From sequence record LR597660: a stretch of 64,000 bases of DNA; one strand, given 5' to 3'. The translations under genes were made by a program, and so were the position numbers. Origin of the DNA: Escherichia phage T4_ev151. The notes beneath the pieces were generated by a model, which saw nothing but the letters and a program-made list of their open reading frames with translations, made no database searches and was not told the DNA's origin. Below, piece by piece: positions 1 through 64,000 of the stretch (its first letter is position 1; the number at the start of each line of letters is the position of its first letter).

Positions 1-425
1 ATAAGAGTAAAGAAATATTTCTTGCCCTGAAATTTTACCGTAGTATCAATATAAAATAAATTTGATTTTTGTAAATTACGTTTAAACCATGCATCACTTA
101 AACTATAAACGCCAAGATAATCATAATCGTCGTTTAAATAACAGACCGTCCATTCAGGAGAAACAAAATCAGTAAATTCAACATCAAAATCGCATGTTAA
201 TAAATGAATTGATTCAATACTGTTAATAAGTATTCCAGGACGTATTAAAGACTTTTTACCTCTAGAAAATCTTCCAGAAAGACTTTCATCAGTTTCATAT
301 GAAGAACCCCAATAATAATTACGTCCTTCTGCCATACGTTTAAGAGCATTTAATAATTGGTCTGGAACATCAACTTGTCTTTGGAATTCTTCAAACATTG
401 AATTGAAATCACTTTGCATTTTCAT
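1..425 (-). CDS. hypothetical protein, partial (C-terminus lies beyond window start); begins MKMQSDFNSMFEEF
   Basis: Open minus-strand frame running off the window edge; ATG at 425-423; not in the supplied ORF track because it is truncated. Confidence 0.4.
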   Translation of the reverse strand, partial: MKMQSDFNSMFEEFQRQVDVPDQLLNALKRMAEGRNYYWGSSYETDESLSGRFSRGKKSLIRPGILINSIESIHLLTCDFDVEFTDFVSPEWTVCYLNDDYDYLGVYSLSDAWFKRNLQKSNLFYIDTTVKFQGKKYFFTL

Positions 426-446
426 TCCTATTTACTCCAAGTAATA

Positions 447-460
447 GGGGCCGAAGCCCC
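447..460 (-). terminator. GC stem-loop GGGGC-UUCG-GCCCC on the minus-strand transcript, after the 467..1060 gene
   Basis: Perfect 5-bp GC stem with UUCG tetraloop read on the minus strand; no clear U-run, so may act as an RNA stability hairpin rather than a terminator. Confidence 0.45.
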
Positions 461-466
461 TTATCA

Positions 467-1060
467 TTATTTCAGAGAATTAATGTATTCCTGAACATCG
501 GCAGAGGTAGTTTCAACCCCAGAAATATTACCGTTAAAGGTTTCAACTCGAGCAAGGGTATCTTCAATATCAACCTTAGTCAGTGCTGCAATTTCAACTA
601 CATCATCGGCAGTACTAATTCCAAGGGCATTTGCTGCACGAGTTTCACGGATATATTCCAATTTAACCGCAAGTTCTTGACGAGCATCATCTAACTCAAC
701 TACTTTCTTGGCGATTTCAATTCGCATTTCAGCATAACCGTCAGCCTTAGTAGTCAACTGCTCAGCTGTTCGACGATATAGTAAACCGAGTTTAGCATGC
801 ATTGTTACATCTTGGCCTTCGGAAAGAAGTTTACGAATTTCACGCTCTTTTGATTCGGCCTGTCGATTCTTTTCGATAACAAGTTCACGAATACGTTTTT
901 CTTCGTTAATAGATTTAACAGAAGCAGTTTTTAGATCTTTAATTTTATCAAGTAGTTTTGCTGCTGCAGCAGTATACTGTTCTTCGACAGATAGATTTTT
1001 AGCCATAGCAGAACCAAGTTTAGTGCGAATAAACTCAACAATTTTCTTCAGTGTGTTCAT
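467..1060 (-). CDS. coiled-coil protein, possibly PspA/IM30-like
   Basis: 197-aa ORF with SD AAGGAA upstream of ATG; highly charged heptad-rich sequence loosely resembling PspA; no search possible. Confidence 0.6.
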
Positions 1061-1131
1061 AGTATTTCCTTAGGTTAATTGAGATTTAAAATCCGTAGGA
1101 GTATAATACTCTATCGTCAAATTATAGGCTC

Positions 1132-1161
1132 ATAATATCTCAATCATGAGCCTGCGTAAAC
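1132..1161 (-). promoter_or_regulatory. T4 early-type promoter (-35 GTTTACG, 17-bp spacer, -10 TATTAT)
   Basis: Minus-strand read AAGTTTACG-N17-TATTAT upstream of the 467..1060 gene. Confidence 0.5.
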
Positions 1162-1422
1162 TTATTTCATATTATTGAAATATTCTTCTGCGATTTCGTC
1201 GTTATCATGGTAAACTTTAGAAGACAGTTTAACATAACCTTCTGCTGTGAACATATTAATCACAACTTTTACAGTATACCACTGACCGTCTTCATTACCC
1301 ATTACTGCGTAAGTTTCAAACATCGGATGATCAGGACCGATAACTTTAATATCATTCACTGTACGACCGAAATCTTCTGAAACGCATTTCATAAAGAAGT
1401 TGAACAGTTCGCCGTAATTATC
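1162..1422 (-). CDS. hypothetical small protein (start trimmed to ATG at 1422, MDNYGELFNFF...)
   Basis: ORF-track N-terminus overlaps an early promoter; internal ATG preceded by GGAGAATGAA SD. Confidence 0.5.
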   Translation of the reverse strand, partial: DNYGELFNFFMKCVSEDFGRTVNDIKVIGPDHPMFETYAVMGNEDGQWYTVKVVINMFTAEGYVKLSSKVYHDNDEIAEEYFNNMK

Positions 1423-1468
1423 CATTTCATTCTCCAAGTTGTTTTCTGTATCAGTAGTTGATAGTTGT

Positions 1469-1498
1469 ATAGTACCATGGAAGAACAGAGATGTAAAC
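1469..1498 (-). promoter_or_regulatory. T4 early-type promoter (-35 GTTTACA, 17-bp spacer, -10 TACTAT)
   Basis: Minus-strand read CTGTTTACA-N17-TACTAT about 45 nt upstream of ATG at 1422. Confidence 0.5.
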
Positions 1499-1621
1499 AG
1501 TTTTGTGAAAAAATTTTTAGGGAATTCTAGGGCAGGGATGGGCAATTAAAGGATAGGATAATATATTATAAAGGGTATAAACTAAATGATGCCTAGAGAG
1601 GTCCAGAAAGGCCTAGATACC

Positions 1622-1647
1622 AAAAAGCCCTATCATTTAGATAGGGA
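1622..1647 (-). terminator. intrinsic terminator hairpin (CCCTATC/GATAGGG stem followed by U-run)
   Basis: 7-bp inverted repeat then UUUUU on the minus-strand transcript, directly after the stop of the 1655..2218 gene. Confidence 0.55.
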
Positions 1648-1654
1648 TTTAAAA

Positions 1655-2218
1655 TTATTTACCTAGTTTAGTTATTATAGCTTCTGCAGCAGCTTTTAGC
1701 TTAGATGCAGTGTTAATACGATTTTTAATTTCAGTATACGCATCGCCAAGAACATCAAGGCTATCAGAATAAACACTTACACTATTGCGTTCGCTATTTG
1801 AAATAGAACCTTTAGTTTTACGATCAAAATCGGTGTACACGTCTTGAAGATCGCGGGCTGCCTTCTTTGCATCATCCAATGCATCAAGAGCTTTATTCAA
1901 AGCATTAACGTATTTTTTGGTGTCGAACATATTCTTAGAAATTTTAACAGGTGCACGTTCAGGAGTAGCTAATACAGATTTAGGAACCTGAGCGCCAGAT
2001 GCCAATTTCTTAGAAATTTTGAAAAATGCTTTATTGAATTTATTTTCTTGACTCATTGTAAAAGAACTATTATCGATGTTGTACATTTCAATAGCTTTAG
2101 CTTTCCACTTAAGAAAATCGCCGCGGTCTTTTGGGTCCAAGTGGAAGAATACTTTAGTAAGATCTGCTTCAGATGGTAATTTTGCTGCTTCGGTTAAAAA
2201 TTCTGCATAGGTTTTCAT
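1655..2218 (-). CDS. internal (capsid-packaged) protein with N-terminal capsid-targeting sequence MKTYAEFLTE (IPIII-like)
   Basis: N-terminus matches the T4 internal-protein CTS consensus MK(T/S)Y(Q/A)EF(I/L)(A/T)E, which ends in the gp21 prohead-protease cleavage motif; SD AAGGAT upstream. Confidence 0.65.
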   Translation of the reverse strand: MKTYAEFLTEAAKLPSEADLTKVFFHLDPKDRGDFLKWKAKAIEMYNIDNSSFTMSQENKFNKAFFKISKKLASGAQVPKSVLATPERAPVKISKNMFDTKKYVNALNKALDALDDAKKAARDLQDVYTDFDRKTKGSISNSERNSVSVYSDSLDVLGDAYTEIKNRINTASKLKAAAEAIITKLGK

Positions 2219-2308
2219 TTAAAATCCTTGAAATAATCTATCGGTTGGTTATTAATTATTTATTACTTTGTTATTATCCGTAACAGCGTTATCCGAGTGA
2301 TTCAAACT

Positions 2309-2335
2309 AAAAAGCCCCAACCTTTCGGTCGGGGC
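2309..2335 (-). terminator. intrinsic terminator ending the tRNA/stable-RNA transcription unit
   Basis: 9-bp stem (one G-U) with GAAA loop followed by UUUUU on the minus-strand read GCCCCGACC-GAAA-GGTTGGGGC-UUUUU. Confidence 0.6.
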
Positions 2336-2336
2336 T

Positions 2337-2652
2337 AAGCCTTGCGGCAACCTTGTCGGGGTTCCACCTGCTAAGGCAAGTGTTTGTACGAAACGCCGGG
2401 ATTCGAACCCGGTTATCAAGCAGTTGACGCTACTCAATATTTTTAAAAGGCCATATCTCGACCATATCCGAACGTTCCGTCAAAAACGCTACTCGGCTTA
2501 CGGCAAAGATATTTCCTCGAATCGATAATTCGGTGCGCCGTTTCTGCTGTGATATAAGGGGGCATTAACAAAACATAAAGATTTATTAATGCCAGTCCTT
2601 AAACAGGGAACATCAGTCCGACGACTTGCCGGTAGCGACCCGGCTTCTTGTC
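2337..2652 (-). ncRNA. stable RNA region downstream of tRNA-Arg (T4 species 1/species 2 rnaC/rnaD-like), containing a tRNA-like T-arm
   Basis: No credible CDS; lies between tRNA-Arg and a strong terminator, as in T4 tRNA subcluster II; GGGTTCGAATCCCGG T-arm motif near 2396-2410 and several stem-loops; exact RNA ends not determined. Confidence 0.4.
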
Positions 2653-2729
2653 TGGTCGAGGCAGAAGGATTCTAACCTTCAACCTACGGATTAGAAATCC
2701 GTTGCTCTATACAATTGAGCTATGCCCCG
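2653..2729 (-). tRNA. tRNA-Arg (anticodon TCT), CCA encoded
   Basis: Manual cloverleaf: acceptor CGGGGCA/TGCCTCG, D-stem GCTC/GAGC, anticodon stem ACGGA/TCCGT with loop TTTCTAA, T-arm GAAGG-TTAGAAT-CCTTC. Confidence 0.85.
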
Positions 2730-2732
2730 TAA

Positions 2733-3398
2733 TTAAAATTTCATTTTTCGACCTTTAAACCATCCTTCTGGAATTGGGTCAGTTTTCTTAATACGTTTAG
2801 AAACTTTTTCATCTAATGAATGAATCCACATCATACCAAATTGGGAATTCTTTTCGCCCTGTTGATGTTTATTTCTGGCGTGAGATTCTTTCATTTTATT
2901 AATAGTTTCAGGAGTATGGGTCTTACCCAAGAAAGATTTAGTATTTAAAAATTTCTCTCTATACTTAGGATTATCCCAAAGCCGTTTAAACCTTTCTGAA
3001 CCCATTTTACGATATTTTTCTTTAAGGTCTGGGTCGTTCTCAAATCTGGTTTTAAAAGCGGCAGCTCCTTTTAAGGAAGCTTCTTTCTTTTTATCCAAAT
3101 ATTCTTTAGTGTTTAAATGGTCCCAACCACCTTCACCACCTAATTTCAAATTATAAACATCAGGGCGCTTTAAAAACTCTTCAGTCACAATATTCTTTTC
3201 TGACTCAAACATAGAGGTTTTATCGTCAAAGAACTCTAATATTTCTTTAGAAAAATTTTCTATACCATACTTATCTTGGGCTCTTTTTAATAATTTACCA
3301 GAACCCATATATCCATCATCTAAATTTTCGGTAGAATGAGCGCCTATATAGATTTTATTATTAATTTTATTTGTTATTTTATAAATGTAATGGAACAT
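2733..3398 (-). CDS. segB: GIY-YIG homing endonuclease SegB-like, within the tRNA cluster
   Basis: 221-aa ORF; N-terminal IYKITN...KIYIGAHST...[14 protein letters not shown] module; position between tRNA subclusters as T4 segB; SD AGGAGA upstream. Confidence 0.85.
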   Translation of the reverse strand: MFHYIYKITNKINNKIYIGAHSTENLDDGYMGSGKLLKRAQDKYGIENFSKEILEFFDDKTSMFESEKNIVTEEFLKRPDVYNLKLGGEGGWDHLNTKEYLDKKKEASLKGAAAFKTRFENDPDLKEKYRKMGSERFKRLWDNPKYREKFLNTKSFLGKTHTPETINKMKESHARNKHQQGEKNSQFGMMWIHSLDEKVSKRIKKTDPIPEGWFKGRKMKF

Positions 3399-3439
3399 AA
3401 ATATCTCCTATTTCTAAGAGTATTTATGTTCTCAAAATA

Positions 3440-3511
3440 TGGCCCTGGGTGGAATTGAACCACCATCTGGCGATTATGAGTCGCTTGCTTGAACCTTCCA
3501 GCTACAGGGCC
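3440..3511 (-). tRNA. tRNA with anticodon CAT (T4 tRNA-Ile-like, lysidine-type, or Met)
   Basis: Manual fold: acceptor GGCCCTG/CAGGGCC, anticodon loop CTCATAA, T-arm GGTGG-TTCAATT-CCACC; CCA not encoded. Confidence 0.75.
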
Positions 3512-3517
3512 TTGATA

Positions 3518-3590
3518 TGCTGATTGACGGAATCGAACCGCCGACATCCTCATTACAAGTGAGGTGCTCTACCTACTGAGCTAAATCAGC
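3518..3590 (-). tRNA. tRNA-Thr (anticodon TGT)
   Basis: Manual fold: acceptor GCTGATT/AATCAGC, D-stem GCTC/GAGC, anticodon stem CCTCA/TGAGG with loop CTTGTAA. Confidence 0.85.
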
Positions 3591-3597
3591 GAAATTA

Positions 3598-3684
3598 CGG
3601 AGGCGATAGGATTTGAACCTATGAGTCGCCGGAGCGACTGCCGGTTTTCAAGACCGGTGCATTAAACCACTCTGCCACGCCTCC
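3598..3684 (-). tRNA. tRNA-Ser (anticodon TGA), long variable arm
   Basis: Manual fold: acceptor GGAGGCG/CGCCTCC, anticodon stem CCGGT/ACCGG with loop CTTGAAA, long variable arm, T-arm ATAGG-TTCAAAT-CCTAT. Confidence 0.85.
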
Positions 3685-3686
3685 AG

Positions 3687-3760
3687 TCTCCGTGGCAGGA
3701 TTTGAACCTACGACATTCTGCTCCCAAAGCAGACGCTCTACCAAACTGAGCTACACGGAG
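3687..3760 (-). tRNA. tRNA-Pro (anticodon TGG)
   Basis: Manual fold: acceptor CTCCGTG/CACGGAG, D-stem GCTC/GAGC, anticodon stem TCTGC/GCAGA with loop TTTGGGA; CCA not encoded. Confidence 0.85.
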
Positions 3761-3772
3761 TAAATTAAATTT

Positions 3773-3844
<72 letters not shown>

Positions 3845-3850
3845 AAACTT

Positions 3851-3937
3851 TGGTACGAGAAGTGGGACTCGAACCCACAAGGAAATCATTCCGCAGCATT
3901 TTAAGTGCTGTGCCTTTACCAATTTGACCATTCTCGC
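3851..3937 (-). tRNA. tRNA-Leu (anticodon TAA), long variable arm, CCA encoded
   Basis: Manual fold: acceptor GCGAGAA/TTCTCGT, anticodon stem CAGCA/TGCTG with loop CTTAAAA, T-arm GTGGG-TTCGAGT-CCCAC. Confidence 0.85.
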
Positions 3938-3943
3938 GCTATA

Positions 3944-4576
3944 TTATTTATTACGTGAAAAAGACTGTTCTATCAATTCTGGACACTTTCGTTCTATCCA
4001 TTTTCTAGCTTTTTGTGGGCTTATACCTATTATTTTAGCAGCTTTACTAACCCATCCAAATTTAGAATAATCGATTTTAACTAATTCTTCGTAAATTTCA
4101 TCAGTTAAAATCTTTTCATTAATATTTACCAGTAAATGATATAATTTATTATCATTAGCAATTTTAATGAATCTTTTATAGTTTCCGCCTTTACTTAAAC
4201 CTAATGAAGTAATTGCAGATGATATAGTAGCCGAATTTAATAGTGCGTTTAAAATTTCTTCATCACTAACATTATAACGCTTTCTATTATTTTTAATATT
4301 TTTACCAGCAAAAGTATCAGTTTGCGAATGGCAATTTGGGCATAATAATCTTAAATTTGATTTAAGATGATTTTTGTTATTTCCATCAATATGGTCTAAT
4401 TGTAGAACAATATGCTTATTTTGCCATTTTGAAATTTTACAAATTGCACACTCATATGGAAAAATATTTTCTTTTATTATTTTGTCTTTCAGCTTTCCTG
4501 TACTAAAATTTGGATGTTTTCCTTCAAAAATTTCAGCTAATTTAGTATCCATAATATGATTCCCAATTATTAACAA
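3944..4576 (-). CDS. HNH homing endonuclease, abutting the 5-prime end of the tRNA cluster
   Basis: 210-aa ORF with HNH core LDHIDGNNKNH...NLRLLCPNCH and an upstream CxxC pair; stop codon 6 nt from tRNA-Leu. Confidence 0.8.
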   Translation of the reverse strand: MLIIGNHIMDTKLAEIFEGKHPNFSTGKLKDKIIKENIFPYECAICKISKWQNKHIVLQLDHIDGNNKNHLKSNLRLLCPNCHSQTDTFAGKNIKNNRKRYNVSDEEILNALLNSATISSAITSLGLSKGGNYKRFIKIANDNKLYHLLVNINEKILTDEIYEELVKIDYSKFGWVSKAAKIIGISPQKARKWIERKCPELIEQSFSRNK

Positions 4577-4662
4577 AGGCTCTCAAACAAGAACCCTTGA
4601 TGATAGAGGGTATTAATCAGTGCGGTATGAGTTAATAATAACAAATAATTCTTAAAGCATAT

Positions 4663-4950
4663 TTACCATTTATGATGATACATACTTACGATGCATTCAA
4701 GACCCAAAGAATTCTTGAAAATATCATATTCAAGAGGACCTTTTTCTGTTTCAATAAAGAAATCAAAATTTACTGTGTTAAATTTACGGTCTTCCTTCAC
4801 CAATTTAACTTGAGAAGATGAACGGTCAATATAAACCTTTTCAACTTCAAAATATGTTAAAATGCCATAATCATCAATCAAGGCTTTAGCTGCTTCTTGA
4901 TCATATTTATATCCATTTTCAATGGACGATACTTTAGCATAAAGAATCAT
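4663..4950 (-). CDS. hypothetical protein (ip-locus accessory ORF)
   Basis: 95-aa ORF in the gene-dense minus-strand early block, 2 nt after the stop of the upstream ORF. Confidence 0.5.
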   Translation of the reverse strand: MILYAKVSSIENGYKYDQEAAKALIDDYGILTYFEVEKVYIDRSSSQVKLVKEDRKFNTVNFDFFIETEKGPLEYDIFKNSLGLECIVSMYHHKW

Positions 4951-4952
4951 TA

Positions 4953-5336
4953 TCAGCCTTCATCAACAATAGTATGAGTGTGGGCATTTACAATTTGCCA
5001 CCAATCAAAGCGATTAGAACCATACATCGGTTTGTTTTCATTTTCTTTGATAATATCACGGAGTTCATCTTCAGTAGCGGCTTTCGCGATTAAATCAGCA
5101 TATCCACCACAAGGATAATAATTATCACCTGCAAAAAGTAAAAAATTTGGTGTAATATTATTGAACTCTTCAAGAGTAATAACTGTTCCTGATGGTAGTT
5201 GAACAATCTCTACATAGTTATATCCTAATTTTTGAGCAGCATCTACTGCTTCAAGCAGGGTATCATGAGCCCGTCCTATTTGGCAATTTGGCTTTTTAGA
5301 TGGATTAGCCTGATAATCCGCGTACACTTTATACAT
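4953..5336 (-). CDS. hypothetical protein (ip-locus accessory ORF; start trimmed to MYKVYADY)
   Basis: ATG at 5336 preceded by AGGTGA SD, 1 nt after the upstream stop; the longer track ORF starts with a non-ATG codon overlapping the upstream gene. Confidence 0.5.
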   Translation of the reverse strand: MYKVYADYQANPSKKPNCQIGRAHDTLLEAVDAAQKLGYNYVEIVQLPSGTVITLEEFNNITPNFLLFAGDNYYPCGGYADLIAKAATEDELRDIIKENENKPMYGSNRFDWWQIVNAHTHTIVDEG

Positions 5337-5337
5337 T

Positions 5338-5523
5338 CTATTCACCTTTAGAAATTTTATCCATAACAATAGCGATTAAACCAATTAAAAATGCTACTAC
5401 AAGTGAAAACACATTTTCTGCTGTAGTCAATAATCCACATATAAATCCAACAAACATTGAAAAACTAAAAGCGGAAGCAGAAATTGCAATAGCAACATTT
5501 CGAATTAATTCACAACGTTTCAT
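5338..5523 (-). CDS. small hydrophobic (probable membrane) protein
   Basis: 61-aa ORF, predominantly hydrophobic, with its own early promoter and GAGGAGAAT SD. Confidence 0.5.
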   Translation of the reverse strand: MKRCELIRNVAIAISASAFSFSMFVGFICGLLTTAENVFSLVVAFLIGLIAIVMDKISKGE

Positions 5524-5551
5524 TTTATTCTCCTCAGTAGTTGATAGGGTA

Positions 5552-5581
5552 ATAATATCACCACCCTATCTAAAAGTAAAC
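5552..5581 (-). promoter_or_regulatory. T4 early-type promoter (-35 GTTTACT, 17-bp spacer, -10 TATTAT), embedded in a GATAGGG/CCCTATC inverted repeat
   Basis: Minus-strand read AAGTTTACT-N17-TATTAT upstream of the 5338..5523 ORF. Confidence 0.5.
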
Positions 5582-5815
5582 TTATTTTTTACGAAAAATT
5601 GATTTATATTTATCAGCCCATTTCTCGATGACTTTTTCTGGTCCATAGATAACAAAATAATCACCAAACTCTTCACCACCGAGCTGACCGAAATTATCTA
5701 ATGCATCACGAAGAACTCCATGAGGCATTTCGCCCATTTTATCTTTCTTACCAATGTAAATAAACTCAACTTTTACATCAGCAGCTTCAGCAATAAATTC
5801 TTGATACGTTTTCAT
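5582..5815 (-). CDS. ipI: internal protein I-like (capsid-targeting sequence MKTYQEFIAE followed by a small mature domain)
   Basis: ATG at 5815 with GGAGAATAAA SD; N-terminal 10 residues match the T4 IP capsid-targeting sequence; position immediately downstream of 57B as in T4; track ORF is longer through a GTG start. Confidence 0.7.
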   Translation of the reverse strand: MKTYQEFIAEAADVKVEFIYIGKKDKMGEMPHGVLRDALDNFGQLGGEEFGDYFVIYGPEKVIEKWADKYKSIFRKK

Positions 5816-5851
5816 TTTATTCTCCAATTTCACATTTGTTTTGATAGGGTA

Positions 5852-5881
5852 ATAGTATCACTACTAAAACCCCGTGTAAAC
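5852..5881 (-). promoter_or_regulatory. T4 early-type promoter (-35 GTTTACA, 17-bp spacer, -10 TACTAT) upstream of ipI
   Basis: Minus-strand read AAAGTTGTTTACA-N17-TACTAT; shares the extended AAAGTTGTTTACA motif with the promoter at 63888..63917. Confidence 0.55.
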
Positions 5882-5893
5882 AACTTTGTGAAA

Positions 5894-6578
<685 letters not shown>

Positions 6579-6579
<1 letters not shown>

Positions 6580-7304
6580 TATAGTACCTTTAGTGTATTT
6601 TTAATTTTAGAAAAAAGTTCTTCAAGAGAACCATCGTTTGTAATTACTAAATCGCCATCACGAATTGGCAATCCAGCTTCTGTAATATGTGTATCATTGG
6701 ATTTTTGACCAGGACGAACTACATGAATTACTGTAGCACCCATCGCCCTAGCCGCATCCATTTCATGATCTTGACGAGTATCAGGAACGATATAATAATC
6801 ATAACCTGAGTTAAATTTATCAAGATAATCTAAAGCAAATAATTTTACCCAATACATGCGGTCGAAGTTATTAACAATCAAATCCGTACCTAGGGCTTGC
6901 ATCAGACGACGGACTGACCATTGATCTTCAATATTATTTATAACGTCAATAATCTTGTTAAATGCTACGGAATTAACTGATTCTTGTCCTTCGTCATCAA
7001 AAACAAACACATCCTTAATTGGGCTTTTACCATTAAGATAGCAAAATGCTTGTTCCATAATCGTGATTACTTCTGATTTAGTCAGATTTAAATTAGTCTC
7101 ACGATCATAGTCAATTCCTTCAAACTCTTTACGAGTTAAGCAAGGATAGTCAGTGTTTGCTGCAAATACTCCCCATGCATAAGCCAATGCATCCTTAATA
7201 GGACCAGCAAGTTGGTATTTAACTGCAGAATAATTGCTCATGATAAAATCAGCAGTAGTATCTTTTCCACTACGCTTTACACCGCTTAAAAAGATTAGTT
7301 TCAT
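6579..7304 (-). CDS. 1: gp1 deoxynucleoside monophosphate kinase
   Basis: P-loop LSGVKRSGKDT near the N-terminus; start trimmed to ATG at 7304 (SD GAGGAG), giving 241 aa as in T4 gp1. Confidence 0.9.
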
Positions 7305-7353
7305 GTGTTTCTCCTCAAATTTAATTAAGATTATAACACACAAAACTGAAGCA

Positions 7354-7884
7354 TTAAACTTCTGCTATAATTTTTCCATCTTTTTCTACTTGAAAATAGG
7401 TGTAAGGAATCGTTGCTGTACATACTAAAGCCGGATCTGAATCTTCTGTGTAGCTAAATTCTACTTCAGATAGGTCAGAAACCCAAGGCTTATAAAAATT
7501 TATTGACATCACGATTTCAGTTTTGCTATTATCTAAAATGTAAAGCGTAATGTACTCAGGACCTGTTTTTTGGGCAGTATTTTCACCTGTAAGATAGTTA
7601 CTAGTTCCTAGCATCCATTCATACATTCCTATCCATGATTTAAGTTCTTCATCAACTATAAATCTCACAATGAGTGGATCATACTCGAATGTAACACCTG
7701 GACGTTGTGCTCGGCCCAGTCCAAACGGCCCAGTCACGGTATCAGTAACAGGTATTCTAATTCCTGGAATAGGAACTGACTGAGCATTTAAAGTAAAAGC
7801 AGATGTAGTATTACTATGTGGTATTGATACTACAAAGTTAGTTGTATTTGCTTGGTTAAAAATTTGTTGCAGAGCTTGCGACAT
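7354..7884 (-). CDS. 3: gp3 tail tube terminator / sheath stabiliser
   Basis: Position between genes 1 and 2; start trimmed to ATG at 7884 (SD GAGGAA), giving 176 aa as in T4 gp3; the track ORF begins at a TTG. Confidence 0.8.
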   Translation of the reverse strand: MSQALQQIFNQANTTNFVVSIPHSNTTSAFTLNAQSVPIPGIRIPVTDTVTGPFGLGRAQRPGVTFEYDPLIVRFIVDEELKSWIGMYEWMLGTSNYLTGENTAQKTGPEYITLYILDNSKTEIVMSINFYKPWVSDLSEVEFSYTEDSDPALVCTATIPYTYFQVEKDGKIIAEV

Positions 7885-7990
7885 ATATTCCTCATAATGC
7901 TTTATAACTGTTAGTGGTATAATGGGTCTAAGTCCCTTCCATTCAATTCCATTTAGAACAAACAACAGAAAAGAATGGAAGATAATAGAA

Positions 7991-8815
7991 TTAGATATTT
8001 GACCAGACTTTGTTTGCAGAGAAACGTTTTCCTTTTGAGTAGAAGCTTTGGAGTGGCATCAACACAACGTTCGCCCAGTCTTTCGGGGCGATTTCAACAA
8101 GGCTACCCATAATATTACCAGGTATATATGCCTTAATCATTTGGTCTGCACCCCTAAATCCTTTCACTTGACTCCAATCAATTTTTAATTTCGTTTTATT
8201 AGTAATAGTAGGTGTATTTGCATATTGCTTTAAAAGCTCTTCTAGAAACTGTTGACGAGCTTTAGGTGGAATATAGTGCAAGTTTAATCCGTACATTAAA
8301 TTATGCTTACCTAAACCAAGGTAAATTATCAAAGGAAATTTATCCCAGTAAGGAAGAGTTTCCTTGTGTTTAGCATCATAAGCAAAAGCATATATTCGTC
8401 CCGGCTGCGGGCGAACAACTTTATGTCCTTTTACTTGCTTAATAGTTTCAGCAAACCACTTTCTGGTTTTATTATTAATTGCTGCACCTTCATTACGAAT
8501 TTTATCACGCAATGTTTGTCTGAATGAATTTATCATAAGCAGTTGTCTTTCTTGCTTATTGAGTTTATTCATTGGTTTTGATTCAAGCTTTTGAATCTTT
8601 TCAGCTGTTTTAATTCCTGAAGCATATTTTGACATTGCTGAAGTAAACGTAGAGTATTTGATTCCTCTTTCTTCAGCAAATTGCTTTCCTGTCATTCCTT
8701 TTGCTTTGGCCTTTTTATATTCAAGACCTATCTGAATCCATTTCTTTTCGTTTAATGATTGCTTAACCTTTGGAACTTGGGGAGTGCTTTCATTAATTAT
8801 TTGAAAAATAGCCAT
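7991..8815 (-). CDS. 2: gp2 DNA end-protector protein
   Basis: 274-aa ORF, length and synteny identical to T4 gp2. Confidence 0.8.
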
Positions 8816-9267
8816 TATGCCCCCTTAAAGCCAAGAGCTCGTAATCCATCTTCTGTTAGAATTCTAAATTTTATTCCACGCTTTTCAGCTAAAGATTGCG
8901 CTGCTTTCCATTTGTCAGTATTAACTGAATATGTATAAATTTCATTCATAAATCTTTTCTTCGCTGCGGTTGTTAGATGTGCTGGTTTAACTGGTGGTTG
9001 TGTTTCTTTTTTAGGTTTTATTTCAATAAAAAATTCTTGTCCAGAAGAATCTTTCATCCAAATATCCATGAAGTATCTACGTTTTTTCCCTTCTGCATTA
9101 CAAAAATAAGGAATTACTGCTGTTTCACTACCCCATGCAATAATTTCTGGATTTTTATCTAACCATTCAAAAAAGAATTTTTCCCAATTTGATCTATACG
9201 TAATTTTTTTAGGGTCACCTCTATACTTTGATATATTTTTAGGAACCCATTTTCCAGAATATGCCAT
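8815..9267 (-). CDS. 4: gp4 head completion protein
   Basis: 150-aa ORF, synteny with T4 gene 4; late promoter upstream. Confidence 0.8.
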
Positions 9268-9278
9268 TGGATTCTCCT

Positions 9279-9286
9279 TATAAATA
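9279..9286 (+). promoter_or_regulatory. T4 late promoter TATAAATA for gene 53
   Basis: Exact TATAAATA about 28 nt upstream of the gene 53 ATG in the divergent 4/53 intergenic region. Confidence 0.6.
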
Positions 9287-9293
9287 GATAATA

Positions 9294-9301
9294 TATTTAT
9301 A
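9294..9301 (-). promoter_or_regulatory. T4 late promoter TATAAATA (minus strand) for gene 4
   Basis: Exact TATAAATA on the minus strand about 27 nt upstream of the gene 4 ATG. Confidence 0.6.
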
Positions 9302-9314
9302 AACAGGAGGGACC

Positions 9315-9905
9315 ATGCTCTTTACATTTTTTGATCCGATTGAATATGCGGCCAAAACGGTGAATAAAAACGCGCCGACTATTCCTATGACAGATATTTT
9401 TAGAAACTATAAAGACTATTTTAAACGCGCTCTTGCGGGATACCGCTTACGTACTTATTATATCAAAGGTTCACCACGTCCGGAAGAATTAGCAAATACT
9501 ATATATGGAAATCCACAGCTGTATTGGGTTTTATTGATGTGTAATGATAATTATGATCCATATTATGGATGGATTACTTCACAAGAAGCTGCTTATCAAG
9601 CATCTATACAAAAATACAAAAATGTGGGTGGAGACCAAATAGTATATCATGTGAATGAGAACGGTGAAAAATTTTATAATTTAATATCATACGATGATAA
9701 TCCATATGTTTGGTATGATAAAGGCGATAAAGCTAGAAAATATCCTCAATATGAAGGAGCACTTGCTGCGGTCGATACGTATGAAGCTGCTGTTCTTGAA
9801 AATGAAAAACTTCGTCAAATAAAAATAATAGCAAAATCAGACATCAATTCATTTATGAACGACCTTATACGTATAATGGAGAAATCTTATGGAAATGATA
9901 AGTAA
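9315..9905 (+). CDS. 53: gp53 baseplate wedge protein
   Basis: 196-aa ORF, length and synteny as T4 gp53; SD GGAGGG. Confidence 0.85.
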   Translation: MLFTFFDPIEYAAKTVNKNAPTIPMTDIFRNYKDYFKRALAGYRLRTYYIKGSPRPEELANTIYGNPQLYWVLLMCNDNYDPYYGWITSQEAAYQASIQKYKNVGGDQIVYHVNENGEKFYNLISYDDNPYVWYDKGDKARKYPQYEGALAAVDTYEAAVLENEKLRQIKIIAKSDINSFMNDLIRIMEKSYGNDK

Positions 9906-11619
9906 TAACCTTAATTGGTTTGTTGGTGTTGTTGAAGATAGAATGGACCCATTAAAATTAGGTCGTGTTCGCGTTCGTGTGGTTGGTCTGCATCCACCAC
10001 AAAGAGCACAAGGTGATGTAATGGGTATTCCAACTGAAAAATTACCATGGATGTCAGTTATTCAACCTATAACTTCTGCAGCAATGTCAGGAATTGGAGG
10101 TTCTGTTACAGGGCCAGTAGAAGGAACTAGAGTTTATGGTCATTTTTTAGACAAATGGAAAACTAACGGAATTGTCCTTGGCACGTATGGTGGAATAGTT
10201 CGCGAAAAACCTAATAGACTTGAAGGATTTTCTGACCCAACTGGGCAATATCCTAGACGTTTAGGAAATGATACTAACGTATTAAACCAAGGCGGAGAAG
10301 TAGGATATGATTCCTCTTCTAACGTTATTCAAGATAGTAACTTAGACACTGCAATAAATCCCGATGATAGACCACTATCAGAGATTCCAACCGATGATAA
10401 TCCAAATATGTCAATGGCTGAAATGCTTCGCCGTGATGAAGGATTAAGACTAAAAGTTTATTGGGATACCGAAGGATATCCGACAATTGGTATTGGTCAT
10501 CTTATCATGAAACAGCCAGTTCGTGATATGGCTCAAATTAATAAAGTTTTATCAAAACAAGTTGGTCGTGAAATTACTGGAAACCCAGGTTCTATTACAA
10601 TGGAAGAGGCGACGACTTTATTTGAGCGTGATTTGGCTGATATGCAACGGGACATTAAATCACATTCTAAAGTAGGACCAGTCTGGCAAGCTGTCAACCG
10701 TTCTCGTCAAATGGCGTTAGAAAATATGGCATTTCAAATGGGTGTTGGTGGTGTAGCTAAATTTAACACAATGTTAACTGCTATGTTAGCCGGAGATTGG
10801 GAAAAAGCATATAAAGCCGGTCGTGATTCATTGTGGTATCAACAAACAAAAGGCCGTGCATCCCGTGTTACCATGATTATTCTTACCGGAAATTTGGAAT
10901 CATATGGTATTGAAGTTAAAACACCAGCTAGGTCTTTGTCGGCAATGGCTGCTACTGTGGCGAAGTCTTCTGATCCAGCTGACCCTCCTATTCCAAATGA
11001 CTCGAGAATTTTATTCAAAGAACCAGTTTCTTCATATAAAGGTGAGTATCCTTATGTGCATACGATGGAAACTGAAAGTGGGCATATCCAAGAATTTGAT
11101 GATACTCCTGGGCAAGAACGATATAGATTAGTTCATCCAACTGGAACTTATGAAGAAGTATCACCATCAGGAAGAAGAACAAGAAAAACTGTTGATAATT
11201 TGTATGATATAACCAACGCTGATGGTAATTTTTTGGTAGCCGGTGATAAAAAGACTAACGTCGGTGGATCAGAAATTTATTACAACATGGATAATCGTCT
11301 TCACCAGATAGATGGAAGTAATACAATATTTGTACGTGGCGATGAAACTAAGACAGTTGAAGGTAATGGAACTATCTTAGTTAAAGGTAATGTTACTATT
11401 ATAGTTGAAGGTAATGCTGACATTACAGTTAAAGGAGATGCTACCACTTTAGTTGAAGGAAATCAAACCAATACAGTAAATGGAAATCTTTCTTGGAAAG
11501 TTGCCGGGACAGTTGATTGGGACGTTGGTGGTGATTGGACAGAAAAAATGGCATCTATGAGTTCTATTTCATCTGGTCAATACACAATTGATGGTAGCCG
11601 TATAGACGTAGGTTTATAA
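9889..11619 (+). CDS. 5: gp5 baseplate hub subunit with tail lysozyme domain and C-terminal beta-helix
   Basis: 576 aa; N-terminus MEMISNNLNWFVGVVED as T4 gp5; central lysozyme region; C-terminal VxGxxxxx repeats (TVEGNGTILVKGNVTIIVEGNADITVKGDATTLVEGN). Confidence 0.95.
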   Translation: MEMISNNLNWFVGVVEDRMDPLKLGRVRVRVVGLHPPQRAQGDVMGIPTEKLPWMSVIQPITSAAMSGIGGSVTGPVEGTRVYGHFLDKWKTNGIVLGTYGGIVREKPNRLEGFSDPTGQYPRRLGNDTNVLNQGGEVGYDSSSNVIQDSNLDTAINPDDRPLSEIPTDDNPNMSMAEMLRRDEGLRLKVYWDTEGYPTIGIGHLIMKQPVRDMAQINKVLSKQVGREITGNPGSITMEEATTLFERDLADMQRDIKSHSKVGPVWQAVNRSRQMALENMAFQMGVGGVAKFNTMLTAMLAGDWEKAYKAGRDSLWYQQTKGRASRVTMIILTGNLESYGIEVKTPARSLSAMAATVAKSSDPADPPIPNDSRILFKEPVSSYKGEYPYVHTMETESGHIQEFDDTPGQERYRLVHPTGTYEEVSPSGRRTRKTVDNLYDITNADGNFLVAGDKKTNVGGSEIYYNMDNRLHQIDGSNTIFVRGDETKTVEGNGTILVKGNVTIIVEGNADITVKGDATTLVEGNQTNTVNGNLSWKVAGTVDWDVGGDWTEKMASMSSISSGQYTIDGSRIDVGL

Positions 11620-11622
11620 ATA
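11615..11622 (+). promoter_or_regulatory. T4 late promoter TATAAATA upstream of the GIY-YIG gene
   Basis: Exact TATAAATA overlapping the gene 5 stop, 17 nt upstream of the endonuclease ATG. Confidence 0.5.
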
Positions 11623-11638
11623 ATTCCAGAGGTGAATT

Positions 11639-12505
11639 ATGAAAAAATCTAACACAGTTCAATTTAGATACATATATAAAACAACCGTTACTAATCCGAA
11701 AGGATTAGTACGGGTTTATATTGGTAAACATGAATCTAGATATTTTGATTTAGAAAATGATAAGTATAGAGGTTCCGGTGATTATATTAAAAAGATACGT
11801 AATAAACCTGGTTATAAAATAGATTTTGAAATAATTGAATTTGTTTCTACTTATGAAATTCTCAATTCAAGAGAAAGATATTGGATTTCGAAATATAAAT
11901 CATCTGATATTCTATGTACCAATATAAAATCCGGCGGTGATGGTTTTTCATCCGAAGATTTGAAGAGAATGTGGTCTAATCCTGAATATAGGAAAGCTCA
12001 ATTGAAGGCATTAGCTAAATCAACGTCAACTAAAGAATTTTCAGAGAAAATATCTAAAATAAACAAAGAAAGATGCGCATCGCCAGAATATCGAAAGAAA
12101 ATGAGTAATGCGATGAAAACTGCTTTTGAAAATGATCCAACATTAAAAATTCGTATTTCTAATACCGTTAAATCTTTATGGAAATCCGATGAATATAGAA
12201 ACAAATTAATCAATCATCCAGGAAAAATAGAAGGAACGAAACAATCATGGAATGATCCTTTGATAAGAAAATCGAGATTAGATGCTAGAAATAAAAAACT
12301 AAGATCAGTTGAACCTTGGATTAGTATAGAAAAAGTCAAAAAACTTTGGGAGGATTTGGGAAAACCACATCCACAGAAATACAAATGGTTTAGAGAAAAA
12401 GCAATTGAACACGACCTCCCGGATGTAAGTTATAACGCAATTTTAAAAGCGTTGAAAAAATGTGATTATAAATTTACATCATTAGAGAATTCAACAATTG
12501 GCTAA
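11639..12505 (+). CDS. GIY-YIG homing endonuclease (Seg-like) with C-terminal NUMOD-like repeats
   Basis: N-terminal FRYIYKTT...VYIGKH GIY-YIG module; four repeats of a W/CxxPEYRK motif in the C-terminal half; inserted between gene 5 and 5.1. Confidence 0.8.
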   Translation: MKKSNTVQFRYIYKTTVTNPKGLVRVYIGKHESRYFDLENDKYRGSGDYIKKIRNKPGYKIDFEIIEFVSTYEILNSRERYWISKYKSSDILCTNIKSGGDGFSSEDLKRMWSNPEYRKAQLKALAKSTSTKEFSEKISKINKERCASPEYRKKMSNAMKTAFENDPTLKIRISNTVKSLWKSDEYRNKLINHPGKIEGTKQSWNDPLIRKSRLDARNKKLRSVEPWISIEKVKKLWEDLGKPHPQKYKWFREKAIEHDLPDVSYNAILKALKKCDYKFTSLENSTIG

Positions 12506-13034
12506 TATACTTCCAATGAGCGCTGATTTAGGAGAATCCATGGAAGGTTCTTCTATCGACGTCACCTTTACCGCTCAATTAGAAACAGGTGAAACGTTAG
12601 TATCTATAAATATAACTAGTTACGAAGAAACTCCTGGGGTTTTAGTAGAAGAAAATCGCTTATATGGAACATATGAATCTGTATTTGGTTTCGGAAATGA
12701 CGCGTTGAAATATCGTTTAGGCGATGAATTTAAAACTGCTGCTTCATGGGAAGAACTTCCTACTGATTCTGATACTCAGTTGTATTTGTGGAAAGCTCCT
12801 CAAAATCTCCAGAAGACATTCACTTACGAAGTAACATTAATATATGACTACCAAGAACAAAGTGAATCTGGAGGTTCTGGCAGTAATTCTAGGTCATCTT
12901 CTGATACTACTGAACCAACGGATCCTCCTGCTCCAGTAAGAAAAACTCTCGTTAAAAATTATACTAAAACTATAGTTGGAAATTGGAGTCGTTGGGCTAA
13001 TAAGCTGAGAGAATATGTCTATGCAAGACCATAA
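12498..13034 (+). CDS. 5.1: gp5.1-like conserved hypothetical protein
   Basis: 178-aa ORF between gene 5 and the PAAR gene 5.4; true start may be a downstream ATG. Confidence 0.5.
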   Translation: MANILPMSADLGESMEGSSIDVTFTAQLETGETLVSINITSYEETPGVLVEENRLYGTYESVFGFGNDALKYRLGDEFKTAASWEELPTDSDTQLYLWKAPQNLQKTFTYEVTLIYDYQEQSESGGSGSNSRSSSDTTEPTDPPAPVRKTLVKNYTKTIVGNWSRWANKLREYVYARP

Positions 13035-13611
13035 ATATTTTTATTTGTATTCAATAACTAATAAAACAACAGGAAAAATTTATGTAGGCGTCCACAAAAC
13101 TTCAAATTTGGATGATGGGTATATGGGTTCTGGCGTTGCCATTAAAAATGCCATTAAAAAATATGGCATAGATAATTTTTATAAGCATATTATAAAATTC
13201 TTTGAATCTGAAAAAGCTATGTATGACGCAGAGGCAGAAATAGTCACAGAGGAATTTGTTAAATCTAAGAAAACTTATAATATGAAACTAGGCGGTATCG
13301 GTGGCTTCCCAAAACATAACACAGCGGGTGCTAAAAATGGATTTTACGGTAAATCTCATTCGCGTGAAACTAGATTGAAAATTAGCATTAAATCGTCTAG
13401 AAAAAGAGGGCCTAGAGGGCCTAGAGGTAAAACTCTGAAGATGTGTGGCGCCAATAACCCAAGGTATGGCAAAATAGCCCCTAATGCTAAATCTGTTATT
13501 ATCAACGGCGTTTTATATAAAAGTATTAAAATCGCAGCTAAAGCTCTTAATATAAATTATAGTACCTTAAAGGGGCGAGTTAAAGCGGGGTATTATAAAT
13601 GTCAGGATTGA
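13015..13611 (+). CDS. GIY-YIG homing endonuclease (segB/segD-family paralogue)
   Basis: [22 protein letters not shown]...LDDGYMGSG motif set shared with the ORFs at 2733 and 45534. Confidence 0.85.
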
Positions 13612-13892
13612 GTTATGATAAGTGTGTTACTGCTGGCCATGAAGCGTGGCCTCCAACAGTTGTGAATGCTACGCAAAGTAAAGTATTCACTGGAGGAATT
13701 GCTGTTCTAGTAGCAGGCGATCCAATTACAGAACATACAGAAATTAAAAAGCCATATGAAACACATGGCGGAGTGACACAACCTAGAACTTCTAAGGTAT
13801 ATGTCACTGGAAAGAAAGCTGTTCAAATGGCTGATCCAATATCATGCGGTGATACTGTGGCTCAGGCATCATCTAAAGTATTCATTAAATAG
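13599..13892 (+). CDS. 5.4: gp5.4 PAAR-repeat spike tip protein
   Basis: 97-aa ORF, same length and position as T4 gp5.4. Confidence 0.85.
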
Positions 13893-13900
13893 GATTTAAA

Positions 13901-15883
13901 ATGGCAAATACCCCTGTAAATTATCAATTAACAAGAACAGCAAATGCTATTCCCGAGATATTCGTCGGGGGTACGTTTGCTGAAATAAAACAAAACCTCA
14001 TTGAATGGCTTAATGGCCAAAATGAATTTTTGGATTATGATTTTGAAGGCTCAAGATTAAACGTTCTGTGCGACCTTTTGGCTTATAATACATTATACAT
14101 TCAGCAGTTTGGTAATGCTGCTGTGTATGAAAGCTTTATGCGTACTGCTAACTTACGAAGTTCAGTTGTTCAAGCTGCACAAGATAATGGATATTTACCT
14201 ACTTCAAAATCCGCTGCGCAGACCGAAATTATGTTAACATGCACCGACGCATTGAATAGGAATTACATTACTATTCCTCGCGGAACTCGCTTTTTAGCAT
14301 ATGCAAAAGATACTTCTGTTAATCCATATAACTTCGTTTCTACCGAAGACGTTATTGCTATTCGTGATAAAAATAACCAATATTTTCCGCGTTTAAAATT
14401 GGCCCAGGGACGTATAGTAAGAACTGAAATCATTTATGATAAATTAACACCTATTATCATTTATGATAAAAATATTGATAGAAACCAGGTTAAATTATAC
14501 GTTGATGGAGCAGAATGGATTAACTGGACAAGAAAGTCAATGGTTCATGCTGGTTCTACATCGACAATTTACTACATGCGTGAAACTATTGATGGAAATA
14601 CTGAATTCTATTTTGGTGAAGGTGAAATTTCTGTTAATGCTTCTGAAGGAGCTTTGACCGCTAATTATATCGGAGGTCTTAAACCTACTCAGAACTCTAC
14701 GATTGTTATTGAGTACATCAGTACTAATGGTGCTGACGCGAACGGAGCAGTCGGATTTTCATACGCAGATACATTAACAAATATAACTGTCATCAATATT
14801 AATGAAAATCCAAACGATGACCCAGATTTTGTTGGGGCAGATGGTGGCGGTGATCCAGAAGATATTGAGCGTATTCGCGAATTGGGTACTATTAAACGCG
14901 AAACCCAGCAACGCTGCGTAACTGCGACTGACTATGATACATTCGTTTCAGAGAGATTCGGTTCTATTATTCAGGCAGTTCAAACTTTCACTGATTCTAC
15001 TAAACCTGGGTATGCATTTATTGCTGCTAAACCTAAATCAGGTCTGTATTTAACTACTGTACAACGTGAAGATATTAAAAATTATCTCAAAGACTATAAT
15101 TTAGCTCCTATTACGCCATCAATTATTTCTCCTAATTATCTTTTTATTAAGACTAATTTAAAAGTCACATATGCTTTAAATAAACTGCAAGAATCCGAGC
15201 AGTGGCTTGAAGGTCAAATAATTGATAAAATTGATCGCTATTATACCGAAGACGTAGAAATTTTTAACTCGTCTTTCGCTAAATCTAAGATGTTGACATA
15301 TGTAGATGATGCAGATCATTCTGTCATTGGTTCATCAGCGACTATTCAAATGGTTCGTGAAGTACAAAACTTCTATAAAACGCCTGAAGCGGGTATTAAA
15401 TACAATAATCAAATAAAAGATCGTTCTATGGAATCTAATACGTTTTCATTTAATTCTGGACGAAAGGTTGTAAATCCTGATACTGGTTTAGAAGAAGATG
15501 TATTATATGATGTTCGTATAGTATCAACAGACCGAGATTCTAAAGGAATTGGTAAAGTTATTATTGGTCCATTTGCTTCTGGCGATGTTACAGAAAATGA
15601 AAACATTCAGCCATATACAGGCAATGATTTTAATAAATTAGCAAATTCTGATGGACGCGACAAATACTATGTTATCGGTGAAATAAATTATCCGGCTGAC
15701 ATGATTTATTGGAATATCGCTAAAATTAATTTAACATCTGAAAAATTTGAGGTTCAGACTATTGAATTATATTCTGACCCAACCGATGATGTTATCTTTA
15801 CCCGTGATGGTTCACTGATTGTATTTGAAAATGATTTACGTCCGCAATACTTAACTATCGATTTGGAGCCTATATCACAATGA
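13901..15883 (+). CDS. 6: gp6 baseplate wedge protein
   Basis: 660 aa, length and synteny as T4 gp6. Confidence 0.9.
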   Translation: MANTPVNYQLTRTANAIPEIFVGGTFAEIKQNLIEWLNGQNEFLDYDFEGSRLNVLCDLLAYNTLYIQQFGNAAVYESFMRTANLRSSVVQAAQDNGYLPTSKSAAQTEIMLTCTDALNRNYITIPRGTRFLAYAKDTSVNPYNFVSTEDVIAIRDKNNQYFPRLKLAQGRIVRTEIIYDKLTPIIIYDKNIDRNQVKLYVDGAEWINWTRKSMVHAGSTSTIYYMRETIDGNTEFYFGEGEISVNASEGALTANYIGGLKPTQNSTIVIEYISTNGADANGAVGFSYADTLTNITVININENPNDDPDFVGADGGGDPEDIERIRELGTIKRETQQRCVTATDYDTFVSERFGSIIQAVQTFTDSTKPGYAFIAAKPKSGLYLTTVQREDIKNYLKDYNLAPITPSIISPNYLFIKTNLKVTYALNKLQESEQWLEGQIIDKIDRYYTEDVEIFNSSFAKSKMLTYVDDADHSVIGSSATIQMVREVQNFYKTPEAGIKYNNQIKDRSMESNTFSFNSGRKVVNPDTGLEEDVLYDVRIVSTDRDSKGIGKVIIGPFASGDVTENENIQPYTGNDFNKLANSDGRDKYYVIGEINYPADMIYWNIAKINLTSEKFEVQTIELYSDPTDDVIFTRDGSLIVFENDLRPQYLTIDLEPISQ

Positions 15884-18800
15884 CAGTAAAAGCACCTTCA
15901 GTCACTAGTCTCAGAATTTCCAAGTTATCCGCAAATCAGGTGCAAGTACGCTGGGATGACGTTGGTGCTAATTTCTACAAAATAGTAGAAATCGCTGAGA
16001 CAAAAACAGACTCGGGGGAAAATCTCCCGAGTGATCAATATCGTTGGATTAATTTAGGATATACAGCAAACAATAGTTTCTTTTTTGATGATGCTGATCC
16101 ACTAACATCATACATCATTAGAGTAGCTACAGCTGCACAAGATTTTGAGCAATCTGATTGGGTTTATACGGAAGAGTTTGAAACTTTTGCTACGAATGCT
16201 TACACATTTCAAAACATGATTGAAATGCAATTAGCCAATAAATTCATTCAGGAAAAATTTACTCTTAACAATTCTAATTATGTCAATTTTAATAATGACA
16301 CTATAATGGCTGCATTGATGAATGAATCGTTCCAATTCAGCCCATCATATGTTGATGTTTCATCAATCAGTAATTTTATTATTGGTGAAAATGAGTATCA
16401 TGAAATACAAGGTTCTATTCAACAGGTATGTAAGGATATTAACCGAGTTTATTTGATGGAATCAGAAGGGATTCTATATCTTTTTGAGCGTTATCAACCC
16501 GTAGTTAAAGTATCTAATGATAAAGGACAAACCTGGAAAGCTGTGAAGCTCTTCAATGACCGTGTAGGATATCCTTTATCTAGGACAGTATATTACCAAT
16601 CTGCAAACACAACATACGTTCTAGGATACGACAAGATTTTCTACGGCCGCAAATCTACTGATGTTAGATGGTCAGCTGATGATGTGAGATTTAGTTCACA
16701 GGATATAACATTCGCTAAACTTGGTGACCAATTGCATCTAGGATTTGATGTAGAAATTTTTGCCACTTACGCGACTTTACCAGCTAATGTATACCGCATT
16801 GCAGAAGCTATTACTTGCACCGATGATTACATTTACGTTGTCGCCAGAGACAAAGTTAGATACATAAAAACGAGTAATGCACCTATAGATTCTGATCCAT
16901 TATCTCCAACATATTCGGAAAGACTTTTTGAACCTGATACCATGACTATAACTGGAAATCCTAAAGCAGTATGCTATAAAATGGATTCTATCGATGATAA
17001 AGTTTTTGCTCTTATTATTGGAGAAGTTGAAACATTAAATGCCAATCCGAGAACTTCAAAAATAATTGATTCTGCTGATAAAGGAATATATGTTTTAAAT
17101 CATGACGAAAAAACATGGAAAAGAGTTTTCGGTAATACCGAAGAAGAAAGAAGACGTATTCAACCCGGATATGCGAATATGTCAACTGACGGTAAATTAG
17201 TTTCTCTGTCTTCGAGTAATTTTAAATTTTTAAGTGATAACATTGTTAATGACCCTGAAACTGCAGCAAAATATCAGTTAATCGGTGCTGTTAAATATGA
17301 ATTTCCTCGTGAATGGTTAGCTGATAAGCATTATCATATGATGGCATTTATAGCGGATGAAAAATCTGATTGGGAGACTTTTACTCCTCAACCAATGAAA
17401 TACTACGCAGAACCGTTCTTTAACTGGTCTAAAAAATCTAACACACGTTGTTGGATAAACAACTCTGATAGAGCTGTAGTAGTTTATGCTGATTTAAAAT
17501 ACACCAAAGTTATAGAAAATATTCCGGAAACATCACCAGATAGATTAGTTCATGAATATTGGGATGATGGTGATTGCACTATAGTAATGCCAAATGTTAA
17601 ATTCACTGGATTTAAAAAATATGCGTCTGGGATGCTTTTCTACAAAGCCTCCGGTGAAATAATTTCTTACTATGATTTTAACTATCGTGTGAGAGATACA
17701 GTAGAAATTATTTGGAAGCCGACTGGAGTATTTTTAAAAGCATTTTTACAAAACCAAGAGCATGAGACTCCTTGGTCACCAGAAGAAGAGCATGGATTAG
17801 CTGATCCTGATTTAAGACCATTAATTGGCACAATGATGCCTGATTCTTATTTGTTGCAGGATTCGAATTTTGAGGCATTTTGCGAAGCATATATTCAGTA
17901 TCTTTCTGATGGATATGGAACTCAGTATAACAATTTACGAAATTTAATTCGTAATCAGTATCCACGAGAAGAGCATGCATGGGAATATTTGTGGTCAGAG
18001 ATATATAAAAGAAACATTTATTTGAACGCGGATAAGCGAGATGCTGTTGCAAGATTTTTTGAATCACGTAGCTATGATTTTTATTCTACTAAAGGAATTG
18101 AAGCATCATACAAGTTTCTTTTTAAAGTTCTTTATAATGAAGAAGTTGAAATTGAAATTGAATCTGGGGCTGGTACTGAATATGACATAATCGTTCAATC
18201 TGATTCTTTGACTGAAGATTTAGTAGGACAAACGATTTATACGGCAACAGGAAGATGTAATGTTACTTATATAGAAAGAAGCTATTCTAATGGTAAATTG
18301 CAATGGACCGTAACTATTCATAATCTTTTGGGACGATTAATTGCTGGTCAAGAAGTTAAAGCAGAAAGACTCCCTAGTTTTGAAGGCGAAATTATTCGTG
18401 GCGTTAAAGGAAAGGATTTGCTTCAAAACAATATAGACTATATTAATAGAAGTAGATCATACTATGTAATGAAAATTAAATCCAATTTACCTTCTTCCCG
18501 TTGGAAATCTGACGTTATTCGTTTTGTTCATCCAGTAGGATTTGGATTTATAGCAATTACCCTTTTAACGATGTTTATTAATGTTGGTTTAACTCTTAAA
18601 CATACAGAGACTATAATTAATAAATACAAAAACTATAAATGGGATTCTGGATTGCCTACTGAATATGCTGATAGAGTAGCTAAATTAACTCCAACCGGTG
18701 AAATTGAACATGATTCAGTAACAGGCGAAGCAATTTATGAGCCTGGCCCAATGGCTGGTGTAGAATATCCTCTTCCTGATGACTATAATGCTGAAAATAA

Positions 18801-18978
18801 TAATTCAATATTTCAAGGTCAATTGCCGTCTGAACGACGTAAATTAATGAGTCCTTTATTTGATGCATCTGGAACAACATTTGCGCAATTTAGAGATTTA
18901 GTTAATAAACGTCTAAAAGATAATATAGGAAATCCAAGAGACCCTGAAAATCCAACACAGGTTAAAATAGATGAATGA
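15880..18978 (+). CDS. 7: gp7 baseplate wedge initiator
   Basis: 1032 aa, length and synteny as T4 gp7. Confidence 0.9.
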   Translation: MTVKAPSVTSLRISKLSANQVQVRWDDVGANFYKIVEIAETKTDSGENLPSDQYRWINLGYTANNSFFFDDADPLTSYIIRVATAAQDFEQSDWVYTEEFETFATNAYTFQNMIEMQLANKFIQEKFTLNNSNYVNFNNDTIMAALMNESFQFSPSYVDVSSISNFIIGENEYHEIQGSIQQVCKDINRVYLMESEGILYLFERYQPVVKVSNDKGQTWKAVKLFNDRVGYPLSRTVYYQSANTTYVLGYDKIFYGRKSTDVRWSADDVRFSSQDITFAKLGDQLHLGFDVEIFATYATLPANVYRIAEAITCTDDYIYVVARDKVRYIKTSNAPIDSDPLSPTYSERLFEPDTMTITGNPKAVCYKMDSIDDKVFALIIGEVETLNANPRTSKIIDSADKGIYVLNHDEKTWKRVFGNTEEERRRIQPGYANMSTDGKLVSLSSSNFKFLSDNIVNDPETAAKYQLIGAVKYEFPREWLADKHYHMMAFIADEKSDWETFTPQPMKYYAEPFFNWSKKSNTRCWINNSDRAVVVYADLKYTKVIENIPETSPDRLVHEYWDDGDCTIVMPNVKFTGFKKYASGMLFYKASGEIISYYDFNYRVRDTVEIIWKPTGVFLKAFLQNQEHETPWSPEEEHGLADPDLRPLIGTMMPDSYLLQDSNFEAFCEAYIQYLSDGYGTQYNNLRNLIRNQYPREEHAWEYLWSEIYKRNIYLNADKRDAVARFFESRSYDFYSTKGIEASYKFLFKVLYNEEVEIEIESGAGTEYDIIVQSDSLTEDLVGQTIYTATGRCNVTYIERSYSNGKLQWTVTIHNLLGRLIAGQEVKAERLPSFEGEIIRGVKGKDLLQNNIDYINRSRSYYVMKIKSNLPSSRWKSDVIRFVHPVGFGFIAITLLTMFINVGLTLKHTETIINKYKNYKWDSGLPTEYADRVAKLTPTGEIEHDSVTGEAIYEPGPMAGVEYPLPDDYNAENNNSIFQGQLPSERRKLMSPLFDASGTTFAQFRDLVNKRLKDNIGNPRDPENPTQVKIDE

Positions 18979-19975
18979 TTCAAGTGTTATCTATCGTGCG
19001 ATAGTTACTTCAAAATTTAGAACAGAAAAAATGTTGAATTTTTATAATTCAATTGGGAGTGGTCCGGATAAAAACACTATCTTTATCACATTTGGAAGAT
19101 CAGAACCGTGGTCATCAAATGAAAATGAGGTGGGCTTTGCCCCACCTTATCCAACCGATTCTGTATTAGGCGTAACTGACATGTGGACGCATATGATGGG
19201 AACAGTAAAAGTTCTTCCATCAATGCTTGATGCAGTTATTCCTCGTCGAGATTGGGGAGATACTAGATATCCGGATCCGTATACATTTAGAATTAACGAT
19301 ATTGTAGTGTGTAACTCAGCTCCTTACAATGCTACTGAATCAGGCGCAGGCTGGTTAGTATATCGTTGTTTAGATGTTCCTGATACTGGAATGTGTTCAA
19401 TAACATCTTTAACTGATAAGGATGAATGCCTCAAATTAGGTGGAAAATGGACACCTTCTGTTAGGTCAATGACTCCTCCTGAAGGCCGAGGAGATGCTGA
19501 AGGAACAATTGAACCTGGAGACGGATATGTTTGGGAATATCTATTTGAGATTCCGCCTGATGTATCTATAAATAGATGCACAAATGAATATATCGTGGTT
19601 CCTTGGCCTGAGGAATTAAAAGAAGACCCGACTAGATGGGGGTATGAAGATAATCTCACTTGGCAGCAAGATGATTTTGGATTGATTTACCGAGTTAAGG
19701 CAAATACTATCCGTTTTAAAGCATATTTAGATTCAGTTTATTTTCCTGAAGCTGCATTGCCAGGAAATAAAGGATTTAGACAAATATCAATAATCACGAA
19801 TCCTCTTGAAGCTAAAGTTCATCCAAATGACCCAAACGTTAAAGCTGAAAAGGATTATTATGACCCAGAAGATTTAATGAGGCATTCGGGCGAAATGATT
19901 TATATGGAAAATAGGCCACCTATTATTATGGCAATGGATCAAACAGAAGAAATCAATATTCTGTTTACATTTTAA
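18971..19975 (+). CDS. 8: gp8 baseplate wedge protein
   Basis: 334 aa, synteny as T4 gp8. Confidence 0.9.
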   Translation: MNDSSVIYRAIVTSKFRTEKMLNFYNSIGSGPDKNTIFITFGRSEPWSSNENEVGFAPPYPTDSVLGVTDMWTHMMGTVKVLPSMLDAVIPRRDWGDTRYPDPYTFRINDIVVCNSAPYNATESGAGWLVYRCLDVPDTGMCSITSLTDKDECLKLGGKWTPSVRSMTPPEGRGDAEGTIEPGDGYVWEYLFEIPPDVSINRCTNEYIVVPWPEELKEDPTRWGYEDNLTWQQDDFGLIYRVKANTIRFKAYLDSVYFPEAALPGNKGFRQISIITNPLEAKVHPNDPNVKAEKDYYDPEDLMRHSGEMIYMENRPPIIMAMDQTEEINILFTF

Positions 19976-19980
19976 ATTAA

Positions 19981-19998
19981 GGGAGCCCATGGGCTCCC
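19981..19998 (+). terminator. hairpin GGGAGCCC-AU-GGGCUCCC followed by UUUUUC after gene 8
   Basis: 8-bp GC-rich stem immediately after the gene 8 stop, followed by a T-run. Confidence 0.6.
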
Positions 19999-20006
19999 TT
20001 TTTCTT

Positions 20007-20014
20007 TATAAATA
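20007..20014 (+). promoter_or_regulatory. T4 late promoter TATAAATA for gene 9
   Basis: Exact TATAAATA 25 nt upstream of the gene 9 ATG. Confidence 0.55.
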
Positions 20015-20038
20015 TTATAAACTCATAAGGAAACCGCT

Positions 20039-20905
20039 ATGTTCATTCAAGAACCAAAGAAATTGATTGATACCGGCGAAATTGGTAACGCTTCTACTGG
20101 TGATATCTTATTCGACGGTGGTAATAAAATTAATAGTGATTTTAACGCAATTTATAATGCGTTTGGCGATCAGCGTAAAATGGCAGTAGCAAATGGCACT
20201 GGAGCTGATGGTCAAATTATCCATGCTACTGGATATTATCAAAAACACTCTATTGCTGAGTATGCAACTCCAGTAAAAGTTGGCACTAGACATGATATTG
20301 ATACCTCTACTGTAGGTGTTAAAGTTATCATTGAAAGAGGAGAACTTGGCGATTGTGTTGAATTCATTAACTCTAATGGATCAATATCAGTTACTAATCC
20401 TTTAACGATTCAGGCTATTGATTCAATTAAAGGTGTTTCAGGTAATTTGGTAGTAACTACTCCATATAGTAAAGTTACTTTACGCTGTATTTCATCTGAT
20501 AATTCTACGTCGGTTTGGAATTATTCTATTGAAAGCATGTTTGGTCAAAAGGAATCACCGGTTGAAGGTACGTGGAATATTTCTACATCTGGATCAGTTG
20601 ACATTCCATTGTTTCATCGCACTGAATATAACATGGCTAAATTGTTAGTTACATGCCAGTCAGCAGATGGAAGAAAAATTAAAACAGCAGAAATAAATAT
20701 TCTTGTGGATATTGTTAATTCAGAGGTCATTTCTTCTGAATATGCTGTCATGCGAGTTGGGAATGAAACCGAAGAAGACGAAATCGCTAATATTGCATTT
20801 AGTATTAAAGAAAATTATGTAACGGCGACTATAAGTTCTTCAACTGTCGGTATGAGAGCAGCAGTTAAAGTTATCGCTACGCAGAAAATCGGGGTGGCTC
20901 AATAA
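20039..20905 (+). CDS. 9: gp9 baseplate wedge / long tail fibre attachment protein
   Basis: 288 aa, synteny as T4 gp9. Confidence 0.9.
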   Translation: MFIQEPKKLIDTGEIGNASTGDILFDGGNKINSDFNAIYNAFGDQRKMAVANGTGADGQIIHATGYYQKHSIAEYATPVKVGTRHDIDTSTVGVKVIIERGELGDCVEFINSNGSISVTNPLTIQAIDSIKGVSGNLVVTTPYSKVTLRCISSDNSTSVWNYSIESMFGQKESPVEGTWNISTSGSVDIPLFHRTEYNMAKLLVTCQSADGRKIKTAEINILVDIVNSEVISSEYAVMRVGNETEEDEIANIAFSIKENYVTATISSSTVGMRAAVKVIATQKIGVAQ

Positions 20906-22710
20906 TGAAACAAAATATTAATATCGGTAATGCTGTAGATGATGGTACCGGTGACTACCTGCGTAAAGGTGGTATAAAAATAAATGAAAACTTTGATGAG
21001 CTTTATTACGAGCTTGGTGACGGTGATGTTCCATATTCAGCTGGTGCCTGGAAAACTTATAATGCTTCATCAGGACAAACACTAACAGCAGAATGGGGAA
21101 AATCATATGCCATTAACACTTCATCTGGAAGAGTAACTCTACAACTTCCTAAAGGAACCGTTAATGATTATAATAAAGTAATTAAAGCTAGGGATGTATT
21201 TGCAACATGGAATGTTAATCCAGTTACTCTAGTAGCCGCTTCTGGTGATACTATTAAAGGATCATCGTCATCAGTTGAAATTAATGTTCAATTTAGCGAT
21301 TTAGAATTAGTTTATTGTGCTCCAGGACGTTGGGAATATGTCAAAAACAAACAAATTGACAAAATTATTAGTTCAGATATTAGTAATGTAGCACGTAAAG
21401 AATTTTTAGTCGAAGTTCAAGGACAAACAGACTTTTTAGATGTTTTCCGTGGAACTAGCTATAATGTTAATAACATCCGAGTAAAACACCGCGGTAATGA
21501 ATTATATTATGGCGATGTATTTAGTGAAAACAGTGACTTTGGTTCTCCTGGGGAAAATGAAGGCGAATTAGTTCCTCTTGATGGATTTAACATTCGATTA
21601 AGACAGCCTTGTAATATTGGTGACACTGTTCAAATTGAAACATTTATGGATGGTGTATCACAATGGAGAAGTTCATATACAAGACGCCAAATAAAAGTAC
21701 TGGATTCAAAACTAACATCAAAGACTTCTTTAGAAGGAAGCATTTATGTTACTGATTTATCAGCGATGAAATCAATTCCATTCTCTGCATTTGGATTAAT
21801 TCCTGGTGAACCCATTAATCCTAACTCTCTTGAGGTTCGTTTTAATGGAATTTTACAGCAGCAGGCTGGAACAGCTGGATATCCTCTGTTTTTGTGTGAA
21901 GGCGCTAATTCAGATACGCAAGCAGGATGTATATCTCTTGGTGGTGAATGGAAAGAATCAAACACCGATTATTCTATAGAATATGAAGACGGAAAACCTA
22001 TCAGTCTTTTATTTGATAGAAAATTTGAATCCGGTGACATTATCGTTATAACATGGTTCAATAATGATTTAGGAACTCTTTTAGAAAAAGATGACATCAT
22101 TGAATTGACTAATGACCGTTATGTTAGTAAAGGATCATCTACTGAAGTTACTGGTGATGTAGCCTTAACAGATTTTGATAAAATCGGTTGGCCAAATGTT
22201 GAAAAAGTTGATTCTTATACTAGAACGTATAATTCAATATCATCTATTTTCGACAGCATTTATCCTGTTGGTTCAATTTATGAAAATGCTATAAATCCGA
22301 ATAATCCAGCGACTTATATGGGATTTGGTTCATGGAAATTATTTGGTAAAGGGCAGGTTTTAGTAGGATGGAATGATGATGTTACAGATCCAAACTTTGC
22401 ATTAAACAATAATGATTTAGATTCTAGCGGAAATCCTTCACATACCGCCGGTGGAACAGTTGGTACAACATCAGTAACGCTTGAAAACGCAAATCTTCCT
22501 GCGACTAAAACTGATGAAAGAGTTTTAATTGAAGACGAAAATGGATCGGTTATTATTGGAGGTTGCCAATATGACCCAGATGAAACTGGTCCTATATATA
22601 CAAAATATCGTGAAGACTACGCAATAACAAACTCTTCACATACTCCTCCTGCTAATATTAGTAATATTCAACCGTCTATTACTGTATACCGTTGGATAAG
22701 GATTGCATAA
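20905..22710 (+). CDS. 10: gp10 baseplate wedge / short tail fibre attachment protein
   Basis: 601 aa, synteny as T4 gp10. Confidence 0.9.
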
Positions 22711-23369
22711 TGAGTTTACTTAATAATAAAGCGGGAGTTATTTCCCGCTTAGCAGATTTTCTTGGTTTTAGAACTAAGAAAAATGATATTTCGGTTATGA
22801 ATAATCAGCCAGTAGGTGCTGTAACAATTTCACAAATAGCAAAAGGTTTTTATGACCCAAATGTAGAATCTGCTATTAATGATGTTAGAAATATGGCAGA
22901 GCAACAGGTTGGAGCTGTATTAGTTAATATAAGTGGCGTATCTCCTACTGGCGTGCAGCAAACAGACTATTGGTCATTTGAAGGAACTGTTACTGATACT
23001 TCAGCCAAACCAGGTGACCCAGTTATTGTTAATATGTTTGGCATTCCTGTTAAAGCTACTAATGGAATGACTTCAATCGAATTTACCAGTGCCGTTAGAA
23101 CAGCTCTGCAGGAAATGGTTGCAAAATTTATTGCAATTGATTCATTTGAAGACCATCCTACTATAGGGAATAAAATACAAGTTAAGTATTTAGATAACCA
23201 AGAACATATCTTAGAGCAATACTCTGATAAAGGAATTACTTTCAAACAAGAAATAATTTCTCCTTCTAAACCTGGATATGGAACTTGGCAATTATTAGGT
23301 GCGCAAACTGTCACGTTAGATAGTCACACACAACCTACAGTATTTTATTATTTTGAGAGAATAGCATGA
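22710..23369 (+). CDS. 11: gp11 baseplate wedge protein
   Basis: Start trimmed to the ATG overlapping the gene 10 stop (TAATG), giving 219 aa as in T4; the track ORF starts at a TTG. Confidence 0.85.
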
Positions 23370-24916
23370 GTAATAATACATATCAGCACGTATCAAATGA
23401 ATCAAAATATGTTAAATTCGATCCAGTGGGATCGAATTTTCCTGACACTGTTACGACGGTGCAGTCTGCATTATCAAAAATAAGTAATATCGGCGTAAAT
23501 GGTATTCCTGATGCAACTATGGAAGTTAAAGGAATAGCAATGATTGCATCAGAGCAAGAGGTTTTAGATGGAACAAATAATTCTAAAATCGTTACACCAG
23601 CTACATTAGCAACAAGATTATTGTATCCAAATGCTACTGAAACTAAATATGGTTTAACGCGCTATTCAACAAATGAAGAAACATTAGAAGGCTCAGATAA
23701 TAATTCATCAATAACACCGCAAAAACTGAAATACCATACTGATGATGTGTTCCAAAATAGATATTCGTCTGAGTCATCAAACGGGGTTATTAAAATATCA
23801 TCTACGCCTGCAGCTTTGGCTGGTGTCGATGATACTACAGCGATGACTCCGCTGAAAACCCAAAAACTTGCAATAAAATTAATTTCACAAATAGCTCCTT
23901 CAGAAGACACTGCAACAGAATCTGTGAGAGGAGTAGTTCAATTATCTACTGTTGCACAAACTCGTCAAGGAACTCTCCGCGAAGGATATGCAATTTCCCC
24001 GTATACCTTTATGAATTCTGTTGCAACACAAGAATATAAGGGTGTTATACGTCTAGGAACACAAGCAGAAATTAATAATAATTTGGGGGATGTTGCAGTA
24101 ACAGGTGAAACACTAAATGGTCGAGGAGCTACCGGTTCTATGCGTGGGGTAGTAAAATTAACGACGCAAGCTGGTATTGCTCCTGAAGGTGATAGCTCTG
24201 GGGCATTAGCCTGGAACGCAGATGTAATTAATACTCGTGGTGGACAAACTATTAATGGTTCTTTAAATTTAGATCATCTCACAGCAAATGGAATTTGGTC
24301 GCGCGGCGGAATGTGGAAAAATGGCGATCAACCTGTTGCCACTGAAAGATATGCGTCCGAAAGGGTTCCGGTTGGAACTATTATGATGTTTGCGGGAGAT
24401 TCAGCACCTCCGGGTTGGATTATGTGCCACGGTGGAACAGTGTCAGGAGATCAATATCCTGATTATAGAAACACAGTTGGAACAAGATTTGGTGGTGATT
24501 GGAATAACCCTGGCATTCCTGATATGAGAGGTCTTTTTGTTAGAGGAGCTGGCACGGGCGGTCATATTTTAAATCAACGTGGACAAGATGGTTATGGGAA
24601 GGATAGACTTGGTGTAGGATGTGACGGAATGCATGTTGGTGGTGTTCAAGCGCAACAAATGTCATACCATAAACATGCTGGTGGTTGGGGAGAATATAAC
24701 AGAAGTGAAGGTCCATTTGGCGCGTCTGTTTATCAAGGATATCTTGGAACTAGAAAATATGCCGACTGGGATAACGCTTCATACTTCACCAATGATGGAT
24801 TTGAATTAGGTGGACCGAGAGATGCCCTTGGTACACTTAATCGTGAAGGATTAATTGGTTATGAAACTAGACCATGGAATATATCATTAAACTATATTAT
24901 TAAAATTCATTACTAA
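23366..24916 (+). CDS. 12: gp12 short tail fibre
   Basis: 516 aa; synteny; C-terminal receptor-binding region. Confidence 0.9.
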
Positions 24917-26383
<1,467 letters not shown>

Positions 26384-26386
26384 CAT

Positions 26387-26402
26387 GGGGCCGCAAGGCC
26401 CC
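26387..26402 (+). terminator. hairpin GGGGCC-GCAA-GGCCCC after wac
   Basis: 6-bp GC stem with GNRA-like loop, 4 nt after the wac stop. Confidence 0.55.
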
Positions 26403-26414
26403 AAAGGATTTTAA

Positions 26415-28925
<2,511 letters not shown>

Positions 28926-28966
28926 TAAATATTATAAACTAATTAAAGCCCAGATTAGGAGAAGTC

Positions 28967-32107
<3,141 letters not shown>

Positions 32108-32135
32108 TATTAAAGCATATTAAAGAGGATTAAAA

Positions 32136-34115
32136 ATGACTTTATTATCTCCGGGCATTGAGCTCAAAGAAACTACGGTTCAAAGCACCGTGGTTAATAA
32201 CTCTACTGGTACAGCAGCTTTGGCCGGTAAATTCCAGTGGGGTCCTGCTTTTCAGATTAAACAGGTTACAAATGAAGTAGATTTAGTTAATACTTTTGGT
32301 CAACCAACCGCTGAAACTGCTGACTATTTTATGTCTGCGATGAATTTCTTACAATACGGAAATGACTTACGAGTAGTTCGTGCTGTTGATAGAGATACCG
32401 CTAAAAACTCATCACCAATCGCTGGTAATATTGAATATACAATTTCTACCCCAGGTAGTAACTATGCGGTTGGAGATAAAATCACGGTCAAATATGTTTC
32501 AGATGATATTGAAACTGAAGGTAAAATTACTGAAGTAGACGCAGATGGAAAAATTAAGAAAATTAATATTCCTACTGCAAAAATTATCGCTAAAGCTAAA
32601 GAAGTCGGTGAATACCCAACATTAGGTTCTAACTGGACTGCAGAAATTTCTTCGTCTTCCTCTGGTTTAGCCGCAGTAATAACTCTTGGAAAAATTATTA
32701 CTGATTCTGGTATTTTATTAGCTGAAATTGAAAATGCTGAAGCTGCTATGACAGCGGTTGACTTTCAAGCAAATCTCAAAAAATACGGAATTCCAGGAGT
32801 AGTAGCTCTTTATCCAGGCGAATTAGGCGATAAAATTGAAATTGAAATCGTATCTAAAGCTGACTATGCAAAAGGAGCTTCTGCATTACTCCCAATTTAT
32901 CCAGGTGGTGGTACTCGTGCATCTACTGCCAAAGCAGTGTTTGGATATGGACCGCAAACTGATTCACAATACGCTATTATAGTTCGTCGCAATGATGCTA
33001 TTGTTCAAAGCGTTGTTCTTTCAACTAAGCGTGGTGAAAAAGATATTTACGATAGTAACATCTATATCGATGACTTTTTCGCAAAAGGTGGTTCAGAATA
33101 TATTTTTGCAACTGCACAAAACTGGCCAGAAGGCTTCTCTGGAATTTTAACTCTGTCTGGTGGATTATCATCAAATGCTGAAGTAACAGCAGGAGATTTG
33201 ATGGAAGCTTGGGACTTCTTTGCTGACCGTGAATCTGTTGACGTTCAACTGTTTATTGCAGGTTCTTGTGCCGGTGAATCTTTAGAAACAGCATCTACTG
33301 TCCAAAAACACGTCGTTTCAATTGGGGATGCTCGCCAAGATTGCTTAGTATTGTGCTCTCCTCCGCGTGAAACTGTAGTTGGAATTCCTGTAACTCGTGC
33401 AGTAGATAATTTAGTTAACTGGAGAACTGCGGCAGGTTCATACACTGATAATAACTTTAATATCAGTTCAACCTATGCAGCAATTGATGGTAACTATAAG
33501 TATCAGTATGACAAATATAATGATGTGAATCGTTGGGTTCCATTAGCAGCTGATATTGCTGGTTTATGCGCAAGAACTGATAACGTATCTCAGACTTGGA
33601 TGTCTCCAGCTGGTTATAATCGTGGCCAAATTTTGAACGTTATTAAACTGGCTATTGAAACTCGCCAGGCTCAGCGCGACCGTTTATACCAAGAAGCTAT
33701 CAACCCAGTGACTGGTACAGGTGGCGATGGTTACGTATTGTATGGTGATAAAACAGCTACTTCTGTTCCTTCTCCATTTGATCGTATTAACGTTCGTCGT
33801 CTGTTTAATATGTTGAAAACGAATATCGGACGTAGTTCAAAATATCGTTTGTTCGAATTAAACAACGCGTTTACTCGTTCATCATTCCGCACAGAAACTG
33901 CCCAGTACTTACAGGGAATTAAAGCTCTCGGTGGAATTTATGAATATCGTGTAGTTTGCGATACAACAAATAACACTCCGTCAGTAATTGATAGAAATGA
34001 GTTTGTTGCAACATTCTACATCCAACCTGCACGCAGTATAAATTATATCCAACTTAACTTCGTTGCGACTGCTACTGGTGCAGATTTCGATGAGTTGACT
34101 GGTCTTGCAGGTTAA
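32136..34115 (+). CDS. 18: gp18 tail sheath protein
   Basis: 659 aa as T4 gp18; synteny. Confidence 0.95.
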   Translation: MTLLSPGIELKETTVQSTVVNNSTGTAALAGKFQWGPAFQIKQVTNEVDLVNTFGQPTAETADYFMSAMNFLQYGNDLRVVRAVDRDTAKNSSPIAGNIEYTISTPGSNYAVGDKITVKYVSDDIETEGKITEVDADGKIKKINIPTAKIIAKAKEVGEYPTLGSNWTAEISSSSSGLAAVITLGKIITDSGILLAEIENAEAAMTAVDFQANLKKYGIPGVVALYPGELGDKIEIEIVSKADYAKGASALLPIYPGGGTRASTAKAVFGYGPQTDSQYAIIVRRNDAIVQSVVLSTKRGEKDIYDSNIYIDDFFAKGGSEYIFATAQNWPEGFSGILTLSGGLSSNAEVTAGDLMEAWDFFADRESVDVQLFIAGSCAGESLETASTVQKHVVSIGDARQDCLVLCSPPRETVVGIPVTRAVDNLVNWRTAAGSYTDNNFNISSTYAAIDGNYKYQYDKYNDVNRWVPLAADIAGLCARTDNVSQTWMSPAGYNRGQILNVIKLAIETRQAQRDRLYQEAINPVTGTGGDGYVLYGDKTATSVPSPFDRINVRRLFNMLKTNIGRSSKYRLFELNNAFTRSSFRTETAQYLQGIKALGGIYEYRVVCDTTNNTPSVIDRNEFVATFYIQPARSINYIQLNFVATATGADFDELTGLAG

Positions 34116-34131
34116 TACGGTGCATTCTAAA

Positions 34132-34149
34132 GGCCTGTTTCGGCAGGCC
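34132..34149 (+). terminator. hairpin GGCCUG-UUUCGG-CAGGCC after gene 18
   Basis: 6-bp stem, 17 nt after the gene 18 stop. Confidence 0.5.
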
Positions 34150-34150
34150 A

Positions 34151-34158
34151 TATAAATA
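34151..34158 (+). promoter_or_regulatory. T4 late promoter TATAAATA (distal) for gene 19
   Basis: Exact TATAAATA in the 18/19 intergenic region. Confidence 0.5.
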
Positions 34159-34209
34159 CACTATATCCTTAATTCTTTAATTCTATATGCCCTAGGTTAA
34201 ACATAGGGA

Positions 34210-34217
34210 TATAAATA
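34210..34217 (+). promoter_or_regulatory. T4 late promoter TATAAATA (proximal) for gene 19
   Basis: Exact TATAAATA 14 nt upstream of the gene 19 ATG. Confidence 0.55.
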
Positions 34218-34231
34218 CTACAGAGGCTAAT

Positions 34232-34723
34232 ATGTTTGTAGATGATGTAACACGAGCGTTTGAATCTGGTGATTTTGCTCGACCTAACTTATTCCAAGTA
34301 GAAATTTCTTATCTTGGACAAAATTTTACGTTTCAATGTAAAGCCACTGCTTTACCAGCTGGTATTGTAGAAAAAATTCCAGTCGGATTTATGAACCGTA
34401 AAATTAACGTAGCAGGCGATCGTACATTCGATGACTGGACTGTTACAGTAATGAACGATGAAGCTCATGATGCTCGCCAGAAGTTCGTTGATTGGCAAAG
34501 CATTGCTGCGGGGCAAGGAAACGAAATTACTGGTGGAAAACCTGCCGAGTATAAAAAGAGCGCTATCGTTCGTCAATACGCTCGTGACGCTAAAACAGTA
34601 ACAAAAGAAATTGAAATTAAAGGTCTGTGGCCTACTAACGTGGGTGAACTTCAATTAGATTGGGATTCAAACAATGAAATCCAAACCTTTGAAGTAACTC
34701 TTGCTCTCGATTATTGGGAATAA
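34232..34723 (+). CDS. 19: gp19 tail tube protein
   Basis: 163 aa as T4 gp19; synteny. Confidence 0.9.
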   Translation: MFVDDVTRAFESGDFARPNLFQVEISYLGQNFTFQCKATALPAGIVEKIPVGFMNRKINVAGDRTFDDWTVTVMNDEAHDARQKFVDWQSIAAGQGNEITGGKPAEYKKSAIVRQYARDAKTVTKEIEIKGLWPTNVGELQLDWDSNNEIQTFEVTLALDYWE

Positions 34724-34728
34724 AATGA

Positions 34729-34746
34729 ATGGGGAGAAATCCCCAT
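34729..34746 (+). terminator. hairpin AUGGGGA-GAAA-UCCCCAU after gene 19
   Basis: 7-bp stem with GAAA loop, 5 nt after the gene 19 stop. Confidence 0.55.
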
Positions 34747-34755
34747 CCTGCTTAA

Positions 34756-36380
<1,625 letters not shown>

Positions 36381-36381
<1 letters not shown>

Positions 36382-36620
36382 TGGAAGGTTTAATTGAAGC
36401 TATTAAATCAAACGACCTCGTAGCCGCTCGTAAATTATTTGCTGAAGCCATGGCTGCAAGAACGATTGATTTAATTAAAGAAGAAAAAATCGCTATCGCT
36501 CGTAATTTCTTAATCGAAGGTGAAGAACCTGATGACGAGGATGATGACGAAGACGAAGATAGTGATGATAAAGACGACAAAAAAGACAAAGACTCTGACG
36601 AAGACGAGGATGATGAATAA
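36381..36620 (+). CDS. 67: gp67 prohead core protein with acidic C-terminal tail
   Basis: 79 aa; C-terminal D/E-rich low-complexity tail; synteny between 20 and 68. Confidence 0.8.
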
Positions 36621-37045
36621 TGCTTCTGATCCCTGAAACTCATGAATTAGTTCTCGAGAATGTCGAAGCACTTATTCCTGAAGCACAGGGTCGCTTTGAC
36701 GAATTGTCTTCTGCTTTAAATAAAGACGATATAAATACAATTGTCGAGAATATGCTTGATGATGAAACTGATTTAGCGGTTGCATTAGCTTCTATTAATG
36801 AAAATATGCCGTTAAATGAATTCATCGTTAAACATGTTTCCGCCCGTGGTGAAATTACTCGCACTAAAGACCGCAAAACGCGTGAACGTAATGCATTTCA
36901 AACCACTGGGCTGTCTAAAGCAAAACGTAGACAAATTGCTCGTAAAGCTACCAAAACGAAGATTGCCAATCCAGCAGGTCAATCTCGTGCTCAGCGTAAG
37001 CGTAAAAAAGCTCTTAAACGCCGTAAAGCATTAGGATTAAGCTAA
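36620..37045 (+). CDS. 68: gp68 prohead core protein
   Basis: 141 aa; synteny; basic C-terminus. Confidence 0.8.
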
Positions 37046-37683
37046 TGAATGAACCCCAATTACTAATTGAAACTTGGGGTCAACCTGGCGAAATTATTGA
37101 TGGCGTGCCAATGCTTGAATCTCACGATGGAAAAGACTTAGGTTTAAAACCGGGTTTATACATCGAAGGAATATTCATGCAAGCGGAAGTCGTCAATAGA
37201 AATAAACGTCTTTATCCAAAACGTATATTAGAAAAAGCGGTAAAAGACTATATTAATGAGCAAGTTTTAACTAAACAAGCTCTCGGAGAATTAAATCATC
37301 CTCCACGCGCTAATGTTGACCCGATGCAAGCCGCTATCATTATAGAAGATATGTGGTGGAAAGGAAATGACGTATACGGACGAGCTCGTGTTATTGAAGG
37401 TGACCATGGTCCTGGAGATAAATTAGCAGCTAATATTCGTGCCGGATGGATTCCAGGAGTTTCTTCTCGTGGATTAGGTTCATTGACTGACACAAATAAA
37501 GGTTATCGTATCGTAAACGAAGGATTCAAATTAACTGTAGGTGTTGATGCAGTATGGGGTCCAAGTGCTCCAGATGCATGGGTAACTCCTAAGGAAATTA
37601 CCGAATCACAGACGGCGGAAGCCGATACAAGTGCCGATGACGCCTATATGGCTCTCGCAGAGGCCATGAAAAAAGCGTTATAA
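37045..37683 (+). CDS. 21: gp21 prohead core scaffold / maturation protease
   Basis: 212 aa as T4 gp21; synteny. Confidence 0.9.
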   Translation: MNEPQLLIETWGQPGEIIDGVPMLESHDGKDLGLKPGLYIEGIFMQAEVVNRNKRLYPKRILEKAVKDYINEQVLTKQALGELNHPPRANVDPMQAAIIIEDMWWKGNDVYGRARVIEGDHGPGDKLAANIRAGWIPGVSSRGLGSLTDTNKGYRIVNEGFKLTVGVDAVWGPSAPDAWVTPKEITESQTAEADTSADDAYMALAEAMKKAL

Positions 37684-37686
37684 ATA
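37679..37686 (+). promoter_or_regulatory. T4 late promoter TATAAATA for gene 22
   Basis: Exact TATAAATA overlapping the gene 21 stop, 27 nt upstream of the gene 22 ATG. Confidence 0.55.
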
Positions 37687-37713
37687 TTATTATCTAAACA
37701 ACAGGACTACAAA

Positions 37714-38523
37714 ATGCTTAAAGAACAACTGATTGCCGAAGCGCAGAAAATTGATGCTTCCGTTGCTCTTGATAGTATTTTCGAATCAGTTAATATTTCT
37801 CCGGAAGCAAAAGAAACTTTCGGCACTGTATTCGAAGCTACCGTCAAGCAGCACGCCGTTAAATTAGCTGAATCTCATATCGCTAAAATTGCTGAAAAAG
37901 CAGAAGAAGAAGTAGAAAAAAATAAAGAAGAAGCAGAAGAAAAAGCTGAGAAGAAAATCGCTGAGCAAGCTTCTAAATTCCTTGACCATCTTGCAAAAGA
38001 ATGGCTCACTGAAAATAAATTAGCAGTAGATAAAGGTATCAAAGCCGAACTGTTTGAATCCATGCTTGGTGGATTGAAAGAGCTCTTCGTTGAACACAAC
38101 GTTGTTGTTCCAGAAGAATCAGTTGATGTTGTAGCTGAAATGGAAGAAGAACTGCAAGAACATAAAGAAGAATCAGCTCGTCTGTTCGAAGAACTCAATA
38201 AGCGTGACGCATATATCAATTATGTGCAGCGTGAAGTGGCATTGAGCGAAAGTACTAAAGATCTGACTGAGTCTCAAAAAGAAAAAGTCTCTGCTCTGGT
38301 CGAAGGTATGGATTATTCAGATGCATTCTCAAGTAAATTGAGTGCAATCGTAGAAATGGTGAAGAAATCTAATAAAGATGAAAGCACTATTACTGAGAGT
38401 ATAAATACTCCTGATACTGAAGCAGCCGGACTGAATTTCGTCACTGAAGCTGTAGAAGATAAATCTGCACAAGGTGCAGAAGATATTGTAAGTGTATATG
38501 CGAAAGTCGCATCTCGTTTCTAA
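37714..38523 (+). CDS. 22: gp22 prohead core scaffold protein
   Basis: 269 aa, acidic coiled coil; synteny. Confidence 0.85.
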   Translation: MLKEQLIAEAQKIDASVALDSIFESVNISPEAKETFGTVFEATVKQHAVKLAESHIAKIAEKAEEEVEKNKEEAEEKAEKKIAEQASKFLDHLAKEWLTENKLAVDKGIKAELFESMLGGLKELFVEHNVVVPEESVDVVAEMEEELQEHKEESARLFEELNKRDAYINYVQREVALSESTKDLTESQKEKVSALVEGMDYSDAFSSKLSAIVEMVKKSNKDESTITESINTPDTEAAGLNFVTEAVEDKSAQGAEDIVSVYAKVASRF

Positions 38524-38541
38524 TTTTAAAGGTTAACACAA

Positions 38542-40107
38542 ATGACTATCAAAACTAAAGCTGAACTTTTGAACAAATGGAAGCCATTACTGGAAGGTGA
38601 AGGTTTACCGGAAATTGCTAATAGCAAACAAGCGATTATCGCTAAAATCTTTGAAAACCAGGAAAAAGATTTCCAGACAGCTCCGGAATATAAAGACGAA
38701 AAAATTGCTCAGGCATTCGGTTCTTTCTTAACAGAAGCTGAAATCGGTGGTGACCACGGTTACAATGCTACCAACATCGCTGCAGGTCAGACTTCTGGAG
38801 CAGTAACTCAGATTGGCCCAGCTGTTATGGGTATGGTACGTCGTGCTATTCCTAACCTGATTGCTTTCGATATTTGTGGTGTTCAGCCAATGAACAGCCC
38901 GACTGGCCAGGTATTCGCACTGCGCGCAGTATATGGTAAAGACCCAATCGCTTCCGGTGCTAAAGAAGCATTCCACCCAATGTATGGTCCAGATGCAATG
39001 TTCTCTGGTCAGGGTGCTGCTAAGAAATTCGCTGCTTTGAAAGCAAGTGATACTCTTGAAGTCGGAACTATTTACACTCACTTCTTCCAGGAAACTGGTA
39101 CAGTATATCTGCAAGCTACAGAAGTTAAACAAATTGATTCAGGCGCATCTGACGCAGACAAATTAGATGCTGAAATTAAGAAACAAATGGAAGCTGGTGT
39201 ACTGGTAGAAATCGCTGAAGGTATGGCTACTTCTATCGCTGAACTTCAGGAAGGTTTTAACGGTTCTACCGATAACCCATGGAATGAAATGGGCTTCCGT
39301 ATCGATAAGCAAGTTATCGAAGCTAAATCTCGTCAGCTGAAAGCTGCTTACTCTATTGAATTAGCACAAGACCTTCGCGCTGTTCACGGTATGGATGCTG
39401 ATGCTGAACTGTCTGGTATTCTGGCTACCGAAATTATGCTGGAAATCAACCGCGAAGTTGTTGATTGGATTAACTACTCCGCTCAGGTTGGTAAATCTGG
39501 TATGACCCTGACTCCGGGTTCTAAAGCTGGTGTATTTGACTTCCAGGATCCAATTGATATTCGTGGTGCTCGCTGGGCGGGTGAATCCTTTAAAGCTCTG
39601 TTGTTCCAGATTGACAAAGAAGCAGTTGAAATTGCTCGTCAGACTGGTCGTGGTGAAGGTAACTTCATTATCGCTTCCCGTAACGTAGTTAACGTTCTGG
39701 CTTCAGTTGATACCGGCATTTCTTATGCTGCACAGGGTCTGGCTACCGGCTTTAACACTGATACTACCAAGTCAGTATTTGCTGGTGTTCTGGGTGGTAA
39801 ATACCGTGTATATATCGACCAGTATGCTAAACAGGATTATTTCACTGTAGGTTATAAAGGTCCGAACGAAATGGATGCTGGTATTTACTATGCTCCATAT
39901 GTAGCTCTGACTCCGCTGCGTGGTTCCGATCCGAAGAACTTCCAACCGGTAATGGGATTCAAAACTCGTTACGGTATCGGTATCAACCCATTTGCAGAAT
40001 CCGCTGCTCAGGCTCCGGCTTCTCGCATCCAGAGCGGTATGCCTTCTATTCTGAATAGCCTTGGTAAGAACGCTTACTTTAGACGTGTATATGTTAAAGG
40101 TATCTAA
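38542..40107 (+). CDS. 23: gp23 major capsid protein
   Basis: 521 aa; N-terminus MTIKTKAELLNKWKPLLEGEGLPEIANSKQAIIAKIFENQEKDF as T4 gp23 from memory. Confidence 0.97.
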   Translation: MTIKTKAELLNKWKPLLEGEGLPEIANSKQAIIAKIFENQEKDFQTAPEYKDEKIAQAFGSFLTEAEIGGDHGYNATNIAAGQTSGAVTQIGPAVMGMVRRAIPNLIAFDICGVQPMNSPTGQVFALRAVYGKDPIASGAKEAFHPMYGPDAMFSGQGAAKKFAALKASDTLEVGTIYTHFFQETGTVYLQATEVKQIDSGASDADKLDAEIKKQMEAGVLVEIAEGMATSIAELQEGFNGSTDNPWNEMGFRIDKQVIEAKSRQLKAAYSIELAQDLRAVHGMDADAELSGILATEIMLEINREVVDWINYSAQVGKSGMTLTPGSKAGVFDFQDPIDIRGARWAGESFKALLFQIDKEAVEIARQTGRGEGNFIIASRNVVNVLASVDTGISYAAQGLATGFNTDTTKSVFAGVLGGKYRVYIDQYAKQDYFTVGYKGPNEMDAGIYYAPYVALTPLRGSDPKNFQPVMGFKTRYGIGINPFAESAAQAPASRIQSGMPSILNSLGKNAYFRRVYVKGI

Positions 40108-40122
40108 TCTTTGACGATTTAA

Positions 40123-40140
40123 GGGACCTTCGGGTCCCTT
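40123..40140 (+). terminator. hairpin GGGACC-UUCG-GGUCCC followed by U-run after gene 23
   Basis: 6-bp GC stem with UUCG tetraloop then TTTAGTTGTTTTT, 15 nt after the gene 23 stop. Confidence 0.65.
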
Positions 40141-40155
40141 TAGTTGTTTTTATGG

Positions 40156-40163
40156 TATAAATA
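40156..40163 (+). promoter_or_regulatory. T4 late promoter TATAAATA for gene 24
   Basis: Exact TATAAATA 27 nt upstream of the gene 24 ATG. Confidence 0.55.
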
Positions 40164-40190
40164 AATCATATAAACCAAAAGGAAAGCGCA

Positions 40191-41474
40191 ATGGCTAAAA
40201 TCAACGAACTTCTGCGCGAATCAACCACAACGAATAGCAACTCAATCGGTCGCCCAAATCTCGTTGCTTTGACTCGCGCTACCACTAAATTAATATATTC
40301 TGACATTGTAGCAACGCAAAGAACTAATCAACCTGTTGCTGCTTTTTATGGTATCAAATACCTTAACCCAGACAATGAATTTACATTTAAAACTGGTGCT
40401 ACTTATGCTGGCGAAGCTGGATATGTAGACCGAGAACAAATCACAGAATTAACAGAAGAGTCTAAATTAACTCTCAATAAAGGCGATTTATTCAAATATA
40501 ATAATATCGTTTATAAAGTATTAGAAGATACACCATTTGCTGATATTGAAGAAAGCGATTTAGAATTGGCTCTTCAGATTGCAATTGTTCTTTTAAAGGT
40601 TCGTCTATTTTCTGACGCAGCGTCAACAAGCAAATTTGAAAGCTCTGATAGTGAAATTGCGGATGCTAGATTCCAGATTAATAAATGGCAAACCGCAGTT
40701 AAATCTCGCAAACTTAAAACTGGTATCACAGTTGAATTAGCACAAGATTTAGAAGCAAATGGATTCGATGCTCCTAATTTCTTGGAAGATTTGCTTGCAA
40801 CTGAAATGGCAGATGAAATCAATAAAGATATTCTGCAGTCTTTGATTACAGTGTCAAAACGCTATAAAGTTACAGGAATTACTGATACTGGATTCATCGA
40901 TTTGAGTTATGCATCTGCACCTGAAGCTGGTCGTTCATTATACCGAATGGTATGTGAAATGGTTTCGCATATCCAAAAAGAATCAACTTATACAGCAACG
41001 TTCTGTGTTGCTTCTGCTCGTGCCGCTGCGATTCTTGCTGCTTCAGGTTGGTTAAAACATAAACCAGAAGATGACAAATATCTTTCACAAAATGCCTATG
41101 GGTTTTTAGCTAATGGTTTACCACTTTATTGCGATACTAACAGCCCATTAGATTATGTAATCGTTGGCGTAGTAGAAAATATCGGTGAAAAAGAAATTGT
41201 TGGATCAATTTTCTATGCTCCGTATACAGAAGGTCTCGACTTAGATGACCCTGAACATGTAGGTGCATTTAAAGTTGTTGTTGATCCAGAAAGCTTGCAA
41301 CCGTCTATCGGTTTATTAGTTAGATATGCTTTATCTGCAAATCCTTACACCGTAGCAAAAGATGAAAAAGAAGCAAGAGTAATTGATGGTGGAGACATGG
41401 ATAAAATGGCGGGTCGTTCAGATTTGTCTGTTTTATTAGGTGTTAAGCTACCAAAAATTATCATTGATGAATAA
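40191..41474 (+). CDS. 24: gp24 capsid vertex protein
   Basis: 427 aa as T4 gp24; synteny; gp23 paralogue. Confidence 0.9.
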   Translation: MAKINELLRESTTTNSNSIGRPNLVALTRATTKLIYSDIVATQRTNQPVAAFYGIKYLNPDNEFTFKTGATYAGEAGYVDREQITELTEESKLTLNKGDLFKYNNIVYKVLEDTPFADIEESDLELALQIAIVLLKVRLFSDAASTSKFESSDSEIADARFQINKWQTAVKSRKLKTGITVELAQDLEANGFDAPNFLEDLLATEMADEINKDILQSLITVSKRYKVTGITDTGFIDLSYASAPEAGRSLYRMVCEMVSHIQKESTYTATFCVASARAAAILAASGWLKHKPEDDKYLSQNAYGFLANGLPLYCDTNSPLDYVIVGVVENIGEKEIVGSIFYAPYTEGLDLDDPEHVGAFKVVVDPESLQPSIGLLVRYALSANPYTVAKDEKEARVIDGGDMDKMAGRSDLSVLLGVKLPKIIIDE

Positions 41475-41480
41475 AACAAA

Positions 41481-41497
41481 GGGACCGAAAGGTCCCT
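41481..41497. terminator. bidirectional hairpin GGGACC-GAAA-GGUCCC between convergent genes 24 and rnlB, T-runs on both sides
   Basis: 6-bp GC stem flanked by A-run upstream and T-run downstream. Confidence 0.65.
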
Positions 41498-41503
41498 TTT
41501 TAT

Positions 41504-42508
41504 TTAACTTACCAATTCAATCCAAGCCGGACGAAGTACATCTTGTACCATTTTAACTAATTCCTTTTTAACTAAAGAAGGATTATCTGCTTGAGTTAGA
41601 GTAATACCTTCACGAGAAGTTTCTTCCAAAATATCTTGAACAGTTAGTCCCATCACCTTTCCAAAATCTTTTGGACCAATTTCGCCAATTTTAGAAATAA
41701 CGTTATTTACTCGGTTTAGTGTAACGTAACAAGCTAAAATCCCCACCAATTTGTTATCAGCTTCTGACAGTTCAACTTTAGCTTTAATAAGCTTATCAGA
41801 CTTTTTCTTTTCACTAAATTTAGAATTCTTGCATTTGATGGCTACACGATTTCCATTATGAAGCCAAGAAGGATAACAAGGTTTCAATACATATCCTTCA
41901 GCGGTAAATACTTCGCCTTTGGCTTCAGCTTTCCAAACGCATTTATTTGCATCAACTAATCCAGCATGGTCTACTGTAAAATTATAATCTTGGACGACAG
42001 AATCTAAATCATTTGGCAATTTAATAAGCTCTTCAAATTTACCGCGACCTAAAAGTGGAGCCATTTTAAATTTAAATGTATTGCAGAATGATTCCATCAT
42101 ATAATCGTCGACATAAGTCACATCACCACTTTCTGTAGTGACAATAATGTCAAATACATAAAAATCTTTATCACCATAATCAACATTCTTCTGAATGCCA
42201 GGTCCAGCGAATTCGCCAAAGACTTGATAAGATACAACCGCTGAGGTTTCCATAATATTTTGTACTGCTTTAATGGAATCAGCGTAATTCTTTAAAATAA
42301 TTTCATAACCGAAGAAATCTTCAGCAGGAAGAATCGGTCCAGTACGTTTAGCACAAGTTACTTTATCACGCTCAATAATCAATGAGAAATTTGTGCCGTG
42401 AATCTTTTCACGAGCTACCCATTCGCCGCCAGTCAATCCTAAGCTATAAAGTTTTTCAATAAATTTAGAGTTGTAATGATTTTCAAGACTGCTATACTTT
42501 TTAAACAT
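41504..42508 (-). CDS. rnlB: RNA ligase 2 (RnlB)
   Basis: 334 aa as T4 Rnl2; nucleotidyltransferase motif [10 protein letters not shown] containing the catalytic lysine; synteny. Confidence 0.85.
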
Positions 42509-42517
42509 AATTAATCC

Positions 42518-42796
42518 TCAAAATGTAATTTCTAACCAATCACCATCACGCTGATCACTATTGACTTTAAAGCTGAATCCTTCTTTTCTCAGCCAATCAC
42601 CAATTTCTTCAGTAATCAATTTATCACGAGCAATACAATAATAATTAAAATGTGTTTTACCTTGTTCAGCTGCTTTATTAGCAAGTTCCGAAAAATCTTT
42701 AATAAAACACTCTAGTTTAAACTGTTTACTTTTTAATGCTTTTTCACGTAATTGATTAGCAAAAGATTCATTTTCATAAAAATCATACTGTTCCAT
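42518..42796 (-). CDS. 24.2-like hypothetical protein
   Basis: 92-aa ORF, synteny between rnlB and hoc. Confidence 0.5.
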   Translation of the reverse strand: MEQYDFYENESFANQLREKALKSKQFKLECFIKDFSELANKAAEQGKTHFNYYCIARDKLITEEIGDWLRKEGFSFKVNSDQRDGDWLEITF

Positions 42797-42998
42797 TTTT
42801 CACCTTTTTATTAATATGTCTTTTTCTATAGACAACTTTTTCTCGAGTTTCAAATTTATTCTTAGCAGTCATAGCTCGAGCCCATAATACAGCCACTTCT
42901 TTTGCCTGTAAGTTCAATTCACGAGCAATTTCAATGAATGACTTTCCAGACTCATGAAGAGTAAACACCACAACCTCAGTTCTCATAATCAATCTCAT
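42783..42998 (-). CDS. 24.3-like small protein with a putative helix-turn-helix
   Basis: 71-aa ORF; SGKSFIEIARELNLQAKEVAVLWARA resembles an HTH; overlaps the downstream ORF start. Confidence 0.45.
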   Translation of the reverse strand: MRLIMRTEVVVFTLHESGKSFIEIARELNLQAKEVAVLWARAMTAKNKFETREKVVYRKRHINKKVKNGTV

Positions 42999-43067
42999 GT
43001 TATCGAGTTGGTGCCATTATATACATCATTTTCTGAGTGTGTTTTGTGTGCTTTCAAAATGAAGAAA

Positions 43068-43081
43068 GGGGCCGAAGCCCC
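43068..43081 (-). terminator. GC stem-loop GGGGC-UUCG-GCCCC on the minus-strand transcript after hoc
   Basis: Same 14-nt element as at 447..460 and 63072..63085; 7 nt after the hoc stop. Confidence 0.5.
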
Positions 43082-43087
43082 TTATGA

Positions 43088-44794
43088 TTATGGATAGGTA
43101 TAGATGATACCAGTTTCTAAAGCAGTTTTATGAATGATGTATCCATTACGCGATTCTTGGACATCAACTTCTGGATAATCTTTCATCATCTTCTGGAGAG
43201 TGTAACGATGCAAGTAGTACTTACTATCTGGATCGTCAGTTTTCCAATCTTTACCTTCTTCGGTCATTTTTTGGATTTCATCCATAACCCACCAACCGCA
43301 CCAGATATAAGCCGAAGTACGATGTGGAAGAGGATGAACATAAGGCAATTCACCTTCTGGTTCTGGAGCAACTTTATCAGTTACCTGAACTTGACCTTCT
43401 GCTGTGATAGTTTTGCTATCATAATCAGTAGCAGTAACAGTTGCAGTAACTTCAATAGTTTGACTTCCAATAGATGATGTATCAACAGTGTATACATTAG
43501 TTGACCCTTCTACTGGAGAAGAATCTTTCTTCCATGAATATTCGATTTGTGCTTCTTCTGGAGCATCCGTAACATTAGCAGTAAATGTAGCCGAAGCATC
43601 TTGCTGAACGTTAATAGAAGGAGGAGTCAATGTAACCCGTGGATTCATTGTTTTCTTATTAACAGTCAATGATACTTCATTAGAAGTAACTTCCTTTTCA
43701 TTGTAATTTTCTGCAGTTACTTGCGCTACACACTTAACTGTTTTAGCTCCAACTGTGGTAGGAGTATAGTTAAATGTAGTAGTAGTTTCTCCATCGACCA
43801 GAGAACCGTCAACATACCACTGATACGTAGCAGACGCTCCTGGTGGCTGTGAAGCCAAGGCAGCAGTAAATTGAACTGGGGTTCCAATTACTGCTGCAGC
43901 AGGATTAGCAGGAGTTACGGCTAACGTAGTTGTCTGTGTTTTCTTATTAACTGTTAATGATACTTCATTAGAAGTAACTGTTTTTGCGTCATAATCTGTT
44001 GCTGTTACTTGGGCTACGCATTTAATTCTTTTAACCCCACTTGTAGTTGGAGTGTAATTGAACGTAGCATTAGTTTCTCCACCAACTTGTGAATCATCTA
44101 CATACCACTGATACGTAGCAGATGCTCCTAGCGGCTGCGAAGCTAAGGCAGCAGTAAATTGAACTGGGGTTCCAATTACTCCTGCTGGAGGACTATCAGG
44201 AGTTACTGCCAAAGTAGTTGTCTGCTCCTTTTTATTAACAGTCAGTGATACTTCATTAGAAGTAACGCTTAGTGCATCATAATCTGTCGCAGTTACTTGA
44301 GCTACACACTTGATTTTTTTAACTCCGCTTGTGTCAGGAGTGTAATTGAATGTAGCGTCAGTTGCTTCGTCTACAGGAGAACCGTCAACGTACCACTGAT
44401 ATGTGGCGTTTGCGCCAGATGGCTGCGAAGCTAAGGCAGCGGTAAATTCAATTGGAGTTCCAATCACTCCAGCATCAGGGCTACCAGGAGTTACAGCTAA
44501 AGTAGTTGTTTGTGTCTTATTTTGAACTGTGATAGTTGTACTAATTTCAGCTGTTTCAGCTTCACTGTCAGGAACTGGATTTGTTGCAACTACTTTAATA
44601 GTTTTCTGGCCTGCAGGCCCCTTTAATACATAACTAAAAGTTGCTGACGTTTCTTCCTGTGGAGCACCGTCTACAGTCCAAGCATATGTAATAGGTCCAT
44701 CTCCAGTTTGACCACTGGGTGTAGCAGTAAACTGCTGAGTCTGATCTATAACTCCAGTAGGTGTTTTAGGAGTTATATCAACTGTAAAAGTCAT
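43088..44794 (-). CDS. hoc: Hoc (highly immunogenic outer capsid protein), expanded form with tandem Ig-like domains
   Basis: 568 aa; N-terminus MTFTVDITPKTPTGVIDQTQQFTATPSGQTG and C-terminal capsid-binding region as in T4 Hoc (376 aa from memory); three consecutive ~96-aa near-identical modules in the middle. Confidence 0.9.
   Translation of the reverse strand: MTFTVDITPKTPTGVIDQTQQFTATPSGQTGDGPITYAWTVDGAPQEETSATFSYVLKGPAGQKTIKVVATNPVPDSEAETAEISTTITVQNKTQTTTLAVTPGSPDAGVIGTPIEFTAALASQPSGANATYQWYVDGSPVDEATDATFNYTPDTSGVKKIKCVAQVTATDYDALSVTSNEVSLTVNKKEQTTTLAVTPDSPPAGVIGTPVQFTAALASQPLGASATYQWYVDDSQVGGETNATFNYTPTTSGVKRIKCVAQVTATDYDAKTVTSNEVSLTVNKKTQTTTLAVTPANPAAAVIGTPVQFTAALASQPPGASATYQWYVDGSLVDGETTTTFNYTPTTVGAKTVKCVAQVTAENYNEKEVTSNEVSLTVNKKTMNPRVTLTPPSINVQQDASATFTANVTDAPEEAQIEYSWKKDSSPVEGSTNVYTVDTSSIGSQTIEVTATVTATDYDSKTITAEGQVQVTDKVAPEPEGELPYVHPLPHRTSAYIWCGWWVMDEIQKMTEEGKDWKTDDPDSKYYLHRYTLQKMMKDYPEVDVQESRNGYIIHKTALETGIIYTYP
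43652..44515 (-). repeat. three tandem ~288-bp near-identical repeats encoding Ig-like modules within hoc
   Basis: Protein repeats QTTTLAVTP...VTSNEVSLTVNKK occur three times; the DNA shows matching blocks such as GCTAAGGCAGCAGTAAATTGAACTGGGGTTCCAATTACT. Confidence 0.85.
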
Positions 44795-44803
44795 AAGTTA
44801 TCC

Positions 44804-45484
44804 TTATTTTAATGTTACGAAAGAAGAATTGCGTGTTTCACGAATTAAAACTGATCCGTCACGGTTAATGTAATAAATTAAGCTAAATAAAGTTTGGTGT
44901 GCTGACGCGTGTTCAAAACTAGTTGGGTGAGATTTCCAATCCGGAGTTTCAGCTATCCATTGATAAATCCACCAAGGAACGGTGCAGAATCCTGGATTTT
45001 TTCCAATCAACTGAAGATTCGGGCTAAAGTTTTCCGGAAGAGTAAATACAGACGGCTTTTCAGATTCAATAATCTCAGCTACAGCCTGTTCAAATTTTTC
45101 TTCAACAAAAGGAGTATCTTCAATCAAAACATCGGCATTTTCGGGAATTTTATCCGTTTCTACTACTTCAATTTTAATGTCAGATTTAACCGGAGAATCA
45201 ATCAGAAGTGCTGCTTCTGGATTGACTTCTTCATCGTCATATTTTAATCCCTCTGCAGCATCAGCAGCATCAATTAAGTCTTTAATAGATAACCCATCAG
45301 TCTCTGGCATAGGTTCACTAGCGAGCTTCTGGAGGGCTTCTTCAATATCAACAACGATATTATCAAAAGATTTATTCTTTTTGACCTTTATACCAAACTG
45401 TTCAGCATATTCAGCTAATTTAGCTTTAGCTTCTTTGTTATCATCAAGAGCCTTCAGCTCTGCAATATAATCTTTATCTATCAT
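44804..45484 (-). CDS. inh: Inh, inhibitor of prohead protease
   Basis: 226-aa ORF, synteny immediately downstream of hoc as in T4. Confidence 0.75.
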   Translation of the reverse strand: MIDKDYIAELKALDDNKEAKAKLAEYAEQFGIKVKKNKSFDNIVVDIEEALQKLASEPMPETDGLSIKDLIDAADAAEGLKYDDEEVNPEAALLIDSPVKSDIKIEVVETDKIPENADVLIEDTPFVEEKFEQAVAEIIESEKPSVFTLPENFSPNLQLIGKNPGFCTVPWWIYQWIAETPDWKSHPTSFEHASAHQTLFSLIYYINRDGSVLIRETRNSSFVTLK

Positions 45485-45498
45485 AATATTTCCTCAGT

Positions 45499-45506
45499 AT
45501 AAATAT
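45499..45506 (+). promoter_or_regulatory. T4 late promoter TATAAATA upstream of the GIY-YIG gene
   Basis: Exact TATAAATA 28 nt upstream of the ATG at 45534. Confidence 0.5.
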
Positions 45507-45533
45507 AGATATATTTATTACTCGGAAAATAGT

Positions 45534-46151
45534 ATGTACCACTTTGTATATGAAACAACAAATCTAATAAACGGTAAAAAGTATATAGGAAAACACTCTA
45601 CTGATGACTTGAATGATGGTTACCTTGGTTCCGGTAAGGCAATTCAGCAGGCTATAAAGAAATATGGTGAAAACAATTTCTCTAGAACAATATTAAAAGA
45701 GTTTAAAACTTCTGAAGAAGCGTACATGTATGAAGAAGAAATTATAACTCCTGAAATAATAAAAAGCAAAAATTATTATAATATGAAACCTGGTGGAATT
45801 GGTGGAATTGTTATGACTACAGAGGTTATAGCAAAGATGAAAGAATCTTCCGCTAAGAGATTTGAAAACTCACCGGGCACGGTATTAGGTACAACTTGTT
45901 ACACCAATGGAACTAAAAATATTTTTATTAAACCTGGAGAACTTGTTCCAGAAGGATTTGTAAAAGGAATGGTTCATCCTAATAGAAAGTCCAGAAAAGG
46001 ATGTAAAGTCAAACCGACTACCACAGGAACTTTTTGGGTCAATAACGGTGCAATAAATAAATTAATACAACCAGACGGTATTATTCCCGACGGATTTATT
46101 AAAGGTCGTCTCATGAAAAGAGATTCTAAAGGCAAATTTAGTAAGGCATAA
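45534..46151 (+). CDS. GIY-YIG homing endonuclease (Seg family; segD/segE-like position between inh and uvsW)
   Basis: MYHFVYETTNLINGKKYIGKHST...DGYLGSGKAI...KYGENNF; paralogue of the ORFs at 2733 and 13015. Confidence 0.85.
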   Translation: MYHFVYETTNLINGKKYIGKHSTDDLNDGYLGSGKAIQQAIKKYGENNFSRTILKEFKTSEEAYMYEEEIITPEIIKSKNYYNMKPGGIGGIVMTTEVIAKMKESSAKRFENSPGTVLGTTCYTNGTKNIFIKPGELVPEGFVKGMVHPNRKSRKGCKVKPTTTGTFWVNNGAINKLIQPDGIIPDGFIKGRLMKRDSKGKFSKA

Positions 46152-46153
46152 TT

Positions 46154-47662
46154 ATGGATATTAAAGTACATTTTCACGACTTCAGCCATGTACGCATCGA
46201 TTGTGAAGAGAGCACGTTCCACGAATTAAGAGATTTCTTTTCGTTTGAGGCCGATGGATATAGGTTTAATCCTCGCTTCAGATATGGCAACTGGGATGGA
46301 CGAATCCGTCTTTTAGATTATAATCGTCTTCTTCCATTTGGCTTGGTCGGGCAAATTAAAAAGTTCTGTGATAACTTTGGCTATAAAGCCTGGATTGACC
46401 CACAAATTAACGAAAAAGAAGAATTATCAAGAAAAGATTTTGATGAATGGCTTTCTAAATTAGAAATCTATTCAGGAAATAAAAGAATTGAACCACACTG
46501 GTATCAAAAAGATGCAGTGTTCGAAGGATTAGTTAATCGTCGTAGAATTCTTAATCTTCCAACATCTGCAGGTAAATCGTTAATTCAAGCTCTGCTTGCT
46601 CGGTATTATTTGGAAAATTATGAAGGTAAAATTCTTATCATTGTTCCAACAACTGCTCTAACAACTCAGATGGCTGATGACTTCGTTGACTATCGTTTAT
46701 TCAGTCATGCAATGATAAAGAAAATTGGTGGCGGAGCATCAAAAGATGATAAATATAAAAATGATGCACCAGTCGTTGTTGGTACATGGCAAACTGTAGT
46801 AAAACAACCGAAAGAATGGTTCTCACAGTTTGGAATGATGATGAATGATGAATGCCATCTTGCTACAGGAAAAAGTATTTCATCTATCATATCAGGTTTA
46901 AATAACTGCATGTTCAAATTTGGTCTATCTGGTTCATTACGTGATGGCAAAGCCAATATCATGCAGTATGTTGGAATGTTTGGTGAAATATTTAAGCCAG
47001 TAACGACTTCTAAGTTAATGGAAGATGGACAAGTAACTGAGCTAAAAATTAATAGTATTTTTCTTCGCTATCCCGATGAGTTCACTACTAAATTAAAGGG
47101 AAAAACTTATCAAGAAGAAATAAAAATTATTACTGGGCTCAGTAAAAGAAATAAATGGATCGCTAAATTAGCTATTAAGCTTGCGCAAAAAGATGAAAAC
47201 GCTTTTGTCATGTTTAAACATGTATCGCACGGTAAAGCTATTTTCGATTTAATTAAAAATGAATACGATAAAGTTTATTACGTATCAGGGGAAGTTGATA
47301 CCGAAACCCGCAATATAATGAAAACTTTAGCTGAAAATGGTAAAGGAATAATTATAGTAGCTAGTTATGGTGTATTTTCTACTGGTATTTCAGTTAAAAA
47401 TCTACATCACGTTGTTTTAGCGCACGGTGTTAAATCAAAAATCATTGTATTACAAACAATCGGTCGTGTATTACGTAAGCATGGTTCTAAGACAATAGCA
47501 ACAGTCTGGGACCTCATAGATGATTGTGGTGTTAAGCCAAAATCTGCTAATACGAAAAAGAAATATGTTCATTTGAACTATCTTTTAAAACACGGCATTG
47601 ATCGTATTCAGCGCTACGCAGATGAAAAATTTAATTACGTAATGAAAACAGTTAATTTATAA
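46154..47662 (+). CDS. uvsW: UvsW helicase (SF2 DNA/RNA helicase)
   Basis: 502 aa; Walker A TSAGKS; DEAH-like DECH box; synteny. Confidence 0.9.
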   Translation: MDIKVHFHDFSHVRIDCEESTFHELRDFFSFEADGYRFNPRFRYGNWDGRIRLLDYNRLLPFGLVGQIKKFCDNFGYKAWIDPQINEKEELSRKDFDEWLSKLEIYSGNKRIEPHWYQKDAVFEGLVNRRRILNLPTSAGKSLIQALLARYYLENYEGKILIIVPTTALTTQMADDFVDYRLFSHAMIKKIGGGASKDDKYKNDAPVVVGTWQTVVKQPKEWFSQFGMMMNDECHLATGKSISSIISGLNNCMFKFGLSGSLRDGKANIMQYVGMFGEIFKPVTTSKLMEDGQVTELKINSIFLRYPDEFTTKLKGKTYQEEIKIITGLSKRNKWIAKLAIKLAQKDENAFVMFKHVSHGKAIFDLIKNEYDKVYYVSGEVDTETRNIMKTLAENGKGIIIVASYGVFSTGISVKNLHHVVLAHGVKSKIIVLQTIGRVLRKHGSKTIATVWDLIDDCGVKPKSANTKKKYVHLNYLLKHGIDRIQRYADEKFNYVMKTVNL

Positions 47663-47674
47663 GGGCTTCGGCCC
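47663..47674 (+). terminator. hairpin GGGC-UUCG-GCCC between uvsW and uvsW.1
   Basis: 4-bp GC stem with UUCG tetraloop immediately after the uvsW stop; no U-run. Confidence 0.4.
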
Positions 47675-47687
47675 TTTGGAGAAAAAG

Positions 47688-47921
47688 ATGTTACTAGAAT
47701 TTAAACAATTTCTTTATGAAGCTTCTATTGATGAATTTATGGGTAAAATTGCCTCTTGTCAAACATTAGAAGGTTTAGAAGAACTTGAAGCTTATTATAA
47801 GAAAAGAGTTAAAGAAACTGAATTAAAAGATACTGATGACATCTCTGTGAGAGATGCTTTGGCAGGAAAAAGAGCTGAATTAGAAGATTCAGACGATGAT
47901 GAAGTAGAAGAAAGTTTTTAA
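47688..47921 (+). CDS. uvsW.1: UvsW.1 small acidic protein
   Basis: ATG at 47688 preceded by GGAGAAAAAG; 77 aa; the track ORF starts at a TTG 12 nt upstream. Confidence 0.6.
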   Translation: MLLEFKQFLYEASIDEFMGKIASCQTLEGLEELEAYYKKRVKETELKDTDDISVRDALAGKRAELEDSDDDEVEESF

Positions 47922-47976
47922 ATAAAAAAGGCCCAACCAAAAAGGAAGGGCCAAAACTATAGACTAAAGGTCACAC

Positions 47977-48144
47977 TATAGCAAAAGTTGTGTTTCATTT
48001 AATTGTTCTTCCGAACTTTCTGAAACTGGTAGTTCTTTAATGTAATTATAGCAAGGCCCAGGATGTACAGGACCTTTGTCTGTTTCAACAACCAATGCAG
48101 AATCGATTGGAGTTTTACAGACAACACAAATCTTATCTGACATG
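47977..48144 (-). CDS. small Cys-containing protein (55 aa, MSDKICVVCKTPIDS...), not in the supplied ORF track
   Basis: Manually translated minus-strand ORF with CxxC near the N-terminus, preceded by a TATAAATA late promoter; lies in the uvsW.1 to uvsY interval. Confidence 0.4.
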
Positions 48145-48168
48145 ATTGTCTCCTCTGAATTATATATC

Positions 48169-48176
48169 TATTTATA
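48169..48176 (-). promoter_or_regulatory. T4 late promoter TATAAATA (minus strand) upstream of the small ORF
   Basis: Exact TATAAATA on the minus strand about 25 nt upstream of the ATG at 48144. Confidence 0.45.
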
Positions 48177-48266
48177 ACCCCATCTTAAAACGCATTTCTT
48201 GTACACGCTTTAAACATGCTTCCATTTCTGCTAAAAGTCTAAATACTTCTTTATAATTTGTCATAT

Positions 48267-48494
48267 TTACCCCATATCTCTCATATGCATATCAATGCCC
48301 ATATCTTTAGAATAAAAATATTCATCAAGATATCCGGCAAATTTTCCTTTAATATAAAGGACATCTTCACCACACGGGTGGTCGGCCAGGATACGAATAT
48401 CCTGACGCTTAATATTATGCTTTTTCATTAAGAATTGAATTTCCGTTTCAAATTCTTCTTCATAATTAAAAGCATCATCAATGTTATATCTCAT
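48267..48494 (-). CDS. uvsY-upstream hypothetical protein (uvsY.-1/-2-like)
   Basis: 75-aa ORF sharing the ATGA overlap with the uvsY stop-side neighbour. Confidence 0.5.
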   Translation of the reverse strand: MRYNIDDAFNYEEEFETEIQFLMKKHNIKRQDIRILADHPCGEDVLYIKGKFAGYLDEYFYSKDMGIDMHMRDMG

Positions 48495-48907
48495 TATTTT
48501 CCAGCCTCAAATGCTCGCATGTCTTGAATATGCTTAATAGCAAATCCACGTGATTTAATAGCATCAAGAGCTCCGCTACAGAAATCTAATAAAATCCCCC
48601 AATACTGTAACGAGGTATCAACCTTTAAAACATCCTTATCAGCTGATAGAACTGTCTTCATTTCTGATTTCTCGTAACGATCCATACTAAATTCATCACC
48701 ATCTCCTCGTCCCGAGTAGTAGTCTAATTTAGCTTTAAGAGCAACTTTTTTCTGTGCGTCAATTCTAAGCATTTCCTTTTTAATACTTGAATGCTTATTA
48801 AGCCATTTACTATATAACATCACATTATTAGCTGCTTCATACTGTAATTTAGTCGAATCTATAAACACATCTTTCTTCAATTCTTCTTGAAGATCTTCTA
48901 ATCTCAT
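48494..48907 (-). CDS. uvsY: UvsY recombination mediator
   Basis: 137 aa as T4 UvsY; synteny between gene 25 and uvsW. Confidence 0.85.
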   Translation of the reverse strand: MRLEDLQEELKKDVFIDSTKLQYEAANNVMLYSKWLNKHSSIKKEMLRIDAQKKVALKAKLDYYSGRGDGDEFSMDRYEKSEMKTVLSADKDVLKVDTSLQYWGILLDFCSGALDAIKSRGFAIKHIQDMRAFEAGK

Positions 48908-48945
48908 ATTGTTCTCTATTCAATTGTTATTGGATGGACTTAGAT

Positions 48946-48973
48946 TCATTATACCACGTTTTAACGTGAAGCA
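48946..48973 (-). promoter_or_regulatory. MotA-dependent middle promoter (MotA box AATGCTTCA, 12-nt spacer, -10 TATAAT) upstream of uvsY
   Basis: Minus-strand read AATGCTTCA-CGTTAAAACGTG-GTATAAT immediately after the gene 25 stop; T4 uvsY is a middle gene. Confidence 0.5.
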
Positions 48974-49372
48974 TTATACTCTATTACTGGAAGCCAGTTG
49001 CAGTTTTATCTGCTCAATATCATCGGGGTTATCGATGACCGAAAAGCGTATTTCTACTATCAGAGTATAATCATCATAAACCGGTATTACATTAACTGCT
49101 AATTTATCAATACGTGGCTCATAGTTTCTTACTGCGCTTTCGATGTTACGCTCAACCGTATCAGCAGTAAGAGGAGTCATATTTTCAAAAAGCTGATCTG
49201 ATAAATCACATCCAAATTCAGGGTCAAATGGTCTTGAACCTTTTCTTGTTGTAATAATTCCTAAAAGACTGTTTTTAATTGACCTTAATCCAAGCGATCT
49301 GGAAACGTCTTTGTTCCAATCCATTTTCATTTCCGGGTCAATGTCAGAATAAAGCTTATTAATATTTGACAT
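48974..49372 (-). CDS. 25: gp25 baseplate wedge protein (LysM-like fold)
   Basis: 132 aa as T4 gp25; synteny. Confidence 0.9.
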   Translation of the reverse strand: MSNINKLYSDIDPEMKMDWNKDVSRSLGLRSIKNSLLGIITTRKGSRPFDPEFGCDLSDQLFENMTPLTADTVERNIESAVRNYEPRIDKLAVNVIPVYDDYTLIVEIRFSVIDNPDDIEQIKLQLASSNRV

Positions 49373-49998
49373 TATAGTAACTCAAAGAACTCTTTGAGGC
49401 CTCTTATTACGTGAGCATGGGTTTTTCCACACTCTGGACACTTAATTGGAACAGCCAAATAAACGGTAGGTTTTAAAAGCATATCTTTTATAGCTACAAT
49501 ATCTGACTCTGTGATGATAGAATATAAATCTTCTAGTTCCTTTTCATTTAAGTCTTCAACTGGAATGCTTTCCCCGTTAGCATGAATCGTTTCTATGCAT
49601 GATACTATCATGTGGGCTATATTTTTATCATCAAAAATTTTAGGGTATCGGAATTTAATTTTAATGTCACCCAGTGTATACCAGAGGTCTTCTGGTGCAT
49701 CTATTTGTGTATGTAATAGATTTATATGGGTTGGTATTTCAGTTCCACAGGTGCACTTCCAGGAGTTTTCGTGATTAACTTCACCGAGAGAATGTGCCCA
49801 TAAATGAATCAACAATAGTTCTGATTCTTGGCGGTTTAAATCTTTTGCATTTGTGCAGTCTTTGATTAGCTTTTTAACAATTACTTCTACGGAACCATTA
49901 TTTTTGGCAGTAATAAGTTCTAGATATTCTTTAAGCGTGAATGCGCGACAATTGATTATTTTAGAACCAACTCTCACATCAAATTTGTATTCATACAT
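49372..49998 (-). CDS. 26: gp26 baseplate hub protein
   Basis: 208 aa as T4 gp26; synteny. Confidence 0.85.
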
Positions 49999-50020
49999 AT
50001 TTAGCTCCTTTATTTATCAT

Positions 50021-50032
50021 ATTTATAAATAG
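50021..50032. promoter_or_regulatory. overlapping divergent T4 late promoters (TATTTATAAATA) for gene 26 (minus) and gene 51 (plus)
   Basis: TATAAATA reads on both strands within a 12-nt palindrome-like element in the 26/51 intergenic region. Confidence 0.55.
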
Positions 50033-50048
50033 AATAAAAGGAGCATCT

Positions 50049-50798
50049 ATGGCAAACATTATTCGTTGTAAATTACCAGATGGTGTTCATCGTTTTAAAC
50101 CATTTACGGTAGAAGATTATCGAGATTTTTTGTTAGTTCGAAACGATATAGAACATCGGTCACCGCAAGAACAAAAAGAAATAATTACTGATTTAATTGA
50201 TGATTATTTTGGAGACTATCCGAAGACTTGGCAACCATTTATATTTTTGCAGGTATTTGTAGGGTCGATAGGTAAAACTAAAGTACCGGTCACATTTGTA
50301 TGTCCAAAATGTAAAAAAGAAAAGACAGTTCCATTTGAAATATACCAAAAAGAATTAAAGGAACCTGTTTTTGATGTAGCTAATGTTAAAATTAAATTAA
50401 AGTTTCCTTCTGAGTTTTATGAAAATAAAGCAAAGATGATTACTGAAAATATTCATTCTGTTCAAGTAGATGAAATTTGGTATGATTGGAAGGAAATTAG
50501 CGAATCCAGTCAAATAGAACTCGTTGACGCCATCGAGATAGAAACATTAGAAAAAATTCTCGATGCAATGAATCCTATTAATTTAACTCTACATATGTCA
50601 TGCTGTAATAAGTACATTAAAAAATACACTGATATAGTAGATGTGTTTAAGCTATTAGTTAACCCAGATGAGATATTTACTTTTTATCAAATTAACCACA
50701 CACTTGTAAAAAGCAATTATAGCTTAAATTCAATAATGAAAATGATTCCTGCCGAGCGCGGATTCGTATTAAAACTGATTGAGAAGGATAAACAATAA
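50049..50798 (+). CDS. 51: gp51 baseplate hub assembly catalyst
   Basis: 249 aa as T4 gp51; synteny. Confidence 0.85.
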
Positions 50799-51973
50799 TG
50801 AGTATGTTGCAACGCCCCGGATATCCAAATCTCAGCGTTAAATTATTTGATAGCTACGACGCTTGGAGTAATAATAGATTTGTTGAATTAGCTGCTACTA
50901 TTACCACATTAACTATGCGGGATTCTCTTTATGGCCGAAATGAAGGAATGCTGCAGTTTTATGATTCTAAAAACATCCATACAAAAATGGATGGAAATGA
51001 AATAATTCAGATTTCTGTAGCTAATGCAAATGATATTAATAATGTTAAAACACGAATTTATGGATGTAAGCATTTTTCCGTGTCAGTAGATTCAAAAGGT
51101 GATAACATCATTGCTATTGAATTGGGAACTATTCATTCTATAGAAAATCTTAAATTCGGTAGACCATTTTTCCCTGATGCAGGTGAATCTATAAAAGAAA
51201 TGCTTGGTGTCATTTATCAGGATCGCACATTATTAACTCCAGCAATAAATGCTATAAATGCTTATGTTCCTGATATTCCGTGGACTAGCACATTTGAAAA
51301 CTATTTGTCATATGTAAGAGAAGTTGCTCTAGCTGTAGGAAGCGACAAATTTGTATTTGTATGGCAAGACATCATGGGAGTTAACATGATGGACTATGAT
51401 ATGATGATAAATCAAGAACCATATCCAATGATTGTCGGTGAGCCATCTTTAATAGGTCAATTTGTCCAAGAATTAAAATATCCATTAGCATATGATTTCG
51501 TTTGGTTGACTAAATCGAATCCTCACAAACGTGACCCAATGAAAAATGCTACTATCTATGCTCATTCATTTTTAGATTCTTCACTGCCAATGATTACTAC
51601 AGGAAAGGGCGAAAACTCTATTGTAGTGTCAAGGTCAGGTGCTTATTCTGAAATGACTTATAGGAATGGATATGAAGAAGCCATTCGTCTTCAAACTATG
51701 GCACAATATGACGGTTATGCTAAATGTTCTACTGTCGGTAATTTTAACTTGACTCCTGGTGTTAAAATTATTTTTAATGATAGTAAAAACCAATTTAAAA
51801 CAGAATTTTACGTTGATGAAGTCATCCATGAATTATCAAATAATAATTCGGTAACTCATCTATATATGTTCACTAATGCAACGAAACTGGAAACAATAGA
51901 CCCAGTTAAGGTTAAAAATGAATTTAAATCTGATACTACCACTGAAGAAAGTAGTTCTTCCAATAAGCAATAA
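50798..51973 (+). CDS. 27: gp27 baseplate hub protein
   Basis: 391 aa as T4 gp27; synteny. Confidence 0.9.
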
Positions 51974-52451
51974 AGAAGTTTCTATTCCTAAAATGGGTCT
52001 TAAACATTATAACATTTTAAAAGATGTTAAAGGTCCTGATGAAAATTTAAAACTTCTTATTGATTCTATTTGCCCGAATTTGTCACCAGCAGAAGTTGAT
52101 TTCGTTTCTATTCATTTATTGGAATTTAATGGAAAGATTAAATCTCGTAAAGAAATAGATGGTTATACTTATGACATTAATGATGTTTATGTATGCCAAA
52201 GATTAGAATTTCAATACCAAGGAAATACATTTTATTTTAGACCTCCTGGAAAATTTGAACAATTTTTAACGGTGAGCGATATGTTATCCAAATGCTTGCT
52301 TAAGGTCAATGATGAAGTTAAAGAAATTAATTTTCTTGAGATGCCAGCATTCGTTTTAAAATGGGCAAATGATATTTTTACAACTTTAGCAATTCCTGGC
52401 CCTAATGGTCCAATAACTGGAATTGGCAATATTATTGGATTATTTGAATGA
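51918..52451 (+). CDS. 28: gp28 baseplate hub distal subunit
   Basis: 177 aa as T4 gp28; overlaps the gene 27 end. Confidence 0.85.
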
Positions 52452-54220
52452 AAAAGCCACAAGAAATGCAAACGATGCGTAGAAAAGTTATTTCAGATAA
52501 TAAACCAACACAGGAAGCGGCTAAATCCGCTTCTAATACTTTATCTGGGCTTAATGACATTTCTACGAAATTGGATGATGCTCAAGCTGCTTCTGAATTA
52601 ATAGCTCAAACTGTCGAAGAAAAATCGAATGAAATAGTTGGAGCAATTGGTAACGTAGAAAGCGCAGTGAGTGATACTACTGCCGGTTCTGAGTTAATTG
52701 CTGAAACTGTCGAAATTGGCAACAATATTAATAAAGAAATCGGTGAATCACTCGGAAGCAAATTAGATAAATTAACAAGTTTACTAGAGCAAAAAATTCA
52801 GACAGCTGGAATTCAACAGACTGGAACTAGTTTAGCTACAGTTGAAAGCGCTATTCCTGTTAAAGTCGTTGAGGATGATACTGCTGAATCTGTGGGTCCT
52901 TTATTACCAGCTCCCGAAGCAGTTAATAATGATCCTGACGCTGATTTTTTCCCTACTCCTCAGCCAGTTGAACCCAAGCAAGAATCGCCAGAAGAAAAAC
53001 AGAAAAAAGAAGCATTTAACTTAAAATTATCTCAAGCTTTAGATAAATTAACGAAGACTGTTGATTTTGGATTTAAGAAATCCATTTCAATTACTGATAA
53101 AATATCAAGCATGCTATTTAAGTACACCGTCAGTGCTGCTATTGAAGCTGCTAAAATGACTGCAATGATATTGGCTGTTGTTGTTGGAATAGACCTGTTG
53201 ATGGTTCATTTTAAATACTGGTCAGATAAATTTTCAAAAGCCTGGGATTTATTTAATACTGACTTTACTAAATTCTCTAGCGAAACCGGAACATGGGGTC
53301 CTTTATTACAGAGCATCTTTGATTCTATTGATAAAATTAAACAACTTTGGGAAGCGGGAGATTGGGGTGGATTGACAACAGCTATCATAGAAGGACTTGG
53401 AAGTGTTCTTTTTAATTTAGGAGAGCTTATTCAATTAGGTATGGCTAAATTATCTGCAGCAATTCTTCGAGTCATTCCTGGTATGAAGGATACTGCTGAT
53501 GAAGTAGAAGGAAGAGCATTGGAAAATTTCCAAAATTCTACTGGAGCATCTCTCAATAAAGAAGACCAAGAAAAAGTTGCAAATTATCAAGATAAACGAA
53601 TGAACGGAGACCTTGGTCCGATAGCAAAAGGATTAGATAAAATTGCTAATTGGAAAACTCGTGCATCTAATTGGATTCGTGGAGTTGATAATAAAGAAGC
53701 ACTAACTACCGACGAAGAACGCGCAGCAGAAGAAGAAAAATTAAAGCAACTTTCACCTGAAGAAAGAAAAAATGCTTTAATGAAGGCTAATGAAGCCCGT
53801 GCCGCAATGATTCGCTTTGAAAAATATGCTGATTCAGCTGATATGAGTAAAGACTCAACGGTTAAATCTGTTGAATCTGCCTATGAAGACCTTAAAAAAC
53901 GGATGGATGACCCGGATTTAAACAATTCACCGGCAGTTAAAAAAGAACTTGCTGCTAGATTTTCTAAAATTGATGCTACTTATCAAGAGCTCAAGAAAAA
54001 TCAGCCTAATGCCAAACCTGAAACTTCTGCTAAATCGCCAGAAGCGAAACAGGTCCAGGTTATTGAAAAGAACAAAGCACAGCAAGCTCCTGTTCAGCAA
54101 GCATCTCCTTCAATCAATAATACTAATAATGTTATTAAGAAAAATACTGTCGTTCATAATATGACACCCGTAACGAGCACGACTGCTCCTGGTGTATTTG
54201 ATGCGACTGGAGTTAATTAA
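52448..54220 (+). CDS. 29: gp29 tail length tape-measure / baseplate hub protein
   Basis: 590 aa as T4 gp29; synteny. Confidence 0.85.
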   Translation: MKKPQEMQTMRRKVISDNKPTQEAAKSASNTLSGLNDISTKLDDAQAASELIAQTVEEKSNEIVGAIGNVESAVSDTTAGSELIAETVEIGNNINKEIGESLGSKLDKLTSLLEQKIQTAGIQQTGTSLATVESAIPVKVVEDDTAESVGPLLPAPEAVNNDPDADFFPTPQPVEPKQESPEEKQKKEAFNLKLSQALDKLTKTVDFGFKKSISITDKISSMLFKYTVSAAIEAAKMTAMILAVVVGIDLLMVHFKYWSDKFSKAWDLFNTDFTKFSSETGTWGPLLQSIFDSIDKIKQLWEAGDWGGLTTAIIEGLGSVLFNLGELIQLGMAKLSAAILRVIPGMKDTADEVEGRALENFQNSTGASLNKEDQEKVANYQDKRMNGDLGPIAKGLDKIANWKTRASNWIRGVDNKEALTTDEERAAEEEKLKQLSPEERKNALMKANEARAAMIRFEKYADSADMSKDSTVKSVESAYEDLKKRMDDPDLNNSPAVKKELAARFSKIDATYQELKKNQPNAKPETSAKSPEAKQVQVIEKNKAQQAPVQQASPSINNTNNVIKKNTVVHNMTPVTSTTAPGVFDATGVN

Positions 54221-54228
54221 GGAATAAT

Positions 54229-55323
54229 ATGGCAATTGTTAAAGAAATAACTACTGATTTAATTAAAAAGTCCGGTGAGAAAATTTCAGCCGGACAGAGC
54301 ACTAAATCAGAAGTAGTAACTAAAACATACACTGCCCAGTTTCCAACTGGGCGTGCTAGTGGTAATGACACTACAGGGGACTTCCAGGTAACAGATCTAT
54401 ATAAGAATGGATTATTATTTACTGCATACAATATGTCATCTAGGGATTCTGGAAGTCTTAGAACGATGAGATCTAACTACTCTTCTTCATCTTCGAGTAT
54501 TTTACGTACAGCCAGAAACACTATCAGTAGTACAGTATCAAAACTATCAAATGGATTAATATCAAATAATAATTCAGGAACAATAAGTAAAGCTCCTGTC
54601 GCAAACATTCTTTTACCGAGATCTAAATCTGATGTTGACACATCATCACATAGATTTAATGATGTTCAAGAAAGTCTTATCAGCAGAGGCGGAGGTACTG
54701 CTACTGGTGTGCTAAGTAATGTTGCTTCAACCGCAGTATTTGGGGCACTGGAAAGTATAACACAAGGTATAATGGCTGATAATAATGAACAGATTTATAC
54801 GACAGCCAGAAGTATGTATGGTGGTGCTGAAAATAGAACTAAAGTGTTTACATGGGATTTGACTCCACGTTCAACAGAAGATTTAATGGCTATTATTAAT
54901 ATCTATCAATATTTTAACTATTTTTCTTATGGTGAAACAGGTAAATCTCAACACACTGCTGAAATAAAGGGGTATTTAGATGATTGGTATCGTTCTACGT
55001 TAATTGAACCTTTATCTCCGGAAGACGCAGCTAAAAATAAAACACTATTTGAGAAAATGACAGCAAGTTTAACGAACGTTCTTGTAGTTTCAAACCCGAC
55101 AGTTTGGATGGTGAAAAACTTTGGTGCAACATCTAAGTTTGATGGAAAAACGGAAATATTTGGTCCATGCCAAATACAGAGCATTAGATTTGATAAAACA
55201 CCTAATGGTAACTTTAACGGATTAGCTATTGCTCCAAACCTCCCTAGTACATTTACTCTCGAGATTACTATGAGAGAAATTATCACGTTAAACCGTGCTT
55301 CTTTATATGCGGGGACTTTTTAA
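54229..55323 (+). CDS. 48: gp48 baseplate tail tube cap
   Basis: 364 aa as T4 gp48; synteny. Confidence 0.9.
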   Translation: MAIVKEITTDLIKKSGEKISAGQSTKSEVVTKTYTAQFPTGRASGNDTTGDFQVTDLYKNGLLFTAYNMSSRDSGSLRTMRSNYSSSSSSILRTARNTISSTVSKLSNGLISNNNSGTISKAPVANILLPRSKSDVDTSSHRFNDVQESLISRGGGTATGVLSNVASTAVFGALESITQGIMADNNEQIYTTARSMYGGAENRTKVFTWDLTPRSTEDLMAIINIYQYFNYFSYGETGKSQHTAEIKGYLDDWYRSTLIEPLSPEDAAKNKTLFEKMTASLTNVLVVSNPTVWMVKNFGATSKFDGKTEIFGPCQIQSIRFDKTPNGNFNGLAIAPNLPSTFTLEITMREIITLNRASLYAGTF

Positions 55324-56288
55324 TGTATTCTTTAGAGGAATTTAATAATCAAGCAATAAACGCAGATTTCCAACGTAATAATATGTTTAGCTGCGTTTTT
55401 GCAACAACTCCATCAACTAAAAGCTCTTCGTTGATAAGTTCAATTAGCAACTTTTCTTATAATAACTTGGGCCTAAATTCAGATTGGTTAGGATTAACTC
55501 AAGGCGATATTAATCAGGGAATTACCACGCTAATTACAGCTGGCACACAAAAACTGATAAGAAAATCAGGGGTTAGTAAATATCTTATTGGTGCCATGAG
55601 TCAACGTACAGTTCAAAGTTTATTAGGCTCATTTACAGTTGGTACATATTTAATTGACTTCTTTAACATGGCATATAACTCATCTGGATTGATGATATAC
55701 TCTGTAAAAATGCCAGAGAATAGATTATCCTATGAAACTGACTGGAACTATAATTCTCCTAATATTCGTATAACTGGGAGAGAATTAGACCCTTTGGTTA
55801 TTTCATTTAGAATGGATTCAGAAGCTTGTAACTATCGTGCAATGCAAGACTGGGTTAACTCTGTTCAAGACCCAGTAACTGGATTGCGTGCTTTGCCACA
55901 AGATGTCGAGGCAGATATTCAGGTTAATCTTCATTCTCGCAATGGATTACCTCATACTGCGGTGATGTTCACTGGATGCATTCCAGTGTCAGTGAGCGCT
56001 CCTGAGTTATCATATGATGGAGATAACCAAATAACTACATTTGATGTTACTTTTGCGTATAGAGTGATGCAGGCTGGAGCAGTTGATAGGCAAGCTGCGC
56101 TTGAATGGCTTGAATCTGCTGCTATAAATGGTATTCAAAGCGTTCTTGGAAATAGTGGAGGTGTTACTGGACTATCTAATTCGCTTTCACGACTTAGTAG
56201 ATTAGGAGGGACTGCAGGAAGCATTTCAAACATTAATACTATGACAGGGATTGTCAATTCGCAAAGTAAAATATTAGGAGCAATATAA
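55323..56288 (+). CDS. 54: gp54 baseplate tail tube initiator
   Basis: 321 aa; synteny. Confidence 0.9.
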   Translation: MYSLEEFNNQAINADFQRNNMFSCVFATTPSTKSSSLISSISNFSYNNLGLNSDWLGLTQGDINQGITTLITAGTQKLIRKSGVSKYLIGAMSQRTVQSLLGSFTVGTYLIDFFNMAYNSSGLMIYSVKMPENRLSYETDWNYNSPNIRITGRELDPLVISFRMDSEACNYRAMQDWVNSVQDPVTGLRALPQDVEADIQVNLHSRNGLPHTAVMFTGCIPVSVSAPELSYDGDNQITTFDVTFAYRVMQAGAVDRQAALEWLESAAINGIQSVLGNSGGVTGLSNSLSRLSRLGGTAGSISNINTMTGIVNSQSKILGAI

Positions 56289-56292
56289 CAAT

Positions 56293-56310
56293 GGGGACCT
56301 TTCGGTCCCC
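56293..56310. terminator. bidirectional hairpin GGGGACC-UUUC-GGUCCCC between convergent gene 54 and the alt-side block
   Basis: 7-bp GC stem; T-run on the plus side (ATATTTTTATTT). Confidence 0.6.
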
Positions 56311-56316
56311 ATATTT

Positions 56317-56607
56317 TTATTTACGGAATGAAATGAAAGCAGAAACTGAAGCAACTAAACTGTCTTCAATATAAACTTCAATTTTTACCGGAGCTTCTGA
56401 CTCAAATTTACCTGTTACTACACCCTGAAAAATACTTTCAGTTTGTTCTGGCTTTGAAAAATTTTCAGAAGGAAAAATTCCGAACTTTTTATCTGTTCCA
56501 AAAATTTTAATAAATTCATCGTAAACTGCTTCATTAAAAGCATTATCAGCAGGAATAACGCCTTCAACTACAAGTTCTTGACCCAAAAAGCGCAAAGAAG
56601 ATTTCAT
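56317..56607 (-). CDS. alt-downstream hypothetical protein (alt.-3-like)
   Basis: 96-aa ORF, last gene of the minus-strand alt block. Confidence 0.5.
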   Translation of the reverse strand: MKSSLRFLGQELVVEGVIPADNAFNEAVYDEFIKIFGTDKKFGIFPSENFSKPEQTESIFQGVVTGKFESEAPVKIEVYIEDSLVASVSAFISFRK

Positions 56608-56639
56608 TTTGTGTTCCTCATGTTATGTCAGTAAGACTA

Positions 56640-57025
56640 CTATAACACAACACGAGGGACTTGTAAACTACATTTTGAACTTTTTAGTACGCGTAATAGG
56701 CATGCGTCGATTTTATACTGTTTCATTGTTTGAAGAGCAGTATCAAAAACAGCATTAATGACACCAATTGGATTTCCACCCAAGTTTTTAAGCTTAACTA
56801 ATGATAGTTTCTCATTAACACCTATCATTACGATATGCATCATTTTGTCGCCTGGTTTAACGTTTTATCTGTATCACCGCCAGAGGTGTATGTACAAAAT
56901 CTAAATCCAGGAAGCACGCTTTCTTCGCCGGCTTGAATAGCAAAAATTTGTGGTATTTTATGCTTAGGATTTAAGTTAACAACCGGCGCCGAAGCGCCGT
57001 CAAATAATTCTGTAATAAGTTCCAT
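56640..57025 (-). pseudogene. decayed duplicate of the alt N-terminal region (two frameshifted fragments, first retains the capsid-targeting sequence)
   Basis: Fragment 1 (56840..57025) MELITELFDGASAPVVNLNPKHKIPQIFAIQAGEESVLPGFRFCTYTSGGDTDK aligns to Alt residues 1-55; fragment 2 (56640..56843) MMHIVMIGVNEK...KQYKIDACLLRVLKS aligns to the following Alt residues; a 1-nt deletion relative to alt at the junction. Confidence 0.65.
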
Positions 57026-57028
57026 GAT

Positions 57029-59116
57029 TTATCCTTGAACGAACTTGTAAGGCATATTTGTAATATCTATGCAAGACGCAATAATTCCAAGAGATGATTC
57101 TACTTTCTGTTTAACATTTGACGAAACAAATGATGCAAAGTCAACTCTATTTTCTATATAGCCTGTCATTGTAACCAATTCACCAGTTTCCATTAAACGG
57201 TCTCCGTCATAGATTACCGATTCGGTGAGTTCTTCTGTGGTCATAACTTCAGCTTGAATGAGTTTTGTATTATTAGATGTTGTTCCGTCATTATTAGAAG
57301 CATCAGTTATTTTATTAACTTTGACCATCAATCCACGCGGTAGAATAACTTCAGCTTCAGTTGCTATTCCGAGATTTCCTGGATATACAACATTAACTTT
57401 ATGTGCGCCGTCAATAGCCCATCCTATTTGAACTTTAACGTATTCAGGATTTTCTTTATACGCTCTTATTTCGTTTGGATTAATAGTTATTCCTTCTTCA
57501 TTTTTATCAACTGTTAATTCATTGCGAGCTTCTGGTTCTAAAAGACCAATACCAGCATGTGTAATTCCAAAACGTCCAAAAATGATAGGAGTTAAAGAAG
57601 TAGATACAAAATTTCTGAAATAGAATACTTTATTTTTAACTAGTGCTTCGTATATAGGAGCAGTCATACTTTGAGCACGATAAACTGTAATGCCTTCTGG
57701 TATACGATCACCATTTTCAAAAGCATAATCTAAATTAGTTATAGCAGCTTCAATTTCTTTTTCACTCATTACTTCATAACGTTCTGGATCATAACGACCC
57801 AAAAGAAGATTATTGATGTCAGTATACCCTGAACCACAATACTCTCTAATGCCGCGCTTTTGTGATGGAGTATATTTAGAACCATCACGGGCAATAGTAA
57901 TATCAATCATTGGACCTGCACCAATTCCAGAAAAACTATAAATCATTCTTTTGAGGAATTTAGTTTTTGCTGCGTTCCAGGAATTTTTAGTCATTTCTTC
58001 CCAGACTTCATCTGGCTGCCCTTTACGAGTTTTATTATGTTTATCAAGCCAATTATCTTTATATTCTTCAAAGAGTTGATTAACAGCTGCTGCGTATTTC
58101 TCTAAACATTTTATTGAAGTAGTTGGTTCATTTTTAATTGCATTAAAAATTACTTCTTTAATTTTTTCTGAAACTTCACCGACTTGACTCATTGGAAAGA
58201 ATTTATAATCATAGTGAAGTTCATCTGCCGTTCCTTCAGCAATAATTTTTGCTGCCTTTGTTTTAGAAGCTAATGAATTAATTCCAATTTTCATTTCTTC
58301 TGCTTCGGGAATTAAAGGTGCAGTAGCTGGTTTATTAAAATTAGCTGCTGTAGATTCATACTTCTGGAATAATTCACTTTCAAATCTAGAAGATTCCAAT
58401 GATTGACTTTGCGCAATTGCTCTACGGGAAATTTTAACTTTAACGATTACAGCTTGGTCAGAACGTTTATCATTTTCTTGTGCAATAGATGCTGCAATTG
58501 CCTCATTTTTAGTTACTTGAGCTCCAGTATCTTTATTGATGTAAACATCGCCGACTTTCGATTCAACTTTAGTAAAGAGCTCGGTACTAATTTCCGGAAC
58601 TCCTGGAATGTCTTCTAGTGATACATTTTTGCGATGTATAAGAATATATGCATACTTTTTATCATAATCCCAGAGTTCCTTAAGAAGGACGTATCTGCCA
58701 CCTGAACGGCTACGGATAAGTCTATCAGCAATAACTTGAATTTGTCGAGCTTGACCAGCGGTTTTAGACTTAAGAATACGAAGCATACAAGCATCAATTT
58801 TATACTGACGCATTGTTTGCATTGCAACAGTAAAAACTGAATTGATATAATTAATTGGGCTTGGACCAAGACCTTTTAATTTAGCAATTGAACCTTTAGC
58901 AGTTAATGTAAAAGGAACAATGTGCATCATTTTATCGCCCATCTTTAAATCGCGATTAGTATCACCTCCAGATGTATAGGTACATAAACGAAAGCCTGGT
59001 TGTTCAATTGCATCATCAACATGAACTGAAAAAATTTGCGGTATTTTCTTCTTTGGATTTAAGTTTGTAATCGGAAGAGTAGTATCTTCGTCAAATAATT
59101 CTGTAATGAGTTCCAT
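57029..59116 (-). CDS. alt: Alt, capsid-packaged ADP-ribosyltransferase
   Basis: 695 aa; N-terminal capsid-targeting sequence MELITELFDE; synteny between gene 54 and ligase. Confidence 0.9.
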   Translation of the reverse strand: MELITELFDEDTTLPITNLNPKKKIPQIFSVHVDDAIEQPGFRLCTYTSGGDTNRDLKMGDKMMHIVPFTLTAKGSIAKLKGLGPSPINYINSVFTVAMQTMRQYKIDACMLRILKSKTAGQARQIQVIADRLIRSRSGGRYVLLKELWDYDKKYAYILIHRKNVSLEDIPGVPEISTELFTKVESKVGDVYINKDTGAQVTKNEAIAASIAQENDKRSDQAVIVKVKISRRAIAQSQSLESSRFESELFQKYESTAANFNKPATAPLIPEAEEMKIGINSLASKTKAAKIIAEGTADELHYDYKFFPMSQVGEVSEKIKEVIFNAIKNEPTTSIKCLEKYAAAVNQLFEEYKDNWLDKHNKTRKGQPDEVWEEMTKNSWNAAKTKFLKRMIYSFSGIGAGPMIDITIARDGSKYTPSQKRGIREYCGSGYTDINNLLLGRYDPERYEVMSEKEIEAAITNLDYAFENGDRIPEGITVYRAQSMTAPIYEALVKNKVFYFRNFVSTSLTPIIFGRFGITHAGIGLLEPEARNELTVDKNEEGITINPNEIRAYKENPEYVKVQIGWAIDGAHKVNVVYPGNLGIATEAEVILPRGLMVKVNKITDASNNDGTTSNNTKLIQAEVMTTEELTESVIYDGDRLMETGELVTMTGYIENRVDFASFVSSNVKQKVESSLGIIASCIDITNMPYKFVQG

Positions 59117-59139
59117 TATATCCTCTCTAGTGTTTATTC

Positions 59140-59147
59140 TATTTATA
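59140..59147 (-). promoter_or_regulatory. T4 late promoter TATAAATA (minus strand) for alt
   Basis: Exact TATAAATA on the minus strand about 24 nt upstream of the alt ATG. Confidence 0.5.
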
Positions 59148-59152
59148 AAATT

Positions 59153-59170
59153 AAAGGCCCGAAGGCCTTT
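59153..59170 (-). terminator. hairpin GGCC-UUCG-GGCC (extended AAAGGCC...GGCCUUU) on the minus-strand transcript
   Basis: GC stem with UUCG tetraloop and flanking A/U runs, after the small ORF and before the alt promoter. Confidence 0.5.
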
Positions 59171-59357
59171 AATAATCTATTGGTAAGAGAGTACGATATA
59201 TTTCAAACTTTGGACCTTTTTCATAAGCATCAAAAGTTTCTGTGAATTTATTATAAGCATATGCATCTATAAATTCAATCATGATTTGTGATACAGAAGT
59301 AGAAACATCTCCACCTTCTTTTTGAGCCACGACAATTGTTTCTAAGTAAGCTTTCAT
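59169..59357 (-). CDS. small hypothetical protein between ligase and alt
   Basis: 62-aa ORF whose start overlaps the ligase stop. Confidence 0.45.
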   Translation of the reverse strand: MKAYLETIVVAQKEGGDVSTSVSQIMIEFIDAYAYNKFTETFDAYEKGPKFEIYRTLLPIDY

Positions 59358-60817
59358 AGACCAGTTACCTCATGAAAATCACCAAATACATCTTCGAATG
59401 TATTAGCTTTAGTTTTATCTTCACGTAAACGAATCGCAATCGGAAGAAATAATTTAACGTAATCAGTGCGGCCATCAGATTTTAACCAACCGTTGCATTC
59501 GCACTCTAGAATTTTTCCAATATAATAATTTTGGTTTTCCATAATGCGAGTACGGTCAAGTTCATGTGATTTTACACCGGCTTTATCTTTTAAGCCTGAA
59601 CCAGCATTCACCTTAATTTTTCCACACTCTGACTCAAGAATAAATCCACCTGCTTTAGTAGGGTCTTTACGGTGAGGATAAATTCCTACAATTTTTAAAT
59701 CAACATCAATTACTTCTTTAAATTTATAGAGATTTTTTGAACGAGCATTTTCCCATAATCCATCGATATTTTTGAGAATAATACCTTCAAGACCTTGGTC
59801 AATATACTTTTTATAAATTACCTTAGCTTCATCTAGGTTATTTACTACTTGGTTTTCAATTAAAATTACTTTATCATAACCTGATGTCATTTGTTCTAAT
59901 TTAGAAAAACGGACATCATATTTCAAACGAAATGTAGGAAGACCGTATATTTCTATCAACGGTACATAATCCCAGACCTGAAACTTCATGCATTGTGCTT
60001 CTTTTTCAGAAATTGTTCCCTTTAAAGATTTATTGGCGATGCCATTAGAAGCAGTACGTGATTCAGCTACTTCGGCGAATTCTTTAGCTTTACTATTTTC
60101 AGGATAAGCATCAAAAAGAAAATCTAGGCCTTCTGGCTCCTTTTTAACTTGCTCATGGTATACCAATTCGCCATCAATTAACACACCTTCTGGATGAATC
60201 TGGCGGGCTTCAGCGGTCATTTTGATTAACTCTTCCTTAAGAAGATCTAATCCTAGGTATTCATTACCAGCTCGTGATAAAAGACGAACATCATCTAATT
60301 CATCACCTCTGACTTCAGCAAAGCACCGAGCCCCATCAGCTTTTAACTGGGCAAAGGCTGGAAATTTGATATTCTTATTAATGCCTTTTTCATCATAAGA
60401 ACTTGCAAGCATTTGAGGTTGTTCAGGAATTAAACCTGGCCAAACTTTGTTTGCAATAGATACTGAAGCACCACATTCAAGGTCTCGCATCATCACTCGA
60501 CGCAAAACTTCAACATCATCTTTTTTACCATCGGTGATATATCCAGTTAATTCCTCAATTGCTGCATTTCCAGTCAATTTCCGAGTAGCTAACGTGAATT
60601 CAATAAAATCAAGCATATCGGTAAGAGTCAACATTCCAAAACTCTGGGTAGCAATACCAGGTTTAGGCCATTTCTTGATATAATACTGTAACCCACGAGA
60701 ATAAGTCAGACGATATACTCGTTTAAGCAATTCATTATCTTTATTCTTTTCAAGAATTGCTTGCTTCTGCTTAGTTGAACCAATAGATGCTATTTCGTTC
60801 AGAATTTTAAGAATCAT
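59354..60817 (-). CDS. 30: ATP-dependent DNA ligase gp30
   Basis: 487 aa; N-terminus MILKILNEIASIGSTKQKQAILEKNKDNELLKRVY as T4 DNA ligase from memory; adenylation motif KADGAR. Confidence 0.95.
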   Translation of the reverse strand: MILKILNEIASIGSTKQKQAILEKNKDNELLKRVYRLTYSRGLQYYIKKWPKPGIATQSFGMLTLTDMLDFIEFTLATRKLTGNAAIEELTGYITDGKKDDVEVLRRVMMRDLECGASVSIANKVWPGLIPEQPQMLASSYDEKGINKNIKFPAFAQLKADGARCFAEVRGDELDDVRLLSRAGNEYLGLDLLKEELIKMTAEARQIHPEGVLIDGELVYHEQVKKEPEGLDFLFDAYPENSKAKEFAEVAESRTASNGIANKSLKGTISEKEAQCMKFQVWDYVPLIEIYGLPTFRLKYDVRFSKLEQMTSGYDKVILIENQVVNNLDEAKVIYKKYIDQGLEGIILKNIDGLWENARSKNLYKFKEVIDVDLKIVGIYPHRKDPTKAGGFILESECGKIKVNAGSGLKDKAGVKSHELDRTRIMENQNYYIGKILECECNGWLKSDGRTDYVKLFLPIAIRLREDKTKANTFEDVFGDFHEVTGL

Positions 60818-61083
60818 TGTTCATCCTTTAGAGTTTGGTTTACAGCTCTATTATAAATCAATTCATCATTAAGCTCAGTCAAAGACCTGTGGTACGTTGT
60901 TCTAACTTTATTTCCTTGCATCCAGTGCTTGACGTAAATGAAACCTTGCTCTACACATTTTTTAAAAATTCGTTCGTCTTTTTGAGCTCGGAATTCTGGA
61001 TTGCATCTAAAAAATTGATTTACGTGACCGTAATCACGTGTAGTATTACCTTCATTTTCATAAATAGTGTGAACAACAAACAT
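60814..61083 (-). CDS. 30.1-like hypothetical protein
   Basis: 89-aa ORF overlapping the ligase start (ATGA). Confidence 0.5.
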   Translation of the reverse strand: MFVVHTIYENEGNTTRDYGHVNQFFRCNPEFRAQKDERIFKKCVEQGFIYVKHWMQGNKVRTTYHRSLTELNDELIYNRAVNQTLKDEQ

Positions 61084-61919
61084 TAGAATGCTCCTTGGAA
61101 AATATTATCACCACTAGTAGGTCTATTATACAAATACTCTATGCCACCGGGTTTAATATAATTCCATGTCTGAAACGGATGCGTCTGATATGGATGATAT
61201 GGATTATAAGGATTAAATCCAGGAGTTCTCCAGGTAGTGTTCCAAGGAAAAGAATCGTTTTTAATCATCTTCTCGATTGCATCTTTTATAGCTTTTTCAC
61301 TATCAAAACTTTCTTTATTTTCCTTCGGTGAAAAAAGCTTATTTTCTACATCATTCCATGTATAAACTCGCTGTGCAGTTTTTGGAATACTGTCACGCTC
61401 CCCTCGAGCCATCCAATAAACAGGAACATTTAATATTTCACTCGCGTGATCGCAGTGGTGAGCGAGATCGTCAATATAACAAATTACGTTATATTTTTCT
61501 TTTGCCTTTTTGAACAGCTCTTCTTTTGAAGAATCATGACCACACATCATTACTTCTGAGAAGGCACCAGGAAAAAGAGCATTCAAATTAAATTGACGAT
61601 TCAGCAGAGCGTCAATAGAATCACCCAATGCTGTAACAGCTACAAAATTATAATCTTCTTTTAATTTGTTAATTACACACAGAGCATCTTTATATGGAGA
61701 CAAGTAACGAATAAAATCTGAACGATTGTATTTTTCAATTAACTTGACGCCAAGTTCTTCATCACAATTAAAGAGTTTACCAGGAGAAATAAATTTCTCA
61801 TCTTGGATCATTTTTAAAATATGTTCTAACGGAAGATTATATTTCTGAGCAAAATAAGGAAGACCTGATTGCCAGCTTAAACATACTCCATCAATATCAG
61901 TTAAAATAGTAGGCTTCAT
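61083..61919 (-). CDS. HAD-superfamily hydrolase-like protein (30.2-like) with Pro/Tyr-rich C-terminal tail
   Basis: N-terminal HAD motif I LTDIDGV; later IDDL motif; 278 aa. Confidence 0.6.
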   Translation of the reverse strand: MKPTILTDIDGVCLSWQSGLPYFAQKYNLPLEHILKMIQDEKFISPGKLFNCDEELGVKLIEKYNRSDFIRYLSPYKDALCVINKLKEDYNFVAVTALGDSIDALLNRQFNLNALFPGAFSEVMMCGHDSSKEELFKKAKEKYNVICYIDDLAHHCDHASEILNVPVYWMARGERDSIPKTAQRVYTWNDVENKLFSPKENKESFDSEKAIKDAIEKMIKNDSFPWNTTWRTPGFNPYNPYHPYQTHPFQTWNYIKPGGIEYLYNRPTSGDNIFQGAF

Positions 61920-62374
61920 AGAGAGTCTCTTAATAGGTTTAACACATCAATAAATTCAGCTTCGGTTAGTATTGTATCATCTTTTGTTAGACCACTAGCC
62001 ATGCTGTGCTTCAAAACTTTTCCTTTCGAGGCTAGTAATGCATCACGAAAGCCCTTGTTTTGGATTGCTGCTTCAAAATATGCATTTGTGTATAATTCTT
62101 TCCACGCTGGGGAGTATCTTGAAAACGGAACTCCAAGCCAGAAGAGGGTCCCACGGTCCTGAGCTCTAGCATAAGACCTTCCAGCTTGTTGGGCGGCAAG
62201 CCCGGATAACCCAAATATACGTCTTTGCTGTTCAACATTTTTCACCTTACATCCTTGGAGGAATCCTTCAAGACCTCCAAATTGAATGCCATCCATAACG
62301 AAAGGCCATTGGGCAAAATTACTTAATGCACATGATGGCCATTTAAAATTGCTTCTAATCTCTAACTCAGACAT
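61916..62374 (-). CDS. NADAR (DUF1768/YbiA-like) domain protein (30.3-like)
   Basis: Start trimmed to ATG at 62374, which overlaps the upstream stop (ATGTCTGA); the sequence pattern resembles the NADAR fold by eye. Confidence 0.55.
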   Translation of the reverse strand: MSELEIRSNFKWPSCALSNFAQWPFVMDGIQFGGLEGFLQGCKVKNVEQQRRIFGLSGLAAQQAGRSYARAQDRGTLFWLGVPFSRYSPAWKELYTNAYFEAAIQNKGFRDALLASKGKVLKHSMASGLTKDDTILTEAEFIDVLNLLRDSL

Positions 62375-62573
62375 TTTCAATACTTATAATTTCAACATCA
62401 GCCCAATGACCATAGTTTGGTAGACGAAATTCAACTGGCCAGTCACTGCCTTTTTCTAATATAATAGACTTAACTTGTGGTTCTTCGTGTTCATCAGTAT
62501 ACGGATTTTTATCTGTTACTTTATATGTTACCTTAATGTACTGAATTCCAAAAATCTTATTAATTATATTCAT
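62367..62573 (-). CDS. hypothetical small protein (30.x block)
   Basis: 68-aa ORF, ATGA overlap with the upstream gene. Confidence 0.5.
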   Translation of the reverse strand: MNIINKIFGIQYIKVTYKVTDKNPYTDEHEEPQVKSIILEKGSDWPVEFRLPNYGHWADVEIISIENV

Positions 62574-62767
62574 ACTAATTCCTTTAATCCGTAGATAGGA
62601 GATAATTCATCACCCATACGAAGGTCTTCATTCCCATCTACCCAAGAAACAATATAAGCCTCTTTTACTTGAACATCTCCCAATTTAAATGCGGGTAAAA
62701 CCTTAGAAATTAATCCAGGTATACCAACTCCCTTTAATTCAACAGTTTGGCCTAAAAAGAATTTCAT
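62570..62767 (-). CDS. hypothetical small protein (30.x block)
   Basis: 65-aa ORF, translationally coupled to its neighbours. Confidence 0.5.
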   Translation of the reverse strand: MKFFLGQTVELKGVGIPGLISKVLPAFKLGDVQVKEAYIVSWVDGNEDLRMGDELSPIYGLKELV

Positions 62768-63054
62768 TAAAACCTCATCTGAAAACCATGCGATTTAACA
62801 TTACCGCCATTAATATCAGAACTATTAATTTCACGTGCAATTGAGGGATCAATGTCAATTTCGCCATTAAGTTTAATGATAGACAAAGTATCACGCCCAT
62901 TTACTGTGCGGAACTCTAAAGGGCAGACTGCATTAACATAGTTTTTAATCGATTCACTGGTAGGCTGCAAATGAGCAGGAAGGTCTTTAGGCGCCTTTGA
63001 GAAAACTACTTCACAGAAATTTTTGCGGGTGTCAAAATAAGTAGTCATAAACAT
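62767..63054 (-). CDS. hypothetical protein (30.x block; start trimmed to the ATG at 63054)
   Basis: ATG preceded by GAGGAAAAT SD; the longer track ORF would run through the hairpin at 63072..63085. Confidence 0.5.
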   Translation of the reverse strand: MFMTTYFDTRKNFCEVVFSKAPKDLPAHLQPTSESIKNYVNAVCPLEFRTVNGRDTLSIIKLNGEIDIDPSIAREINSSDINGGNVKSHGFQMRF

Positions 63055-63071
63055 AATATTTTCCTCAGTAA

Positions 63072-63085
63072 GGGGCCGAAGCCCC
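63072..63085 (-). terminator. GC stem-loop GGGGC-UUCG-GCCCC on the minus-strand transcript
   Basis: Third copy of the identical 14-nt element, between the 63095..63460 stop and the next start. Confidence 0.5.
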
Positions 63086-63094
63086 TGTTTTATT

Positions 63095-63460
63095 TTAAAT
63101 ATCAAATTCGTTAAGAACTACATCAAAGATTGCTTCAAGATGCTCAGGTTTAGCTTTGTTACTCAGAATATGACGAATCCAAGTTTTAACCAGAAGCTTA
63201 CGATTGACGCCATTCCAGCAAGGATGAGTCCCTAAATCACGTTGACGAAAATCATCATCCAAAGCGATTTTAAAAGAAGAACCTTCTTTCGTGATTGAAA
63301 CCGTGATGCCATTTTCAAATCGCATATAAACGTAATTAGGAGTCATATACTGTTCAATTTCGCATACTGATCCATTTTGATGTTTCCAAAGGCAGATAGT
63401 ATCAATAGAACCTGCAATACCATTAGAAACATATTTACGTTCAAAGTTGATGTAGTTCAT
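63095..63460 (-). CDS. hypothetical protein (30.x block; start trimmed to ATG at 63460, MNYINFERKY...)
   Basis: ATG preceded by TTGGAGAATAAA SD; the track ORF starts at a TTG. Confidence 0.5.
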   Translation of the reverse strand: MNYINFERKYVSNGIAGSIDTICLWKHQNGSVCEIEQYMTPNYVYMRFENGITVSITKEGSSFKIALDDDFRQRDLGTHPCWNGVNRKLLVKTWIRHILSNKAKPEHLEAIFDVVLNEFDI

Positions 63461-63496
63461 TTTATTCTCCAAGATGTTTAATTGCGGTACAGGTAT

Positions 63497-63526
63497 ATAA
63501 TATCATATCCTGTACCAAAGTAAACA
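63497..63526 (-). promoter_or_regulatory. T4 early-type promoter (-35 GTTTACT, -10 TATTAT) overlapped by a 31-bp palindrome
   Basis: Minus-strand read TTGTTTACT-N17-TATTAT upstream of the 63095..63460 ORF. Confidence 0.5.
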
Positions 63527-63527
63527 A

Positions 63528-63860
63528 TTATTTTACTACTTTCCAATGTTGCATGTCAAGTTTACCAACTTTTTTCATCTTCTCAATTAAGCGTTCTGCA
63601 CGTTGGCGAGCTGTAACATAATGCCATTCGCCTAATTCATTTTGTTCAATTTTTCCAACGATTACTGTATTCAATTCATAAATCCAACCAGTAAAGAAAT
63701 TATGAACTTGAATTGTAAAGGTGAAATCTGTTCCCATACCTTCTGTTGTTTCTACTTCAATAATATCACCTTCAACTGCCATTAAGAACCACATAGTTTC
63801 ATTATATTTACCATTGAAGCATTTAGTTTTAACTGTAGCGTTCAGATTAATCGTTTTCAT
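63528..63860 (-). CDS. hypothetical protein (30.x block)
   Basis: 110-aa ORF; ATG preceded by AAGGAGAATAAA SD. Confidence 0.5.
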   Translation of the reverse strand: MKTINLNATVKTKCFNGKYNETMWFLMAVEGDIIEVETTEGMGTDFTFTIQVHNFFTGWIYELNTVIVGKIEQNELGEWHYVTARQRAERLIEKMKKVGKLDMQHWKVVK

Positions 63861-63887
63861 TTTATTCTCCTTTGTTTGTGTAAGATA

Positions 63888-63917
63888 ATACTATCACAAA
63901 GGAGCTATACTGTAAAC
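63888..63917 (-). promoter_or_regulatory. T4 early-type promoter (-35 GTTTACA, 17-bp spacer, -10 TAGTAT)
   Basis: Minus-strand read AAAGTTGTTTACA-N17-TAGTAT upstream of the 63528..63860 ORF. Confidence 0.55.
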
Positions 63918-63946
63918 AACTTTGTGCAATCTTTGGAAAATAAAAA

Positions 63947-63966
63947 AGGACTCCCGAAGGAGTCCT
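63947..63966 (-). terminator. hairpin AGGACUCC-UUCG-GGAGUCCU on the minus-strand transcript
   Basis: 8-bp stem with UUCG tetraloop and flanking A/U runs, upstream of the early promoter. Confidence 0.5.
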
Positions 63967-64000
63967 CAACTTATGCTTTCTGCTTACCAAAACGAGAAGC

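Follow-up and report, generated by a model that had tools for sequence, protein, structure and literature searches.

The uvsW-uvsW.1 junction of Escherichia phage T4_ev151: very probably an authentic boundary between two genes, with an intercistronic UUCG hairpin

In Escherichia phage T4_ev151 (sequence record LR597660), the genes uvsW and uvsW.1 are separated by a stop codon and a GC-rich hairpin with a UUCG loop, and their reading frames lie such that the loss of one base would join them. This raises the question of whether the locus holds two genuine genes or a single gene, interrupted by a sequencing error or joined again during translation. We analyzed the junction in a 64,000-nucleotide stretch of this DNA (the window; all positions are counted from its first letter) and consider it very probable that it is a genuine junction of two cistrons, uvsW and uvsW.1, in a phage of the T4 type (Tequatrovirus), neither a sequencing error nor a split gene. 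The junction is made up of the following features:

46154..47662, plus strand: uvsW, an SF2 helicase gene of 502 codons ending in ...KTVNL-TAA (from the ORF, aligned to PDB 2OCA)
47660..47662, plus strand: TAA stop codon of uvsW, identical in 476 phage records (read from the sequence and ORF)
47646..47687, plus strand: non-coding stretch in which the uvsW.1 frame is by chance open 5' of its ATG
47661..47676, plus strand: C(UUCG)G tetraloop hairpin AAGGGC-UUCG-GCCCUU, with the core GGGC-UUCG-GCCC (GGGCTTCGGCCC) at 47663-47674 (from the sequence and RNA folding)
47678..47681, plus strand: GGAG, the Shine-Dalgarno sequence of uvsW.1, 6 nt 5' of the ATG (read from the sequence)
47688..47921, plus strand: uvsW.1, 77 amino acids, with a UvsW.1 domain (PF11637)

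Within the region 47640-47700 the junction reads ...AAA ACA GTT AAT TTA TAA GGGCTTCGGCCC TTT GGAG AAAAAG ATG TTA CTA.... An earlier note, made from the sequence alone, had uvsW end at 47662 with the GGGC-UUCG-GCCC hairpin next to it, and the ORF and the position of the hairpin core agree with this. The note had also described the uvsW.1 frame as open from 47646 and shifted by +1 relative to uvsW, which we could confirm; the open stretch is preceded by TAA TGA at 47640-47645. Its statement that a 1-nt change would fuse the two frames holds in part. Deletion of a single base anywhere in 47643-47660 (18 positions) yields an ORF of 588 amino acids, but none of the single insertions or substitutions at the junction gives a uvsW-uvsW.1 fusion. 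Fusion by deletion is possible because the uvsW.1 frame happens to be open at 47646..47687, and these 14 open codons 5' of the ATG are unremarkable as a chance event. The deletion result is one of two points in favor of an error at the junction of the window, with one fused ORF of about 588 amino acids as the true gene; the other is the T4 reference record, which shows such a fusion.

Both predicted products correspond to proteins of known structure. Residues 1-502 of the UvsW encoded in the window align with residues 1-502 of PDB 2OCA (1150 bits), and this full-length match, ending at residue 502, identifies the product as the T4 UvsW SF2 helicase. The two sequences differ at two residues only, K141 versus R and C459 versus A; we take the arginine in 2OCA to be an engineered Walker A substitution. 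The 2OCA chain comprises 510 residues, of which the final 8 lie outside the match and are probably a tag. UvsW.1 was assigned by its match to PDB 2JPN, T4 UvsW.1 (E = 1.5e-42), by the Pfam profile PF11637 "UvsW.1 domain" (E = 5e-29, 100.6 bits, cut-off 25) and by its position as a separate ORF directly 3' of uvsW. Compared to T4, it carries one additional Asp, encoded by a GAT codon at 47895-47897 in the acidic C-terminal tail. In uvsW, a cluster of substitutions at 47522-47533 changes Ala459 of T4 to Cys.

A 49-nt query with the junction of the window retrieved 486 phage records, and in 476 the identity was at least 99%. These include independently resequenced T4 (T4T HM137666, KJ477684-6 and OZ209023/57), T2 and the RB series. 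A query of 48 nt that carries the reference version of the junction (TTTAATAAGCTTCGG) retrieved AF158101.6 and its RefSeq copy only, and these counts refute an error in the window, the second alternative offered by the earlier note: the exact junction recurs in independent records, and the old T4 record alone differs. Over 1.9 kb, the best match of the window is Shigella phage ESh25 (98.8%). In the corrected T4 locus (T4T HM137666: uvsW at 112688..114196, uvsW.1 at 114222..114452), the junction, stop codon, hairpin, Shine-Dalgarno sequence and start codon are identical to those of the window, UvsW likewise has 502 amino acids, and the order segE-uvsW-uvsW.1, terminator and convergent uvsY.-2 is the same. 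The window nevertheless represents a different Tequatrovirus isolate, with about 98% identity in uvsW and mostly synonymous changes apart from the Cys at UvsW 459 and the extra Asp codon in UvsW.1.

The reference record NC_000866.4 annotates uvsW as a single ORF of 587 amino acids (112677..114440) and itself flags "sequence discrepancies" for this section. NC_000866.4 and AF158101.6 contain the same locus and flanks as the window, and they are the only two records that read TTTAATAAGCTTCGG in place of TTTATAAGGGCTTCGG, a difference of one A gained and two G lost, net -1 base. This misread, which falls within the hairpin's 5' arm, removes the uvsW stop codon, breaks the arm and fuses the frames, and thereby created the spurious 587-aa fusion; compression of gel bands was probably its cause. 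From segE to uvsY.-2, T4T and the reference differ solely at the junction and by one GA/AG swap. The latter lies at 114045-114046 of NC_000866.4, where the reference has AG and resequenced T4 has GA, resulting in Ser458 instead of the Asp found in T4T, OZ209023 and PDB 2OCA.

The published history of the gene runs in the same direction. Nolan et al. (2006; PMC1524935) described uvsW.1 as only recently recognized, in a region earlier taken to be the 76 C-terminal residues of UvsW. They found two ORFs in all five other T4-like genomes studied, and reported that crystallography had shown UvsW without the uvsW.1 region and that resequencing of T4 had confirmed two ORFs (PMC1524935). The report of the Mineola genome likewise regards the single uvsW gene of NC_000866 as a likely sequencing error and the 76-aa region as formerly misassigned to UvsW (PMC6486255), and each of the two cites Kerr et al. 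(2007, JBC 282:34392) for the correction. The suggestion in the earlier note that the two genes were later merged into one 587-aa ORF thus reverses the sequence of events, since the fused ORF came first and was split by resequencing and by the structures 2OCA and 2JPN. UniProt entry P20703 stands at 587 residues in a review table of 2014, and this listing may have given rise to the confusion. The evidence that the note had named against a fused gene, namely reads confirming the stop codon and a separately detected UvsW.1, exists in equivalent form in the records that share the junction and in the structures 2OCA (1-502) and 2JPN.

To see the junction in a wider context, we compared 23 IMG/VR loci, with 59 to 100% amino acid identity to the C terminus of UvsW, together with four phages from other genera in GenBank. 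The uvsW stop codon is found at the homologous position in all of them, following C-terminal residues such as ...TVNL, ...QIDI, ...QVDL, ...LVEL or ...KLKL. Where uvsW.1 is present, it is always a separate ORF, in relative frame 0, 1 or 2, and the two genes are spaced by 25, 10, 9, 7 or 2 nt or overlap by 1 nt (TAATG) or 4 nt (ATGA). The 25-nt gap with the hairpin occurs in the T4 clade and in one lineage at 85% amino acid identity (L006/L027), in which TAG replaces the in-frame TTG of the window at 47676-47678 and closes the uvsW.1 frame 5' of the ATG. One phage with 59% identity has no uvsW.1 at that position. Homologs of UvsW.1 were found in 1339 phage records; among 5.8 billion sequences they form 75 protein clusters with lengths of 52 to 96 amino acids, and none of the 75 is a natural uvsW-uvsW.1 fusion.

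Two homologs stand out in their architecture. The longest, UvsW.1 of Enterobacteria phage vB_EcoM_IME339 (96 amino acids), contains an internal tandem duplication of 19 residues (CQTLEGLEELEAYYKKRVK repeated), so that its length is not due to an N-terminal extension. In Vibrio phage EniLVp02 (PP209424.1; 650-1537 of the extracted locus), a 295-aa protein carries the UvsW.1 domain (PF11637, E = 8e-19) at its N terminus, and its gene adjoins a DUF6267 gene rather than uvsW. The domain can therefore occur in another protein context.

In two of the loci (L004 and L005), a gene for a 230-aa HNH/NUMOD3 homing endonuclease lies between uvsW and uvsW.1. The same endonuclease, at an identity of at least 95%, is present in about 49 GenBank phage records, and the matches listed adjoin the helicase gene. 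The gene is MobE-like, with an HNH-type HHIIPR motif and NUMOD3 repeats, and spans 2100-2792 in both L004 and L005 and 401-1093 in the locus extracted from NC_054945.1. Its insertion point lies 17 nt 5' of the original uvsW stop codon; the TTG start of the endonuclease gene overlaps the new TGA of uvsW, and the endonuclease gene reuses the UUCG hairpin and the former ...KTVNL-TAA tail as its 3' end. The last 150 nt of uvsW 5' of the insertion are recoded (71% identity).

The varied spacing and frame of the two genes among clades, the endonuclease insertions and the separate protein clusters therefore exclude an error in the window. Together with the existence of 2OCA and 2JPN as separate proteins and the designation of the fusion as an error in PMC1524935 and PMC6486255, they leave the fused 588-aa gene a negligible probability. 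The first alternative of the earlier note, a real two-gene arrangement, was instead borne out by the records, the structures, the relatives and the literature. On the authentic two-gene reading, ribosomes translating the UvsW message would stop at the UAA after Leu502, and a separate initiation event, 25 nt further downstream at the GGAG and ATG of uvsW.1, would give the 77-aa UvsW.1. The sequence implies this course of translation, and the relatives and the solved structures support it.

The gene order around the junction is that of T4, with inh, segE, uvsW and uvsW.1 followed by the convergent genes uvsY.-2, uvsY.-1 and uvsY. Two elements would frame the transcript:

45498..45505, plus strand: TATAAATA late-promoter consensus 5' of segE, the only exact plus-strand copy upstream of uvsW
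47930..47952, between the convergent uvsW.1 (plus) and uvsY.-2 (minus): GGCCC...GGGCC hairpin with folding z-scores of -3.5 and -2.9

The consensus at 45498..45505 probably drives a segE-uvsW-uvsW.1 transcript. The hairpin at 47930..47952, which is followed on the minus strand by UUUUUUAU, is the conserved terminator of the uvsW.1/uvsY.-2 pair: its counterpart in KT184308 is annotated as a terminator, and a conserved bidirectional terminator between these genes has been described (PMC1524935). In the whole window, 21 copies of TATAAATA were counted versus about 10 expected, including opposite-strand pairs that overlap at 50020-50031 and lie close together at 9279-9301. The pair at 50020-50031 is situated just past the start of a minus-strand ORF of 208 amino acids (49372..49998).

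The hairpin between uvsW and uvsW.1 is predicted to form a 6-bp stem, AAGGGC/GCCCUU, that takes in the last two bases of the uvsW stop codon. When folded in 261 nt of context, the five inner pairs reach in silico probabilities of 0.94-0.98 and the outermost 0.80, and the 16-mer has a folding energy of -8.8 kcal/mol. The folding of the surrounding 81-nt junction region is not unusual (z = -0.42); the signal is therefore the small hairpin alone. In the window as a whole, TTCG is the most frequent 4-nt loop on stems of 6 bp or more; nine perfect stems of this kind were observed versus 0.16 expected (maximum of two in 100 shuffles). Eight hairpins (about 0.2 expected) are of the C(TTCG)G type, with perfect stems of 6 to 10 bp, and all lie outside ORFs of at least 80 amino acids. 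Besides the junction hairpin, these are, all intergenic:

446-461, minus strand: C(TTCG)G hairpin
40121-40140, plus strand: C(TTCG)G hairpin
43066-43083, minus strand: C(TTCG)G hairpin
56984-56999, minus strand: C(TTCG)G hairpin
59150-59173, minus strand: C(TTCG)G hairpin
63071-63086, minus strand: C(TTCG)G hairpin
63947-63966, minus strand: C(TTCG)G hairpin

Seven of the eight C(TTCG)G hairpins are located downstream of an ORF on the same strand, in positions that range from overlapping its stop codon by a few bases to lying 29 nt past it; the UUCG loops are therefore on the mRNA. Hairpins of the CUUCGG type were reportedly discovered in T4 mRNA by Tuerk et al. in 1988. The junction hairpin belongs to this class by its loop, its C-G closing pair, its GC-rich stem and its intercistronic location on the sense strand, in a window in which such hairpins are over-represented; its stem (four GC and two AU pairs) is shorter than the 8 to 10 bp of some members. 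PMC4371310 recounts how the class was discovered in T4 mRNA and describes it as "extraordinarily stable". A core of AGGG(G)CTTCGG(C)CCCT is common to four of the eight, the junction hairpin included, and T-runs or a TATAAATA late promoter come after some of the hairpins. A search of the literature for intercistronic UUCG hairpins in phage T4 found nothing, and Rfam gave nothing at the junction, its sole hit, below threshold and due to chance, falling on the downstream terminator. In a degenerate pattern scan of IMG/VR and the GenBank records with the junction, the GGGC/GCCC stem was invariant, so that covariation is uninformative; two further hits of the pattern, in L031 and L033, were fortuitous and unrelated. 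Other clades lack the hairpin, which is therefore dispensable for the operon, and it is not needed to keep UvsW and UvsW.1 separate.

A stop codon next to a stable hairpin also brings to mind programmed recoding, in which some ribosomes would bypass the stop and hairpin or shift frame there, producing a UvsW-UvsW.1 fusion. Possible routes are a hop from UUA at 47657-59 to UUG at 47676-78, which lies in the uvsW.1 frame, and a +1 slip at A-AAA-A at 47645-48. The hop resembles the bypass in T4 gene 60, whose take-off site GGA-UAG-CCUUCGGGCUAUC has its stop inside a C(UUCG)G hairpin (features in PMC3014915); in NC_000866.4, this site was found on the minus strand (2803-2852 of the extracted locus) as GGA-TAG-CCTTCGGGCTATC and is formally uvsW-like. 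Common to both is a stop codon in the 5' arm of the tetraloop hairpin directly after the last sense codon, the presumptive take-off codon. The matched and conserved take-off and landing codons of gene 60-type bypass are, however, missing: UUA and UUG match inexactly, and L006/L027 keeps the hairpin with TAG in place of UUG and the frame closed. The gap, moreover, would be about 19 nt rather than 50 nt, nothing comparable to the nascent-peptide signal of gene 60 was found, and uvsW.1, which is equipped with a Shine-Dalgarno sequence and an ATG, exists as a protein by itself. The succession of stop codon and UUCG hairpin is also a generic arrangement in the window, as the seven cases above illustrate, and not specific to a recoding site. 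For a frameshift, A-AAA-A is the only slip-compatible sequence and is followed by no slow codon at which ribosomes would pause.

The comparative data that exclude an error in the window also argue against a conserved recoding event joining UvsW and UvsW.1. Because the hairpin is absent from other clades, in which all three relative frames occur, and because L006/L027 carries the TAG, frameshifting and bypass were rejected as conserved mechanisms. With UvsW and UvsW.1 solved as separate entities (2OCA and 2JPN), we consider programmed recoding highly improbable. The same low likelihood applies to a restricted variant, in which a weak gene 60-like take-off from UUA to UUG would yield a minor fusion in the T4 clade only, beside the two separate proteins.

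The hairpin may act on the transcript. As a partial intrinsic terminator or attenuator, it would keep expression of UvsW.1 below that of UvsW. Its very stable GC stem is followed by UUU, and three other members of the class precede T-rich runs (at 63947, 59150 and 40121). These three U are all that stands ahead of GGAG, however, and the terminator scan does not call the hairpin; measured against an intrinsic terminator, defined by a stem of at least 5 bp and then a U-run of at least 5 of 8, the tail UUUGGAGA falls short. There is also no promoter consensus between uvsW and uvsW.1, so that termination here would starve a conserved gene, and the strong conserved terminator comes after uvsW.1 instead. 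Attenuation at the junction is thus unlikely.

Alternatively, the hairpin might tune translation of uvsW.1 by insulating its ribosome-binding site or by nucleating local folding. The stem ends 1 nt 5' of GGAG, and CUUCGG hairpins were originally proposed to act by nucleation (PMC4371310). Predictions of how far 47677-47693 stays unpaired argue against such an effect, the probability being 0.576 with the hairpin, 0.65 with the hairpin deleted and 0.579 ± 0.05 with shuffled sequence, and we regard this role as quite unlikely.

For the authentic two-gene junction, we tentatively favor a different function, in which the hairpin would serve as fast-folding RNA "punctuation" that blocks 3'-to-5' exonucleases or marks the processed 3' end of the uvsW message. 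Such a barrier or end marker for the uvsW cistron, within the segE-uvsW-uvsW.1 transcript, is plausible, if somewhat short of probable.

The uvsW/uvsW.1 junction is an ordinary feature of T4-type phages that was known before, and it offers little new biology. Its value is mainly practical: the window is right at this position, while NC_000866.4 and AF158101.6 still carry the erroneous 587-aa UvsW, an error that automated annotation and human memory continue to inherit. Stable GC hairpins are spots to distrust in old Sanger-era sequences.

Follow-up and report, generated by a model that had tools for sequence, protein, structure and literature searches.

The alt.-1/alt.-2 region of Escherichia phage T4_ev151, a probable pseudogene derived from a second full-length alt paralogue

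We analyzed a 64,000-nt stretch of DNA from Escherichia phage T4_ev151 (record LR597660; hereafter, the window), with emphasis on the feature at positions 56640-57025. A nucleotide search of phage records gave Escherichia phage vB_EcoM_FJ1 as the closest relative (98.8% over the region), and the window comes from a T4-like member of the genus Tequatrovirus. Two short frames, here called fragments 1 and 2, lie between alt and the alt.-3 homologue on the same strand, and the whole gene order is that of T4 (Table 1). Genes 54 and 48 are encoded on the plus strand and converge with the alt unit. The Alt protein of the window carries the Pfam domain ADPrib_exo_Tox at residues 378-627 (E=1.3e-35). 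Its length is polymorphic, with 695 aa in the window versus 682 aa in T4 (L004:4455-6503), and lengths of 682, 683, 695, and 697 aa across relatives. The alt.1 homologue, the start of which overlaps the ligase stop, was matched along its full length by PF24647, 'Phage blade protein' (E=7.5e-29).

Table 1. Features of the alt locus in the window, and reference entries for the intact parent gene and for the Alt.-1 peptides
Feature	Coordinates or identifiers	Strand	Basis
DNA ligase	59354-60817	-	ORF
alt.1 homologue, 62 aa, between ligase and alt	59169-59357	-	ORF
Late-promoter-type motif TATAAATA, ~24 nt 5' of the alt start	59140..59147	-	Exact match
alt, 695 aa, intact ADP-ribosyltransferase, older paralogue	57029..59116	-	ORF; T4 synteny; Pfam
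Fragment 1, 61 aa, T4 alt.-1 orthologue	56840..57025	-	ORF, BLASTP, identity to Alt2
A4 run, A5 in intact genes; splits the stump into two frames	56863..56866	-	Alignment
Fragment 2, 67 aa, T4 alt.-2 orthologue	56640..56843	-	ORF, BLASTP, identity to Alt2
CTAAAAAGT, single surviving repeat copy	56679..56687	-	Alignment with intact genes
Former Alt2 TAG stop, now read through in another frame	56668..56670	-	Alignment
Sigma-70/T4-early-type promoter of alt.-3, TTTACA-17-TATAGT with upstream TG	56639..56667	-	Within fragment 2 tail
alt.-3 homologue, 96 aa, DUF5498, intact	56317..56607	-	ORF; Pfam; T4 synteny
Bidirectional terminator hairpin separating alt.-3 from gene 54; ends the alt unit	56291..56312	.	
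Alt2 examples	T6 EcT6_00197; G50 YP_010070023; RB18 AXF42505		
Intact Alt2 locus extracts	L005:3501-5558 (Yersinia phage ZN18); L002:4501-6558; L023:151-2208 (T6)		
Tryptic peptides of Alt.-1	MELITELFDGASAPVVNLNPK or LFDGASAPVVNLNPK; IPQIFAIQAGEESVLPGFR; FCTYTSGGDTDK		

The coordinates given in the initial annotation were exact, and the two frames share the four nucleotides ATGA. The comparison with T4 that it suggested identified fragments 1 and 2 as orthologues of the annotated T4 genes alt.-1 (NP_049810, 61 aa) and alt.-2 (NP_049809, 67 aa). The T4 genes occupy the same position between alt and alt.-3, have the same lengths and the same 4-nt overlap, and share both the A4 run and the deletion junction at CTAAAAAGT. 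Fragment 1 is identical to T4 Alt.-1 at 58/61 residues (95%), the differences in fragment 1 being N17T, D53N, and T60I, and fragment 2 is identical to T4 Alt.-2 at 67/67 residues (100%). The core of the finding is thus already known, as T4 annotation explains alt.-1/alt.-2 as a broken alt duplicate. The excerpted T4 RefSeq note describes the two genes together as reflecting an old duplication of the 5' part of alt that acquired a stop codon, and Nolan et al. (2006; PMC1524935), the sole match to a literature search for 'alt.-2', describe them as a duplicate of the start of alt. According to the description in the same study, tandem copies of alt, both full-length and truncated, likewise adjoin alt in phages of other genera (RB49ORF183c, 44RRORF188c, and 44RRORF187c). 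Our comparison adds the parent gene, a full-length paralogue occupying the same slot in related phages.

To describe the relationship of the fragments to alt, we performed the nucleotide alignment proposed in the initial annotation. Positions 57025-56673 of the window aligned with the first 355 nt of alt (59116-58762), with 239/349 columns identical (68.5%) and a local score of 105 versus 11.4 +/- 1.4 for 300 shuffles (z=65). At the protein level, BLASTP matched fragment 1 to Alt residues 1-62 (58% identity, E=3e-23) and fragment 2 to residues 63-117 (62% identity, E=1e-21). The homology to Alt was therefore real, although BLASTP placed its limit at residue ~117 rather than at ~125 as first described. 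Compared with T4 Alt, a packaged ADP-ribosyltransferase, the fragments share the MELITELFD N-terminus and ~60% identity over residues 1-117, and lack both the catalytic domain and the C-terminal propeptide. Neither fragment gave a Pfam match, the ADP-ribosyltransferase domain included. The two frames are separated by a 1-nt deletion, as the initial annotation had noted. The run is A4 at 56866-56863 and A5 in intact relatives, and it lies seven codons upstream of the fragment 1 stop.

The identity of the parent gene emerged from searches with the repaired 128-aa frame. A translated search matched hundreds of Tequatrovirus records, in which residues 1-116 were matched at ~96% in one piece, and this piece was annotated as belonging to an 'Alt-like RNA polymerase ADP-ribosyltransferase'. 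Phage G50 contains an intact gene of 2058 nt (685 aa) after alt, followed by the same 96-aa ORF and the terminator. We use the label Alt2 for this second full-length Alt-like paralogue in the slot after alt. An intact Alt2 was also found in the same slot in the Yersinia phage ZN18 and in T6, RB18, NBG2, A2, JB75, ES19, and KMB42, and the alt.-3 homologue sits 3' of Alt2 whether that gene is intact or deleted. Over the first 348 nt (116 codons) of Alt2, the nucleotide identity of the window stump was ~96-97%, versus 68.5% to alt. The initial annotation was thus right to see a decayed relative of alt, but the parent was a full-length, diverged second paralogue. The stump shares with intact Alt2 the locus and the coupled start after alt, but lacks the 1,699 bp encoding residues ~117-681, which include the whole ADP-ribosyltransferase domain, and carries an additional frameshift.

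To estimate how widely Alt2 is retained, we searched the phage GenBank collection with the whole gene. Among the 497 records matched, 400 (~80%) contained at least 80% of the gene, and the remaining records, T4 among them, matched only at nt 1-348. In the converse search, a query spanning the short form was covered over at least 80% of its length in 90 of 502 records. A scan of IMG/VR with the reconstructed peptide returned 8 loci, too few for a census.

The intact Alt2 contains ADPrib_exo_Tox (PF03496) at residues 416-620 (E=2e-20), a range falling within the segment deleted from the window. Its similarity to Alt is uneven, with 64% identity over residues 1-255, no alignable sequence in the middle, and 35% identity in the catalytic domain. 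It keeps Alt-like terminal motifs (MELITE at the N-terminus and QLEE near the C-terminus). The unalignable middle region suggests that the targets of Alt2 may differ from those of Alt. A recent report (PMC13600099, 2026) describes two paralogous Alt-like proteins in Tequatrovirus phages, and our literature search returned no study of Alt2 targets. A search of solved structures yielded none for Alt or its N-terminal region, the only matches being to distant toxin ADP-ribosyltransferase domains.

Next, we compared the ends of the stump with the intact genes. In the alignment, the segment missing from the window extends from codon ~117 of Alt2 to 15 nt before its stop. The 9-bp direct repeat CTAAAAAGT is present at both edges of this segment in intact Alt2. 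Its 5' copy (codon ~114) was perfect in 6/11 intact genes and contained 1-2 mismatches in the rest, and its 3' copy (15 nt before the stop) was perfect in 11/11; the two copies were spaced by 1,699 nt in 10/11. The stump retains one copy, and its tail comprises the last 12 nt of Alt2, the former stop, and downstream intergenic promoter DNA. As 1,699 equals 3n+1, the surviving codons run out of frame past the former TAG and end eight codons later. The break at the end of fragment 2, which the initial annotation had attributed to a second frameshift, therefore exists, but it marks where 1,699 bp were deleted out of frame, and no small frameshift is involved. Fragment 1 corresponds to Alt2 codons 1-53 followed by eight out-of-frame codons. 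Fragment 2 corresponds to Alt2 codons 62-116 and ends in an 11-residue tail, SKCSLQVPRVVL, encoded by the old 3' end and by intergenic DNA; this tail (…CSLQVPRVVL) translates DNA that is intergenic in intact phages. The repeat geometry points to replication slippage or microhomology-mediated recombination as the most likely origin of the deletion. Phage N2 carries the deletion with A5 kept and contains an unbroken ORF of 128 aa.

The decay of the stump was examined in 16 aligned remnants, a non-random sample of ~90. The A4 frameshift was present in 14/16 (the window, T4, and 12 others), the exceptions being N2 and Salmonella phage SG1. Codon 6 of fragment 1 was changed from GAA to TAA in half of the remnants (8/16: FJ1, HY03, F1, ACG-C40, slur14, SP21535, F26, and SG1); the 61-aa frame is thus not maintained among relatives, being open in the window, T4, RB59, e11/2, and F25. 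Further, independent lesions were also seen: HY03 carried a 7-nt duplication that shifts the frame of fragment 2, F1 had lost 9 nt, F25 had lost 1 nt at the junction repeat, and ACG-C40 had lost the stop codon. SG1 keeps the A5 run without a frameshift yet has the codon-6 stop, and N2 has A5 and no stop. The A-run and codon-6 lesions are therefore not strictly nested, which implies recombination between remnants or recurrent change of the A run.

The variants also differed in kind between remnants and intact genes. Over codons 1-115, the remnants (HY03 left out because of its insertion) showed 12 silent, 9 replacement, and 1 nonsense variants, versus 38, 1, and 0 in the comparison set of eleven intact genes (Fisher p=6e-5). 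Restricted to codons 1-53, the counts were 6, 7, and 1 in the remnants versus 10, 0, and 0 in the intact genes (p=0.006). The N-terminal region of intact Alt2 is thus under strong purifying selection, unlike that of the stump, where the codon counts indicate no detectable constraint.

These observations (a syntenic intact homologue, disabling lesions, and relaxed selection with secondary lesions) characterize the region as, in all likelihood, a pseudogene: the 5' stump of the full-length second paralogue Alt2, any peptide from which would lack a selected function. Comparison of the genomes showed how it arose in three steps. An old tandem duplication produced alt and alt2, both of which T6, RB18, and most Tequatrovirus phages keep back to back, followed by alt.-3. 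The lineage of T4 and the window then lost the 1,699 bp between the CTAAAAAGT copies, leaving 116 codons that end inside the early promoter of alt.-3. The product of this step was a 128-aa ORF, the state surviving in N2. Subsequent loss of one A from the A5 run generated the 61-aa and 67-aa frames known in T4 as alt.-1 and alt.-2. The start codon, ribosome-binding site, and MELITE propeptide would have been inherited rather than maintained, and any peptide would be a by-product.

To examine whether the stump could be expressed, we considered the transcription signals of the locus. The motif TATAAATA upstream of alt is probably the source of a late transcript running through alt into the remnant, a function assigned from the T4 late-promoter consensus. 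The hairpin between alt.-3 and gene 54, annotated as a terminator at the equivalent position in the G50 and e11/2 records, was the only convincing terminator, and no minus-strand terminator-like hairpin was found between alt and the stump. The alt transcript therefore probably extends through the stump. The T4 RNA classes agree with this: in the time-course data (Wolfram-Schauerte et al., 2022; PMC9697503), alt.-1/-2 RNA belongs, like that of alt, to the middle class, and alt.-3 RNA and protein are classed as early. The early-type promoter in the fragment 2 tail fits early expression of alt.-3 in T4, and the record of phage Lutter has a 'promoter' annotated at the equivalent position. In the published T4 data, alt.-3 yields an early, well-detected protein; in the window, its own promoter falls within the tail of the alt.-2 frame. 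As the initial annotation had stated, fragment 1 has a start coupled to alt: its ATG lies 3 nt past the alt stop (GGATAAATCATGG), with AAGGA upstream. Given this good ribosome-binding site, the position of the start, and the open frame, translation of fragment 1 is plausible.

On this basis, the 61-aa frame could instead encode a functional small protein, coupled to alt on the late transcript and brought into the prohead core by MELITE, with gp21 cutting after E6. We consider this reading unlikely, along with the further proposal that the protein is then packaged or injected, or competes with Alt for packaging sites. In its favor are the frame being open in both the window and T4, its translation signals, the presence of alt.-1/alt.-2 RNA during T4 infection, and retention of the ITE-6 cleavage motif of Alt, at which gp21 removes the six N-terminal residues of Alt, together with 63 C-terminal residues at LTE-619 (PMC5694885). 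The propeptide with its gp21 motif (I/L-x-E) is identical to that of Alt and, like the short propeptides of IPIII and IPII, ends in a hydrophobic-x-Glu site, but the capsid-targeting sequence (CTS) of IPIII is 10 residues long and experimentally defined (PMC9026906; Mullaney and Black, 1996, as reviewed), versus 6 residues for the Alt-type propeptide of alt.-1, the resemblance being one of sequence only. Capsid targeting has been demonstrated for the IPIII propeptide only, and, according to reviews, is not a conserved feature of the other core proteins. The reviews disagree on whether the 6-residue propeptide of Alt is a CTS (PMC9026906, PMC9958956), and PMC5694885 treats it as CTS-like; for Alt itself, the role would be an inferred one. 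The MELITELFDG sequence noted in the initial annotation is thus kept in the window as an Alt-type propeptide, its targeting function being unproven.

Several lines of evidence argue against a functional 61-aa protein. Half of the sister remnants carry the codon-6 stop, and replacement variants are in excess over codons 1-53. Every 'signal' of the stump is identical in the intact parent, and as MELITELFDG is identical in intact Alt2, no selection is needed to explain its presence in the stump. Moreover, the frame retains just 53 residues of the parent, from a conserved N-terminal region of ~255. Among the rows listed for the T4 time-course proteome, which include quantified values for Alt and Alt.-3, the label-free quantification (LFQ) intensity of Alt.-1 (P39495) was zero in 24/24 intensity columns, a value that concerns a small protein, infected cells rather than purified virions, and T4 rather than T4_ev151. 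The supplements of a T4/SPN3US virion mass-spectrometry paper made no mention of alt.-1. The claim that a ~61-aa capsid-targeted peptide could still be made was therefore unsupported. For the phages in which the frame is open (the window, T4, and RB59), the corresponding scenario, in which a peptide coupled to late alt mRNA would enter the prohead, be trimmed at ITE-6, and act as a small packaged or injected peptide or as a competitor of Alt packaging, appears very unlikely.

A weak function of fragment 2, whether as a small protein translated by re-initiation at the ATGA overlap or as DNA retained for the early promoter of alt.-3, is more doubtful still. The frame is fully identical to T4 Alt.-2, and the remnants showed few replacements within it (3 silent and 2 replacement variants versus 25 and 1 in intact genes), a difference from intact genes that was not significant (p=0.06) in a small sample; low diversity is, however, expected in any case because the deleted clade is young. 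The alt.-3 promoter does occupy the last 29 nt of the frame, but it lies downstream of the deletion junction and could account for the persistence of the tail alone, leaving that of the preceding 340 nt unexplained. The lesions of HY03 (frame-shifting), F1, and F25 also argue against this reading, and Alt.-2 (P39494) was not found among the rows listed in the T4 proteome table.

A partial duplication, in which a tandem copy of no more than the first ~350 nt of alt later gained a stop and a new start with no full-length parent, agrees with the wording of the T4 RefSeq note, as excerpted, and of Nolan et al. (2006), and with the end of homology to alt itself at residue ~117, but is extremely improbable given that the piece is far closer to the intact 2058-nt gene at the same locus than to alt, that its tail comprises the last 12 nt, the stop codon, and the downstream promoter of Alt2, and that a 9-bp direct repeat, one copy of which is left in the remnant, borders the missing 1,699 nt.

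Two explanations of the split frame itself were rejected. Programmed frameshifting or transcriptional slippage at A4 was discarded, given how short the run is and that the intact genes just carry A5, and a sequencing artefact was discarded as the frameshift is common to 14 independent genomes.

As first submitted, the finding matters little, as it re-describes T4 alt.-1/alt.-2. With Alt2 as the parent, T4 and its close kin, including the phage of the window, naturally lack, through deletion, a second Alt-like ADP-ribosyltransferase kept by about four fifths of the genus. Views of host take-over that are based on T4 may therefore overlook an activity found in T6-type phages. In addition, the locus offers a textbook case of microhomology deletion and stepwise pseudogene decay, with sampled examples of the intact gene, the intermediate (N2), and stumps that have decayed further. 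Additionally, in phage Elenatom (L030:151-2194), a 14-nt deletion in the region of the catalytic domain splits an otherwise intact Alt2 into two ORFs, an independent and recent inactivation in another lineage.

What the first reader, a model, noticed from the sequence alone, without database searches (positions are those of the whole stretch)
61083..62374. HAD-like hydrolase and NADAR-domain protein adjacent to ligase and alt
The 278-aa ORF has a canonical HAD motif I (LTDIDGV). The translationally coupled downstream ORF looks like a NADAR/YbiA-like domain, a family that as I recall has been shown to reverse ADP-ribosylation of guanine in DNA by DarT-type toxins. Sitting beside DNA ligase and the Alt ADP-ribosyltransferase in one early operon, the pair could be a counter-defence or DNA-repair module.
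Basis: partly seen in the sequence, partly recalled or inferred. Interest (0 to 1): 0.6.

Follow-up and report, generated by a model that had tools for sequence, protein, structure and literature searches.

The report
T4 genes 30.2 and adfN
These are phage T4's genes 30.3 and 30.2: the first is AdfN, an enzyme already shown in 2024-25 to strip a bacterial defence toxin's ADP-ribose marks off phage DNA, and the second is a still-uncharacterised phosphatase whose conserved neighbour is the DNA ligase gene rather than AdfN.

Summary
The window is a Tequatrovirus (T4-like phage). The finding covers two minus-strand genes.

**Gene 30.3 (61916-62374, 152 aa).** It is 98% identical to T4 gp30.3, also called AdfN. 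It matches Pfam Phage_30_3 at E=4e-70, and its model's only significant PDB matches are the three NADAR structures. E36, K43, H123 and the C-terminal helix are all intact. T4 AdfN has already been shown, in vitro and in infection, to remove DarT1's guanine ADP-ribosylation from DNA and so defeat DarTG1 (Toxins 2024; Nat Commun 2025). This half is correct but already known.

**Are they a pair?** In 77 related loci, 30.2 lies just upstream of DNA ligase in 71. The NADAR gene lies within 6 kb in only 37 and elsewhere in the genome in the rest. An obligate HAD–NADAR module is therefore not supported.

**What remains open.** AdfN is reported to need an unidentified T-even factor, and gp30.2 is an untested candidate.

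The parts
61916..62374 (-). Gene 30.3 = adfN. A 152-aa NADAR-fold DNA ADP-ribosylglycohydrolase. Catalytic codons: E36 at 62267-62269, K43 at 62246-62248, subfamily-specific H123 at 62006-62008. TGA stop at 61916-61918.
   Evidence: PF08010 E=4e-70. 149/152 identical to T4 gp30.3. AF2 pLDDT 94.5. The top three Foldseek PDB hits are the three NADAR structures: YbiA 2b3w, PnNADAR 8bau and GlNADAR 8bat. E36, K43 and H123 are invariant in 41 homologues. Function was shown for T4 AdfN in PMC11825919 and PMC11125620.
61320..61919 (-). Gene 30.2, residues 1-200: HAD phosphatase core plus helical C1 cap (about aa 16-72). Motif I D8/D10, motif II T96, motif III K132, motif IV D150/D151.
61083..61319 (-). 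Gene 30.2, residues 201-278 plus the stop codon. This is a variable C-terminal tail rich in Pro, Asn and aromatic residues. It is mostly disordered, with one helix (aa 207-220) and a short conserved motif G-G/T-G-I-E-Y-L...P-T.
   Evidence: pLDDT 41-66 beyond residue 200, apart from the 207-220 helix. The tail is absent from many homologues of about 200 aa, and the motif is visible in the alignment.
61916..61919 (-). ATGA overlap: the stop of 30.3 and the start of 30.2, consistent with translational coupling.
   Evidence: Sequence. The same 4-nt overlap is present in 15 of 37 related loci that have both genes.
60814..61083 (-). Gene 30.1 (DUF3045, 89 aa). Its start overlaps the 30.2 stop (TAATG) and its stop overlaps the ligase start (ATGA).
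   Evidence: PF11243 E=3e-64. Sequence. The gene is present or absent between the HAD and the ligase in different lineages.
59354..60817 (-). Gene 30, ATP-dependent DNA ligase. This is the conserved downstream neighbour of 30.2.
   Evidence: PF01068 E=7e-33. It lies downstream of the HAD gene in 71 of 77 loci.
57029..59116 (-). alt, the capsid-packaged ADP-ribosyltransferase (context only).
   Evidence: PF03496 E=1e-35. T4 annotation.

Best explanation
These are two adjacent but functionally separable T4 genes.

**(1) 30.3 = adfN.** It encodes an NADAR-fold glycohydrolase. It cleaves the N-glycosidic bond between ADP-ribose and guanine in single-stranded phage DNA that the host DarT1 toxin has modified. 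That restores a replicable template and neutralises the DarTG1 defence. This was shown experimentally for the 98%-identical T4 protein and is inferred here by orthology and intact catalytic residues.

**(2) 30.2.** It encodes a Mg2+-dependent HAD phosphomonoesterase. Asp8 would be the nucleophile forming an aspartyl-phosphate intermediate, and Asp10 the general acid/base. Thr96, Lys132, Asp150 and Asp151 would complete the site. The helical C1 cap closes over the active site, which points to a small substrate. Its nearest family is the NT5C 5'(3')-deoxyribonucleotidases. The most likely activity is therefore dephosphorylation of a (deoxy)nucleoside monophosphate or a similar small phosphoester, within the nucleotide-metabolism and replication gene block (cd … 30.2-30.1-ligase). 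The disordered C-terminal tail may tether it to a partner.

**The 4-nt overlap.** It couples translation of the two genes in Tequatroviruses. That coupling is a lineage-specific arrangement, not evidence of a shared pathway.

**Confidence by part.** AdfN identity and mechanism about 0.95. HAD phosphatase fold and chemistry about 0.9. Nucleotide-like substrate about 0.5. Functional independence from AdfN about 0.7.
For: **AdfN.**
- 98% identity to T4 gp30.3 and PF08010 at E=4e-70.
- The profile hits E. coli YbiA across the catalytic motif.
- The AF2 model (pLDDT 94.5) matches only the three NADAR structures in the PDB significantly.
- E36, K43 and H123 are invariant.
- The protein is full length with the C-terminal helix (aa 138-151) that RB69 lacks.
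- PMC11825919 reports that T4 ΔadfN becomes DarTG1-sensitive, that E36A and K43A impair rescue, and that the purified protein removes ADP-ribose from DarT1-modified DNA.
- PMC11125620 reports that gp30.3 hydrolyses guanine-ADPr but not thymidine-ADPr in vitro.

**gp30.2.**
- D8, D10 and K132 are invariant, and T96, D150 and D151 are conserved in at least 90% of 45 homologues down to 33% identity.
- The model has pLDDT above 90 for residues 1-200, with a helical insertion right after motif I.
- The only near-significant sequence-profile PDB hit is cytosolic deoxyribonucleotidase 2jao at E=0.019. In that alignment W16-Q-S-G-L aligns with F-E-S-G-L.
- 9 of 45 close relatives and 23 of 57 wider relatives hit Pfam NT5C. 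P0340 scores above the gathering cut-off, 37.3 against 24.8 bits. hhalign between the close and wider sets gives 100% probability.

**Context.**
- The ligase lies downstream in 71 of 77 loci and within 400 nt in 63. Several lineages lacking 30.1 have an overlapping stop and start.
- The NADAR gene is absent from the 6-kb flank in 40 of 77 loci but present elsewhere on the same contigs.
Against: **On the HAD assignment.**
- The window protein itself has no Pfam, NCBIfam or PDB sequence hit at significant E-values.
- The NT5C assignment rests on transitive and structural evidence.
- No enzymology exists for gp30.2.

**Against full independence of the two genes.**
- The ATGA coupling is kept in Tequatrovirus-, Mosigvirus- and some Acinetobacter-phage-like loci.
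- Three distant contigs show the same set of genes reshuffled: L156 has NT5C-like HAD > NADAR > ligase, L098 has NADAR overlapping ligase, and L108 has HAD, two ORFs, then NADAR.
- AdfN is reported to need an unknown T-even factor for full activity (PMC11825919).
Confidence: 0.72

Rival explanations
1. gp30.2 and AdfN form one counter-defence module. Either gp30.2 is the unidentified T-even factor that AdfN needs for full activity in vivo (by stabilising, localising or activating it), or it removes a phosphorylated by-product of de-ADP-ribosylation so that the DNA can be sealed by the adjacent ligase.
For: - A 4-nt ATGA overlap implies coupled, roughly stoichiometric expression. It is conserved in 15 loci and the genes are directly adjacent in 19.
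- Both families have near-identical genus distributions in the phage collection, 1439 against 1510 records.
- NADAR, HAD and ligase recur in reshuffled order in distant contigs L156, L098 and L108.
- PMC11825919 reports that AdfN(T4) fails as an antitoxin in uninfected E. coli and rescues T5 and Bas25 only weakly, yet fully rescues RB69. RB69 has an intact 30.2.
- The disordered tail with a conserved short motif could be a docking element.
Against: - In 40 of 77 HAD loci there is no NADAR gene within 6 kb. In those genomes it lies about 58 kb away, while the HAD stays next to the ligase.
- 59 of 80 NADAR loci have no HAD within 6 kb.
- There are no natural fusions among 359 family members.
- Genome-level co-occurrence is uninformative, because both genes are near-universal in Straboviridae.
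- Purified AdfN alone removes ADP-ribose in vitro (PMC11825919, PMC11125620).
- About 150 other T-even-specific genes fit the 'present in RB69, absent from T5' criterion equally well.
- NADAR hydrolysis releases free ADP-ribose and an intact base, so no phosphatase step is chemically required.
Confidence: 0.12
2. gp30.2 is a DNA end-healing 3'-phosphatase, like the HAD domain of polynucleotide kinase-phosphatase. It would prepare nicks for the ligase encoded just downstream.
For: - There is very tight synteny with DNA ligase across T4-like phages, including overlapping stop and start codons in several lineages.
- It uses HAD DxD chemistry, like the T4 Pnkp phosphatase domain (general knowledge).
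- One distant homologue, P0270, is fused to a domain containing a GDLD motif that resembles a Pol-beta-type nucleotidyltransferase. This is my reading of the sequence; Pfam gave no hit.
Against: - The model shows a 4-5-helix C1 cap inserted after motif I (aa 16-72, pLDDT above 93). Such caps enclose the active site. DNA/RNA-end HAD phosphatases are capless (general knowledge of HAD cap classes).
- The best structural and sequence relatives are small-molecule enzymes, especially mononucleotidases.
- T4 already encodes Pnkp for this role (general knowledge).
Confidence: 0.08
3. The NADAR/HAD pair acts on riboflavin-pathway or other small ribosyl-phosphate metabolites. The precedent is cellular YbiA (an N-glycosidase on riboflavin intermediates) together with the HAD phosphatases YigB and YbjI. 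On this view they do not act on DNA.
For: - The profile and fold match to E. coli YbiA is the strongest PDB hit for gp30.3.
- One metagenome annotation of a gp30.2 homologue reads 'FMN phosphatase YigB (HAD superfamily)' (P0037).
- Iyer et al. 2022 (PMC9503650) argued that phage NADARs may prefer soluble ADPr derivatives.
Against: - Direct experiments show that T4 AdfN works on ADP-ribosylated DNA and that this explains the DarTG1 phenotype (PMC11825919, PMC11125620).
- gp30.3 has His123 where the YbiA family has Glu (PMC11125620).
- TIGR02464 scores 12.3 bits against a 73.7-bit cut-off.
- The gp30.2 family links to NT5C, not to the YigB-type families.
Confidence: 0.03

Closest known systems
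T4 AdfN (gp30.3), anti-DarT factor NADAR (Johannesman et al., Nat Commun 2025, PMC11825919; in vitro activity in Toxins 2024, PMC11125620)
   Same: 149 of 152 residues are identical, with the same length, the same E36/K43/H123, the same C-terminal helix and the same genomic position between 30.4 and 30.2. It is an orthologue.
   Different: Only three conservative substitutions: K11R, L113Q and M125I relative to T4.
DarG1 / DarT1-associated NADAR antitoxins (BC4488 family; Geobacter lovleyi NADAR 8bat; Schuller et al., Mol Cell 2023, PMC11543638)
   Same: Same fold, the same catalytic Glu and Lys, and the same reaction (guanine-ADPr hydrolysis on DNA).
   Different: - There is no adjacent darT gene.
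- There is no N-terminal extension.
- His replaces Asp in the last strand.
- It cannot replace DarG1 as an antitoxin in uninfected cells (PMC11825919, PMC11125620).
E. coli YbiA (2b3w), the riboflavin-intermediate N-glycosidase branch of NADAR
   Same: It is the best structural and profile match: Foldseek E=3.6e-5 with TM 0.67, and hmmsearch E=0.0013.
   Different: His123 replaces the family's Glu. The TIGR02464 score is far below its cut-off. The biological role is different.
NT5C family 5'(3')-deoxyribonucleotidases (cdN/mdN, PF06941; 2jao, 2i7d, 1mh9; bacterial 3bwv)
   Same: - DxD / T / K / DD motifs and a helical C1 cap.
- An aromatic residue eight positions after the nucleophile, with W16 aligning to Phe of cdN.
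- Wider relatives of gp30.2 score on the NT5C model.
   Different: - About 15-21% identity.
- The window protein does not reach the Pfam threshold.
- It has an extra C-terminal tail of about 80 aa.
- It has family-specific invariant residues: S18, Y64, S67, R108, N111, F116, P117 and R172.
- The substrate is untested.
T4 gp30.2 (NP_049815), annotated 'hypothetical protein'; 'putative phosphatase' in some Tequatrovirus records
   Same: 272 of 278 residues are identical, in the same position. Phage vB_EcoM_Shinka annotates the pair as 'putative phosphatase | NADAR domain containing protein'.
   Different: Nothing material. It is the same uncharacterised gene.

Membership tests
NADAR superfamily, phage gp30.3 subfamily (PF08010) | Match to the family model above the curated cut-off | tested here: met
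   234 bits against a 36-bit cut-off, E=4e-70, covering 138/138 model positions.
NADAR superfamily, phage gp30.3 subfamily (PF08010) | NADAR alpha+beta fold | tested here: met
   AF2 pLDDT 94.5. The top three PDB hits are YbiA, PnNADAR and GlNADAR, each with probability of at least 0.99. Nothing else scores below E=1.
NADAR superfamily, phage gp30.3 subfamily (PF08010) | Catalytic Glu and Lys (E36 and K43 in T4 numbering) and the subfamily-specific His in the last strand | tested here: met
   E36, K43 and H123 are present and invariant in 41 homologues. The residues are defined in PMC11825919 and PMC11125620.
NADAR superfamily, phage gp30.3 subfamily (PF08010) | Full-length C-terminal helix (its loss inactivates the RB69 allele) | tested here: met
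   152 aa with helix 138-151. RB69 30.3 is annotated at 137 aa.
NADAR superfamily, phage gp30.3 subfamily (PF08010) | Guanine-ADP-ribose glycohydrolase activity on DNA | not testable with these tools
   Shown for the 98%-identical T4 protein (PMC11825919, PMC11125620).
DarG1 type IV antitoxin (DarT1-associated NADAR) | Encoded next to a darT1 toxin gene | tested here: not met
   The neighbours are 30.4 and 30.2. There is no ART next to it other than alt, which is 3 kb away and belongs to a different family.
DarG1 type IV antitoxin (DarT1-associated NADAR) | N-terminal extension and Asp in the last strand | tested here: not met
   152 aa with no extension, and His123. The features are as described in PMC11825919 and PMC11125620.
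YbiA family (riboflavin-intermediate N-glycosidase, TIGR02464) | Match above the curated cut-off, and Glu in the last strand | tested here: not met
   12.3 bits against a 73.7-bit cut-off. His123 is present instead of Glu.
HAD superfamily phosphatases | Motif I DxDx(T/V), motif II T/S, motif III K, motif IV DD | tested here: met
   D8-I-D10-G-V, T96, K132 and D150-D151, all invariant or conserved in at least 90% of 45 homologues.
HAD superfamily phosphatases | Rossmannoid HAD core fold | tested here: met
HAD superfamily phosphatases | Match to a Pfam HAD model above its cut-off | tested here: not met
   No hit for the window protein. Relatives reach only sub-threshold scores on PF00702 and PF13419.
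NT5C 5'(3')-deoxyribonucleotidase family (PF06941) | Match to PF06941 above its cut-off | tested here: inconclusive
   The window protein gives no hit. 9 of 45 close relatives hit at E as low as 1e-4. 23 of 57 wider relatives hit at E of 1e-3 or better, the best at 4e-10. P0340 scores 37.3 against 24.8 bits. The close and wider sets are clearly homologous (hhalign 100%).
NT5C 5'(3')-deoxyribonucleotidase family (PF06941) | C1 helical cap with a base-stacking aromatic residue after motif I | tested here: met
   The cap helices span aa 16-72. Invariant W16 aligns with Phe of cdN in the F/W-x-S-G-L segment. The role of that Phe is recalled from the mdN/cdN structures and was not tested here.
NT5C 5'(3')-deoxyribonucleotidase family (PF06941) | dNMP phosphatase activity | not testable with these tools
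   No biochemical data were found for gp30.2.
PNKP-type polynucleotide 3'-phosphatase (capless HAD) | No cap domain, giving an open active site for DNA or RNA ends | tested here: not met
   The model has a confident helical cap between motifs I and II. The closest structures are capped small-molecule enzymes.

The most novel reading that the evidence does not exclude
gp30.2 is the missing T-even-specific partner of AdfN. On this reading an NT5C-like HAD protein, translationally coupled to the NADAR gene and always placed beside DNA ligase, potentiates or completes removal of DarT1 damage. That would make 30.3-30.2-(30.1)-30 a de-ADP-ribosylation and repair cassette. It would also explain why AdfN alone fails in uninfected cells and in T5 or Bas25 infections.
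Probability: 0.1. Interest if true: 0.6.

Novelty: already known. Interest (0 to 1): 0.22.

Why it matters
The eye-catching part of the finding, a phage NADAR that undoes DarT DNA ADP-ribosylation, was a correct prediction from raw sequence. It has since been demonstrated for this very gene (AdfN), so it adds nothing new.

The residual value lies in gene 30.2. It is one of roughly 100 T4 genes without a known function. Here it is placed with good confidence as a catalytically intact, capped, NT5C-like HAD phosphatase. It is conserved across Straboviridae and physically tied to the DNA ligase gene.

That gives a concrete and cheap set of experiments:
- a substrate panel with a D8N control;
- a non-polar deletion tested on DarTG1 hosts;
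- co-expression with AdfN.

These would either assign a new nucleotide-pool enzyme to T4 or identify the unknown factor that AdfN needs.

Tried and rejected
- **Single-sequence searches of gp30.2.** Pfam, NCBIfam and PDB gave only noise: TPK_catalytic at E=0.19, RanGAP at E=1.3, thi_PPkinase at E=0.008 (below its cut-off). I did not use these.
- **Promoter and terminator scan of 56.5-64 kb.** It found 37 promoter-like sites against 30.5±5.2 expected, so it was not informative for operon structure.
- **Genome-level co-occurrence of the two families.** Counts of 1439 against 1510 phage records looked like a link. Both genes are near-universal in T4-like phages, so I rejected it as evidence of coupling.
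- **Search for HAD–NADAR fusion proteins.** None were found among 359 fetched family members. The longer HAD homologues (P0219, P0257, P0270, P0328, P0082) have extra regions with no Pfam match.
- **Encoding contigs of distant HAD relatives.** P0340 and P0226 gave contigs of only 1.3 and 2.5 kb, too short for context.
- **Literature searches.** Searches for 'gp30.2', for 30.1/30.2/30.3 plus 'bacteriophage T4', and for deoxyribonucleotidase plus T4-like phage found no functional study of gp30.2.
- **Alternative start codon for 30.3.** I considered the TTG start at 62380 (154 aa). I rejected it in favour of the ATG at 62374, because that matches the T4 annotation and the published E36/K43 numbering.
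Full report
**What is there.**
The window is a Tequatrovirus (T4-like phage). The 1.8 kb around the finding is 97-98% identical to phages U115, AR1 and many others, and 673 phage records match. All genes in this stretch are on the minus strand. In the direction of transcription the order is as follows:

| Gene | Coordinates | Note |
|---|---|---|
| 30.8 | 63528-63860 | |
| 30.7 | 63095-63472 | |
| 30.6 | 62767-63105 | |
| 30.5 | 62570-62767 | |
| 30.4 | 62367-62573 | |
| 30.3 | 61916-62374 | NADAR |
| 30.2 | 61083-61919 | HAD |
| 30.1 | 60814-61083 | DUF3045 |
| 30 | 59354-60817 | DNA ligase |
| alt.1 | 59169-59357 | |
| alt | 57029-59116 | |
| alt.-1 | 56840-57025 | |

The stop of 30.3 and the start of 30.2 share ATGA at 61916-61919. 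The 30.2 stop overlaps the 30.1 start (TAATG), and the 30.1 stop overlaps the ligase start (ATGA).

One correction is needed. The NADAR gene is upstream of the HAD gene in the direction of transcription, not downstream.

**Gene 30.3 is AdfN.**
The 152-aa product is 149/152 identical to T4 gp30.3. It matches Pfam Phage_30_3 at E=4e-70.

A profile of 41 homologues hits E. coli YbiA across the catalytic segment at E=0.0013. An AlphaFold model with pLDDT 94.5 has as its only significant PDB matches the three solved NADAR structures: YbiA 2b3w, Phytophthora NADAR 8bau and Geobacter NADAR 8bat.

E36, K43 and H123 are invariant in the family. The C-terminal helix that the defective RB69 allele lacks is present.

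The literature held in the library settles the function:
- Toxins 2024 (PMC11125620) showed that T4 gp30.3 hydrolyses guanine-linked but not thymidine-linked ADP-ribose on DNA in vitro.
- Johannesman et al. 2025 (PMC11825919) named the protein AdfN and mapped DarTG1 resistance to it through T2/T4 × RB69 chimeras.
- The same paper showed that T4 ΔadfN becomes DarTG1-sensitive, that E36A and K43A impair rescue, and that the purified protein removes ADP-ribose from DarT1-modified DNA.

**It works like DarG1 but is not a member of that family.**
There is no adjacent darT gene and no N-terminal extension. His replaces Asp in the last strand. AdfN also cannot replace DarG1 in uninfected cells. It is not a YbiA-family riboflavin enzyme either: His replaces Glu, and TIGR02464 scores 12 bits against a 74-bit cut-off.

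**Gene 30.2 is a real HAD phosphatase.**
The product is 272/278 identical to T4 gp30.2. No curated model recognises it directly.

Homologues are abundant on contigs of about 170 kb. In an alignment of 45 of them down to 33% identity, D8, D10 and K132 are invariant. T96, D150 and D151 are conserved in at least 90%. These are the four HAD motifs, with the DxD that marks phosphotransferases rather than dehalogenases.

The AlphaFold model is confident over residues 1-200 (pLDDT above 90). It shows a helical cap (about aa 16-72) inserted right after motif I, which is a C1 cap. The last 80 residues or so are disordered apart from one helix.

**Which HAD subfamily.**
Several C1-capped subfamilies score alike on structure, but three lines point to the NT5C 5'(3')-deoxyribonucleotidases.
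- **Profile against the PDB.** The only near-significant hit is mouse cytosolic deoxyribonucleotidase 2jao at E=0.019. Invariant W16-Q-S-G-L aligns with F-E-S-G-L.
- **Structural coverage.** The nucleotidases give the best TM-scores and coverage. 3bwv aligns 165 of 168 residues at 21% identity, and 2jao, 2i7d and 4yih give TMt 0.63-0.68.
- **Pfam through relatives.** 9 of 45 close relatives and 23 of 57 wider relatives hit Pfam NT5C. One, P0340, scores above the gathering cut-off. The wider set is unambiguously homologous to the close set (hhalign 100%).

The substrate remains inferred. I put about 0.5 on a (deoxy)nucleoside monophosphate.

The capped active site argues against a DNA-end phosphatase of the PNKP type. 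I found no paper describing a function for gp30.2. Some GenBank records already label it 'putative phosphatase'.

**Are the two genes a module?**
I fetched 77 viral loci that encode a gp30.2 relative, with 6-kb flanks, and located the NADAR and ligase genes with profiles.

| Neighbour of the HAD gene | Loci (of 77) |
|---|---|
| Ligase downstream | 71 |
| Ligase within 400 nt | 63 |
| NADAR upstream within 6 kb | 37 |
| NADAR directly adjacent | 19 |
| NADAR with the ATGA overlap | 15 |

The ligase is either directly abutting the HAD gene, often with overlapping stop and start, or separated only by 30.1.

The reciprocal set of 80 NADAR loci has an HAD gene within 6 kb in only 21. Contigs present in both sets show the two genes about 58 kb apart. 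An example is IMGVR_UViG_2974666281, with the HAD near 128 kb and the NADAR near 71 kb.

At genome level both families occur in about 1450-1500 phage records with the same genus distribution. That only says both are near-universal in Straboviridae. No HAD–NADAR fusion exists among 359 fetched relatives.

The stable unit is therefore HAD–ligase. The HAD–NADAR coupling is a lineage-specific arrangement seen in Tequatrovirus-, Mosigvirus- and some Acinetobacter-phage-like loci.

**What keeps the module idea alive.**
Three things keep it at about 10%.
- The translational coupling itself.
- Three distant contigs in which the same gene set recurs in a different order. L156 has an NT5C-like HAD, then the NADAR, then a ligase. 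L098 has the NADAR overlapping a ligase. L108 has the HAD, two ORFs, then the NADAR.
- The published observation that AdfN needs an unidentified T-even factor. It fails as an antitoxin in uninfected cells and barely rescues T5 and Bas25. Yet it fully rescues RB69, and RB69 has an intact 30.2.

Many other T-even genes fit that last criterion equally well.

**The link to alt.**
Alt is a capsid-packaged ADP-ribosyltransferase (annotation), and by general T4 knowledge it is made late. 'One early operon' containing alt is therefore doubtful. Iyer et al. 2022 (PMC9503650) had already noted the co-location of NADAR genes with ART genes in T4-like phages.

**Verdict.**
- **Observation:** confirmed.
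- **Interpretation:** partly supported. Both folds and the NADAR counter-defence role are correct. The role of the HAD in that defence is unsupported.
- **Novelty:** the headline claim is already known. Gene 30.2 is an uncharacterised new member of a known enzyme kind.
- **Interest:** low to modest. It comes mainly from the testable possibility that gp30.2 is AdfN's missing partner, or else a new T4 nucleotide-pool enzyme tied to the ligase.

Noticed in passing
P0114, P0115, P0116, P0174, P0107, P0117 (relatives of window 61916-62374): Several natural Tequatroviruses carry deletion chimeras that remove AdfN's catalytic N-terminus but keep its 3' end in frame. Examples are gp30.7(1-77)::gp30.3(48-138), gp30.8(1-40)::gp30.3(87-138) in phage vB_EcoM-RPN226, and DUF2883(1-40)::gp30.3(63-138) in phage vB_Eco_NR1. 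There are also truncated ORFs of 91-109 aa. Loss of this anti-DarTG1 gene, as in RB69, therefore seems common in nature. Ascertainment is biased towards in-frame events.
   Followed up: partly
window 61086-61319 (gp30.2 residues 201-278): gp30.2 has a disordered C-terminal tail rich in Pro, Asn, Tyr and Trp. Many homologues of about 200 aa lack it. Within the tail, a short motif G-(T/G)-G-I-E-Y-(L/W)-x3-P-T is conserved among otherwise divergent tails. This may be a docking motif, but the partner is unknown. The presence of the tail does not correlate with NADAR adjacency.
   Followed up: partly
L156 5506-7847; L098 5908-7756; L108 4736-6456: Distant phage contigs carry the same gene set in other orders. 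L156 has a short canonical NT5C-like HAD (162 aa), then a NADAR, then an ATP-dependent ligase of 360 aa. L098 has a NADAR whose stop overlaps a gp30-like ligase. L108 has the HAD, two ORFs, then a NADAR.
   Followed up: partly
window 56840-57025 (minus strand): A 61-aa ORF duplicates the N-terminus of Alt (MELITELFD...). This is T4's alt.-1, annotated in T4 as an old duplication of the start of alt with a stop codon introduced. Some related phages have a full second alt paralogue at this position (for example L002, L005 and L025).
   Followed up: partly
window 62032-62238 (minus strand): A 68-aa ORF lies in another frame inside 30.3. It corresponds to T4's annotated 30.3' ('internal translation in a different reading frame'). 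I did not assess whether it is expressed.
   Followed up: no
P0015; P0076; P0257; P0270: There are several oddities among gp30.2 relatives.
- P0015 (302 aa) also carries the 30.1 domain PF11243, so it looks like a 30.2–30.1 fusion.
- P0076, a 216-aa HAD, is labelled 'DNA ligase' in Acinetobacter phage AB1I1M-1. This is probably a mis-annotation from its neighbour.
- P0257 has a C-terminal region with a ParB-like 'GRHR' motif.
- P0270 has an N-terminal region with a 'GDLD' motif that resembles a nucleotidyltransferase.

Both of the last two are my reading of the sequences. Pfam found nothing there.
   Followed up: partly
window 63530-63559 and 63946-63967 (minus strand): The best sigma-70-like site in the region (TTGACA-18-TAAAAT, 11/12) overlaps the last codons of 30.8, just upstream of 30.7. 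A strong terminator-like hairpin (GAGGACTCC-TTCG-GGAGTCCTT followed by a T-run) lies upstream of 30.8. Together these suggest transcript boundaries about 1.2-1.6 kb upstream of adfN. The promoter count for the region as a whole was not above chance.
   Followed up: no
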